IMG/VR virus record: IMGVR_UViG_2684622772_000008
Origin: a virus
Lineage: Duplodnaviria; Heunggongvirae; Uroviricota; Caudoviricetes
Length of the DNA: 4,463 nt
Strand: one strand, 5' to 3'
Part shown: positions 1 to 4,463 of the stretch, one piece after another
Numbering within the stretch: the first letter of the stretch is position 1
Layout of the letters: every line of letters starts with the position of its first letter
Notes under the pieces: generated by a model
Told to the model about the DNA's origin: nothing
Database searches by the model: none
Seen by the model: the letters and a program-made list of their open reading frames with translations, nothing else
Translations under genes and position numbers: made by a program

Positions 1-2
1 TT

Positions 3-753
3 TTCTGCTCATTATTAGCTCCTTCTGATGCCATTCTATTTCAGGAAGGAGTGTCCGTTAAACTCAGGCTACCTCAGGTTATTCGCTTCTGGGCATGGGC
101 GGATCAACAAATGATAGACGGTAATGCAGATTGTAACGCTCGCGGCGTTACAAAAAGTGCAATAGATCGCATCACTTTTATGTCTGGTTTTGCTGATGCG
201 TTAATTCAGGTTGGATGGCTGGTCGAAAATGACGGAGGGCTTTCTCTACCTAACTTTGAACGTCATAACGGAAAAAGCTCTAAAAAAAACGGGCGGTTAC
301 AAACGAGCGAGTAACAAAAATACGCGAACTGAAACGAAAAGGTAACGCTGCCAGCGTTACACAAACGGATCAAAAAGCGTTACCAGAGGAAGAGGAAGAG
401 GAAGATCTAAATACTGATCTCCCCCTCGCCAAAAACGAGCGTCTAAAAAATTCGAGCCGGAGGCTATTGAGCTGCCCGATTGGTTGCCGGAAACACTCTG
501 GCATGAGTGGGTCCGGTTCAGACAGGCATTGCGAAAACCGATTCGAACGGAGCAGGGCGCTAACGGGGCGATACGGGAACTGGAAAAATTCCGTCAGCAG
601 GGTTTTACACCTGAGCAGGTGATTCGACACAGCATCGCCAATGAATACCAGGGCCTGTTCGCGCCGAAAGGTGTTCGGCCTGAGACGTTGCTCCGACAGG
701 TTAACACCGTCTCGTTGCCGGACAGTGCGATCCCGCCAGGCTTCAGGGGGTAA
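3..753 (+). pseudogene. Phage replication/primosomal protein with DnaT-like C-terminal domain; 5' end upstream of window; frame broken twice at poly-A runs
   Basis: Three contiguous coding segments in three + frames. Segment 1 is open from nt 3 to TAA 312-314 (N-terminal domain; the GTG at 51 is probably internal). Segment 2 runs about 290-450 (charged linker, including EEEEEE from (GAGGAA)3 at 386-403). Segment 3 runs 418-753 and ends ...NTVSLPDSAIPPGFRG, matching the DnaT C-terminus as I recall it (...NTVSEPDSQIPPGFRG). Frame switches coincide with A8 at 282-289 and A6 at 445-450. TAA 751-753 lies 6 nt before the DnaC-like start, as in dnaT-dnaC operons. Confidence 0.6.
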
Positions 754-759
754 CGGACC

Positions 760-1186
760 ATGAAAAATATTGCGACAGGCGGCGTTCTGGAACGCATCCG
801 CCGACTGACCCCGCCACATGTAACCGCCCCATTCAGAACGGTAGCGGAGTGGCGCGAGTGGCAACTTGCTGAAGGCCAGAAACGTAGCGAGGAGATCAAC
901 CGCCTGAATCGCCAGTTGCGGGTGGAAAAAATTCTGAATCGCTCAGGCATCCAGCCGTTGCACCGTAAATGCTCGTTTGCGAATTACCAGGTGCAGAACG
1001 ACGGCCAGCGATACGCGTTAAGCCAGGCGAAATCCATCGCCGATGAACTGATGACCGGGTGTACAAATTTTGCGTTCAGCGGAAAACCTGGTACCGGGAA
1101 GAATCACTTAGCGGCAGCTATCGGGAATCGCCTGCTGAAAGACGGTCAGACAGTGATTGTGGTTACCGTGGCTGATGTTATGAGCG
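760..1186 (+). CDS. DnaC-like helicase loader (phage replication protein), N-terminal 142 codons only; 3' part lost in assembly gap
   Basis: ATG 760 with GGGGG at 746-750. The translation aligns along its length with E. coli DnaC as I recall it (NRSGI.PLH..CSF.NY; Walker A GKPGTGK at nt 1081-1101; ...VTVADVMS). The frame runs straight into the N-run at 1187. Confidence 0.88.
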
Positions 1187-1414
1187 NNNNNNNNNNNNNN
1201 NNNNNNNNNNNNNNNNNNNNNNNNNNNNNNNNNNNNNNNNNNNNNNNNNNNNNNNNNNNNNNNNNNNNNNNNNNNNNNNNNNNNNNNNNNNNNNNNNNNN
1301 NNNNNNNNNNNNNNNNNNNNNNNNNNNNNNNNNNNNNNNNNNNNNNNNNNNNNNNNNNNNNNNNNNNNNNNNNNNNNNNNNNNNNNNNNNNNNNNNNNNN
1401 NNNNNNNNNNNNNN
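1187..1414. other. Assembly/scaffold gap (228 N)
   Basis: Uninterrupted run of n characters; true length and content unknown. Confidence 0.99.
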
Positions 1415-1430
1415 AGTTTCAGGAGGATTT

Positions 1431-1853
1431 ATGGCGAAACCTTTTACTCCCGAACAGCGGGAAGAACTGAAGACGCGAATTGTGGAACTCGTGCATCAGG
1501 ACGGTCGGGTCACGATTCGGCAGTTGTCAGATGAAACAGGTATCAGTCGTGCGTCTGTCGGTCGCTTATGCATAGAACTGGTCGCAAGTGGTGATGTATA
1601 TAATTCTGGCTACGGCTTATTCCCGTCTGAACAGGCTCGCAAGGACTGGCAAAGCGCCCGCAAAAAACTCTCGAGAGTAAAGGTGAGGAAACCGGTTGTT
1701 GTTGATCCGGACCTTATCTGGTCATTACCTGACGGAGAAATACGCCGCTACGACAGGCGCCTGAATATAATCTGTCGCGAGTGCCGGAAGAGCGAAGCTA
1801 TGCAGCGTGTACTGGCTTTCTATCAGGGTAATTTTCAGGAGGCGATACTGTGA
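1431..1853 (+). CDS. Hypothetical phage protein with predicted winged-helix/HTH DNA-binding domain (140 aa)
   Basis: AGGAGG 1421-1426, ATG 1431, TGA 1851-1853. Residues ~17-55 (RIVELVHQDGRVTIRQLSDETGISRASVGRLCIELVASGDV) have an HTH-like pattern, followed by a basic C-terminal half. No family assignment from memory. Confidence 0.7.
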   Translation: MAKPFTPEQREELKTRIVELVHQDGRVTIRQLSDETGISRASVGRLCIELVASGDVYNSGYGLFPSEQARKDWQSARKKLSRVKVRKPVVVDPDLIWSLPDGEIRRYDRRLNIICRECRKSEAMQRVLAFYQGNFQEAIL

Positions 1854-1910
1854 ATGAAATTAGCTATCAGGCTTCAATTACCGCTGGCATTCGCATCAAA
1901 GGAGAGGAGC

Positions 1911-2267
1911 ATGGAAATAAAACCAGAAGATGAGTTAAGCAATATCGTTTTATTTCCGGTAAAAGAGGATGACCCTCGTAATCAGGTTAATTTTCTTTAT
2001 GAGCCATCGGAAAGACCATATTGCCATCACGCCTCTGTACGGGTTGACGAAAAAGAGCGTCAGGTCCGCTGTAAAATCTGCGGTGCGGTTGTGGAGCCGT
2101 TTGACTGGATGCTCTCTGTGGCAAAAAGAGAAACCAGACTGGCAGATGATGTAAGGCTATTGCGCCAGGAGGAACAGGAAAGGCGGAGAAATATAGAAAA
2201 GCTGATACAGATTGAGCGTAACGCGAAAGCGCGGATACGCAGGGCGACAAAATCCAGAACTGAATAA
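1911..2267 (+). CDS. Hypothetical zinc-ribbon plus coiled-coil protein (118 aa; 137 aa if started at ATG 1854)
   Basis: ATG 1911 is preceded by AGGAGAGGAG at 1900-1909. An in-frame ATG at 1854 directly abuts the upstream stop (TGAATG, 1851-1856) with AGGAGG at 1837-1842, so the start is ambiguous. TAA 2265-2267. Cys/His cluster YCHHASVRVDEKERQVRCKICG, then an Arg/Glu-rich helical-looking tail. Confidence 0.6.
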   Translation: MEIKPEDELSNIVLFPVKEDDPRNQVNFLYEPSERPYCHHASVRVDEKERQVRCKICGAVVEPFDWMLSVAKRETRLADDVRLLRQEEQERRRNIEKLIQIERNAKARIRRATKSRTE

Positions 2268-2414
2268 TTAAATTTAGCACTGTTAAAAATTTAATCCTTA
2301 ACCGGAGGGATTTCTGCACCCTCAAATCATCAGGAGACCACCCGAAAGGGCGGGGAGCAGTCACACATCTGTTTCCGATAGCCCCGTTCTAATGCTACAC
2401 TCTTTGATATTTTT

Positions 2415-3101
2415 ATGACCCCAATAAACATATTTATGACAGTTGCTGATTTCAAACGGCCCAAATTGGAGCTCCCAAACGGGGCAAACAAACTACTACT
2501 GCACTCTTGCTGTGCTCCATGTTCCGGTGAGGTGATGGAGGCGCTTCAGGCCTCGGGAATCGACTACACCATCTTTTTCTACAACCCGAACATTCATCCT
2601 CAGAAAGAGTATTTAATTCGTAAGGATGAGAATATTCGCTTTGCTGAACAACACGGCGTGCCGTTTATTGATGCTGATTACGACACAGACAACTGGTTTG
2701 AACGAGCCAAAGGAATGGAATGGGAGCCCGAACGAGGGATCCGTTGCACCATGTGTTTTGACATGCGTTTTGAGCGGACAGCGCTGTACGCCGCTGAAAA
2801 TGGTTTCAGTGTGATCAGCAGTTCACTGGGCATTTCACGCTGGAAAAATATGCAGCAGGTTAACGACTGTGGGCGGCGAGCCGTCGCGCATTATCCGGGC
2901 ATGGTGTACTGGGATTATAACTGGCGCAAGCAGGGCGGCTCGTCCCGTATGATTGAAATCAGCAAGCGCGAAAAATTCTATCAGCAGGAATATTGTGGCT
3001 GTGTGTATTCTCTGCGCGATACCAATCTACACCGCAAATCTCAGGGACGCCCTCTTATCAAAATTGGTCAACTCCACTACGGTAAAGAAGAGAAGGAGTG
3101 A
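2415..3101 (+). CDS. queH: QueH-family (DUF208) epoxyqueuosine reductase-like protein (228 aa)
   Basis: The translation contains [32 protein letters not shown] and C-terminal YCGCVYS, the conserved Cys-containing blocks I recognise as the QueH/DUF208 signature. TGA 3099-3101. No clear Shine-Dalgarno before ATG 2415; in-frame ATG 2436 and TTG 2466 are alternative starts. Confidence 0.82.
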
Positions 3102-3122
3102 TTTTATGGGGCACCTTTCTGA

Positions 3123-3152
3123 TTGATTTCATATTGGCGAGGTAAGTAGAAT
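3123..3152 (+). promoter_or_regulatory. Candidate sigma70 promoter of the hok-like mRNA
   Basis: -35 TTGATT at 3123-3128, 18-nt spacer, -10 TAGAAT at 3147-3152. Predicted start near 3159-3162 puts GUGCUUGAGG at the 5' end of the transcript, resembling the 5' end of plasmid R1 hok mRNA as I recall it. Confidence 0.45.
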
Positions 3153-3204
3153 GACTGCGGGTGCTTGAGGCTATCTGCTTCAGGCATGAACACCAAAAGG
3201 CAGA

Positions 3205-3281
3205 TAGAGAAAAGCCCCAGTTAACATTACGCGTCCGGCAAGACGCTTAACATTAATCTGAGGCCAATTTCATGCTTTGCA
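3205..3281 (-). ncRNA. sok: Sok-like antisense RNA (antitoxin of the type I TA locus); ends approximate
   Basis: On the minus strand, -35 TTGCCT (plus coords 3310-3315), 17-nt spacer, -10 TAACCT (plus coords 3287-3292). This has the same position and orientation as the sok promoter in hok/sok loci, overlapping the mok-equivalent start region. The transcript would run leftwards through the 5-bp hairpin GCGUC/GACGC at 3231-3246. The 3' end is not defined by a clean U-tract. Confidence 0.4.
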
Positions 3282-3328
3282 CATGTAGGTTAGCCTCTTA
3301 CATGCCGAAAGGCAAGGAGAAGCAGGCT

Positions 3329-3484
3329 ATGAAGCAGCAAAAGGCGATGTTAATCGCCCTGATCGTCATCTGTTTAACCGTCATAGTGACGGCACTGGTA
3401 ACGAGGAAAGACCTCTGTGAGGTACGAATCCGAACCGGCCAGACGGAGGTCGCTGTCTTCGTAGACTACGAATCCAGGAAGTAA
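3329..3484 (+). CDS. hok: Hok/Gef-family type I toxin (51 aa, single transmembrane helix)
   Basis: AAGGAG 3314-3319, ATG 3329, TAA 3482-3484. Protein MKQQKAMLIALIVICLTVIVTALVTRKDLCEVRIRTGQTEVAVFVDYESRK has a hydrophobic helix and the TRK.LCE.R..G..EVA tail typical of Hok proteins. It is very close to E. coli HokD/RelF as I recall it. Leader and trailer RNA elements are also hok-like. Confidence 0.9.
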   Translation: MKQQKAMLIALIVICLTVIVTALVTRKDLCEVRIRTGQTEVAVFVDYESRK

Positions 3485-3561
3485 GAGTGACCGGGCGGGG
3501 AGCTGATCCCATCCCCGCCCACCTCTGATGTGTCAGGCATCCTCAACGCACCCGCACTTAA

Positions 3562-3604
3562 CCCGCCCATCGCTGTGATCTCTCAGCGTTTCGGCGGGTT
3601 TTTT
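3562..3604 (+). terminator. Rho-independent terminator of the hok-like transcript
   Basis: Stem CCCGCC (3562-3567) pairs with GGCGGG (3593-3598), with inner pairing CGCUG (3571-3575) and CAGCG (3584-3588), followed directly by TTTTTT at 3599-3604. Confidence 0.7.
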
Positions 3605-3624
3605 GTTGTTTATTTCCGGTGAAT

Positions 3625-3652
3625 TTGATTCGCGCACCTTCGCAGATAGAAT
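3625..3652 (+). promoter_or_regulatory. Candidate sigma70 promoter upstream of the 95-aa ORF
   Basis: -35 TTGATT at 3625-3630, 16-nt spacer, -10 TAGAAT at 3647-3652. These are the same hexamers as the hok promoter, and the sequence after the -10 is similar (TAGAATcGACT vs TAGAATGACT). Confidence 0.4.
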
Positions 3653-3733
3653 CGACTCACTTAAGTAGCGCGCAGGGAGAAGAGGGATGGACCCCGAACA
3701 GGGGAGAGCTATTTATCTGGAAGGATTCTGAAG

Positions 3734-4021
3734 ATGAAAATCGAAGAATTGCGTGAAATTTTTAGTGAAAATGGCCTCTATGCTGTGCGCGTTGAGAATG
3801 GAGCGATTGTCAGCCATTGCCGCATTAGATGTTTGCAATCTCAACAAAGGAAGAGCGGTGCTGTGTTATTTTATTTTTGTAATGGACTTCTGACGGACGG
3901 TTTTATTTTGCGTGAGGACGAATTTGTCACATCATTACGGGTTTTGAAAGAGATTGGTTTTAAGGCTGGTTTTCTGCTTTTGCTGAAGAATAAACTCATC
4001 TACAATCTTGAGCAGGATTGA
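3734..4021 (+). CDS. Hypothetical protein (95 aa), unassigned
   Basis: GGAAGGA at 3719-3725 is 8 nt before ATG 3734; TGA 4019-4021. Codon usage looks AT-rich with AGA/AGG Arg codons. No family recognised. Confidence 0.45.
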   Translation: MKIEELREIFSENGLYAVRVENGAIVSHCRIRCLQSQQRKSGAVLFYFCNGLLTDGFILREDEFVTSLRVLKEIGFKAGFLLLLKNKLIYNLEQD

Positions 4022-4059
4022 ACTCCTGCTGTGTAACACCGTGCCACCGGAGAAAGCCG

Positions 4060-4413
4060 ATGGCACATATACAACTGGTCAAACAAACCTCTTCCGGATT
4101 ACTTCTCCCGGCGACGCCGGAGAGTTGCGATTTTCTGCATCAAATCAAAATAGGTGAGTGGATACACGCAGACTTTAAGCGTGTGTGTAACTACGCATTC
4201 CACAAGCGTTTTTTCAAACTCCTGCAACTGGGTTTCGATTACTGGACTCCGGTCGGTGGGGCGATCACGCCTCGCGAACGAAAACTGGTGTCCGGTTTCG
4301 TTGATTACCTGTGTGAATCAGTAGGCCGGGAACATACGCCAGCTCTGAGCGAAGCCGCAGAGCAATTGAGGTGTACTGGCAATAGCGGACACTACCATTT
4401 GTTCTTTTTTTAA
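4060..4413 (+). CDS. Hypothetical protein (117 aa as read); may be 3'-truncated or frameshifted at a T7 run
   Basis: GGAG at 4049-4052 is 7 nt before ATG 4060 (the ORF-track TTG at 4018 is less likely). The protein is MAHIQLVKQ...GHYHLFFF with TAA 4411-4413. The stop follows T7 at 4405-4411, and the adjacent frame is open from 4410 to the window end. Confidence 0.5.
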   Translation: MAHIQLVKQTSSGLLLPATPESCDFLHQIKIGEWIHADFKRVCNYAFHKRFFKLLQLGFDYWTPVGGAITPRERKLVSGFVDYLCESVGREHTPALSEAAEQLRCTGNSGHYHLFFF

Positions 4414-4463
4414 GCAGCCATCTGATGATATTTTTCCCTGAAGGCTGCCGGGGAGATATTCCC

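What the first reader, a model, noticed from the sequence alone, without database searches (positions are those of the whole stretch)
3..753. DnaT-like replication gene readable only across three frames, breaking at A8 and A6 runs
Coding potential is continuous from the window start to TAA 751-753 only if the frame shifts at 282-289 (A8) and again at 445-450 (A6). Correcting the second run from A6 to A7 gives ...NERLKKFEPEAIELPDW..., a seamless junction into the DnaT-like C-terminal domain. Two shifts, both in homopolymers, in a contig that also has an N-gap, point to indel error; a genuinely inactivated replication gene (cryptic prophage) is the alternative. Programmed frameshifting is unlikely with two sites in one gene.
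Basis: partly seen in the sequence, partly recalled or inferred. Interest (0 to 1): 0.45.

Follow-up and report, generated by a model that had tools for sequence, protein, structure and literature searches.

The report
Decayed prophage replication gene, Shigella sonnei
This is a genuinely broken phage replication-initiator gene in a defective prophage of Shigella sonnei, disabled by an IS600 insertion, a one-base slip in an A-run and a 10-bp deletion; it is not a sequencing error, and it is an ordinary example of Shigella genome decay.

Summary
I aligned the window to intact 261-262-aa homologues from E. coli and S. dysenteriae. The gene has three lesions.

- **IS600 insertion.** The first 35 codons are cut off by an IS600 insertion. 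Window 1-76 is the IS600 end, not coding sequence of this gene.
- **A-run.** Positions 282-289 are A8, where intact genes have A6 or A9.
- **10-bp deletion.** One copy of a TCCCCCT repeat plus its spacer has been lost at 420-426.

The A6 run at 445-450 is identical in every intact homologue, so it is not a lesion.

The lesions are not sequencing errors:
- All three are present in 10 of 10 independent S. sonnei assemblies I inspected, including 4.8-Mb contigs.
- The 87-aa ORF that spans the IS600 junction and the A8 shift occurs verbatim on 492 contigs.
- Other lineages carry intermediate states: A8 alone, A8 with the deletion, and A9 with the deletion.

The intact protein is a phage replication initiator with a DnaT-like C-terminal domain. 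It sits upstream of a DnaC-like loader gene (ydaV).

Verdict: a real, multi-hit pseudogene in a cryptic prophage. It is ordinary and of low interest.

The parts
1..76 (-). Left end of IS600 (terminal inverted repeat TGAGGTAGCCTGAG... read on the minus strand from 76 downwards, with the orfA start ATG at 12-10). It cuts the replication gene after codon 35. It is not coding sequence of this gene.
   Evidence: Matches thousands of IS600 copies annotated 'IS3-like element IS600 family transposase'. In S. sonnei L003 the full element is 1264 bp, 4763-6026, with orfA and orfB (HTH_Tnp_1, rve).
77..79 (+). GGT, the right-hand copy of the 3-bp target-site duplication made by the IS600 insertion (nt 105-107 of the intact gene).
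   Evidence: L003 reads ...GGGAAGGT[IS600]GGTTATTCGC..., against the uninterrupted GGGAAGGTTATTCGC in E. coli L001.
77..281 (+). Segment 1 of the initiator remnant (window frame 3), codons 36 to about 103 of the intact 262-aa protein. This is part of the N-terminal domain.
   Evidence: Identical to E. coli FDAARGOS_944 WP_038340159 except for one synonymous base at 236. Part of a full-length match to PHROG 2509 'replication initiation protein', E=1.2e-89.
282..289 (+). A8 homopolymer, frameshift lesion 1 (frame 3 to frame 2). Intact alleles have A6 (KK) or A9 (KKK).
   Evidence: A6 in E. coli L001 and L002, A9 in S. dysenteriae L013-15, A8 in 16 of the 25 related loci examined, as in the window. 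None of 5426 complete E. coli genomes has A8 or A9.
290..419 (+). Segment 2 (window frame 2), the basic and acidic linker region: RAVTNERVTKIRELKRKGNAASVTQTDQKALPEEEEEEDLNTDL.
   Evidence: The frame-2 translation is identical to intact residues 106-149.
385..405 (+). (AGAGGA)n hexamer tandem repeat encoding the poly-Glu stretch. There are 3 copies here and 2-7 in related strains. Changes are in-frame, so this is not a lesion.
   Evidence: Tandem Repeats Finder: period 6, 3.5 copies, 100% match. Copy numbers 2, 3, 4, 5, 6 and 7 across loci.
420..426 (+). Single TCCCCCT left by a 10-bp deletion between two direct TCCCCCT repeats (intact: TCCCCCTAAATCCCCCT). This is frameshift lesion 2 (frame 2 to frame 1).
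   Evidence: Alignments, allele table. No complete E. coli genome carries the deletion junction.
421..753 (+). Segment 3 (window frame 1): PPRQKRASKKFEPEAIELPDW...IPPGFRG, then TAA at 751-753. This is the DnaT-like C-terminal domain.
   Evidence: Frame-1 translation is identical to intact residues 153-262. PDB DnaT CTD 2ru8_A at E=9.5e-5 and full-length DnaT 9zbt_D at E=3.2e-4. 81% identical over 124 aa to the Rac-type YdaU protein of L007.
445..450 (+). It is unaltered and encodes KK in the ancestral frame.
   Evidence: A6 in all 22 loci that cover it, including the intact genes.
760..1186 (+). 5' part of ydaV, the DnaC-like helicase-loader gene immediately downstream. It runs into the N gap at 1187-1414. 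It is intact (248 aa) in complete S. sonnei genomes.
   Evidence: RefSeq annotation 'ydaV: ATP-binding protein'. Pfam IstB_IS21 and Bac_DnaA on the 248-aa product.

Best explanation
Window 77-753 is the 3' 86% of a phage replication-initiator gene belonging to a defective Rac-like lambdoid prophage of Shigella sonnei.

**The intact protein.** It is 261-262 aa in E. coli and S. dysenteriae. [quoted passage not shown] By inference from gene order and from DnaT biology, it marks the phage origin and hands over to the adjacent DnaC-like loader YdaV.

**What happened here.** In this lineage the gene is dead three times over:
1. An IS600 element inserted after nt 107, with a GGT target duplication. 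It separates the promoter, start codon and first 35 codons from the rest.
2. The A-run in the linker is A8. That is one base short of the in-frame A9 allele seen in Shigella relatives, and two more than the A6 allele of E. coli.
3. Ten bp were lost by slippage or recombination between two 7-bp direct repeats.

All three lesions are germ-line mutations fixed in the lineage, not assembly artefacts.

**Likely history.** Related strains carry partial combinations, which shows stepwise decay. The indels arose before the IS600 insertion, because strains with A8 and the deletion but an empty IS site exist.

**Shown versus inferred.** The lesions, their reproducibility and the domain homology are shown. 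The replication role, the order of events and the loss of function are inferred.
For: **Homology and lesions**
- The gene is colinear with single-ORF 262-aa homologues, with one synonymous difference outside the lesions.
- The neighbouring genes are in the same order as in E. coli FDAARGOS_944: ydaT, initiator, ydaV, DUF977, hypothetical, queH, hokD, a hypothetical protein (Pfam Rem), DUF1367.
- The IS600 end is identified by matches to annotated IS600 copies. The full 1264-bp element with its GGT duplication and the 41-aa 5' fragment is seen in L003.

**Reproducibility**
- The window is 100% identical to S. sonnei assemblies L003 and L004 on both sides of the N gap.
- A8, the 10-bp deletion and the IS600 junction are present in 10 of 10 independent assemblies.
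- The exact 87-aa junction ORF is on 492 contigs, in 481 blocks of the collection's index, named S. sonnei.

**Intermediate alleles**
- Intact N-terminus with A8 (113-aa ORF): 159 contigs, including S. sonnei 53G.
- A8 with the deletion and an empty IS site: L021-24.
- A9 with the deletion: L025.
- A8 without the deletion: L019 and L020.
- A9 intact: S. dysenteriae L013-15.

**Function of the intact gene**
- PHROG 2509 'replication initiation protein', E=1.2e-89.
- DnaT CTD hits.

**Context**
- IS and indel pseudogenes are pervasive in S. sonnei. About 12% of interrupted genes carry both an IS and another inactivating mutation (PMC7373316).
Against: - I could not inspect raw reads for the particular assembly that gave the window.
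- The single A9-plus-deletion contig (L025) is from one short-read assembly. Its A-run length could itself be an error.
- A8 and A9 each occur both with and without the deletion. This requires either recurrent slippage or recombination, so the order of the two indels is not resolved.
- Replication-initiator activity has not been shown experimentally for this protein. No Pfam family matches it.
- ydaV and the C-terminal ORF remain intact, so some residual function of the remnant is not excluded.
Confidence: 0.95

Rival explanations
1. Sequencing or assembly indel errors in homopolymers of an otherwise intact gene.
For: The contig is a draft with an N gap. One lesion lies in an A8 homopolymer. 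Homopolymer length errors are common on some sequencing platforms (general knowledge).
Against: - Identical lesions occur in 10 of 10 independent assemblies, from draft contigs of 55-72 kb to 4.8-Mb contigs.
- The junction ORF is on 492 contigs.
- The second lesion is a 10-bp deletion between direct repeats, not a homopolymer change.
- The third lesion is an IS600 insertion with a target duplication.
Confidence: 0.02
2. The A8 run is a functional recoding site. In the zero frame it forms the heptamer A_AAA_AAC, and a -1 ribosomal slip or transcriptional slippage there would restore the ancestral frame, giving regulated expression of the initiator.
For: - The frame change needed at 282-289 is exactly -1, from frame 3 to frame 2.
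- Slippage at A-runs of 8 or more is established in E. coli and Shigella (from my own knowledge, not tested here).
- In L019 and L020, A8 is the only lesion.
Against: - In the window's lineage the start codon and 35 codons are removed by IS600. A second, non-slippery 10-bp deletion shifts the frame again.
- The intact homologues examined (A6, A9) are single-frame genes, and none of 5426 complete E. coli genomes carries A8, so the two-frame layout is not conserved.
- No stimulatory structure was sought or found.
Confidence: 0.02
3. The three segments are separate small genes rather than pieces of one gene.
For: Gene callers annotate the fragments as separate hypothetical proteins, for example FORC11_0721 and FORC11_0720 and the 41-aa, 87-aa and 89-aa ORFs.
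Against: The segments are colinear and identical in sequence to one uninterrupted 262-aa ORF in E. coli and a 261-aa ORF in S. dysenteriae. The middle segment has no start codon of its own at its 5' end.
Confidence: 0.01

Closest known systems
YdaU of the E. coli K-12 Rac prophage type (DUF1376 replication-initiator-like protein upstream of ydaV)
   Same: It sits in the same position, between ydaT and the DnaC-like ydaV. The C-terminal 124 aa are 81% identical, including the ...VNTVSLPDSAIPPGFRG tail. RefSeq names one intact homologue 'phage replication initiator YdaU family protein'.
   Different: The N-terminal domain is unrelated. There is no DUF1376 or any other Pfam hit. The best PHROG is 2509 rather than 6451. 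The copy here is a pseudogene.
DnaT (primosomal protein I, replication restart), C-terminal ssDNA-binding domain
   Same: Residues 170-262 of the intact protein align with DnaT 92-179 (E=9.5e-5 to 3.2e-4), with a near-identical C-terminal PDSxIPPGFRG tail. An acidic linker precedes the domain, as in DnaT. The gene lies next to a DnaC-type loader gene.
   Different: It is not a DnaT orthologue: the NCBIfam DnaT equivalog scores 16 bits against a cut-off of 201. The N-terminal domain is different, and the gene is phage-borne rather than chromosomal.
IS-driven and indel-driven pseudogenes of Shigella (Hawkey et al. 2020, PMC7373316)
   Same: IS600 is one of the five IS expanded in all Shigella species. 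About half of S. sonnei pseudogenes are IS-interrupted, and about 12% of interrupted genes carry both an IS and another inactivating mutation. That is exactly the pattern here.
   Different: Nothing material. This is one more example, located in a cryptic prophage.
Lambda O / P replication module
   Same: It is a functional analogue: an initiator gene directly upstream of the helicase-loader gene, with candidate binding sites inside the initiator's own coding sequence (palindromes at 131-153 and 342-360).
   Different: I did not test homology to lambda O. PHROG 678 'replication initiation O-like' matches only part of the protein (residues 77-236 of 262), and more weakly than PHROG 2509. The loader is DnaC-like rather than P-like.

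Membership tests
Pseudogene (decayed copy of a known gene) | Colinear homology to an intact single-ORF gene | tested here: met
   Window 77-753 aligns end to end with 262-aa ORFs of E. coli. There is one synonymous difference outside the lesions.
Pseudogene (decayed copy of a known gene) | Disabling lesions relative to the intact gene | tested here: met
   IS600 insertion after nt 107, A8 against A6 or A9, and a 10-bp deletion.
Pseudogene (decayed copy of a known gene) | Lesions reproducible in independent assemblies, so not artefacts | tested here: met
   10 of 10 assemblies carry all three lesions. 492 contigs carry the exact junction ORF.
IS600 (IS3 family) insertion | Terminal inverted repeats TGAGGT..., about 1264 bp, orfA and orfB, 3-bp target duplication | tested here: met
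   L003 4763-6026 is 1264 bp with ends TGAGGTGTACTGG... and ...CTCAGGCTACCTCA, GGT duplicated, and HTH_Tnp_1 plus rve ORFs. Only 76 nt (5' end) and 97 nt (3' end) of two IS600 copies lie in the window.
DnaT (NCBIfam NF002770 equivalog) | Whole-protein score above the curated cut-off (201 bits) | tested here: not met
   16-17 bits, matching only the last 19 residues. It shares a domain with DnaT and is not DnaT.
DnaT C-terminal domain homologues | Significant sequence similarity across the DnaT CTD | tested here: met
   phmmer against the PDB: 2ru8_A at E=9.5e-5 and 9zbt_D at E=3.2e-4, over residues 170-262. No structure was predicted.
YdaU / DUF1376 family (Pfam PF07120) | DUF1376 N-terminal domain | tested here: not met
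   No Pfam hit at E<=0.01 for the intact 262-aa protein. The Rac-type neighbour in L007 does carry PF07120.
Programmed frameshift gene | Two-frame arrangement conserved among homologues, with an intact upstream ORF | tested here: not met
   The intact homologues examined are single-frame, and none of 5426 complete E. coli genomes carries A8. The upstream ORF is severed by IS600.

The most novel reading that the evidence does not exclude
The A-run in the linker of this prophage initiator may be a hypermutable contingency tract. A6 and A9 would be ON and A8 OFF, and A8 and A9 each occur both with and without the 10-bp deletion. Such a tract would toggle prophage replication competence. A8-only alleles (L019, L020) could be partly rescued by -1 slippage at A_AAA_AAC. 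Alternatively, the surviving DnaT-like C-terminal ORF together with intact ydaV may keep some activity in S. sonnei.
Probability: 0.05. Interest if true: 0.35.

Novelty: already known. Interest (0 to 1): 0.08.

Why it matters
It matters mainly as a correction. An apparent double homopolymer error turns out to be a real, fixed, three-hit pseudogene, so assemblies should not be polished to repair it, and annotators should mark it as a pseudogene rather than as three hypothetical proteins.

It also illustrates stepwise gene decay in S. sonnei, with indels first and IS600 later. It flags two length-variable tracts, the A-run and the AGAGGA repeat, that differ between strains. Otherwise it adds nothing new to what is known about Shigella genome reduction.

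Tried and rejected
- **Pfam scan.** Scanning the intact protein and the three window segments gave no family. The DnaT link rests on the PDB phmmer search and on a sub-threshold NCBIfam hit.
- **E. coli genomes.** I searched complete E. coli genomes for the A8 allele, the A9 allele and the deletion junction. None was found in 5426 genomes, so these genomes could not date the lesions.
- **Combinatorial alleles.** An exact-protein look-up of hypothetical combined alleles found no IS600 junction combined with A9 or A6. It did find an intact N-terminus with A8, and A9 with the deletion. Exact look-up depends on which start codon the gene caller chose and on the poly-Glu copy number, so the absences are weak evidence.
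- **Literature.** A search for YdaU found no mechanistic paper among the 15 of 64 hits listed. A search for an S. sonnei MLVA locus matching the AGAGGA repeat found nothing relevant.
- **Not attempted.** I did not predict a structure or run the large homology searches. The verdict did not depend on them, and the intact protein is not encoded in the window.
- **Programmed frameshifting.** I considered and rejected it (see rival explanations).

Full report
**What the window is.** The window matches a Rac-like lambdoid prophage region of E. coli and Shigella. In E. coli FDAARGOS_944 (locus L001) the gene order is ydaT, a 262-aa 'hypothetical protein', ydaV (DnaC-like ATP-binding protein), DUF977, a hypothetical gene, queH, hokD, another hypothetical gene (Pfam Rem), and DUF1367. 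The window carries the same genes in the same order. On both sides of its N gap the window is 100% identical to Shigella sonnei assemblies L003 (GCA_000815825.1) and L004. The proteins it encodes are named S. sonnei by their sources.

**Checking the observation.** Translating 1-753 in three frames confirms that homologous protein is read in frame 3, then frame 2, then frame 1. I aligned the region with two intact E. coli genes and with ten S. sonnei loci. The window differs from the intact gene in three ways.

1. **IS600 insertion.** Homology starts only at window 77. Window 1-76 is the end of IS600. In complete S. sonnei genomes a 1264-bp IS600 sits here, flanked by a GGT duplication, and the missing first 35 codons lie on its far side as a 41-aa stub ORF.
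2. **A-run.** Positions 282-289 are A8, where the E. coli genes have A6.
3. **10-bp deletion.** TCCCCCTAAATCCCCCT has been reduced to a single TCCCCCT at 420-426.

It encodes KK in the ancestral frame. The true ancestral junction is DLPLNPPRQKRASKKFEPEAIELPDW. It looked plausible because frames 1 and 2 are both open between about 418 and 620.

**Real mutation or error.** The 87-aa ORF at 51-314 begins inside IS600, crosses the junction and ends in the out-of-frame tail created by A8. It is present verbatim on 492 contigs, listed in 481 blocks of the collection's index, with a longest contig of 4.86 Mb, and is named S. sonnei. All ten loci fetched carry the IS600 junction, A8 and the deletion. 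They range from draft contigs of 55-72 kb to 4.8-Mb contigs. Sequencing error is excluded.

**Allelic series.** Exact look-ups and fetched contigs show intermediate states.

| Loci | A-run | 10-bp deletion | IS600 at codon 36 | State |
|---|---|---|---|---|
| E. coli L001, L002 | A6 | no | no | intact, 262 aa |
| S. dysenteriae L013-15 | A9 (extra Lys) | no | no | intact, 261 aa |
| L019, L020 | A8 | no | no | one lesion |
| L025 (one short-read contig) | A9 | yes | no | one lesion |
| L021-24 | A8 | yes | no | two lesions |
| window, L003-12 | A8 | yes | yes | three lesions |

- The 113-aa ORF with an intact N-terminus and A8 is on 159 contigs, including S. sonnei 53G.
- The IS600 insertion is therefore the latest event.
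- The A-run has changed more than once, or alleles have recombined. A8 is one slip from the A9 allele seen in Shigella relatives.
- Other S. sonnei-labelled contigs (L016-18) have the same prophage with an A9 allele. Contig L018 runs into an IS600-like end at about window-equivalent position 379, and contigs L016 and L017 end at that point. This is an independent hit on the same gene.
- None of 5426 complete E. coli genomes has A8, A9 or the deletion.

**What the gene was.** The intact protein matches PHROG 2509 'replication initiation protein' over its full length (E=1.2e-89). Its last 93 residues align with the C-terminal domain of DnaT (PDB 2ru8_A at E=9.5e-5, 9zbt_D at E=3.2e-4), with a near-identical PDSxIPPGFRG tail. 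Its C-terminal 124 residues are 81% identical to the DUF1376-type YdaU of a Rac-like prophage, while the N-terminal halves are unrelated.

No Pfam family matches it, and it falls far below the DnaT equivalog cut-off. It therefore shares a domain with DnaT and is not DnaT.

[quoted passage not shown] By analogy, and given the adjacent DnaC-like ydaV, I infer a modular phage initiator. It would have a variable origin-recognition domain, a basic and poly-Glu linker, and a DnaT-like domain that prepares ssDNA for helicase loading. This function is inferred, not shown.

**Rivals.** Programmed frameshifting deserves a mention because A8 forms A_AAA_AAC in the zero frame and the needed shift is -1. 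The IS600 truncation and the second, non-slippery deletion rule it out here, and the intact homologues examined are single-frame genes. The idea that the segments are separate genes is refuted by their colinearity with one ORF.

**Comparison and novelty.** IS600 is one of five IS expanded in all Shigella species. About half of S. sonnei pseudogenes are IS-interrupted, and about 12% of interrupted genes carry both an IS and another inactivating mutation (PMC7373316). This locus is a textbook case. Its fragments already sit in public genomes as hypothetical proteins, for example FORC11_0720 and FORC11_0721, and SS53G_2911. I rate it as already known and of low interest.

**Residual uncertainty.**
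- I did not see raw reads for this particular assembly.
- The order of the two indels is unresolved.
- The initiator function is inferred from homology and gene order.
- Residual expression of the C-terminal ORF or of ydaV was not tested.

Noticed in passing
window 4367-4463 (and 1-76): The 3' end of the window is the other end of IS600 (TGAGGTGTACTGGCAATAGCGG...), in the same orientation as the copy at the 5' end. It truncates the DUF1367 gene (ATG at 4060) after about 102 of 199 codons. The contig is therefore the unique sequence between two IS600 copies, which is typical of a draft Shigella assembly.
   Followed up: partly
window 1187-1414: The 228-N gap inside ydaV stands for 318 nt in complete S. 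sonnei genomes (L003 7137-7454). The gap length is therefore an estimate, not a length-preserving mask. ydaV is intact (248 aa) in those genomes.
   Followed up: yes
window 385-405: The hexamer repeat (AGAGGA)n encoding poly-Glu varies from 2 to 7 copies among E. coli, S. dysenteriae and S. sonnei assemblies (3 copies here). It is a genuine in-frame VNTR that might serve as a strain marker. I found no matching MLVA locus in the one literature search I ran.
   Followed up: partly
window 131-153, 342-360, 376-384: There are palindromic GTAACGC...GCGTTAC sites inside the initiator coding sequence. CGTTAC occurs 8 times in the window against 1.46 expected by shuffling, and 5 of the 8 fall within 133-383. 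They may be initiator-binding sites or an origin lying within the gene, as in lambda O. The Rac-type ydaU does not share the pattern.
   Followed up: partly
L016 and L017 (contig ends), L018 about 1839-1868: Other S. sonnei-labelled assemblies carry the same prophage (99.9% identical upstream) with an A9 allele and an empty site at codon 36. Contig L018 runs into an IS600-like end at about window-equivalent position 379, and contigs L016 and L017 end at that point. This is an independent IS hit on the same gene.
   Followed up: partly
L007, L010-L012 (upstream of the IS600, 1-5962): In several draft S. sonnei assemblies the DNA upstream of this IS600 is a different Rac-type prophage (kilR, sieB, DUF1376 ydaU, truncated ydaV) rather than the gene's own 5' stub. 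This suggests either IS600-mediated recombination between two prophages or scaffolding across the repeat.
   Followed up: no
L003 4273-4578 against L001 3398-3820: The neighbouring ydaT-family toxin gene is shorter in the S. sonnei loci (101 aa) than in E. coli (140 aa). This hints at further decay of the prophage immunity and replication region.
   Followed up: no
window 2415-3101 and 3272-3484: The prophage carries an epoxyqueuosine reductase gene (queH) and a hokD-type type I toxin gene as cargo. Both appear intact in the window.
   Followed up: no

What the first reader, a model, noticed from the sequence alone, without database searches (positions are those of the whole stretch)
2415..3101. 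Orphan QueH-type epoxyqueuosine reductase carried as prophage cargo
The 228-aa product carries the QueH/DUF208 signature blocks (HSCCAPCS, the central C..C pair, C-terminal YCGC). QueH performs the last step of queuosine-tRNA maturation (epoxyqueuosine to queuosine). It sits alone between phage genes and a hok/sok locus, with no other que genes and no DpdA/Tgt-like gene in the window. Enterobacterial hosts normally use the unrelated cobalamin-dependent QueG for this step, so a phage-borne QueH would be a host-independent way to finish Q modification. It could also act on another 7-deazaguanine derivative.
Basis: partly seen in the sequence, partly recalled or inferred. Interest (0 to 1): 0.6.

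Follow-up and report, generated by a model that had tools for sequence, protein, structure and literature searches.

The report
Prophage-borne B12-independent queuosine tRNA enzyme QueH
The gene is a well-preserved copy of QueH, the vitamin-B12-independent enzyme that finishes the queuosine modification of tRNA; public annotation already names it, and about one in five E. coli genomes carry it on prophages next to the B12-dependent QueG found in all of them, so it is a correct but largely ordinary finding.

Summary
The ORF is real and is a QueH by every test I could run. It matches Pfam PF02677 at 220.6 bits over the whole profile. All seven metal-ligand positions are present. The predicted fold matches Thermotoga maritima QueH (TM-score 0.83 on the target). 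dN/dS against other alleles is 0.025-0.04. The start is more likely ATG 2436 (221 aa) than 2415.

RefSeq already names this exact protein QueH. The gene occurs in 995 of 5426 complete E. coli genomes, and all 5426 also carry queG. It is also on about 300 plasmids and in one isolated phage, HannyBb. Its closest relatives (79-92% identical) sit in non-phage chromosomal settings in the Providencia and Enterobacter genomes examined.

The intact prophage holds no other que gene and no dpdA or tgt. Within the 75 nt upstream, the only block conserved across ten loci is an extended -10-like TGCTACA(C/A)T, 43 nt before ATG 2436. This suggests the gene has its own promoter.

Most likely the gene is self-transcribed cargo that lets a lysogen convert epoxyqueuosine to queuosine without cobalamin. 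Activity and benefit are untested. In this window the gene lies on a 4.3-kb prophage remnant bracketed by IS600 copies. Phage resources (PHROGs, HannyBb) still list it as unknown.

The parts
2436..3101 (+). queH coding sequence at its most likely start (221 aa plus stop). Predicted [4Fe-4S]/Fe epoxyqueuosine reductase.
   Evidence: Pfam PF02677 at 220.6 bits. 100% identical to RefSeq WP_012421537.1, named 'epoxyqueuosine reductase QueH'. Homologue N-termini align with M8. PDB 7lc5 E=5e-22. AF2 model against 7lc5/7lc7: target-normalised TM-score 0.83.
2415..2435 (+). Probably 5' leader and not translated.
   Evidence: Absent from nearly all homologues. Three of four nucleotide changes in phage HannyBb are non-synonymous here, whereas the downstream sequence is nearly invariant.
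2393..2401 (+). Candidate extended -10 promoter element TGcTACACT. A weak -35-like TTCCGA lies at 2373-2378 with a 17-nt spacer.
   Evidence: It is the only block conserved in the 75 nt upstream across 10 loci from prophage, phage, plasmid and chromosomal settings. It sits at a fixed -43 (+/-1) from ATG 2436. The generic sigma-70 scan did not list it: 7 of 12 hexamer matches by my count, below the scan's threshold of 9. No transcription-start data exist.
2502..2525 (+). HSCCAPCS motif. C32, C33 and C36 in 228-aa numbering; C25, C26 and C29 in 221-aa numbering.
   Evidence: Aligns with T. maritima QueH H7-C9-C10-A-P-D13. C9S and D13N mutant structures are deposited. Cys at the D13 position in 70 of 76 non-gap sequences, the T. 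maritima row included.
2745..2756 (+). CTMC motif (C111, C114).
   Evidence: Aligns with T. maritima C87 and C90. Cys in 84 and 83 of 87 aligned sequences. Invariant in 38 close homologues.
2991..3002 (+). YCGC motif (C194, C196).
   Evidence: Aligns with T. maritima C169 and C171. Conserved across the representative set. Invariant in 38 close homologues.

Best explanation
The gene encodes a functional QueH. This is an iron-sulfur enzyme with a [4Fe-4S] cluster and an adjacent iron, in an adenine-nucleotide-alpha-hydrolase-like fold. It reduces epoxyqueuosine (oQ) at position 34 of tRNA-Asn, -Asp, -His and -Tyr to queuosine (Q) without cobalamin.

It was captured from an enterobacterial chromosome. 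It now travels on lambdoid/Rac-like prophages, usually next to hok/sok, and also on plasmids. It is a self-contained unit with its own extended -10 promoter and a short leader lacking a Shine-Dalgarno sequence.

In E. coli-type hosts it duplicates the core, B12-dependent QueG. E. coli cannot make B12 de novo. The likely effect is therefore that a lysogen completes Q even when cobalamin is scarce.

Shown here: family membership, an intact ligand set, the fold, purifying selection, distribution, and the lack of partner genes. Inferred: enzyme activity, promoter use in the lysogen, and any fitness benefit.
For: Identity:
- Pfam QueH at 220.6 bits, full length.
- PDB T. maritima QueH E=5e-22 over residues 27-203.
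- AF2 model with pLDDT 76.9. Its five best Foldseek hits are all T. maritima QueH, TM-score 0.83 on the target, rmsd 2.6-3.0 A.

Active site:
- All seven ligand positions are present. They are invariant in 38 homologues and conserved across 86 cluster representatives of 170-300 aa, taken from hits of 37-81% identity.

Selection and integrity:
- 19 synonymous against 2 non-synonymous differences from the E. albertii prophage allele (dN/dS 0.025). Values are 0.039 and 0.029 against the Scandinavium and Kluyvera alleles.
- 985 of the 995 E. coli genomes with a match hold at least 80% of the gene.

Origin:
- 84% identical to Providencia QueH, which lies among core genes (tmcA, purC, dapA).
- 89% identical to an Enterobacter copy beside mnmA-rluE-icd.

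Autonomy:
- The TGCTACA(C/A)T block at -43 is conserved in unrelated settings.

Redundancy and cofactor logic:
- queG is in 5426 of 5426 E. coli genomes.
- QueG is one of E. coli's cobamide-dependent enzymes (PMC11841063).
- QueH is listed as the B12-independent alternative (PMC10378866).
- The reduction of oQ to Q in E. coli depends on cobamide (Frey et al. 1988, cited in PMC4646009 and PMC5175355).
Against: - No experiment on this protein or on any E. coli prophage QueH turned up in seven full-text searches.
- No phenotype is known that separates oQ-tRNA from Q-tRNA. Deleting queG did not change growth in the one study read (PMC11841063).
- The promoter call rests on conservation alone. The generic scan did not list it, and no terminator-like site was found anywhere in 1800-3800; folding the flanks showed none either.
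- There is no Shine-Dalgarno sequence before either ATG, so expression may be low.
- Part of the purifying selection measured between alleles may have acted in donor species where QueH is the only oQ reductase.
- The NCBIfam library gave no hit, so the RefSeq name does not come from one of those models.
Confidence: 0.75

Rival explanations
1. The gene serves the phage rather than the lysogen. QueH would be made mainly from early rightward transcription after induction. It would top up Q on host tRNAs so that phage genes rich in NAU/NAC codons are decoded well during lytic growth.
For: The gene lies in the early-right operon, between the replication and nin/Q modules and on the same strand. No terminator-like site was found in the stretch around it. 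Neighbouring prophages carry tRNA genes, which shows that the translation apparatus is a target of phage cargo.
Against: The same gene with the same conserved -10 block occurs on plasmids and in chromosomes with no phage genes nearby. The prophage tRNAs (Ile, Arg, Thr, Gly) are not Q-tRNAs. No decoding difference between oQ and Q is known. Only one of 50,697 phage records is an isolated phage that carries this gene. Codon usage was not analysed.
Confidence: 0.12
2. It is a passenger with no current role in E. coli. It hitch-hikes with the hok/sok addiction module in a cargo hotspot and is redundant with QueG.
For: queG is universal in E. coli. The gene is absent from 82% of genomes. It sits beside hok/sok in most carriers: 741 genomes hold at least 80% of the joint queH-hok segment. 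In this window it survives on a decayed prophage fragment flanked by IS600.
Against: dN/dS is 0.025 between two prophage alleles. The gene is still full length in this decayed remnant, where the O-like and ninB genes are broken. In 985 of 995 carrier genomes at least 80% of the gene is present. The promoter-like block is also conserved.
Confidence: 0.1
3. The enzyme acts on a substrate other than oQ-tRNA, for example a 7-deazaguanine derivative in DNA or a free nucleoside.
For: Phages are known to place 7-deazaguanines in DNA (PMC6884629, PMC10516641). T. maritima QueH has been crystallised with GMP and with queuosine, so the pocket accepts the free nucleotide or nucleoside.
Against: The window and the intact prophage contain no DpdA/Tgt-like transglycosylase and no preQ0 synthesis gene. 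The protein is 79-92% identical to QueH proteins that lie in non-phage chromosomal settings where examined, and its ligand positions match the family's conserved set. No epoxy-deazaguanine is known in DNA (own knowledge).
Confidence: 0.03

Closest known systems
Thermotoga maritima QueH (PDB 7LC5, 7LC7, 9DEU; mutants 9D86 C9S and 9DCO D13N)
   Same: Same Pfam family and the same fold: about 30% identity over 180 columns, TM-score 0.83 on the target. Six cysteines align one to one: C9/C10/C87/C90/C169/C171 with C32/C33/C111/C114/C194/C196.
   Different: T. maritima Asp13 corresponds to Cys36 here. Cys is the majority form in the family, and T. maritima is the exception. The window protein also has a basic C-terminal tail of about 25 residues ([12 protein letters not shown]...) shared by its close homologues. 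Activity is unmeasured.
QueH genes in non-phage chromosomal settings in Enterobacterales (Providencia, Photorhabdus, Erwinia, Pantoea, Serratia, Enterobacter, Scandinavium, Kluyvera)
   Same: 79-92% amino-acid identity over the full length, with the same N-terminus and C-terminal tail. The nearest relatives (87% identity or more) share the conserved TGCTACA(C/A)T block upstream.
   Different: Those copies lie among core or non-phage genes, for example tmcA/purC/dapA in Providencia and mnmA/rluE/icd in Enterobacter. This copy lies in a lambdoid prophage next to hok/sok, in a host that always has QueG.
QueG, the cobalamin-dependent epoxyqueuosine reductase (E. coli b4166)
   Same: Catalyses the same reaction, oQ-tRNA to Q-tRNA. 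It is present in the same E. coli genomes.
   Different: It is an unrelated protein that needs cobalamin and two [4Fe-4S] clusters (PMC4646009, PMC5175355). It is a core chromosomal gene, found in 5426 of 5426 genomes, whereas queH is accessory and mobile, found in 995 of 5426.
Phage 7-deazaguanine DNA-modification clusters (DpdA with FolE/QueD/QueE/QueC, and others)
   Same: Phage-carried genes taken from the queuosine pathway.
   Different: Those clusters centre on a DpdA transglycosylase and preQ0 synthesis genes and modify DNA. That survey found no QueA, QueG or QueH in the viruses it analysed (PMC6884629). Here a lone QueH is present with none of those genes.

Membership tests
QueH (Pfam PF02677 / DUF208 / COG1636) | Full-length match to the family profile above the curated threshold | tested here: met
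   220.6 bits against a cutoff of 23.5, profile positions 1-174 of 175, E=1.9e-65.
QueH (Pfam PF02677 / DUF208 / COG1636) | Metal-ligand set: CCxP(C/D) near the N-terminus, a central CxxC, and a C-terminal CxC | tested here: met
   C32, C33, C36, C111, C114, C194 and C196 are all present. They align with T. maritima C9, C10, D13, C87, C90, C169 and C171. They are conserved in the family and invariant in 38 close homologues. Which residue binds which metal rests on my recollection of the structure paper, which was not available to read.
QueH (Pfam PF02677 / DUF208 / COG1636) | Fold of the solved QueH structure | tested here: met
   AF2 model with pLDDT 76.9 and pTM 0.78. The Foldseek top five hits are all T. 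maritima QueH entries, TM-score 0.82-0.83 on the target. The next hits are PP-loop/[4Fe-4S] sulfurtransferases at much weaker scores. Confidence in the model is moderate.
QueH (Pfam PF02677 / DUF208 / COG1636) | Catalyses oQ-tRNA to Q-tRNA without cobalamin | not testable with these tools
   Needs complementation of a queG mutant and LC-MS of tRNA nucleosides.
QueH (Pfam PF02677 / DUF208 / COG1636) | The host makes the substrate (tgt and queA present) | not tested
   tgt and queA are core E. coli genes by established knowledge. The source genome of the window is not available to check.
QueH as a non-orthologous replacement of QueG (the usual genomic pattern, not a defining feature) | Occurs in genomes that lack queG | tested here: not met
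   queG is in 5426 of 5426 complete E. coli genomes, so all 995 queH carriers have it. Co-occurrence is also reported in streptococci (PMC12632869).
Phage 7-deazaguanine DNA modification system | A DpdA/Tgt-like transglycosylase plus preQ0 pathway genes in the same element | tested here: not met
   None is in the window. None is among the annotated genes of the intact prophage.
Phage moron (an autonomous cargo unit) | Own promoter and own terminator, independent of phage operons | tested here: inconclusive
   A conserved extended -10-like block lies at -43 in 10 loci from different settings. No terminator-like site was found in the scanned stretch or by folding the flanks. No transcription-start data exist.
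Anti-phage defence systems (PADLOC) | Match to a known defence protein model | tested here: not met
   No PADLOC hit for QueH. Only two weak chance-level hits, both to the helix-turn-helix protein (DUF977), and none for the other neighbours.

The most novel reading that the evidence does not exclude
Mobile queH on prophages and plasmids is a lysogenic-conversion trait. It would free queuosine completion from cobalamin in Enterobacteriaceae that cannot make B12. Carriers would hold Q-tRNA rather than oQ-tRNA in B12-poor niches such as urine, blood or aerobic environments, with an effect on decoding or fitness. The list of carriers includes APEC O1, ST95, ST131, O18 and strain 042, which hints at extraintestinal lineages. 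No enrichment test was done.
Probability: 0.4. Interest if true: 0.45.

Novelty: already known. Interest (0 to 1): 0.27.

Why it matters
Identifying the gene adds nothing new. RefSeq already names this exact protein QueH in roughly a thousand E. coli genomes.

Three smaller points seem under-appreciated:
- A tRNA-modification enzyme from the Q-specific branch of the pathway is common phage and plasmid cargo in Enterobacteriaceae. The main survey of viral deazaguanine genes reported no QueH in the viruses it analysed (PMC6884629).
- In E. coli the gene always sits alongside QueG. That makes it a clean natural system for asking whether B12-independent Q completion matters.
- Phage resources mis-handle it. 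The PHROG 3217 profile starts at Met41, which removes the CCAPC motif, and is labelled 'unknown function'. Phage HannyBb lists the gene as hypothetical.

If carrying queH changes the oQ/Q ratio under cobalamin limitation, that would be a modest new example of a prophage altering host translation.

Tried and rejected
- NCBIfam scan: no model matched QueH.
- PADLOC: no defence-system match.
- Generic promoter and terminator scan: it did not list the conserved -10 block and found no terminator. Folding the flanks gave nothing convincing upstream (z = -0.8). Downstream it found only the hok mRNA hairpin.
- Literature: seven full-text searches found no paper on prophage-borne QueH in E. coli. Neither Zallot 2017 (PMC5495094) nor Frey 1988 (PMC211089) is held, and no held copy of the QueH structure paper turned up. 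Ligand assignments and the B12 physiology therefore rest on secondary citations and my own knowledge.
- Start at Met41, as the PHROG 3217 profile suggests: rejected. It would delete three ligand cysteines that are under strong constraint.
- Start at 2415: considered less likely than 2436.
- Role in DNA modification: rejected for lack of any transglycosylase.
- Whether other species' copies are prophage-borne: among 86 fetched loci, only the E. albertii locus shares phage genes with this prophage.
- Source of the window: no complete E. coli genome has the IS600-bracketed arrangement.
- Not attempted: NAU/NAC codon-usage comparison of phage and host genes; enrichment of queH by E. coli phylogroup or pathotype; whether the species whose chromosomal queH was examined lack queG.

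Full report
**1. Observation**

The window holds an open reading frame at 2415..3101 on the + strand, encoding 228 aa. The product matches Pfam PF02677 (QueH) at 220.6 bits, against a gathering score of 23.5, across positions 1-174 of the 175-position profile. It also matches the solved Thermotoga maritima QueH at E = 5e-22 over residues 27-203.

The neighbours are as described. Upstream lie fragments of an O-like replication gene, a YdaV/DnaC-like ATPase interrupted by a run of N (1187-1414), a DUF977 'Ren-like' protein and a zinc-ribbon protein. Downstream lie a hok/sok locus, a small protein of unknown function and a truncated NinB/DUF1367 gene. The hok/sok evidence is Pfam HOK_GEF for the ORF 3272-3484 and Rfam RF01794 at 3159-3334.

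**2. Start codon**

Of 120 close homologues, nearly all begin at the residue that aligns with Met8 of the 228-aa reading. RefSeq places the start of the identical protein WP_012421537.1 (221 aa) at the position equal to window 2436. In phage HannyBb, the seven codons between 2415 and 2436 carry mostly non-synonymous changes, whereas the sequence after 2436 is almost invariant. I therefore place the start at 2436.

The PHROG family that matches (phrog_3217, 'unknown function') models only residues 41-228. A start at Met41 would remove three ligand cysteines that are invariant in relatives, so that gene model is wrong.

**3. Is it an intact QueH?**

Seven positions matter. T. maritima QueH has C9, C10, D13, C87, C90, C169 and C171. 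The window protein has C32, C33, C36, C111, C114, C194 and C196 at the aligned positions. The C9S and D13N mutant structures in the PDB show that the depositors treat those two positions as functionally important.

The Asp-to-Cys difference is not a defect. I aligned the window protein with the T. maritima sequence and 86 cluster representatives of 170-300 aa, drawn from hits of 37-81% identity to the query. Cys fills that column in 70 of the 76 non-gap sequences, and T. maritima is the only one with Asp. All seven positions are invariant in an alignment of 38 close homologues.

An AlphaFold2 model has mean pLDDT 76.9 and pTM 0.78. Its five best Foldseek matches are the five T. maritima QueH entries, with TM-score 0.82-0.83 on the target and rmsd 2.6-3.0 A. 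The next matches are PP-loop and [4Fe-4S] sulfurtransferases such as TtuA, LarE and NcsA, at far weaker scores.

The gene is under strong purifying selection. Against the E. albertii prophage allele there are 19 synonymous and 2 non-synonymous differences (dN/dS 0.025). Against the Scandinavium and Kluyvera alleles the ratios are 0.039 and 0.029.

**4. Distribution and origin**

- The gene is found in 995 of 5426 complete E. coli genomes, almost always once and on the chromosome. In 985 of them at least 80% of the gene is present. Every listed copy is annotated 'epoxyqueuosine reductase QueH'.
- In 741 genomes at least 80% of the joint queH-hok segment (2268-3700) is present, so the two genes usually lie together.
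- The intact form of this prophage in E. coli FDAARGOS_944 is 99.9% identical. It lies between ybhA and the structural genes, and has an integrase, a RecE/Gam region, a cI/Cro switch, ydaT, an O-like gene, ydaV, DUF977, queH, hokD, nin genes, four tRNA genes (Ile, Arg, Thr, Gly), lysis genes and a terminase. It has no other que gene and no dpdA or tgt.
- E. coli 042 and the isolated temperate phage HannyBb show the same local gene order.
- Among 50,697 phage records, HannyBb is the only isolated phage that carries this gene, and it lists it as 'hypothetical protein'. The remaining matches are unannotated metagenomic fragments or very large 'phage' records of doubtful nature.
- About 300 plasmids, mostly from Klebsiella and E. 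coli, also carry a copy. One example is an IncFII/IncR plasmid where the gene lies near an IS3-family element.
- The closest relatives outside these mobile elements are 79-92% identical. In Providencia the gene sits among core genes such as tmcA, purC, dapA and bamC. In Enterobacter it sits beside mnmA, rluE and icd.
- Of 80 loci fetched from species-representative genomes, only the E. albertii locus shares any gene with this prophage.

The simplest reading is that a chromosomal enterobacterial queH was captured and then spread on prophages and plasmids.

**5. Redundancy with QueG**

queG from K-12 (b4166) is present at 95% identity or more in all 5426 E. coli genomes. Every queH carrier therefore also has the cobalamin-dependent enzyme. 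It is too broad for the order, because many Enterobacterales have QueH.

**6. Expression signals**

The upstream DNA of the different alleles cannot be aligned beyond about 55 nt. Within the last 75 nt, one block is conserved across ten loci taken from a prophage, an isolated phage, a plasmid and several chromosomes. That block is TGCTACA(C/A)T, at 43 +/- 1 nt before ATG 2436. GCTAC and the final T are invariant in all ten. In the window it is TG at 2393-2394 and TACACT at 2396-2401, with a weak -35-like TTCCGA at 2373-2378.

It has the form of an extended -10 promoter, and it travels with the gene. I infer that queH is transcribed on its own, starting near nt 2408, with a leader of about 27 nt that has no Shine-Dalgarno sequence. 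This is inference only. The generic promoter scan did not report the site. No terminator-like site was found in the scanned stretch around the gene.

**7. Mechanism**

The best explanation (confidence 0.75) is that the product is an active, cobalamin-independent epoxyqueuosine reductase acting on host tRNAs that Tgt and QueA have already modified. QueG is one of E. coli's cobamide-dependent enzymes (PMC11841063). The oQ-to-Q step in E. coli depends on cobamide (Frey et al. 1988, cited in PMC4646009 and PMC5175355). E. coli cannot make B12 de novo (established knowledge). A lysogen would therefore complete Q when B12 is lacking.

The rivals are:
- Use mainly during lytic growth for the phage's own translation (0.12).
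- A neutral passenger carried along with hok/sok (0.10). This is weakened by the low dN/dS and by the gene staying full length in a decayed remnant.
- Action on another deazaguanine substrate (0.03). This is weakened by the absence of any transglycosylase and by near-identity to QueH proteins that lie in non-phage chromosomal settings.

No phenotype that separates oQ from Q is known, so a benefit is unproven.

**8. Comparison with what is known, and novelty**

The protein meets every testable criterion for QueH membership. Only enzyme activity could not be tested. It is not part of a phage DNA-modification cluster and not a known defence system.

The identification is already in RefSeq for this exact sequence, so I rate it as already known. 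What appears not to be in the literature I could search is that QueH is frequent phage and plasmid cargo in Enterobacteriaceae. The main survey of viral deazaguanine genes states that no QueA, QueG or QueH homologue was found in the viruses analysed (PMC6884629). Seven full-text searches found no paper on prophage QueH. Co-occurrence of QueG and QueH has been noted in streptococci (PMC12632869).

**9. The window itself**

Bases 76-4366 match the intact prophage at about 99% identity. Bases 1-75 and 4367-4463 do not. The right end lies under annotated IS600 (IS3-family) transposase features. The left end lies under a feature annotated only 'transposase', with a similar copy-number profile. I read both as IS600 ends in the same orientation, partly from my own recollection of the IS600 terminal sequences. 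The O-like gene is truncated and frameshifted, and ninB is cut short. No complete E. coli genome shows this bracketed arrangement. The source is probably a Shigella-like genome that holds only a prophage remnant, in which queH and hok/sok are still intact.

**10. Verdict**

The finding is a correct annotation of a known enzyme family in a mildly interesting mobile setting. Interest is 0.27.

Noticed in passing
window 1-75 and 4367-4463: Both ends of the window are insertion-sequence ends. The right end is annotated IS600 (IS3 family). The left end is annotated only 'transposase', and I read it as the other IS600 end. They bracket a 4.3-kb prophage fragment in the same orientation, like a composite transposon carrying queH and hok/sok. 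No complete E. coli genome has this arrangement, so the source is probably Shigella-like.
   Followed up: partly
window 51-753 and 4018-4413: The O-like replication gene is cut at its 5' end and frameshifted into two ORFs (51-314 and 484-753). NinB/DUF1367 matches only profile positions 1-102 of 198 before the IS600 end. The prophage is a decayed remnant, yet queH and hok are intact.
   Followed up: partly
window 1187-1414: A run of 228 N (masked sequence) lies inside the ydaV/DnaC-like ATPase gene. The intact prophage L001 has ordinary coding sequence there.
   Followed up: no
window 2535 (Met41 of the 228-aa ORF): PHROG family 3217 ('unknown function') models only residues 41-228. Phage gene callers seem to start at this internal ATG, which follows a GAGG-like stretch, and so lose the CCAPC motif. 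Phage HannyBb lists the gene as hypothetical. This is an annotation gap in phage resources.
   Followed up: partly
window 2361-2435; loci L007-L013, L087, L089: None of the ten alleles has a Shine-Dalgarno sequence between the conserved -10-like block and the start codon. The leader is AU-rich. The mode and level of translation initiation are unclear.
   Followed up: no
window 3159-3484: A complete hok/sok-type type I toxin-antitoxin locus. Rfam RF01794 scores 117 bits. The mok-like ORF is 3272-3484 and hok is about 3329-3484. It lies next to queH in most E. coli carriers: 741 genomes hold at least 80% of the joint segment.
   Followed up: partly
plasmid hits H116-H140, for example L089 (K. 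pneumoniae pHNGS471-3, 4946-5614): About 300 plasmids carry a queH 88-99% identical to the window protein. They are mostly from Klebsiella and E. coli, and many are conjugative IncF types. In the one plasmid examined the gene lies in an accessory region near an IS3-family element. The gene therefore moves on plasmids as well as phages.
   Followed up: partly
loci L034, L039, L043, L080 and others: This QueH clade is unusually conserved, at 76-80% identity from Enterobacterales to Sphingomonas, Stenotrophomonas, Pseudomonas and Neisseriaceae. A few records are oddly placed, such as contigs labelled Bacillus subtilis SK7B5 or Candidatus Avacidaminococcus. These look like contamination or recent transfer.
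   Followed up: no
window 3734-4021: A 95-aa ORF between hok and ninB matches only phrog_340 (unknown function) and no Pfam family. It is annotated 'hypothetical protein' in the intact prophage.
   Followed up: no

What the first reader, a model, noticed from the sequence alone, without database searches (positions are those of the whole stretch)
3123..3604. Complete hok/sok-type type I toxin-antitoxin locus inside the prophage
All parts of a hok/sok module are recognisable in the right order: a promoter (3123-3152), a 5' leader starting GUGCUUGAGG with a hairpin (3171-3207), an antisense promoter on the minus strand (3287-3315) aimed at the leader, an SD plus 51-aa Hok ORF (3329-3484), a GC-rich 3' hairpin (GGGCGGGGA 3493-3501 pairing with UCCCCGCCC 3512-3520), and an intrinsic terminator (3562-3604). 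Unlike the truncated hokD of E. coli K-12, which I recall lacks its upstream region, this copy keeps a full regulatory region. Hok/Sok modules are established as post-segregational killing systems and have been reported to interfere with phage T4.
Basis: partly seen in the sequence, partly recalled or inferred. Interest (0 to 1): 0.6.

Follow-up and report, generated by a model that had tools for sequence, protein, structure and literature searches.

The report
Complete hokD-type hok/mok/sok toxin-antitoxin locus
This is an ordinary, sequence-complete copy of the well-known hok/sok "host-killing" toxin-antitoxin module (hokD type), sitting in an IS600-bounded remnant of a lambda-like prophage of a Shigella-like genome. 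The same kind of locus is already annotated in thousands of E. coli genomes.

Summary
Window 3159-3334 matches the Rfam hok-leader model RF01794 over its full length (117 bits; gathering score 59). The 51-aa ORF at 3329-3484 is a full-length Pfam HOK_GEF protein, 90% identical to K-12 HokD.

Every element of the plasmid R1 regulatory model can be placed:
- a hok promoter;
- the 5' tac element, which pairs with a 3' fbi element;
- a metastable 5' hairpin;
- the ucb anti-SD and the dcb box;
- an antisense Sok RNA on the minus strand (3280 to about 3204), whose ends coincide with the annotated K-12 SokB and SokC ends;
- a protective GC hairpin;
- a terminator.

The folding pathway is backed by compensatory changes across 38 distinct loci from six genera.

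None of this is new. The identical sequence is annotated hokD in RefSeq. About 39% of complete E. coli genomes carry a leader-containing hokD-type locus, in the listed hits beside the same QueH gene. Enrichment of hok in prophages has been published. Whether this copy actually kills cells, stabilises the remnant or blocks phage is untested. Interest is low.

The parts
3123..3152 (+). hok/mok mRNA promoter: -35 TTGATT (3123-3128), 18-nt spacer, -10 TAGAAT (3147-3152)
   Evidence: The consensus scan scores it 9/12. The -10 box lies 7 nt upstream of the conserved mRNA 5' end. Compared with the common hokD allele, a 10-bp deletion has swapped the -35 hexamer.
3159..3604 (+). full-length hok mRNA (about 446 nt), predicted
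   Evidence: The 5' end comes from Rfam model position 1 and from the alignment with the R1-type, hokB and hokC leaders. The 3' end comes from the terminator. MFE is -189.6 kcal/mol, z = -8.4.
3159..3170 (+). tac (translational activator element), GGGUGCUUGAGG
   Evidence: It pairs with fbi in the full-length MFE, with ucb in the open form and with 3177-3187 in the metastable hairpin. Position 4 covaries with two of these partners, fbi and the metastable arm; the tac:ucb helix is conserved but invariant, and U3162 (position 4) is the bulge in it.
3177..3187 (+). 3' arm of the metastable 5' hairpin (3161-3171 with 3177-3187, 11 bp)
   Evidence: It appears in folds of nascent and truncated transcripts. 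It is 96.4% paired across 38 loci against 30-52% in slid controls. U:A changes to C:G in 13 sequences.
3171..3207 (+).
   Evidence: A 10-bp stem, 3171-3180 with 3198-3207. It is 91.8% paired across loci, and 3 of its pairs show compensatory changes (helix 3).
3212..3220 (+). ucb (upstream complementary box, the mok anti-SD), AAGCCCCAG
   Evidence: In the full-length fold it pairs with the mok SD region 3258-3264. In nascent and open forms it pairs with tac 3159-3166. The tac:ucb helix is 99.6% paired and invariant (helix 1). Element names follow PMC9841398.
3204..3280 (-). Sok antisense RNA, predicted: 5' end at 3280, 3' end at 3204-3210, about 71-77 nt. It has a single-stranded 5' tail and a long terminator hairpin followed by UUUU.
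   Evidence: The annotated K-12 sokC and sokB 5' and 3' ends map to 3280 and 3204. The fold is -30.4 kcal/mol, z = -4.7. The hairpin carries an insertion (16 nt against the Rfam consensus; 18 nt against K-12 hokC) shared with the other hokD-type loci.
3260..3263 (+). mok Shine-Dalgarno sequence, GAGG
   Evidence: It lies 8 nt upstream of the mok ATG. It is invariant in 38 loci and is sequestered by ucb in the full-length fold.
3272..3484 (+). mok ORF (70 codons), in frame with hok and overlapping it
   Evidence: ORF list. Its ATG aligns with the annotated mokC and mokB start codons. Its first 9 nt are covered by the Sok 5' end.
3287..3315 (-). Sok promoter: -35 TTGCCT (3315-3310), 17-nt spacer, -10 TAACCT (3292-3287)
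   Evidence: Read directly from the sequence. It is only a 7/12 match and the scan did not call it. It is placed by the homologous Sok 5' end 7 nt downstream. The core of the -35 is invariant across 38 loci.
3293..3297 (+). dcb (downstream complementary box), GCCUC. It pairs with the mok SD (3260-3264) to form the Sok target hairpin.
   Evidence: Seen in the nascent and open folds. The five pairs are at least 97% conserved, and the inner pairs of the hairpin covary (helix 5).
3314..3319 (+). hok Shine-Dalgarno sequence, AAGGAG
   Evidence: It lies 9 nt upstream of the hok ATG. In the full-length fold G3316-A3318 pair with 3473-3475 and the AUG lies in the helix 3327-3334 with 3457-3464.
3329..3484 (+). 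hok toxin ORF, 51 aa, HokD type
   Evidence: Pfam PF01848 at 81 bits over the whole model, 1-42 of 42. It is 90% identical to K-12 HokD. RefSeq names the identical gene hokD, WP_014532198.1.
3467..3470 (+). UACG motif at the Tyr47 codon, a candidate site for TadA A-to-I recoding (Tyr to Cys)
   Evidence: TACGAA is invariant in all 38 aligned loci. Editing at the equivalent codon of K-12 hokC, hokD and hokE is reported in PMC12214031. It was not tested here.
3493..3520 (+). GC-rich 3' stem-loop (9 bp), the presumed 3' end of the processed mRNA and its shield against exonucleases
   Evidence: Its role is inferred from the R1 work in PMC9841398. The stem is longer than in the common hokD allele.
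3541..3553 (+). fbi (fold-back inhibitory element), CCUCAA-C-GCACCC
   Evidence: A 12-bp duplex with tac, -21.5 kcal/mol. Only 19 of 1000 shuffled 3' UTRs do as well. The same duplex lies 45-56 nt after the stop codon in 36 of the 38 aligned distinct loci. There is a compensatory U:A to C:G change in 12 sequences.
3560..3604 (+). intrinsic terminator: 8-bp outer stem, 5-bp inner stem, then a U-run
   Evidence: Relative to the common allele (CCCGC-UUCG-GCGGG-UUUU), the loop carries an insertion of about 25 nt.

Best explanation
The region is a sequence-complete hok/mok/sok type I toxin-antitoxin locus of the hokD lineage, carried on a decayed lambda-like prophage. Only the sequence and structure features below were shown here. 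The dynamics are inferred from the plasmid R1 model.

Proposed mechanism:
1. A sigma-70 promoter (3123-3152) makes a stable mRNA of about 446 nt.
2. During transcription the 5' tac element is held in a metastable hairpin (3161-3171 with 3177-3187).
3. In the finished transcript tac pairs with fbi (3541-3553). The ucb anti-SD (3212-3220) covers the mok SD. The hok SD and AUG are also paired. The full-length mRNA can therefore be neither translated nor bound by Sok.
4. Slow 3' trimming back to the GC hairpin (about 3520) removes fbi. Tac then pairs with ucb, and the mok SD moves into the SD/dcb target hairpin (3260-3297).
5. The abundant but unstable Sok RNA (minus strand, 3280 to about 3204) pairs with the mok start region. 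This blocks mok translation, and with it the coupled hok translation, and exposes the duplex to RNase III.
6. If sok transcription stops, through loss of the DNA or shut-off of host transcription during phage infection, Sok decays first. Mok and Hok are then translated and the 51-aa Hok damages the inner membrane.
7. A Tyr47 UACG codon suggests that TadA editing could modulate toxicity, as reported for K-12 hokD.
For: - Rfam RF01794 matches over the full model at 117 bits. Pfam HOK_GEF scores 81 bits.
- The full-length MFE contains tac:fbi, ucb:SD, a paired hok SD and AUG, the GC hairpin and the terminator. z = -8.4.
- The metastable hairpin and the tac:ucb and SD:dcb structures appear in folds of nascent transcripts.
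- The open conformation of the processed RNA lies 1.6 kcal/mol above its MFE with the 3' end at 3522 (2.7 with 3525).
- Across 38 distinct loci from Escherichia, Shigella, Kluyvera, Citrobacter, Photorhabdus, Erwinia and Pantoea, the full structure is 83.9% paired against 38-44% in slid controls. It has 39 pairs with compensatory changes against 14-22.
- The metastable hairpin is 96.4% paired, with coupled U:A to C:G changes.
- Sok's ends and the mok start coincide with the annotated K-12 sokB/sokC ends and mokB/mokC starts.
- Sok folds into a 5' tail plus a terminator hairpin, z = -4.7.
- The locus is colinear with an R1-type plasmid hok/sok.
- RefSeq annotates the identical sequence as hokD.
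- The R1 mechanism is taken from PMC9841398.
Against: - No expression or toxicity data exist for this copy.
- The Sok promoter is a weak consensus match (7/12) and the promoter scan did not call it.
- The unconstrained MFE of the processed RNA shows the metastable hairpin rather than the tac:ucb stem.
- The tail to be trimmed is about 80 nt and includes a stable terminator hairpin, against the 37-40 nt I recall for R1 (from memory). Processing kinetics may therefore differ.
Confidence: 0.85

Rival explanations
1. The locus is complete in sequence but physiologically silent. It is transcribed and held in check, or barely expressed, and gives neither post-segregational killing nor phage defence. 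This is what was concluded for chromosomal hokA, hokB and hokC. On this view it persists only because it is recent or selfish.
For: - Earlier work found that chromosomal hok loci with full regulatory regions failed PSK and rifampicin activation.
- The surrounding prophage is decaying: it has IS600 at both ends, a truncated DUF1367 gene and a broken replication gene.
- The Sok promoter is a weak consensus match.
- K-12 hokD mRNA is edited at only 6%.
Against: - Every regulatory element is intact, and compensatory changes across genera indicate continuing selection on the RNA folding pathway.
- The HokD CDS is toxic when overexpressed.
- The three hokD-type paralogues in one Shigella flexneri genome have diverged specifically in the Sok recognition loop. 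That suggests selection for independent control.
Confidence: 0.3
2. The main role of this copy is abortive-infection defence against superinfecting phages. Phage-induced shut-off of host transcription depletes Sok and releases Hok. On this view stabilisation of the prophage DNA is not the main role.
For: - R1 hok/sok on a high-copy plasmid protected against T4.
- hok genes are about four-fold enriched in prophages, and prophages often carry defence genes.
Against: - The T4 effect needed a high copy number, and this locus is single-copy.
- The published survey found no enrichment of hok near known defence systems.
- Nothing in the window bears on phage sensing.
Confidence: 0.15
3. The Rfam hit marks a free-standing plus-strand small RNA gene ('sok antitoxin') at 3159-3334, as the family name and the strand of the hit would suggest.
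For: The Rfam table lists the hit on the + strand and types it as 'Gene; antitoxin'.
Against: - In K-12 the same model hits the hok strand of the hokC and hokB loci, opposite to the annotated sokC and sokB genes.
- The model spans 157 positions, from the mRNA 5' end to the hok start codon, so it describes the hok leader.
- The real Sok maps to the minus strand, 3280 to 3204.
Confidence: 0.02

Closest known systems
hokD (relF) of the E. coli K-12 Qin prophage
   Same: - The Hok protein is 90% identical (46 of 51).
- The 3' UTR has the same fbi sequence.
- The same downstream neighbour, rem, is 68% identical at protein level.
- Both lie in a lambda-like cryptic prophage.
   Different: - K-12 hokD is fused 72 nt downstream of relE. 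It lacks the promoter, tac, ucb, the mok start, dcb, and sok with its promoter, and it gives no RF01794 hit.
- The window copy has all of these.
- The C-terminus differs (VDYESRK against TAYEPEE).
Common prophage-borne hokD-type locus of E. coli (for example IHE3034 and many ExPEC strains), next to QueH
   Same: - It has the same gene order, QueH then hokD.
- It is about 91% identical over window 3100-3566, including the whole leader.
- It is present with at least 80% coverage in 2130 of 5426 complete genomes.
   Different: - The window allele has a 10-bp deletion that swaps the -35 box.
- It has a longer, perfect GC hairpin.
- It has five C-terminal substitutions.
- It has an insertion of about 25 nt in the terminator loop.
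- This exact allele occurs in only 2 of 5426 'E. coli' genomes, both IS-rich and Shigella-like. The identical Hok protein is also encoded in Shigella flexneri SFBU1023 and in 'E. coli' ECMA0423.
hok/sok (parB) of plasmid R1 and IncF plasmids
   Same: - The blocks are colinear: tac, 5' hairpin, ucb, mok SD and ATG, dcb, Sok promoter, hok SD, hok, the UACGAA motif, GC hairpin and fbi.
- It matches the same Rfam model, at 87 bits.
   Different: - The Hok proteins are much less alike than the window Hok and K-12 HokD; most aligned codons differ (no identity was computed).
- The window Sok hairpin is longer, by 16-18 nt against the Rfam consensus and K-12 hokC.
- The window has a separate terminator hairpin downstream of fbi, so the full-length mRNA is about 446 nt against the 398 nt I recall for R1 (from memory).
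- R1 is plasmid-borne and has a demonstrated PSK function.
K-12 hokC/mokC/sokC and hokB/mokB/sokB
   Same: - Their leaders align from the first nucleotide.
- The Sok 5' and 3' ends and the mok ATG map to equivalent positions.
- Rfam scores are 118 and 110 bits.
   Different: - In K-12, IS186 sits 20 nt downstream of hokC. No 3' UTR long enough to hold the GC hairpin and fbi (45-56 nt after the stop in other loci) therefore remains.
- In the window the whole 3' UTR is intact.
- They lie in different chromosomal contexts, not in a prophage.

Membership tests
[quoted passage not shown] | A small hydrophobic Hok/Gef toxin (Pfam PF01848) | tested here: met
   81.1 bits (cut-off 22), covering model positions 1-42 of 42.
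[quoted passage not shown] | A conserved hok mRNA leader (Rfam RF01794) | tested here: met
   117 bits (gathering score 59), model positions 1-157 of 157, E = 3.9e-27.
[quoted passage not shown] | An overlapping mok reading frame with its own SD, through which hok translation is coupled | tested here: met
   A 70-codon ORF at 3272-3484 with GAGG 8 nt upstream. Its ATG aligns with the annotated mokB and mokC starts. Translational coupling itself cannot be tested here.
[quoted passage not shown] | A cis-encoded antisense Sok RNA covering the mok translation start, with its own promoter and terminator | tested here: met
   The promoter geometry fits. The K-12 SokB and SokC ends map to 3280 and 3204. 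The RNA folds into a terminator hairpin followed by a U-run. Actual transcription was not tested.
[quoted passage not shown] | A long-range 5' tac with 3' fbi pairing that closes the full-length mRNA | tested here: met
   A 12-bp duplex at -21.5 kcal/mol. Only 19 of 1000 shuffles do as well. It is conserved in position in 36 of the 38 aligned distinct loci and has compensatory changes.
[quoted passage not shown] | A metastable 5' hairpin, and alternative tac:ucb and SD:dcb pairings (the refolding pathway) | tested here: met
   The metastable hairpin is 96.4% paired and covaries. Tac:ucb is 99.6% paired but invariant, and SD:dcb is conserved. The open form lies 1.6 kcal/mol above the MFE with the 3' end at 3522. 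Refolding kinetics cannot be tested here.
[quoted passage not shown] | Hok toxicity, its neutralisation by Sok, and post-segregational killing | not testable with these tools
   This needs induction and plasmid-loss or rifampicin experiments. A K-12 HokD CDS was toxic in published assays.
HokD (RelF) subgroup | High identity to K-12 HokD and shared prophage synteny (rem downstream) | tested here: met
   90% identity to HokD. The rem homologue at 3734-4021 is 68% identical. RefSeq names the identical gene hokD.

The most novel reading that the evidence does not exclude
The hokD-type module may be the reason this 4.29-kb prophage fragment survives between two directly repeated IS600 copies in a Shigella-like genome. 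Recombination between the IS copies would delete sok and kill the cell, which would make the module an addiction system for a genomic fragment. The three hokD paralogues in one genome have diverged in their Sok recognition loops. That would let each one guard its own remnant without cross-protection.
Probability: 0.15. Interest if true: 0.4.

Novelty: already known. Interest (0 to 1): 0.12.

Why it matters
It matters little beyond correct annotation. RefSeq marks only the hokD CDS at this locus, so the mok ORF, the Sok RNA and the mRNA boundaries given here would complete the annotation. The locus could serve as a natural, leader-containing hokD allele for testing two open questions: whether prophage-borne hok/sok modules stabilise prophage remnants, and whether they defend against phage. 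The published survey leaves both open.

Tried and rejected
1. I first labelled 3272-3284 with 3528-3540 as 'ucb/dcb' and tested tac against 3292-3306 as 'tac-ucb'. That pairing was 87% conserved but showed no covariation. After reading PMC9841398 I saw the partner was wrong. The ucb is the anti-SD at 3212-3220 and the dcb is 3293-3297. The test is discarded. The 3272-3284 with 3528-3540 helix is only 58-59% paired across loci (helices 7 and 8), so it is not claimed.
2. The simple promoter and terminator scan found neither the Sok promoter nor either terminator. These elements rest on homology and folding, not on that scan.
3. The unconstrained MFE of the 3'-processed RNA did not give the tac:ucb stem. 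Only a constrained fold showed it to be nearly iso-energetic.
4. The MAFFT register of fbi is offset by one column between the loci with a bulge and those without. The second half of the tac:fbi helix therefore looks poorly paired. The per-locus duplexes show that it is paired.
5. No other Rfam family matched the window at E <= 1. In particular there is no riboswitch upstream of QueH.
6. I did not use the large protein-database searches or structure prediction. They are unnecessary for a 51-aa protein with a full-length Pfam match and an identical RefSeq entry.

Full report
**Observation**

The window was read in full, and every coordinate in the finding checks out to within 2 nt.
- The consensus scan reports the plus-strand promoter TTGATT-18-TAGAAT at 3123-3152.
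- ORF listing gives the 51-aa ORF at 3329-3484.
- Rfam family RF01794 ('sok') matches 3159-3334 on the plus strand over its whole length: 117 bits, gathering score 59, E = 3.9e-27. No other family matches the window at E <= 1.
- The 51-aa product is a full-length Pfam HOK_GEF protein at 81 bits.
- The predicted 446-nt transcript 3159-3604 folds at -189.6 kcal/mol, z = -8.4 against dinucleotide shuffles.

**What the Rfam hit means**

The family is called 'sok antitoxin', but the model describes the hok mRNA leader.
- In K-12 it hits the hokC and hokB loci on the hok strand, opposite to the annotated sokC and sokB genes.
- Aligning those K-12 leaders to the window maps the annotated SokC and SokB 5' ends to window 3280 and their 3' ends to 3204. 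The mokC and mokB start codons map to 3272.
- Sok is therefore predicted on the minus strand from 3280 to about 3204-3210, about 71-77 nt.
- It folds into a single-stranded 5' tail and a long terminator hairpin followed by UUUU: -30.4 kcal/mol, z = -4.7.
- Its promoter (TTGCCT-17-TAACCT, minus strand, 3315-3287) is only a 7/12 consensus match and the scan did not call it. Its credibility comes from geometry (the transcription start is 7 nt downstream) and from homology, not from the match itself.

**Regulatory anatomy**

Element names follow the R1 literature (PMC9841398).
- Full-length fold. Tac (3159-3170) pairs with fbi (3541-3553) over 12 bp with one bulge, at -21.5 kcal/mol. The ucb anti-SD (3212-3220) pairs with the mok SD region (3258-3264). 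The hok SD and AUG pair with 3457-3475.
- Nascent transcripts. These form either the 11-bp metastable hairpin (3161-3171 with 3177-3187), or the tac:ucb stem (3159-3166 with 3212-3218) together with the SD:dcb target hairpin (3260-3264 with 3293-3297).
- Processed RNA. For an RNA trimmed to the GC hairpin at 3522, the open conformation with tac:ucb and SD:dcb lies 1.6 kcal/mol above the MFE (2.7 with the end at 3525).
- Chance control. Only 19 of 1000 shuffled 3' UTRs give a tac duplex as stable as the real one.

**Comparative support**

A scan of one genome per species returned 47 related loci.
- The genera are Escherichia, Shigella, Kluyvera, Citrobacter, Photorhabdus, Erwinia and Pantoea.
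- Most of the leaders align from the very first nucleotide.
- 36 of the 38 distinct loci later aligned have a tac:fbi duplex 45-56 nt after the stop codon.

On an alignment of 38 distinct mRNAs (A2):
- The full-length structure is 83.9% paired against 38-44% when partners are slid. It has 39 pairs with changes on both sides against 14-22 in the slid controls.
- Tac position 4 changes U to C together with fbi (A to G, 12 sequences) and with its metastable partner (A to G, 13 sequences).
- The metastable hairpin is 96.4% paired against 30-52% in slid controls.
- The tac:ucb stem is 99.6% paired but invariant, so it neither adds nor removes support.

These structures were derived from the window sequence itself. 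That inflates 'cells paired', but the compensatory changes do not depend on it. An R1-type IncFII hok/sok locus aligns colinearly block by block and matches the same Rfam model at 87 bits.

**Context**
- The identical 541 bp occurs in two IS-rich 'E. coli' genomes, where the CDS is annotated hokD (WP_014532198.1). It lies between QueH and a rem-like gene in a lambda-like prophage that has Rha, cI/Cro-like, YdaT, O-like and DnaC-like replication genes, DUF977, DUF1367, DUF1364, DUF1133, tRNA, holin, RrrD and terminase genes.
- The identical Hok protein is also encoded in Shigella flexneri SFBU1023.
- About 2130 of 5426 complete E. coli genomes carry a roughly 91%-identical locus that includes the whole leader. 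In the listed hits it lies beside QueH.
- Phage records annotate it as 'host killer protein', 'MokW-like' or 'gef: phage maintenance protein'.
- In this window the prophage is a fragment. Positions 1-76 and 4367-4463 match the two ends of an annotated IS600, in the same orientation. The DUF1367 gene is cut at 4366 (Pfam positions 1-102 of 198), and the O-like gene is split.

**K-12 comparison**

K-12 hokD lies 72 nt after relE. Its homology with the window starts at the hok SD (about 3316) and continues through fbi. The K-12 region gives no RF01794 hit. The proteins are 90% identical, and the downstream gene in both is rem.

**Mechanism and function**

Sequence and structure support the canonical R1 pathway. 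The full-length mRNA is closed. Trimming of the 3' end opens it. Sok then blocks mok and hence hok translation and triggers cleavage. When Sok is no longer made, Hok is released. All the dynamic steps are inferred from R1.

What the module does here is open.
- R1 hok/sok stabilises plasmids and, at high copy number, protects against T4.
- hok genes are about four-fold enriched in prophages, with unknown function there.
- Chromosomal hokA, hokB and hokC loci failed post-segregational killing tests.

A further layer is possible. The Tyr47 codon lies in an invariant UACGAA motif. The equivalent codon of K-12 hokC, hokD and hokE is recoded to Cys by TadA, at low levels (6% for hokD). That Cys is implicated in a disulfide needed for toxicity in HokB.

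**Differences from the common allele**

Four differences were seen:
- a 10-bp deletion upstream of the -10 box that brings in a different -35 hexamer;
- five C-terminal substitutions;
- a longer, perfect GC hairpin;
- an insertion of about 25 nt in the terminator loop.

All four preserve the functional geometry.

**Verdict**

The finding is correct and carefully observed, but it describes an already known and already annotated kind of locus. Novelty: already known. Interest: low.

Noticed in passing
window 1-76 and 4367-4463: Both ends of the window are ends of IS600. They match L001 36-111 and 1203-1299, which flank and overlap the annotated IS600 transposase CDS, and they lie in the same orientation. 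The prophage DNA at 77-4366 is therefore a 4.29-kb segment between two directly repeated IS600 copies. The right-hand copy truncates the DUF1367 gene, and the left-hand copy truncates the replication O-like gene.
   Followed up: partly
window 1187-1414: A run of 228 N (masked or unresolved sequence) lies inside the DnaC/IstB-like replication gene (ydaV homologue, ORF from 760).
   Followed up: no
window 3467-3472: The Tyr47 codon of hok lies in a UACGAA motif that is invariant in all 38 aligned hok loci from six genera. This is the TadA recognition motif. Tyr-to-Cys mRNA editing at the equivalent codon is published for K-12 hokC, hokD and hokE.
   Followed up: partly
window 3272-3285, and L005, L010 and L012 (Shigella flexneri SFBU1023): One S. 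flexneri genome carries three hokD-type loci. Their leaders are nearly identical except in the Sok target loop and Sok 5' tail (CTTTGCAC, CTGAACAC and TCTCACAA). That pattern suggests the paralogues have diverged to avoid cross-talk.
   Followed up: partly
window 2415-3101: An intact epoxyqueuosine reductase QueH gene (Pfam PF02677, 220 bits) lies just upstream of hok inside the prophage. The QueH-hokD pair is seen in all but one of the 25 E. coli genomes listed. No riboswitch or other Rfam family was detected upstream of it. A tRNA-modification enzyme carried by a lambda-like prophage is unexplained here.
   Followed up: no
window 3625-3652 and 3734-4021: A second promoter-like site with the same hexamers as the hok promoter (TTGATT-16-TAGAAT) lies just after the hok terminator. 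It lies upstream of a 95-aa homologue of K-12 Rem (68% identity), a protein of unknown function that also follows hokD in the Qin prophage.
   Followed up: partly
window 51-753: The replication O-like (ydaU-type) gene is split into two ORFs (51-314 and 484-753), whereas the related locus L001 has a single 783-nt CDS. It is probably a frameshifted pseudogene, consistent with prophage decay around an intact hok/sok module.
   Followed up: no
window 3159-3334, Rfam RF01794: The Rfam family named 'sok antitoxin (CssrC)' is oriented along the hok mRNA leader, not along Sok. Its hits lie on the strand opposite to the annotated sokB and sokC genes in K-12. Automated annotation based on it would place 'sok' on the wrong strand and make it about 100 nt too long.
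   Followed up: yes

What the first reader, a model, noticed from the sequence alone, without database searches (positions are those of the whole stretch)
3260..3420. mok-equivalent frame is non-canonical: ATG followed directly by TAG
In canonical hok/sok, hok translation is coupled to an overlapping mok frame shifted by -1 relative to hok. Here that frame is open from 3289 to TGA 3418-3420 but has no ATG/GTG/TTG; its only upstream ATG (3283-3285) is followed immediately by TAG (3286-3288). Instead, ATG 3272 (GAGG at 3260-3263, 8 nt upstream) is in frame with hok and would give a 70-aa N-extended Hok. Either mok is inactivated, or coupling works through an in-frame extension or an ATG-TAG start-stop mini-ORF, or one base is missing between 3272 and 3290. 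The Sok -10 overlaps exactly this spot.
Basis: partly seen in the sequence, partly recalled or inferred. Interest (0 to 1): 0.5.

Follow-up and report, generated by a model that had tools for sequence, protein, structure and literature searches.

The report
Ordinary in-frame mok of prophage hok/sok
The odd-looking leader frame is the normal, already annotated "mokW/mokC-type" arrangement of a prophage hok/sok toxin-antitoxin locus. The regulatory leader ORF sits in the same frame as the toxin gene, so this is neither a defect nor a new mechanism.

Summary
The interpretation "non-canonical mok" holds only against plasmid R1.

- **Locus.** The window carries an intact hokW/hokD-type hok/sok locus in a lambdoid prophage (Rfam RF01794, 117 bits).
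- **Identity.** It is 100% identical to two complete E. coli chromosomes and 91% identical to phage 933W.
- **mok ORF.** ATG 3272, with GAGG 8 nt upstream, aligns with the R1 mok start. It opens the ORF that GenBank annotates as mokW (933W, VT2-Sakai) and mokC (K-12): a 19-codon extension sharing hok's stop.
- **Not a sequencing error.** This exact 70-aa ORF occurs on at least 1000 public contigs.
- **Base count.** R1 has 58 nt between the mok and hok ATGs. This locus has 57. The missing base lies in the upper hairpin.
- **Register across relatives.** The distance was 57 in 67, 58 in 4 and 56 in 4 of 75 phage loci. In a species-level scan it was 57 in 32, 58 in 35 and 56 in 6 of 76 loci.
- **Openness.** The ORF from the conserved ATG is almost always open up to the hok ATG. 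The other two frames usually contain stops.
- **ATG-TAG (3283-3288).** This is the 3' arm of the Sok-target hairpin (CAUG pairs with CAUG). It has no Shine-Dalgarno sequence (SD) and is not conserved.

Verdict: already known, low interest.

The parts
3123..3152 (+). hok mRNA promoter: TTGATT, 18-nt spacer, TAGAAT
   Evidence: Promoter scan, 9 of 12 matches. It lies 6 nt upstream of the start of the Rfam leader match at 3159.
3159..3606 (+). Full-length hok mRNA (5' end inferred from the Rfam match, 3' end from the terminal hairpin plus U run)
   Evidence: Minimum-free-energy (MFE) fold -191.2 kcal/mol, z = -7.96 against shuffles. Terminal hairpin 3560-3600 is followed by UUUU.
3159..3170 (+). 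tac element (5' end), paired with fbi in the full-length fold
   Evidence: Positions 3159-3170 pair with 3541-3553 in the MFE structure. This matches the R1 model described in PMC9841398.
3541..3553 (+). fbi element (fold-back inhibition)
   Evidence: Pairs with 3159-3170.
3209..3218 (+). ucb / anti-SD (AAAAGCCCC) that sequesters the mok SD in the full-length fold
   Evidence: Positions 3209-3218 pair with 3260-3271 in the full-length MFE fold. In the Rfam (open-form) structure the same block pairs with the 5' tac.
3210..3280 (-). Sok antisense RNA (about 71 nt), mapped by homology
   Evidence: The annotated sokW of 933W and VT2-Sakai and sokC of K-12 begin 9 nt into mok. That position is window 3280. 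sokW ends 62 nt upstream of the mok ATG, which is window 3210.
3287..3315 (-). Putative Sok promoter: -35 TTGCCT (3310-3315), 17-nt spacer, -10 TAACCT (3287-3292)
   Evidence: Read from the minus strand. It falls below the threshold of the consensus scan. Its position is fixed by the mapped Sok 5' end.
3260..3263 (+). mok Shine-Dalgarno GAGG
   Evidence: Invariant in the alignment with 933W, K-12 hokC and an R1-type plasmid locus. R1 GAGG mutations abolish Hok synthesis (PMC9841398).
3260..3297 (+). mok SD/dcb hairpin (the Sok target). GAGGC 3260-3264 pairs with GCCUC 3293-3297. AAUUUCAUG 3266-3274 pairs with CAUG 3282-3285 plus AGGUU 3287-3291. U3286 is bulged.
   Evidence: -13.6 kcal/mol, z = -2.5. 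All 19 variants tested fold the same way at -13 to -17 kcal/mol. It matches the Rfam consensus structure.
3272..3484 (+). mok ORF (mokW/mokC type): 19 leader codons in frame with hok, 70 aa
   Evidence: ORF list. The ATG column is invariant against R1-type, hokC and hokW loci. The homologous ORF is annotated as mokW and mokC and shares hok's stop. The exact protein is on at least 1000 contigs.
3283..3288 (+). ATG-TAG: a by-product of the hairpin 3' arm and the Sok promoter, not a coding element
   Evidence: CAUG 3282-3285 pairs with CAUG 3271-3274. No SD lies upstream. It is present in 7 of 18 unique phage hairpin variants and replaced by ACG, ATA, ATC or CTG in the rest.
3314..3319 (+). hok Shine-Dalgarno AAGGAG
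   Evidence: Sequence. Conserved in every relative examined. The block GGAG 3316-3318 through AUG 3329-3331 is predicted to pair with 3460-3475.
3329..3484 (+). hok toxin gene (51 aa; annotated hokD by PGAP, 98% identical to HokW)
   Evidence: Pfam PF01848 HOK_GEF, E = 9.8e-23. Annotated hokD in the identical E. coli chromosome. Alignment.

Best explanation
[quoted passage not shown] The ORF that starts at ATG 3272, behind GAGG 3260, is its mok gene.

In this locus, as in mokW of phages 933W and Sp5 and mokC of E. coli K-12, mok starts 57 nt before hok. It is therefore in frame with hok and ends at hok's stop, giving a 70-aa product. In R1 and hokB the distance is 58 nt, so mok runs in the -1 frame.

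Proposed working, inferred from the R1 model plus the folds here:
1. The full-length mRNA is locked by pairing of tac with fbi, and ucb covers the mok SD.
2. After 3' trimming, the mok SD/dcb hairpin (3260-3297) forms.
3. Sok RNA (3280 to 3210, minus strand) pairs with this region. It blocks mok initiation and triggers RNase III cleavage.
4. When Sok is lost, ribosomes start at 3272 and read through the hok ribosome-binding site. This melts the structure that hides the site, so hok can start at 3329.
5. Because the register is 57 nt, those ribosomes continue in the hok frame and also make a 70-aa N-extended Hok.

Only translation up to the hok start matters, so the register is free to drift between 56, 57 and 58 nt. 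The ATG-TAG at 3283-3288 is the complementary arm of the hairpin that holds the mok AUG (CAUG is self-complementary). It also lies between the Sok -10 hexamer and the Sok start. It is not a coding element.
For: **Shown here**
- Rfam RF01794 matches the leader at 117 bits with the consensus open-form structure.
- Hok matches PF01848.
- The mok SD and ATG columns are invariant against R1-type, hokC and hokW loci.
- Annotated mokW/hokW and mokC/hokC share a stop codon. mokB/hokB differ by 58 nt. R1 has its mok ATG at 116 and hok ATG at 174.
- The mok-to-hok distance is 57 in 67, 58 in 4 and 56 in 4 of 75 phage loci. It is 57 in 32, 58 in 35 and 56 in 6 of 76 genomic loci.
- Identical Hok proteins occur with different registers, for example L098/L113, L134/L138 and L146/L115.
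- The mok frame is open to the hok ATG in 23 of 23 and 54 of 56 unique leaders. Control frames are mostly closed.
- In the 56-nt class the mok stop overlaps the hok start as ATGA.
- The hairpin fold and its conservation are shown. The tac/fbi and ucb/SD pairing is shown.
- The exact 70-aa ORF is on at least 1000 contigs.

**From the literature**
- In R1, mutations of the mok start and stop codons upstream of the hok start abolish Hok. Stops after the hok start do not (PMC9841398).
- hokW-sokW of Sp5 is a working type I TA system that depends on RNase III and Hfq (PMC8621323).
Against: - No experiment on this locus or on hokW shows initiation at the mok ATG. The hokW paper treats the leader as a 5' UTR and reports no long isoform.
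- MFE folds of 3'-truncated RNAs did not reproduce the tac/ucb refolding.
- The Sok promoter hexamers are weak and were not picked up by the consensus scan.
- Leader conservation is confounded by RNA-structure and promoter constraints on the same bases.
- Sixteen unique leaders in other genera lack ATG, GTG or TTG at the mok position, so mok may be dispensable in some lineages.
Confidence: 0.85

Rival explanations
1. The leader ORF is not translated. hok starts only at ATG 3329, and Sok acts through RNA structure and RNase III alone. The 70-aa ORF would then be an accident of a 57-nt structured leader.
For: - The hokW-sokW study calls the region a 5' UTR and detects HokW-3FLAG without mentioning a larger form.
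- HokW expressed from its own ATG is toxic.
- A single 19-codon frame is open by chance about 40% of the time (my estimate, (61/64)^19).
Against: - The frame from the conserved ATG is open in 23 of 23 and 54 of 56 unique leaders. The other two frames are open in only 1-2 of 23 and 11-16 of 56.
- The open frame is kept across independent indels that change the register.
- The SD and ATG are invariant with R1, where mok start mutations abolish Hok.
Confidence: 0.08
2. The ATG-TAG at 3283-3288 is a functional start-stop mini-ORF that loads ribosomes for hok.
For: - It is present in 51 of 76 phage-type loci, through the three commonest hairpin variants.
- It is also present in K-12 hokC.
Against: - No Shine-Dalgarno sequence lies upstream (GCTTTGCAC).
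- The ATG is base-paired with the mok AUG arm.
- In 11 of 18 unique phage variants it is replaced by ACG-TAG, ATA-TAG, ATA-GAG, ATC-AGG or CTG-AAG. These follow changes in the 5' arm.
- R1 has CATCAGG at this position.
- The site lies upstream of the Sok 5' end, so Sok would not cover it.
Confidence: 0.02
3. A base was lost by sequencing error or recent mutation, so this copy has a broken mok and is a decaying locus.
For: - It has one base fewer than R1 between the mok ATG and the TAGCCTCTTAC block: 16 nt against 17 nt.
- The contig has an N run and ends in an IS600.
Against: - The exact 70-aa ORF is on at least 1000 contigs.
- The locus is 100% identical over 481 nt in two complete genomes.
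- The leader is identical in four IMG/VR contigs and in an E. coli and a Shigella chromosome.
- The 57-nt register is the majority state in this clade.
- All other regulatory elements are intact.
Confidence: 0.01

Closest known systems
mokW/hokW/sokW of Stx2 phage 933W and Sakai prophage 5 (VT2-Sakai)
   Same: - 91% DNA identity over the locus.
- Hok is 98% identical.
- It has the same 213-nt mok ORF sharing hok's stop, and the same Sok position.
- It has the same lambdoid-prophage setting.
- hokW-sokW is shown experimentally to be a type I TA system that aids lysis on induction.
   Different: - Leader codons 2-5 differ, LCTC here against LNTC, because the hairpin loop differs.
- Codon 11 is ATG here and GTG there.
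- The C-terminus is ...ESRK here against ...ESEK.
- The neighbouring genes differ: QueH lies upstream here, against L0139 in 933W.
mokC/hokC/sokC (gef) of E. coli K-12
   Same: - mok is annotated in frame with hok, 57 nt upstream, ending at the same stop.
- The same ATG-TAG lies in the hairpin arm.
- Hok is 78% identical.
   Different: - It is chromosomal rather than prophage-borne.
- Its dcb block reads GUGCCUC and so lacks the TAG.
- The K-12 copy is flanked by IS186.
mok/hok/sok of plasmid R1 (and mokB/hokB of K-12)
   Same: - The mok SD and ATG positions are the same, as are the SD/dcb hairpin, the hok SD block CAAGGAGAAG and the tac/ucb/fbi logic.
- There are 19 mok codons upstream of hok.
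   Different: - The distance is 58 nt, so mok is in the -1 frame and ends inside hok.
- R1-type Mok belongs to Pfam DUF5431. Neither the -1 frame here nor the 70-aa ORF matches that family.
- Hok is 41% identical to the R1-type Hok compared here.
- Its role is plasmid post-segregational killing.
[quoted passage not shown]
   Same: A type I toxin mRNA with two in-frame initiation codons, repressed by a single antisense RNA (review PMC4147584).
   Different: - It is an unrelated family.
- Both SprG1 forms are shown to be toxic. Nothing is known about the 70-aa Mok-Hok form.

Membership tests
[quoted passage not shown] | Small hydrophobic Hok/Gef toxin ORF | tested here: met
   PF01848 HOK_GEF, E = 9.8e-23, 79.9 bits against a cutoff of 22. 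NCBIfam Hok subfamily 55 bits, which is below its cutoff of 73. PGAP names the identical gene hokD.
[quoted passage not shown] | Structured hok mRNA leader (tac/ucb stem, Sok-target hairpin with the mok SD, hok SD hairpin) | tested here: met
   Rfam RF01794, 117 bits against a gathering score of 59, full model 1-157.
[quoted passage not shown] | Long-range 5'-3' pairing (tac/fbi) that locks the full-length mRNA | tested here: met
   Positions 3159-3170 pair with 3541-3553 in the MFE fold, z = -7.96. This is a prediction only.
[quoted passage not shown] | Antisense Sok RNA overlapping the mok translation start | tested here: inconclusive
   - The position is inferred from the annotated sokW and sokC.
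- TTGCCT, 17-nt spacer, TAACCT is readable on the minus strand.
- The consensus scan did not call it.
- There are no expression data for this copy.
[quoted passage not shown] | Toxicity of Hok and neutralisation by Sok | not testable with these tools
   Shown for the 98%-identical HokW and sokW in PMC8621323.
mokW/mokC-type (in-frame) mok | ORF starting at the conserved SD plus ATG, 57 nt upstream of hok, ending at hok's stop | tested here: met
   The ORF is 3272..3484. The same layout is annotated in 933W, VT2-Sakai and K-12. It occurs in 67 of 75 phage loci.
R1-type Mok (Pfam DUF5431, -1 frame) | mok 58 nt upstream of hok, in the -1 frame, with a product matching DUF5431 | tested here: not met
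   The distance is 57 nt. The -1 frame has no start codon. Its translation and the 70-aa ORF do not match PF17496, whereas an R1-type plasmid Mok does, at E = 3.9e-20.
Start-stop (ATG-stop) regulatory mini-ORF | SD-preceded, accessible and conserved start codon followed directly by a stop | tested here: not met
   There is no SD. The ATG is paired in the hairpin. It is absent from 11 of 18 unique phage variants and from R1.

The most novel reading that the evidence does not exclude
The register of mok relative to hok is unconstrained and flips repeatedly between 56, 57 and 58 nt, even between loci that encode identical Hok proteins. In the 57-nt class, which includes this locus (about 40% of loci in a species-level scan and about 90% of phage copies), every mok translation event yields a 70-aa N-extended Hok. 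That long form could insert into the membrane and be toxic on its own. Its extension is net positive, which fits an N-in topology. If so, in these loci Sok would directly repress a toxin isoform rather than acting only through coupling. I found no systematic description of this register drift. A 2026 preprint on Hok diversity states that Mok coding sequences were not analysed because they are hard to call.
Probability: 0.3. Interest if true: 0.4.

Novelty: already known. Interest (0 to 1): 0.15.

Why it matters
For the scan, this removes a false alarm. The locus is intact and its leader is the standard mokW/mokC layout, so it needs no re-sequencing.

A modest general point also emerges. The R1 picture of mok in the -1 frame is only one of three registers in natural use. 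What is conserved is an open frame from the mok start up to the hok start. That fits the R1 mutational result that only translation up to the hok ribosome-binding site is needed. Annotation pipelines and readers should not use the R1 frame as a test of whether a hok locus is intact.

Tried and rejected
- **Genome scan with a seven-member Hok alignment.** It failed because no stretch was conserved enough. I replaced it with a DNA-pattern scan. That pattern requires GAGGC, GCCTCTTA and CAAGGAGAAG, so conservation of those blocks in that set is circular.
- **RNAalifold on 17 hairpin variants.** It kept only the outer GAGGC/GCCUC stem, because the inner stems shift register. Folding each variant separately showed the inner stem in all of them.
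- **MFE folds of 3'-truncated mRNAs.** These did not reproduce the published tac/ucb refolding. I rely on the Rfam structure match instead.
- **Consensus promoter scan.** It did not call the Sok promoter.
- **Repeat search around the locus.** It found nothing.
- **Literature.** A search for orf69 with gef gave nothing relevant. The 933W genome paper is not held, so the in-frame mok rests on the GenBank features rather than on those papers' text.
- **DUF5431 test.** I tested whether the -1 frame is a relic R1-type Mok through Pfam DUF5431. The result was negative.

Full report
**Observation.** All coordinates in the finding are correct.
- GAGG lies at 3260-3263 and ATG at 3272.
- A second ATG at 3283 is followed directly by TAG at 3286.
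- The hok ATG is at 3329, 57 nt after 3272 and therefore in frame.
- The resulting ORF, 3272..3484, encodes 70 aa.
- The -1 frame is open from 3289 to TGA 3418-3420 and has no ATG, GTG or TTG.
- The region is a genuine hok/sok leader. Rfam RF01794 matches 3159-3334 at 117 bits over the whole model, and the toxin matches Pfam HOK_GEF.

**What the locus is.**
- The 481 nt around it are 100% identical to two complete E. coli chromosomes. There PGAP calls the toxin hokD, inside a lambdoid prophage early region (Cro/CI, YdaT, replication genes, QueH, hok, DUF1367, and others).
- It is 91% identical to phage 933W and VT2-Sakai.
- In those GenBank records three features are annotated: sokW, hokW, and mokW. 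mokW is a 213-nt CDS that begins 57 nt upstream of hokW and ends at the same stop codon.
- E. coli K-12 is annotated the same way for mokC/hokC and for the mokA pseudogene with hokA. mokB starts 58 nt before hokB and ends inside it.
- For R1, a mutational study places the mok start at 116-118 and the hok start at 174-176, a distance of 58 nt, with 19 mok codons upstream of hok (PMC9841398).
- In a four-way alignment the mok GAGGC and ATG columns are invariant between this window, 933W, K-12 hokC and an R1-type plasmid locus.

ATG 3272 is therefore the homologue of the R1 mok start. The "N-extended Hok" is what the databases already call MokW or MokC.

**Where the base is "missing".** The R1 leader is the one recovered with a Hok sequence that I recall as R1's; its GAGG-to-ATG spacing fits the R1 numbering. 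It has 17 nt between the mok ATG and the TAGCCTCTTAC block. This window has 16 nt. The rest of the leader down to the hok ATG has the same length in both. It is a lineage feature, not an error.
- The exact 70-aa protein occurs on at least 1000 public contigs, mostly Shigella and E. coli.
- The identical leader is in four IMG/VR contigs and in an E. coli and a Shigella flexneri chromosome.

**How common each register is.**
- *Phage set.* Of 75 phage-borne relatives with a recognisable mok start, the mok-to-hok distance is 57 nt in 67, 58 nt in 4 and 56 nt in 4.
  - The 57-nt class gives a 70-aa in-frame product.
  - The 58-nt class gives a 68-aa Mok in the R1-like frame.
  - The 56-nt class gives a 19-aa Mok whose TGA overlaps the hok ATG as ATGA.
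- *Genome set.* A pattern scan of one genome per species gave 76 loci with an intact hok and a canonical mok start. The distance was 58 in 35, 57 in 32 and 56 in 6, with three outliers.
- *Switches between close relatives.* The register changes between loci that encode identical or nearly identical Hok proteins. Examples are Atlantibacter L098 against L113, hokC in E. coli against E. ruysiae and E. whittamii, Kluyvera L146 against L115, and L145 against L110. It has therefore flipped several times.
- *Openness.* The frame from the conserved ATG is open as far as the hok ATG in 23 of 23 unique phage leaders and 54 of 56 unique genomic leaders. The other two frames contain stops in most of them.

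This is what the R1 data predict. Stops in mok upstream of the hok start abolish Hok, and stops after it do not.

**The ATG-TAG.**
- Positions 3260-3297 fold into the SD/dcb hairpin at -13.6 kcal/mol. GAGGC pairs with GCCUC, and AAUUUCAUG pairs with CAUG plus AGGUU, with U3286 bulged.
- The mok AUG is paired with CAU 3282-3284, and C3271 pairs with G3285. Because CAUG is self-complementary, the 3' arm necessarily reads ATG.
- All 19 hairpin variants tested fold alike, with the mok AUG in the stem.
- ATG-TAG appears only in 7 of the 18 unique phage variants, which account for 51 of 76 loci. Elsewhere the arm reads ACG-TAG, ATA-TAG, ATA-GAG, ATC-AGG or CTG-AAG, tracking the 5' arm.
- Nothing resembling a Shine-Dalgarno sequence precedes 3283.
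- The same bases lie between the inferred Sok -10 hexamer (TAACCT, 3287-3292, minus strand) and the Sok 5' end at 3280. That end is mapped from the annotated sokW and sokC starts.

**Integrity and mechanism.**
- A promoter-like site, TTGATT-18-TAGAAT, sits at 3123-3152.
- The full-length RNA 3159-3606 folds far better than shuffled sequences (z = -7.96). Its 5' end 3159-3170 pairs with 3541-3553 (tac/fbi). The AAAAGCCCC block covers the mok SD. A terminal hairpin is followed by a U run.
- The hok SD and AUG are predicted to pair with 3460-3475.
- The close homologue hokW-sokW has been shown to be a toxin with an RNA antitoxin that depends on RNase III and Hfq. Sok loss and Hok synthesis follow prophage induction (PMC8621323).
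- By analogy with R1, I infer that Sok blocks initiation at 3272. I also infer that mok-translating ribosomes open the hok start site and, in this register, read on to make a 70-aa form.
- Initiation at 3272 and the existence or toxicity of the long form have not been shown for this clade. The hokW paper treats the leader as a UTR.

**Verdict.** The feature is already annotated in public records and is common, so interest is low. What remains open is whether the long Mok-Hok isoform has activity of its own, and the unreported extent of register drift. A recent preprint says Mok ORFs were not analysed because they are hard to call.

Noticed in passing
L117, L139, L148, L155, L167, L178-L180, L191 (Serratia); L116, L173 (Dryocola); L099, L177 (Kluyvera); L107, L182 (Atlantibacter); also phage locus L043: Sixteen unique hok leaders have no ATG, GTG or TTG at the mok start position. 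They carry ACG or ATA there, or nothing recognisable, and the 3' hairpin arm changes to match (ACG pairs with CGT). In 9 of 16 the near-cognate codon opens a frame that reaches the hok ATG at 56-58 nt. In the others it does not. These may be near-cognate mok starts or mok-less loci.
   Followed up: partly
L116:636-2383 (Dryocola clanedunensis): Four hok/sok leaders sit in a head-to-tail array spaced exactly 561 bp apart. Each has a slightly different hairpin loop and lacks a canonical mok start.
   Followed up: no
L025, L026, L086, L087 (phage); L138, L156, L129, L159, L160, L168 (genomes): A third register exists, with a mok-to-hok distance of 56 nt. There mok is only 19 codons long and its TGA overlaps the hok ATG as ATGA, the classic termination-reinitiation layout.
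   Followed up: partly
window 4367-4463: The window stops matching the FDAARGOS_943 prophage at 4366, inside the DUF1367 gene. Its last roughly 100 nt match the end of an IS600 (IS3 family) element at about 94% identity. Together with the names attached to the 70-aa protein, this suggests a Shigella or E. coli contig that ends in an IS.
   Followed up: partly
window 1187-1414: A run of 228 N lies inside the ydaV/DnaC-like replication gene. The matching chromosome has 318 nt at that place, so the gap length is not faithful.
   Followed up: partly
window 2415-3101: A QueH-like (epoxyqueuosine reductase, DUF208) gene sits directly upstream of hok in the prophage. 933W carries different genes at this position.
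   Followed up: no
window 3625-3652: A second promoter-like site, TTGATT-16-TAGAAT, uses the same two hexamers as the hok promoter at 3123-3152. It lies just after the hok terminator and upstream of the 95-aa ORF 3734-4021.
   Followed up: no
L111 (Xanthomonas pisi, 431 nt), L106 (Collinsella MAG), L152 (Haemophilus MAG), L123 (Scatousia MAG): E. coli-type hokW leaders occur on very short contigs assigned to unrelated taxa. This is most likely contamination or mis-binning in those assemblies.
   Followed up: no
window 3416-3420: The TGA that closes the -1 frame here comes from the synonymous Cys codon TGT. 933W and the 58-nt loci, which read this frame as mok, use TGC and stay open almost to the end of hok.
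   Followed up: partly

What the first reader, a model, noticed from the sequence alone, without database searches (positions are those of the whole stretch)
3625..3736. Near-duplicate promoter plus a 14-codon upstream ORF coupled to the 95-aa ORF
The promoter at 3625-3652 repeats the hok promoter hexamers. Downstream, a mini-ORF (ATG 3687 to TGA 3729-3731, MDPEQGRAIYLEGF) has a strong purine-rich ribosome-binding region (GGGAG 3675-3679, AGAGGG 3681-3686). Its stop lies 2 nt before ATG 3734, and the SD of the 95-aa ORF lies inside it. A small CCCC-GAACA-GGGG hairpin (3692-3704) sits inside the mini-ORF. This looks like a leader-peptide coupling device, suggesting the 95-aa ORF is tightly controlled, as would fit a toxic or dosage-sensitive product.
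Basis: partly seen in the sequence, partly recalled or inferred. Interest (0 to 1): 0.45.

Follow-up and report, generated by a model that had tools for sequence, protein, structure and literature searches.

The report
Promoter and leader of antirepressor rem
This stretch is the promoter and 5' leader of rem, a prophage gene whose K-12 counterpart switches off the prophage repressor. The leader is more conserved than the gene and carries a tiny upstream reading frame that probably helps set how much Rem is made.

Summary
The 95-aa ORF (3734-4021) is a homolog of E. coli K-12 Rem (65% identity). K-12 Rem is the antirepressor of DicA, and forced expression causes filamentation, so "dosage-sensitive product" is supported by homology.

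Across 133 distinct related sequence contexts:
- The -10 TAGAAT, a TTGnnn -35, the 5' leader, the mini-ORF SD and AUG, and a G-C hairpin stem right after that AUG are essentially invariant.
- The promoter spacer, the hairpin loop and rem third-codon positions vary freely.

So this is a selected expression cassette. It also precedes a second small gene (55 aa) that shares at most a weak N-terminal resemblance to Rem.

The mini-ORF peptide and length are not conserved: 3, 8, 11, 12, 14-15, 18 or 22-25 codons, or an in-frame fusion to rem. Only 51 of 133 contexts have the window's stop-next-to-start geometry. In K-12, the rem RBS works with only 16 nt of leader.

My best reading, at moderate confidence, is peptide-independent upstream translation that modulates rem translation. 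Binding of a trans-acting factor to the leader is not excluded. I found no antisense RNA, LexA box, Rfam family or covariation. Interest is modest: a new member of a known kind.

The parts
3562..3604 (+). Intrinsic terminator ending the hok mRNA. Stem CCCGCC 3562-3567 / GGCGGG 3593-3598, then a T-run 3599-3604. It insulates the rem unit from upstream transcription.
   Evidence: Read from the sequence. The core CCCGC-TTCG-GCGGG-T5-6 is conserved just upstream of the rem promoter in other loci, including one without hok. The window copy has a ~23-nt insertion in its loop, so the scan did not list it.
3625..3630 (+). -35 hexamer TTGATT of the rem promoter.
   Evidence: A TTGnnn or similar hexamer is kept 16-18 nt upstream of the -10 in all promoter variants.
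3647..3652 (+). -10 hexamer TAGAAT of the rem promoter. The transcription start is predicted near A3659 (inferred, not measured).
   Evidence: Nucleotide diversity is 0.006 across 52 unique sequences, against 0.46 in the adjacent spacer.
3660..3686 (+). Near-invariant 5' half of the leader (CTTAAGTAGCGCGCAGGGAGAAGAGGG). It includes the mini-ORF Shine-Dalgarno GGGAG at 3675-3679.
   Evidence: Diversity for 3661-3686 is 0.037, against 0.12-0.28 at rem third-codon positions. The SD duplex is -8.2 kcal/mol with a 7-nt spacing. The same segment precedes a second gene class.
3687..3731 (+). Mini-ORF (uORF), 14 codons, MDPEQGRAIYLEGF, stop TGA 3729-3731.
   Evidence: The AUG is invariant in 133 of 133 contexts, but the length is 3 to 25 codons or an in-frame fusion.
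3692..3704 (+). Hairpin CCCC-GAACA-GGGG, starting 5 nt after the uORF AUG.
   Evidence: -7.6 kcal/mol. All 26 sequence variants fold (-4.8 to -11.1 kcal/mol) with at least 10 different loops of 3-7 nt. Stem diversity is 0.03-0.10 and loop diversity 0.30. Loop indels are what shift the uORF frame.
3720..3726 (+). Shine-Dalgarno of rem (GGAAGGA), inside the uORF.
   Evidence: Duplex -5.5 kcal/mol. The K-12 equivalent works with only 16 nt of upstream sequence.
3734..4021 (+). rem homolog, 95 aa (prophage antirepressor family; precomputed PF27490, phrog_340).
   Evidence: 65% identity to K-12 Rem and 59% to Rac Rem. Homologs were found and phrog_340. Same position after hokD as in K-12 Qin. Function in K-12: PMC10448788.

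Best explanation
The interval is the sigma-70 promoter and the ~75-nt 5' leader of rem, the prophage's antirepressor gene. It forms a self-contained unit (terminator, promoter, leader, gene) in the nin-like region just after hok/sok.

Transcription is inferred to start near 3659. The leader opens with a strong ribosome-binding site and an AUG (3687), followed directly by a short G-C hairpin.

Proposed mechanism: ribosomes load at this upstream AUG and translate a short frame whose peptide does not matter. In this window's variant they run across the weaker rem SD (3720-3726) and terminate 2 nt before the rem AUG. Rem synthesis is then fed or modulated by termination-reinitiation, by opening of the rem RBS, or by both. 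The hairpin tunes how easily the upstream site is used.

What is shown: the anatomy, the homology to Rem, and strong purifying selection on the -10, the 5' leader, the upstream AUG and the hairpin stem.

What is inferred: the transcription start, translation of the mini-ORF, and any coupling to rem.
For: Identity of the gene.
- The window is 100% identical to E. coli FDAARGOS_943.
- The ORF is 65% identical to K-12 Rem and sits in the same hokD-rem position.
- That prophage carries a 135-aa HTH repressor next to cro- and ydaT-like genes.
- K-12 Rem is a DicA antirepressor.

Selection on the cassette.
- Diversity is 0.006 at the -10, 0.037 in the 5' leader and 0 at the uAUG.
- It is 0.03-0.10 in the hairpin stem, against 0.46 in the spacer, 0.30 in the loop and 0.12-0.28 at rem third-codon positions.
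- The cassette is kept behind at least 7 unrelated upstream sequences and in front of two gene classes.

Upstream RBS.
- It is stronger than rem's own (-8.2 against -5.5 kcal/mol), and the uAUG is predicted 94% unpaired.

Coupling geometry.
- The stop abuts or overlaps (UGAUG) the rem AUG in 51 of 133 contexts.
- In a further 14 contexts ribosomes starting at the uAUG still cross the rem start, either through a 22-25-codon frame or through an in-frame fusion.
- The rem SD is predicted mostly paired (P unpaired about 0.1) in long-uORF variants and about 0.45-0.5 in short-uORF variants.
Against: - The uORF is only 3 codons in 57 of 133 contexts (the K-12/Qin type) and 8 codons in the Rac type. 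It then ends 34 or 18 nt before the rem AUG. Abutting-stop coupling therefore cannot explain why the leader is conserved everywhere.
- K-12 rem with only 16 nt of native upstream sequence still induces dicBp.
- No base pair in the leader/early-CDS fold shows compensatory change.
- The local RBS hairpins of the rem class fold no better than shuffles.
- The link between uORF length and SD accessibility rests on only 3-4 independent lineages.
- There is no experimental TSS or ribosome footprint. The K-12 Ribo-RET supplement has nothing at this site, possibly because rem is silent in culture.
- A coupled uORF with a strong SD arises in 4% of leader shuffles.
Confidence: 0.45

Rival explanations
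1. The invariant 5' leader is a docking site for a trans-acting regulator, such as host CsrA, Hfq with a small RNA, or a phage RNA-binding protein. That regulator would repress or activate rem translation. The upstream AUG would then be conserved as part of the binding motif, not as a start codon.
For: - The 5' half is invariant even where the uORF is cut to 3 codons, and in front of the 55-aa gene. This fits a recognition element better than a coding frame.
- The hairpin stem is kept while its loop varies.
- By inspection the leader holds several GGA motifs resembling the CsrA consensus CARGGAUG: CAGGGAG 3673-3679, GAGGGAUGG 3682-3690 and AAGGAU at the rem SD. The alternative pairing GGG-AUGGA-CCC would place a GGA in a loop (one search gives -4.1 kcal/mol).
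- The trigger for Rem production is unknown.
Against: - No rem or b1561 entry appears in the held CsrA CLIP-seq supplements, though some files are truncated and rem may not be expressed.
- One 55-aa-class variant lacks a GGA at its SD.
- GGA motifs are expected in any purine-rich RBS.
- No complementary RNA was found in 12.6 kb of the same prophage.
Confidence: 0.2
2. The upstream site is a negative element. It acts as a decoy start whose ribosomes, reading out of frame across the rem SD, or whose initiation complex stalled at the hairpin, keep Rem translation low. Basal promoter leakage would then not trigger induction. A frameshift in the G-run converts it into a strong start for an N-terminally extended Rem.
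For: - The rem SD lies inside the uORF and is weaker than the upstream SD.
- In-frame fusion variants (GGGG to GGGGG) exist in 8 distinct contexts and as database proteins of 98-102 aa.
- Rem is harmful when overproduced.
Against: - In bacteria, a stop abutting or overlapping the next start usually gives positive coupling (general knowledge).
- 3-codon variants would not occlude the rem SD.
- No slippery site or long homopolymer supports a programmed switch.
Confidence: 0.15
3. The leader has no special regulatory role beyond promoter plus RBS. Its conservation would reflect recent spread and recombination at a module boundary of mosaic lambdoid phages, and the mini-ORF would be incidental.
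For: - Sharp transitions from near-identity to unrelated sequence on both sides (at the -10 and at the hairpin) are typical of phage mosaic joints.
- The family is confined to Escherichia and Shigella.
- There is no covariation.
- The uORF geometry has p of about 0.04 by shuffling.
Against: - Within otherwise near-identical loci the adjacent 16-18-nt spacer has accumulated many substitutions, while the 27-nt 5' leader has almost none.
- The hairpin stem is kept through at least 10 different loops, including indels.
- The uAUG is kept in 133 of 133 contexts.
Confidence: 0.12
4. A long-range RNA fold locks the transcript. It would pair the 5' end of the leader (GCGCGCAG 3668-3675 and AGAGG 3681-3685) with rem codons 14-19 (CCUCU 3775-3779 and CUGUGCGC 3783-3790), much like the fold-back inhibition of hok mRNA. 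It would control translation or stability.
For: This helix appears in the MFE and centroid folds of 3659-3810 (-42.5 kcal/mol, z = -2.5). It also appears in the RNAalifold consensus and in most lineages.
Against: - There are no compensatory changes.
- Several single sequences break a pair (CA, AC, AG, UC).
- The partner differs between lineages.
- GCGCGC is self-complementary, so it pairs with any GCGC-containing segment.
- The partner region also encodes invariant residues G-L-Y and V-R-V-E.
Confidence: 0.08

Closest known systems
E. coli K-12 Qin prophage hokD-rem locus (rem, b1561)
   Same: Same gene family (65% identity). Same order: hok terminator, promoter with TAGAAT, conserved leader, rem. 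Same invariant 5' leader, upstream SD and AUG, and hairpin stem. K-12 Rem is an experimentally shown antirepressor of DicA (PMC10448788).
   Different: The K-12 upstream frame is only AUG-GUC-CCU-UAA (3 codons), ending 34 nt before the second of the tandem rem ATGs used for alignment. The promoter spacer is unrelated. Rem is 83 aa with a different C-terminus. The leader and promoter are not described in the paper, which states that the signal inducing Rem is unknown.
Phage P1/P7 immI region: icd-ant translational coupling controlled by c4 RNA (own knowledge, not checked here)
   Same: An antirepressor gene whose expression depends on translation of an upstream, overlapping open reading frame. 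It gives tight control of a product that would induce the prophage.
   Different: icd is a 73-codon functional gene. Control is by the c4 antisense RNA and Rho-dependent polarity. No antisense RNA or complementary site was found here, and the upstream peptide here is not conserved.
hok/mok/sok, present in this same window at 3159-3484
   Same: An overlapping upstream frame (mok) whose translation is needed for the downstream gene. It has a purine-rich SD almost identical to the one here (GCAAGGAGAAG 3312-3322 against GCAGGGAGAAG 3672-3682) and the same two promoter hexamers.
   Different: hok is regulated by the cis antisense Sok RNA and by 5'-3' fold-back. Neither an antisense promoter nor supported long-range pairing is seen for rem. 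Rfam matches only the hok/sok part. The product is a soluble regulator, not a membrane toxin.
LexA-controlled antirepressors of Gifsy/Fels prophages (GfoA, FsoA) and phage 186 Tum
   Same: The same logic: a short, non-cleavable repressor is inactivated by a small antirepressor encoded elsewhere in the prophage. Rem was found through GfoA/FsoA searches.
   Different: No LexA box (CTGT-N8-ACAG, up to 2 mismatches) lies in 3600-3740. In K-12, spontaneous dicBp induction and its induction by urea were independent of both RecA and Rem.
Classical leader-peptide attenuators (trpL, ermCL and the like)
   Same: A short translated frame in a 5' leader upstream of a regulated gene.
   Different: There are no conserved peptide or regulatory codons, no alternative terminator/antiterminator hairpins, and no U-tract after the hairpin.

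Membership tests
Rem antirepressor family (PF27490 / phrog_340) | Sequence homology to K-12 Rem over most of its length | tested here: met
   65% identity to K-12 Rem and 59% to Rac Rem. 77 homologs, all with precomputed PF27490. phrog_340 at E 6e-20. The held Pfam copy lacks this newer model, so it gave no hit.
Rem antirepressor family (PF27490 / phrog_340) | Genomic context: lambdoid nin-like region next to hok, in a prophage with a short DicA-type repressor | tested here: met
   The identical E. coli locus has a 135-aa HTH protein divergent from cro- and ydaT-like genes about 4.5 kb upstream, then hokD, this ORF, and DUF1367, DUF1364 and DUF1133 (Q-like) genes. The order matches K-12 Qin and Rac. 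Repressor type is taken from annotation and length only.
Rem antirepressor family (PF27490 / phrog_340) | Antirepressor activity against the cognate repressor | not testable with these tools
   Shown only for K-12 Rem against DicA (PMC10448788).
Sigma-70 promoter | -35 and -10 hexamers with a 16-18-nt spacer, conserved among relatives | tested here: met
   TTGATT-16-TAGAAT, 9 of 12 matches. The -10 is invariant and a -35 is retained across about 40 promoter variants.
Sigma-70 promoter | Mapped transcription start | not testable with these tools
   No TSS data could be retrieved; the K-12 dRNA-seq paper is not held.
Translationally coupled upstream ORF (mok-hok or icd-ant type) | Upstream ORF with its own functional RBS | tested here: met
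   In silico only: SD -8.2 kcal/mol at a 7-nt spacing, AUG predicted accessible, SD and AUG invariant in 133 contexts.
Translationally coupled upstream ORF (mok-hok or icd-ant type) | Upstream stop overlapping or adjacent to the downstream start | tested here: inconclusive
   Met in the window (2-nt gap) and in 51 of 133 contexts. Not met in the 3-codon (57 contexts) and 8-codon variants.
Translationally coupled upstream ORF (mok-hok or icd-ant type) | Downstream RBS closed unless the upstream ORF is translated | tested here: inconclusive
   The rem SD is predicted about 90% paired in the window type. However, local hairpins are no better than shuffles, there is no covariation, and the K-12 RBS works in isolation.
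Leader-peptide attenuation | Conserved leader peptide or regulatory codons, and alternative terminator/antiterminator structures | tested here: not met
   Peptides vary (MVP, MDPSGERY, MDPEQGRAIYLEGF, MDPEGEELFIWKDSEDENRRIA and others). No terminator lies between 3687 and 3734.
Antisense-RNA-controlled gene (hok/sok, P22 sar/ant, P1 c4/ant) | Antisense promoter on the opposite strand, or a complementary RNA elsewhere in the element | tested here: not met
   No minus-strand promoter-like site in 3000-4463. No inverted repeat or significant duplex partner for the leader in 12.6 kb of the prophage; the best non-self duplex has z of about -3.5 among 3146 windows. The rest of the prophage was not scanned.
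LexA-regulated antirepressor | LexA box overlapping the promoter | tested here: not met
   No CTGT-N8-ACAG with up to 2 mismatches between 3589 and 3782.
CsrA-regulated leader | At least two GGA motifs, one in a hairpin loop and one overlapping the SD, with CsrA binding in vivo | tested here: inconclusive
   The motifs are present by inspection. There is no rem entry in the held CLIP-seq supplements.
Any Rfam RNA family | Covariance-model match | tested here: not met
   Only sok (3159-3334) matched at E up to 1.

The most novel reading that the evidence does not exclude
The invariant rem leader (promoter-proximal G-rich segment, AUG, hairpin) is an undescribed cis-regulatory RNA. A host factor such as CsrA or a small RNA would use it to gate translation of the antirepressor. 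Induction of DicA-type lambdoid prophages would then be tied to host physiology, not to the SOS response.
Probability: 0.15. Interest if true: 0.7.

Novelty: new member of a known kind. Interest (0 to 1): 0.4.

Why it matters
Rem-type antirepressors are the likely induction trigger for the many E. coli and Shigella prophages whose short DicA-like repressors cannot be cleaved by RecA. They also control the toxic dicBF operon of the cryptic prophage Qin. The one experimental paper on Rem states that the signal that turns Rem on is unknown.

This analysis shows that rem carries a self-contained cassette of promoter, 5' leader, upstream start and hairpin. The cassette is more conserved than the protein itself and also drives a second small gene. 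That gives a concrete, mutable target (promoter spacer, upstream AUG, hairpin) for finding the signal.

The natural variants (3-codon, abutting-stop and in-frame fusion forms) amount to a ready-made allelic series. The K-12 allele, with its truncated upstream frame, may not represent the intact phage state.

Tried and rejected
- Rfam scan at E up to 1: only sok matched.
- Cis antisense RNA: no minus-strand promoter-like site.
- Trans antisense partner: repeat search and a sliding duplex scan of 12.6 kb of the identical prophage. The only above-background hit lies inside the cargo gene queH and is at chance level.
- LexA box: none near the promoter.
- Shared operator between the rem promoter or leader and the immunity-region intergenic sequences of this prophage and of Qin: no convincing similarity by eye.
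- Long-range 5' leader/CDS helix: predicted, but with 0 compensatory pairs and lineage-dependent partners.
- Local hairpins sequestering the AUG or SD: not better than shuffles for the rem class.
- Programmed -1 frameshifting into the rem frame: that frame is open from 3665, but there is no slippery heptamer before the hairpin.
- boxB/nut-like reading of the CCCC-GAACA-GGGG hairpin: the loops differ widely among relatives and there is no boxA. Rejected by inspection.
- Q-type promoter-proximal pause element: no good -10-like hexamer in the first 25 nt. By inspection only.
- G-quadruplex: only three G3 tracts, and a competing C-tract.
- CsrA CLIP-seq supplements: no rem entry.
- K-12 Ribo-RET supplement: no entry at the site. 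A second Ribo-RET paper has no held supplements, and the K-12 dRNA-seq paper is not held.
- Full-text searches for the peptide or the leader sequence: no papers.
- Searches for work on rem regulation: only PMC10448788.
- More distant homologs that might give covariation: a Klebsiella phage has a Rem C-terminal-like ORF with an unrelated leader. The species-representative genome scan found only Escherichia and Shigella, plus one contig in a Veillonella-labelled MAG that carries the same leader/early-rem sequence as K-12.

Full report
**What the window is.**
The 4.46-kb window is the early-right (nin-like) region of a lambdoid prophage. Positions 3480-4100 are 100% identical to the chromosome of E. 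coli FDAARGOS_943. That locus has the following gene order:
- a 135-aa HTH repressor, divergent from cro- and ydaT-like genes;
- replication genes (ydaV);
- a DUF977 gene and queH;
- hokD;
- a "hypothetical protein", which is the 95-aa ORF;
- DUF1367, DUF1364 and DUF1133 (Q-like) genes.

In the window, Rfam finds the hok/sok RNA at 3159-3334. Pfam confirms QueH, DUF977 and DUF1367.

**Checking the observation.**
- Promoter: TTGATT-16-TAGAAT at 3625-3652.
- Mini-ORF: 3687-3731, MDPEQGRAIYLEGF*.
- Mini-ORF SD: GGGAG at 3675-3679, 7 nt before the AUG, with a -8.2 kcal/mol duplex to the anti-SD. The rem SD gives -5.5.
- Geometry: a 2-nt gap to ATG 3734, with the rem SD GGAAGGA (3720-3726) inside the mini-ORF.
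- Hairpin: CCCC-GAACA-GGGG at 3692-3704, -7.6 kcal/mol.

The hok promoter (3123-3152) does have the same two hexamers. However, no repeat spans the two promoters, so this is not a duplication. In relatives the rem -35 differs.

Taken alone the pattern is only mildly unusual. Two promoter-like sites were found against 1.7 expected. A coupled upstream ORF with a strong SD appears in 4% of leader shuffles.

**What the 95-aa ORF is.**
It is a homolog of Rem, 65% identical to K-12 Qin Rem and 59% to Rac Rem. The search found 77 homologs, all carrying PF27490, and the protein matches phrog_340. It occupies the same position next to hokD as in K-12.

Ragunathan et al. 2023 (PMC10448788) showed that K-12 Rem relieves DicA repression. 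It raises dicBp 165-fold and causes DicB/DicF-dependent filamentation. They also state that the condition inducing Rem is not known.

**Comparative anatomy.**
I collected related loci through the protein and through the leader core. This gave 133 distinct sequence contexts.

Nucleotide diversity across 52 unique sequences:

| Region | Diversity |
|---|---|
| -10 hexamer | 0.006 |
| 5' leader 3661-3686 | 0.037 |
| Upstream AUG | 0 |
| Hairpin stem | 0.03-0.10 |
| Promoter spacer | 0.46 |
| Hairpin loop | 0.30 |
| rem third-codon positions | 0.12-0.28 |

At least seven unrelated sequences occupy the spacer and upstream region. Each keeps a TTGnnn-like -35 at 16-18 nt.

All 26 hairpin variants fold (-4.8 to -11.1 kcal/mol). 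They carry at least ten different loops of 3-7 nt.

The cassette follows the hok terminator, but it also occurs behind an HTH gene without hok.

It also precedes a second small gene of 55 aa (MNDKELIAALSVPGNYEVIVLENGEFIV..., phrog_34610):
- The -10, the 5' leader and the hairpin stem are the same.
- The 3' leader is diverged.
- The AUG-to-AUG distance is 45-46 nt.
- BLASTP finds no similarity to Rem. A profile comparison aligns only the first 26 residues, at 38% identity and 14% probability.

The promoter, 5' leader, AUG and hairpin are thus a selected unit and more conserved than the proteins it drives.

**The mini-ORF itself is not conserved.**

| Upstream frame | Distinct contexts |
|---|---|
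| 3 codons (MVP or MAP; K-12/Qin type) | 57 |
| 14-15 codons, stop 2 nt before or overlapping (UGAUG) the rem AUG (the window's form) | 51 |
| 12 codons | 1 |
| 22-25 codons, running into rem out of frame | 6 |
| In-frame fusion to rem, via one extra G in the G-run | 8 |
| 8 codons (Rac type) | 3 |
| 8-18 codons, in front of the 55-aa gene | 7 |

Substitutions among the 14-15-codon forms are mostly non-synonymous. The frame changes come from indels in the hairpin loop.

This rules out a functional leader peptide. It also rules out a universal stop-abuts-start mechanism. What remains invariant is a ribosome-loading site followed by a hairpin.

**Structure.**
Folding 3659-3810 gives -42.5 kcal/mol (z = -2.5). 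The fold has a long-range helix between the leader's 5' end and rem codons 14-19, and the rem SD is about 90% paired.

Variants with long upstream frames are predicted to have a closed rem SD (P unpaired about 0.1). Short-frame variants have a more open one, about 0.45-0.5. That fits opening of the RBS by upstream translation.

The support is weak, for four reasons:
- Only 3-4 independent lineages are involved.
- RNAalifold finds 0 compensatory pairs among 34.
- The long-range partner differs between lineages.
- Local hairpins of the rem class fold no better than shuffles.

**Experimental constraint.**
In the K-12 study the "native RBS" construct starts only 16 nt upstream of the rem ATG (primer O-PR163). 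It still induces dicBp strongly. The rem SD is therefore functional on its own, at least in the K-12 allele and outside the native leader.

**Other mechanisms tested.**
- No antisense promoter.
- No complementary partner in 12.6 kb of the prophage.
- No LexA box.
- No Rfam family.
- No rem entry in the CsrA CLIP-seq or Ribo-RET supplements.
- No literature on the leader.
- GGA motifs resembling CsrA sites are visible at 3673-3679, 3682-3690 and at the rem SD. This is inspection only.

**Conclusion.**
The finding is real. It marks the expression cassette of the prophage antirepressor gene rem.

My best explanation, at confidence about 0.45, has three parts:
- a sigma-70 promoter starting near 3659;
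- a strong upstream start whose short, peptide-irrelevant translation is tuned by the adjacent hairpin;
- modulation of Rem synthesis by that translation, which in this allele works through termination-reinitiation or RBS opening, because the frame ends 2 nt before the rem AUG.

The main rival (about 0.2) is that the invariant 5' leader is a binding site for a trans-acting regulator. Smaller shares go to a negative decoy role, to a passive recombination boundary, and to a fold-back structure.

Relative to what is known, the closest comparisons are the following:
- The gene belongs to a characterised family.
- The cassette is an undescribed example of upstream-ORF and leader control.
- The closest functional parallel is P1 icd-ant.
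- The closest structural parallel is the neighbouring mok-hok.
- The cassette lacks the antisense RNAs of both parallels.
- It lacks the LexA control seen in the Gifsy antirepressors.

Noticed in passing
L119, L127, L142, L149, L180, L193, L200 (for example L180:1792-1956, minus strand): The same promoter -10, 5' leader, upstream AUG and hairpin also drive a different 55-aa ORF (MNDKELIAALSVPGNYEVIVLENGEFIVMPLPPDVILITKESHADSVSHFSIKKD, phrog_34610). It sits in the same post-hok position. It shares at most a weak N-terminal resemblance to Rem, and its function is unknown.
   Followed up: partly
Related loci, promoter spacer equivalent to window 3631-3646 (for example L098, L103, L099, L100; list): In the commonest promoter family the spacer is a palindrome (TTCCGG-ACGGCG-CCGGAA). 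It varies at many positions among otherwise near-identical loci, almost only by C/T and G/A transitions, while the flanking -10 and leader are invariant. This could be a decaying or diversifying operator, or a deamination hotspot.
   Followed up: no
Related loci with GGGGG in place of GGGG at the position of window 3701-3704 (for example L006, L041, L059, L060; proteins P0034, P0049): One extra G in the hairpin's 3' arm puts the upstream AUG in frame with rem. The predicted result is an N-terminally extended Rem (98-102 aa) translated from the strong upstream RBS. This form is found in 8 distinct contexts.
   Followed up: partly
window 129-152 and 338-361: Palindromic iteron-like repeats ((T)GTAACGCT-nnnn-GCGTTACA) lie inside the replication-initiator-like ORF. 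A third copy lies just upstream of the window (L003 2366-2389). This is probably the prophage replication origin.
   Followed up: no
window 1187-1414: A run of N masks the middle of the ydaV/dnaC-like gene. The window is about 90 nt shorter there than the identical E. coli locus L003, so coordinates upstream of the run are offset relative to that genome.
   Followed up: no
window 2415-3101: An epoxyqueuosine reductase gene (QueH, Pfam E 1.9e-65) is carried as cargo between a zinc-ribbon ORF and hok. Other rem-bearing prophages have paa or other genes at this place.
   Followed up: no
window 3562-3604: Relative to other loci, which have a simple CCCGC-TTCG-GCGGG hairpin, the hok terminator has a ~23-nt insertion in its loop (CCATCGCTGTGATCTCTCAGCGT).
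   Followed up: no
window 3973-4021: This Rem is a 95-aa form ending ...GFLLLLKNKLIYNLEQD, instead of the common 86-aa ...GFSAFEDE. A related tail is seen in the 92-aa proteins P0044 and P0045. The C-terminus may have been remodelled by a frameshift or recombination.
   Followed up: no
window 3312-3322 and 3672-3682: The SD region of hok (GCAAGGAGAAG) and that of the rem mini-ORF (GCAGGGAGAAG) match at 10 of 11 positions. Together with the identical promoter hexamers, this gives the two neighbouring units a similar look without any extended homology.
   Followed up: partly
L217 (Klebsiella phage ST405-OXA48phi1.2) 830-1160: An unannotated 60-aa ORF resembling the C-terminal half of Rem is preceded by three copies of an AAATAGGGGGTTG(C/A) repeat. 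An AUG-UGA start-stop lies 19 nt before its ATG. The leader is unrelated to the E. coli cassette.
   Followed up: no
L011 (contig JAGZPX010000007.1): A contig in a genome bin labelled Veillonella parvula carries a K-12-type rem locus whose leader/early-rem segment is identical to K-12's. This is most likely a binning contaminant from E. coli.
   Followed up: no

Follow-up and report, generated by a model that had tools for sequence, protein, structure and literature searches.

A Rem-family antirepressor gene and an IS600-cut DUF1367 gene at the hokD-distal end of a decayed Qin/Rac-like prophage

Identification and Overall Organization of the Region

The DNA analyzed in this study, a stretch of 4,463 nucleotides hereafter referred to as the window, most probably (we put the probability at roughly 0.92) represents the end of a decayed Qin/Rac-like cryptic prophage, carrying a rem gene, a DUF1367 gene cut by IS600, and two IS600 copies together with an IS-mediated rearrangement. 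On this reading, the prophage is lambdoid and of the Shigella sonnei type, and the window would cover its hokD-distal end, with IS600 at both sides. The two open reading frames downstream of hok, which a first-pass annotation had described as matching no nameable family, resolve into already known things, namely a Rem-family antirepressor gene (ORF1, labeled PF27490 'Rem' by precomputed annotation and matching phrog_340) and an IS600-cut DUF1367 gene (ORF2, matching Pfam DUF1367 with an E value of 1e-46). Both ORFs are in essence known phage genes, of the Rem and DUF1367 families, which is the outcome that the annotation itself had named as contradicting it.

In the ORF list, the 95-aa ORF1 occupied positions 3734-4021, and the 117-aa ORF2 ran from an ATG at 4060 to a TAA stop codon at 4411-4413, its longest form being one of 131 aa with a TTG start at 4018. 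The AT-richness of ORF1, previously judged by eye, was borne out by its GC content of 39.6%, the values of the replication genes and of ORF2 being 50-54% and 50.5%, respectively. Among the upstream genes, the ydaV-like (DnaC/IstB-type) gene contained 228 N at 1187-1414 and hence could not be judged from the window. A gene for QueH (epoxyqueuosine reductase) was located at 2415-3101 between the replication genes and hokD, and the corresponding slot of other prophages of this type (L005, L006, and L007) was occupied by a restriction endonuclease, an ABC-three-component system, or a Doc toxin. Because different genes fill the same slot in these prophages, it looks like a hot spot for cargo or defence genes. 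The hok/sok module (3159-3334 and 3272-3484) was complete, the Hok ORF matching Pfam HOK_GEF (E = 1e-22) and sok scoring 117 bits against its Rfam model, which was the only Rfam match in the window.

ORF2 Is a DUF1367 Fragment Ending at an IS600 Junction

The match of ORF2 to the DUF1367 profile (Pfam PF07105; 159.7 bits versus a cut-off of 25) was confined to profile positions 1-102 of 198, whereas intact homologues covered positions 1-198. A megablast search of complete E. coli genomes revealed 99.9% DNA identity to an intact locus, which stopped at 4366; the DUF1367 gene of E. coli FDAARGOS_944 (WP_000940336.1), showing this identity up to 4366, agrees with ORF2 in its start codon and its translation-initiation hairpin. 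Reading the two sequences base by base, the intact gene goes on with ...GAGCAATATCTGAAT..., while the window passes from ...GAGCAAT directly into TGAGGTGTACTGGC..., the terminal inverted repeat of IS600. The plus-strand segment at 4060-4366 was thereby assigned as a 5' fragment of the DUF1367 gene, comprising codons 1-102 and one further base, and the adjoining segment at 4367-4413 as a read-through tail of the cut ORF, LRCTGNSGHYHLFFF-stop, whose first codon starts from 4366 and the remainder of which is IS600 DNA. The earlier suggestion that ORF2 represents only the N-terminal portion of a larger protein was correct in this respect, the intact homologues being 199 aa in length; only residues 1-102 of the family are kept, and they are followed by 15 IS-encoded residues that the family lacks, its own sequence at this point being YLNTVATRR.... 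The identical junction peptide end, ...AAEQLRCTGNSGHYHLFFF, was present in a deposited Shigella sonnei protein (P0108). IS600 inserted after base 4366, within the DUF1367 gene; the frame runs 15 codons into the element and stops inside its own T7 run, and the ORF2 fragment is a pseudogene.

The cause originally proposed for the truncation was a different one, a 1-bp indel in the T7 run (4405-4411) that splits ORF2, with the protein going on in the neighboring frame past 4410. The run does contain the beginning of the ORF2 stop codon, ORF2 is truncated relative to the 199-aa family, and the run is the sole stretch of seven or more T in the window (the other homopolymer of such length being an A8 at 282-289). 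Homology to intact DUF1367, however, ends at 4366, 39 bases before the run, the terminal inverted repeat of IS600 begins at 4367, and homology does not resume in another frame after the run, where the sequence is that of IS600. The tail LRCTGNSGHYHLFFF is foreign to the DUF1367 family, and thousands of IS600 copies have T7 with exactly these flanks. An open frame does extend from 4410 to the window end, but it spans only 18 codons, a length that arises by chance with a probability of (61/64)^18 = 0.42, and it lies antisense to the 3' end of the IS600 transposase gene. An indel in T7 thus has practically no chance of being the explanation.

The occurrence of the junction in public data bears on another alternative, in which it would be an assembly artefact, i.e., a chimeric contig end made by the repeat. 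The window starts and ends within IS600 copies, like short-read contigs, and among the 521 blocks of public assemblies in which the exact 117-aa product was found, 440 had their longest carrying contig only in the 2-5 kb class. Such a distribution is expected since short-read contigs break at IS copies, and 16 of the blocks had contigs over 1 Mb. Contigs measuring 4.78-4.89 Mb, among them CP022457.1 and CP019689.1, contained this junction together with a complete 1264-bp IS600 and defined flanking DNA, which makes an artefact very improbable. When the contigs of one representative genome per species were scanned for the 30-nt DUF1367/IS600 junction, no exact occurrence was found, and the exact-protein look-up did recover the junction.

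ORF2 was also found to carry Cys (codon TGT, 4186-4188) in place of Arg43, a residue invariant in 30 homologues. Decay after the insertion was considered as the origin of this substitution and rejected, as Cys43 is already present in P0078, a partial but uninterrupted allele from S. sonnei. In one relative (L160, IMGVR_UViG_2627854008_000011), the sequence CCGATGGCCATAT in place of CCGATGGCACATAT corresponds to a 1-bp deletion in DUF1367 codon 3, another independent disruption of this gene. One deposited Shigella sonnei DUF1367 fragment bears the name 'irsA domain protein', and the literature on DUF1367 was found to consist of annotation mentions only.

As for the function of the intact gene, DUF1367 might be a recombination mediator of the NinB/Orf type, which would make ORF2 a truncated ninB analogue. 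The intact DUF1367 protein matched phrog_319 (E = 2e-68), annotated as 'NinB/Orf homologous recombination mediator', and the gene takes the ninB position, being the first of the nin-like region, ahead of the genes for a YbcO-like nuclease and a Q-like antiterminator. Similarity to lambda NinB (PDB 1PC6) itself was not found, however: lambda NinB belongs to a different PHROG (phrog_72), BLASTP and hhalign comparisons between the two gave an E value of 7 and a probability of 0.1%, respectively, a PDB profile search with DUF1367 found nothing, and Foldseek with the DUF1367 model placed NinB (1pc6) at rank 24 (E = 1.9, TM 0.27/0.34). Given the shallow alignment (Neff 2) and the model quality (pTM 0.54), a distant kinship could escape these comparisons. 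We regard the assignment as NinB/Orf as doubtful, with roughly one chance in four, and in the window the gene is a fragment whichever way this is decided.

IS600 Copies at Both Ends of the Window

The right-hand element was assigned from its right end (4367-4463, minus strand), which begins with the terminal inverted repeat, contains T7, and is identical to annotated IS600. The minus strand of 4410-4463 encodes the last 17 codons and the stop codon of the transposase orfB (GNISPAAFREKYHQMAA-stop). Of 5426 E. coli genomes, 2877 contained annotated IS600 that matched the segment 4360-4463 at 100% identity and a coverage of 80% or more, the matching copies being annotated as 'IS3-like element IS600 family transposase' with a programmed frameshift. 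The first such match turned out to be a different IS600 insertion whose flank merely ends in GCAAT, and it served only to define the element. At the opposite end, positions 1-76 were identical on the minus strand to annotated IS600 (L002 6196-6271) and constitute the end of the first copy; they include the left inverted repeat together with the first part of transposase orfA. The two copies were each 1264 bp long in complete genomes and had the same orientation, and the window is the unique DNA between these two directly oriented elements; it is probably because of them that the contig begins and ends where it does. The terminal sequence, the length of 1264 bp, the pair of overlapping minus-strand ORFs for the transposase, and the 3-bp target duplication at the left copy were all in good agreement with IS600 of the IS3 family, the right copy differing in its lack of such a duplication.

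The flanks of the two copies differed in kind. The left IS600 lies within the O-like (DUF1376) replication gene and has the target duplication GGT on both sides; judging from these flanks, it is a simple insertion. The right IS600 has unlike triplets at its two borders, AAT and GTT, and on its far side the 3' part of the gene for the prophage integrase comes first and modCBA next, inverted with respect to the intact prophage. This copy joins prophage DNA that is otherwise not adjacent, which indicates a secondary rearrangement. Because the far flank is inverted and a target duplication is absent, the right IS600 would also have mediated the rearrangement, for which the simplest event that we infer is an inversion between two IS600 copies.

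The O-like gene itself remains as a remnant at 77-753, its 5' end being cut by IS600. Compared with the intact prophage, the remnant reads A8 for A6 at 282-289 and has a 10-bp deletion near 419, and by these lesions it is to be classed as a multiply disrupted pseudogene.

ORF1 Is a Homologue of the Antirepressor Gene rem

ORF1 (3734-4021, plus strand) was identified as a rem homologue with a frameshifted C-terminal tail on the basis of BLASTP, phrog_340, PF27490, and dN/dS data. It exhibited 68% identity to E. coli K-12 Rem (b1561) over 80 aa (residues 1-80, E = 2e-34), and phrog_340 was matched by both proteins. ORF1 was left without a match in the local copy of Pfam because that copy does not include the newer PF27490 model, the 'Rem' label being precomputed in the protein collection. 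Pairwise dN/dS values of rem against three homologues were 0.14-0.36 at dS of 0.7-1.6, which shows, on the level of codon substitution, purifying selection on rem. The family is narrow: an exhaustive search of 1.84 billion representative proteins for remote homologues returned 38 matches, many of them fragments, and an informative domain was seen in none.

The genomic setting was likewise in accordance with a Rem-family gene, since hokD, rem, and nin-like genes occur in this order in the window, in L001, and in K-12, rem immediately following hokD and preceding the nin-like genes in both the window and K-12. The K-12 and window loci further share a conserved leader and the downstream hairpin pair described below. 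They differ in that ORF1 has a 4-residue insertion (SQQR) in the middle of the protein and a frameshifted, longer C-terminus (95 vs. 83 aa), and in that the next gene is ydfU (DUF968) in K-12 and DUF1367 in the window.

Rem of the Qin prophage has been described as a DicA antirepressor, the natural inducer of which is unknown; ectopic rem raised transcription from dicBp 165-fold and caused DicB/DicF-dependent filamentation (bioRxiv 10.1101/2023.04.14.536235). A related intact prophage, whose sequence agrees with bases 3600-4366 of the window at 99.9% identity, encodes a 135-aa DicA homologue (62% identity, E = 2e-60), the repressor gene itself being outside the window. By homology to K-12 Rem, the ORF1 product would be a small antirepressor that counters the DicA-type repressor of the prophage. 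The activity of this allele is put forward here by analogy with K-12 Rem, the only protein for which it is established and one differing from ORF1 at 32% of the aligned positions. An AlphaFold model of Rem (pLDDT 68.8, moderate) contained six beta strands and two short helices, and its comparison with PDB and BFVD yielded no solved or viral structure at an E value below 0.01. Since the model is moderate and without structural match, no fold-based support for a binding mechanism was obtained.

A promoter-like site, TTGATT-16-TAGAAT, was found by consensus scan and alignment upstream of rem (3625-3652, plus strand) and is regarded as a candidate rem promoter. In the alignment, the -10-like TAGAAT and a leader of about 80 nt were kept in K-12 Qin and two diverged prophages, whereas the -35 region varied between them. 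The leader (3647-3733) consists of the TAGAAT box, followed by GCGCGCAGGGAGAAGAGGGATGG..., and a short upstream ORF from an ATG at 3687, and it also contains a small CCCC/GGGG hairpin with a variable loop. A LexA-box-like CTG-N10-CAG was absent near and upstream of rem, in contrast to the Gifsy antirepressor genes, which have a LexA box. As the natural inducer of Rem is not known, the conserved leader may be a site at which rem is regulated.

Frameshift at the 3' End of rem

Comparison with close relatives (L175 and L176) and with the family consensus located a 1-bp loss at 3970-3973 (plus strand), where a T4 run replaces the T5 of the relatives. These have GGTTTTTCTGC and the normal end of the protein, whereas the window has GGTTTTCTGC. 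As a consequence, the rem frame shifts after residue 80, and ...SAFAEE-stop becomes LLLLKNKLIYNLEQD-stop, the last six residues being replaced by a 15-residue out-of-frame tail. Nearly all homologues end in ...KAGFSAF(A/E)(E/D)(E/D) before the stop codon, while the window ends in ...KAGFLLLLKNKLIYNLEQD. The stop codon in the normal frame of the family, a TAA that aligns to 3991-3993 on the plus strand, is bypassed here, and the shifted ORF terminates instead in the loop of the hairpin described in the next section. On this comparative evidence, the real homopolymer frameshift of the region is the T5-to-T4 change near the end of rem and not T7.

We infer that the out-of-frame tail may have an effect on Rem. 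In the most severe case, ORF1 would be a decaying remnant whose antirepressor was inactivated by the tail in the course of general prophage decay. The frameshift is at odds with the consensus in all of the diverged lineages, residues 86-95 were modeled as disordered (pLDDT below 50), and the neighbors of rem are visibly decayed, the O-like gene by the IS600 cut, A8 versus A6, and the 10-bp deletion, and the DUF1367 gene by its truncation. Against this, residues 1-80 are intact with all nearly invariant positions included, the frameshifted allele is common (82 member sequences, about 1000 contigs), and the cluster representatives P0044 and P0045 read the same alternative frame, so that the tail may be tolerated. 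Inactivation of Rem is on balance a possibility of about one in three, and ORF1 is treated here as a rem homologue with an altered C-terminus.

Hairpin Pair Between rem and the Downstream Gene

The 7-bp stem previously noticed around the stop codon of ORF1 was confirmed by folding and pair counts as a perfect one (hairpin 1; 4011-4030, plus strand), in which AGCAGGA at 4011-4017 pairs with TCCTGCT at 4024-4030 and the 6-nt loop ttgaac holds the stop codon. A perfect 7-bp stem with a loop of 3-8 nt appeared in 20% of region shuffles; since the stem alone is not significant, hairpin 1 carries weight only through the comparative data. In these, its 6-bp core was kept by compensatory changes, with three core pairs varying on both sides among 19 distinct variants: by alignment columns, pair 17-35 was GC in 9, GU in 4, and AU in 2, pair 19-33 was AU in 16, GC in 2, UA in 1, and unpaired in 0, and pair 22-30 was GC in 12, AU in 3, and GU in 2. 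The seventh, outer pair is peculiar to the type of the window. An intrinsic terminator was considered and rejected for hairpin 1, as no U tract follows the stem and the terminator scan did not report it.

Ten bases past hairpin 1, fold and alignment revealed a nearly invariant hairpin 2 (4041-4066, plus strand), formed by GTGCCACCGG and CCGATGGCAC around the loop agaaag, that encloses the Shine-Dalgarno sequence and the ATG at 4060-4062. It was common to prophages having downstream either DUF1367 or another gene beginning with MARNAKYY. The sample consists of related prophages partly collected with a pattern that lies inside hairpin 2, so the invariance of this hairpin is partly by construction; a Rem-anchored set free of this collection bias gave the same hairpin picture. 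Neither hairpin matched any Rfam family.

Hairpin 2 could keep the start codon of the next gene inaccessible until it is opened by processing or by transcription reading through, and the pair could end or stabilize the rem transcript. That the two hairpins constitute a conserved cis-acting RNA element gating the expression of the nin-like genes is tentatively proposed, at odds that we consider rather below even. Just upstream of hairpin 1, TACAAT at 4001-4006, within the conserved block CTCATCTACAAT, resembles a -10 hexamer.

Comparison With ydfU of the Qin Prophage

From gene order, ORF1 and ORF2 had been guessed to be positional counterparts of rem and ydfU, and the order cited for K-12 Qin, hokD, rem, ydfU, and ydfT (Q), was found as stated. 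For ORF1 the guess was right and fell short of the relationship, the gene being a true rem homologue (68%, E = 2e-34); for ORF2 it holds in position only. YdfU (b1560) is likewise encoded between rem and the Q-like gene but is a 349-aa protein with DUF968/HNH and without a DUF1367 domain, whereas ORF2 and its intact homologue match DUF1367 only, and homology of ORF2 to ydfU was rejected. The two arrangements, with ydfU or DUF1367 after rem, share the segment from rem to the next start codon and the first two codons (MA), and the MARNAKYY gene of many prophages, which has these codons and the ribosome-binding hairpin in common with them, is presumably of the YdfU type. In K-12 (L003, about 4590, minus strand), the start codon in hairpin 2 lies about 285 bp ahead of the start annotated for ydfU and opens an ORF (MARNAKYYNSDNS...). 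Because this upstream ORF start is conserved in many prophages, ydfU as annotated in K-12 may lack part of its N-terminus, or the two starts may be separated by a frameshift.

Implications

Much of the present result has little significance past correct annotation. It does illustrate that an IS end can mimic a frameshifted gene, with an ORF stopping in a homopolymer and a frame open beyond it, and it assigns the recently characterized Rem antirepressor function, at the level of homology, to a gene still 'hypothetical' in RefSeq records. The hairpin pair is a small regulatory lead and the only part that might repay experiment; if TACAAT at 4001-4006 were used, transcripts of the nin-like genes would start within hairpin 1. 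For the prophage itself, the frameshifted tail of the rem allele found here and in Shigella sonnei records could affect whether the DicA-type switch still flips.
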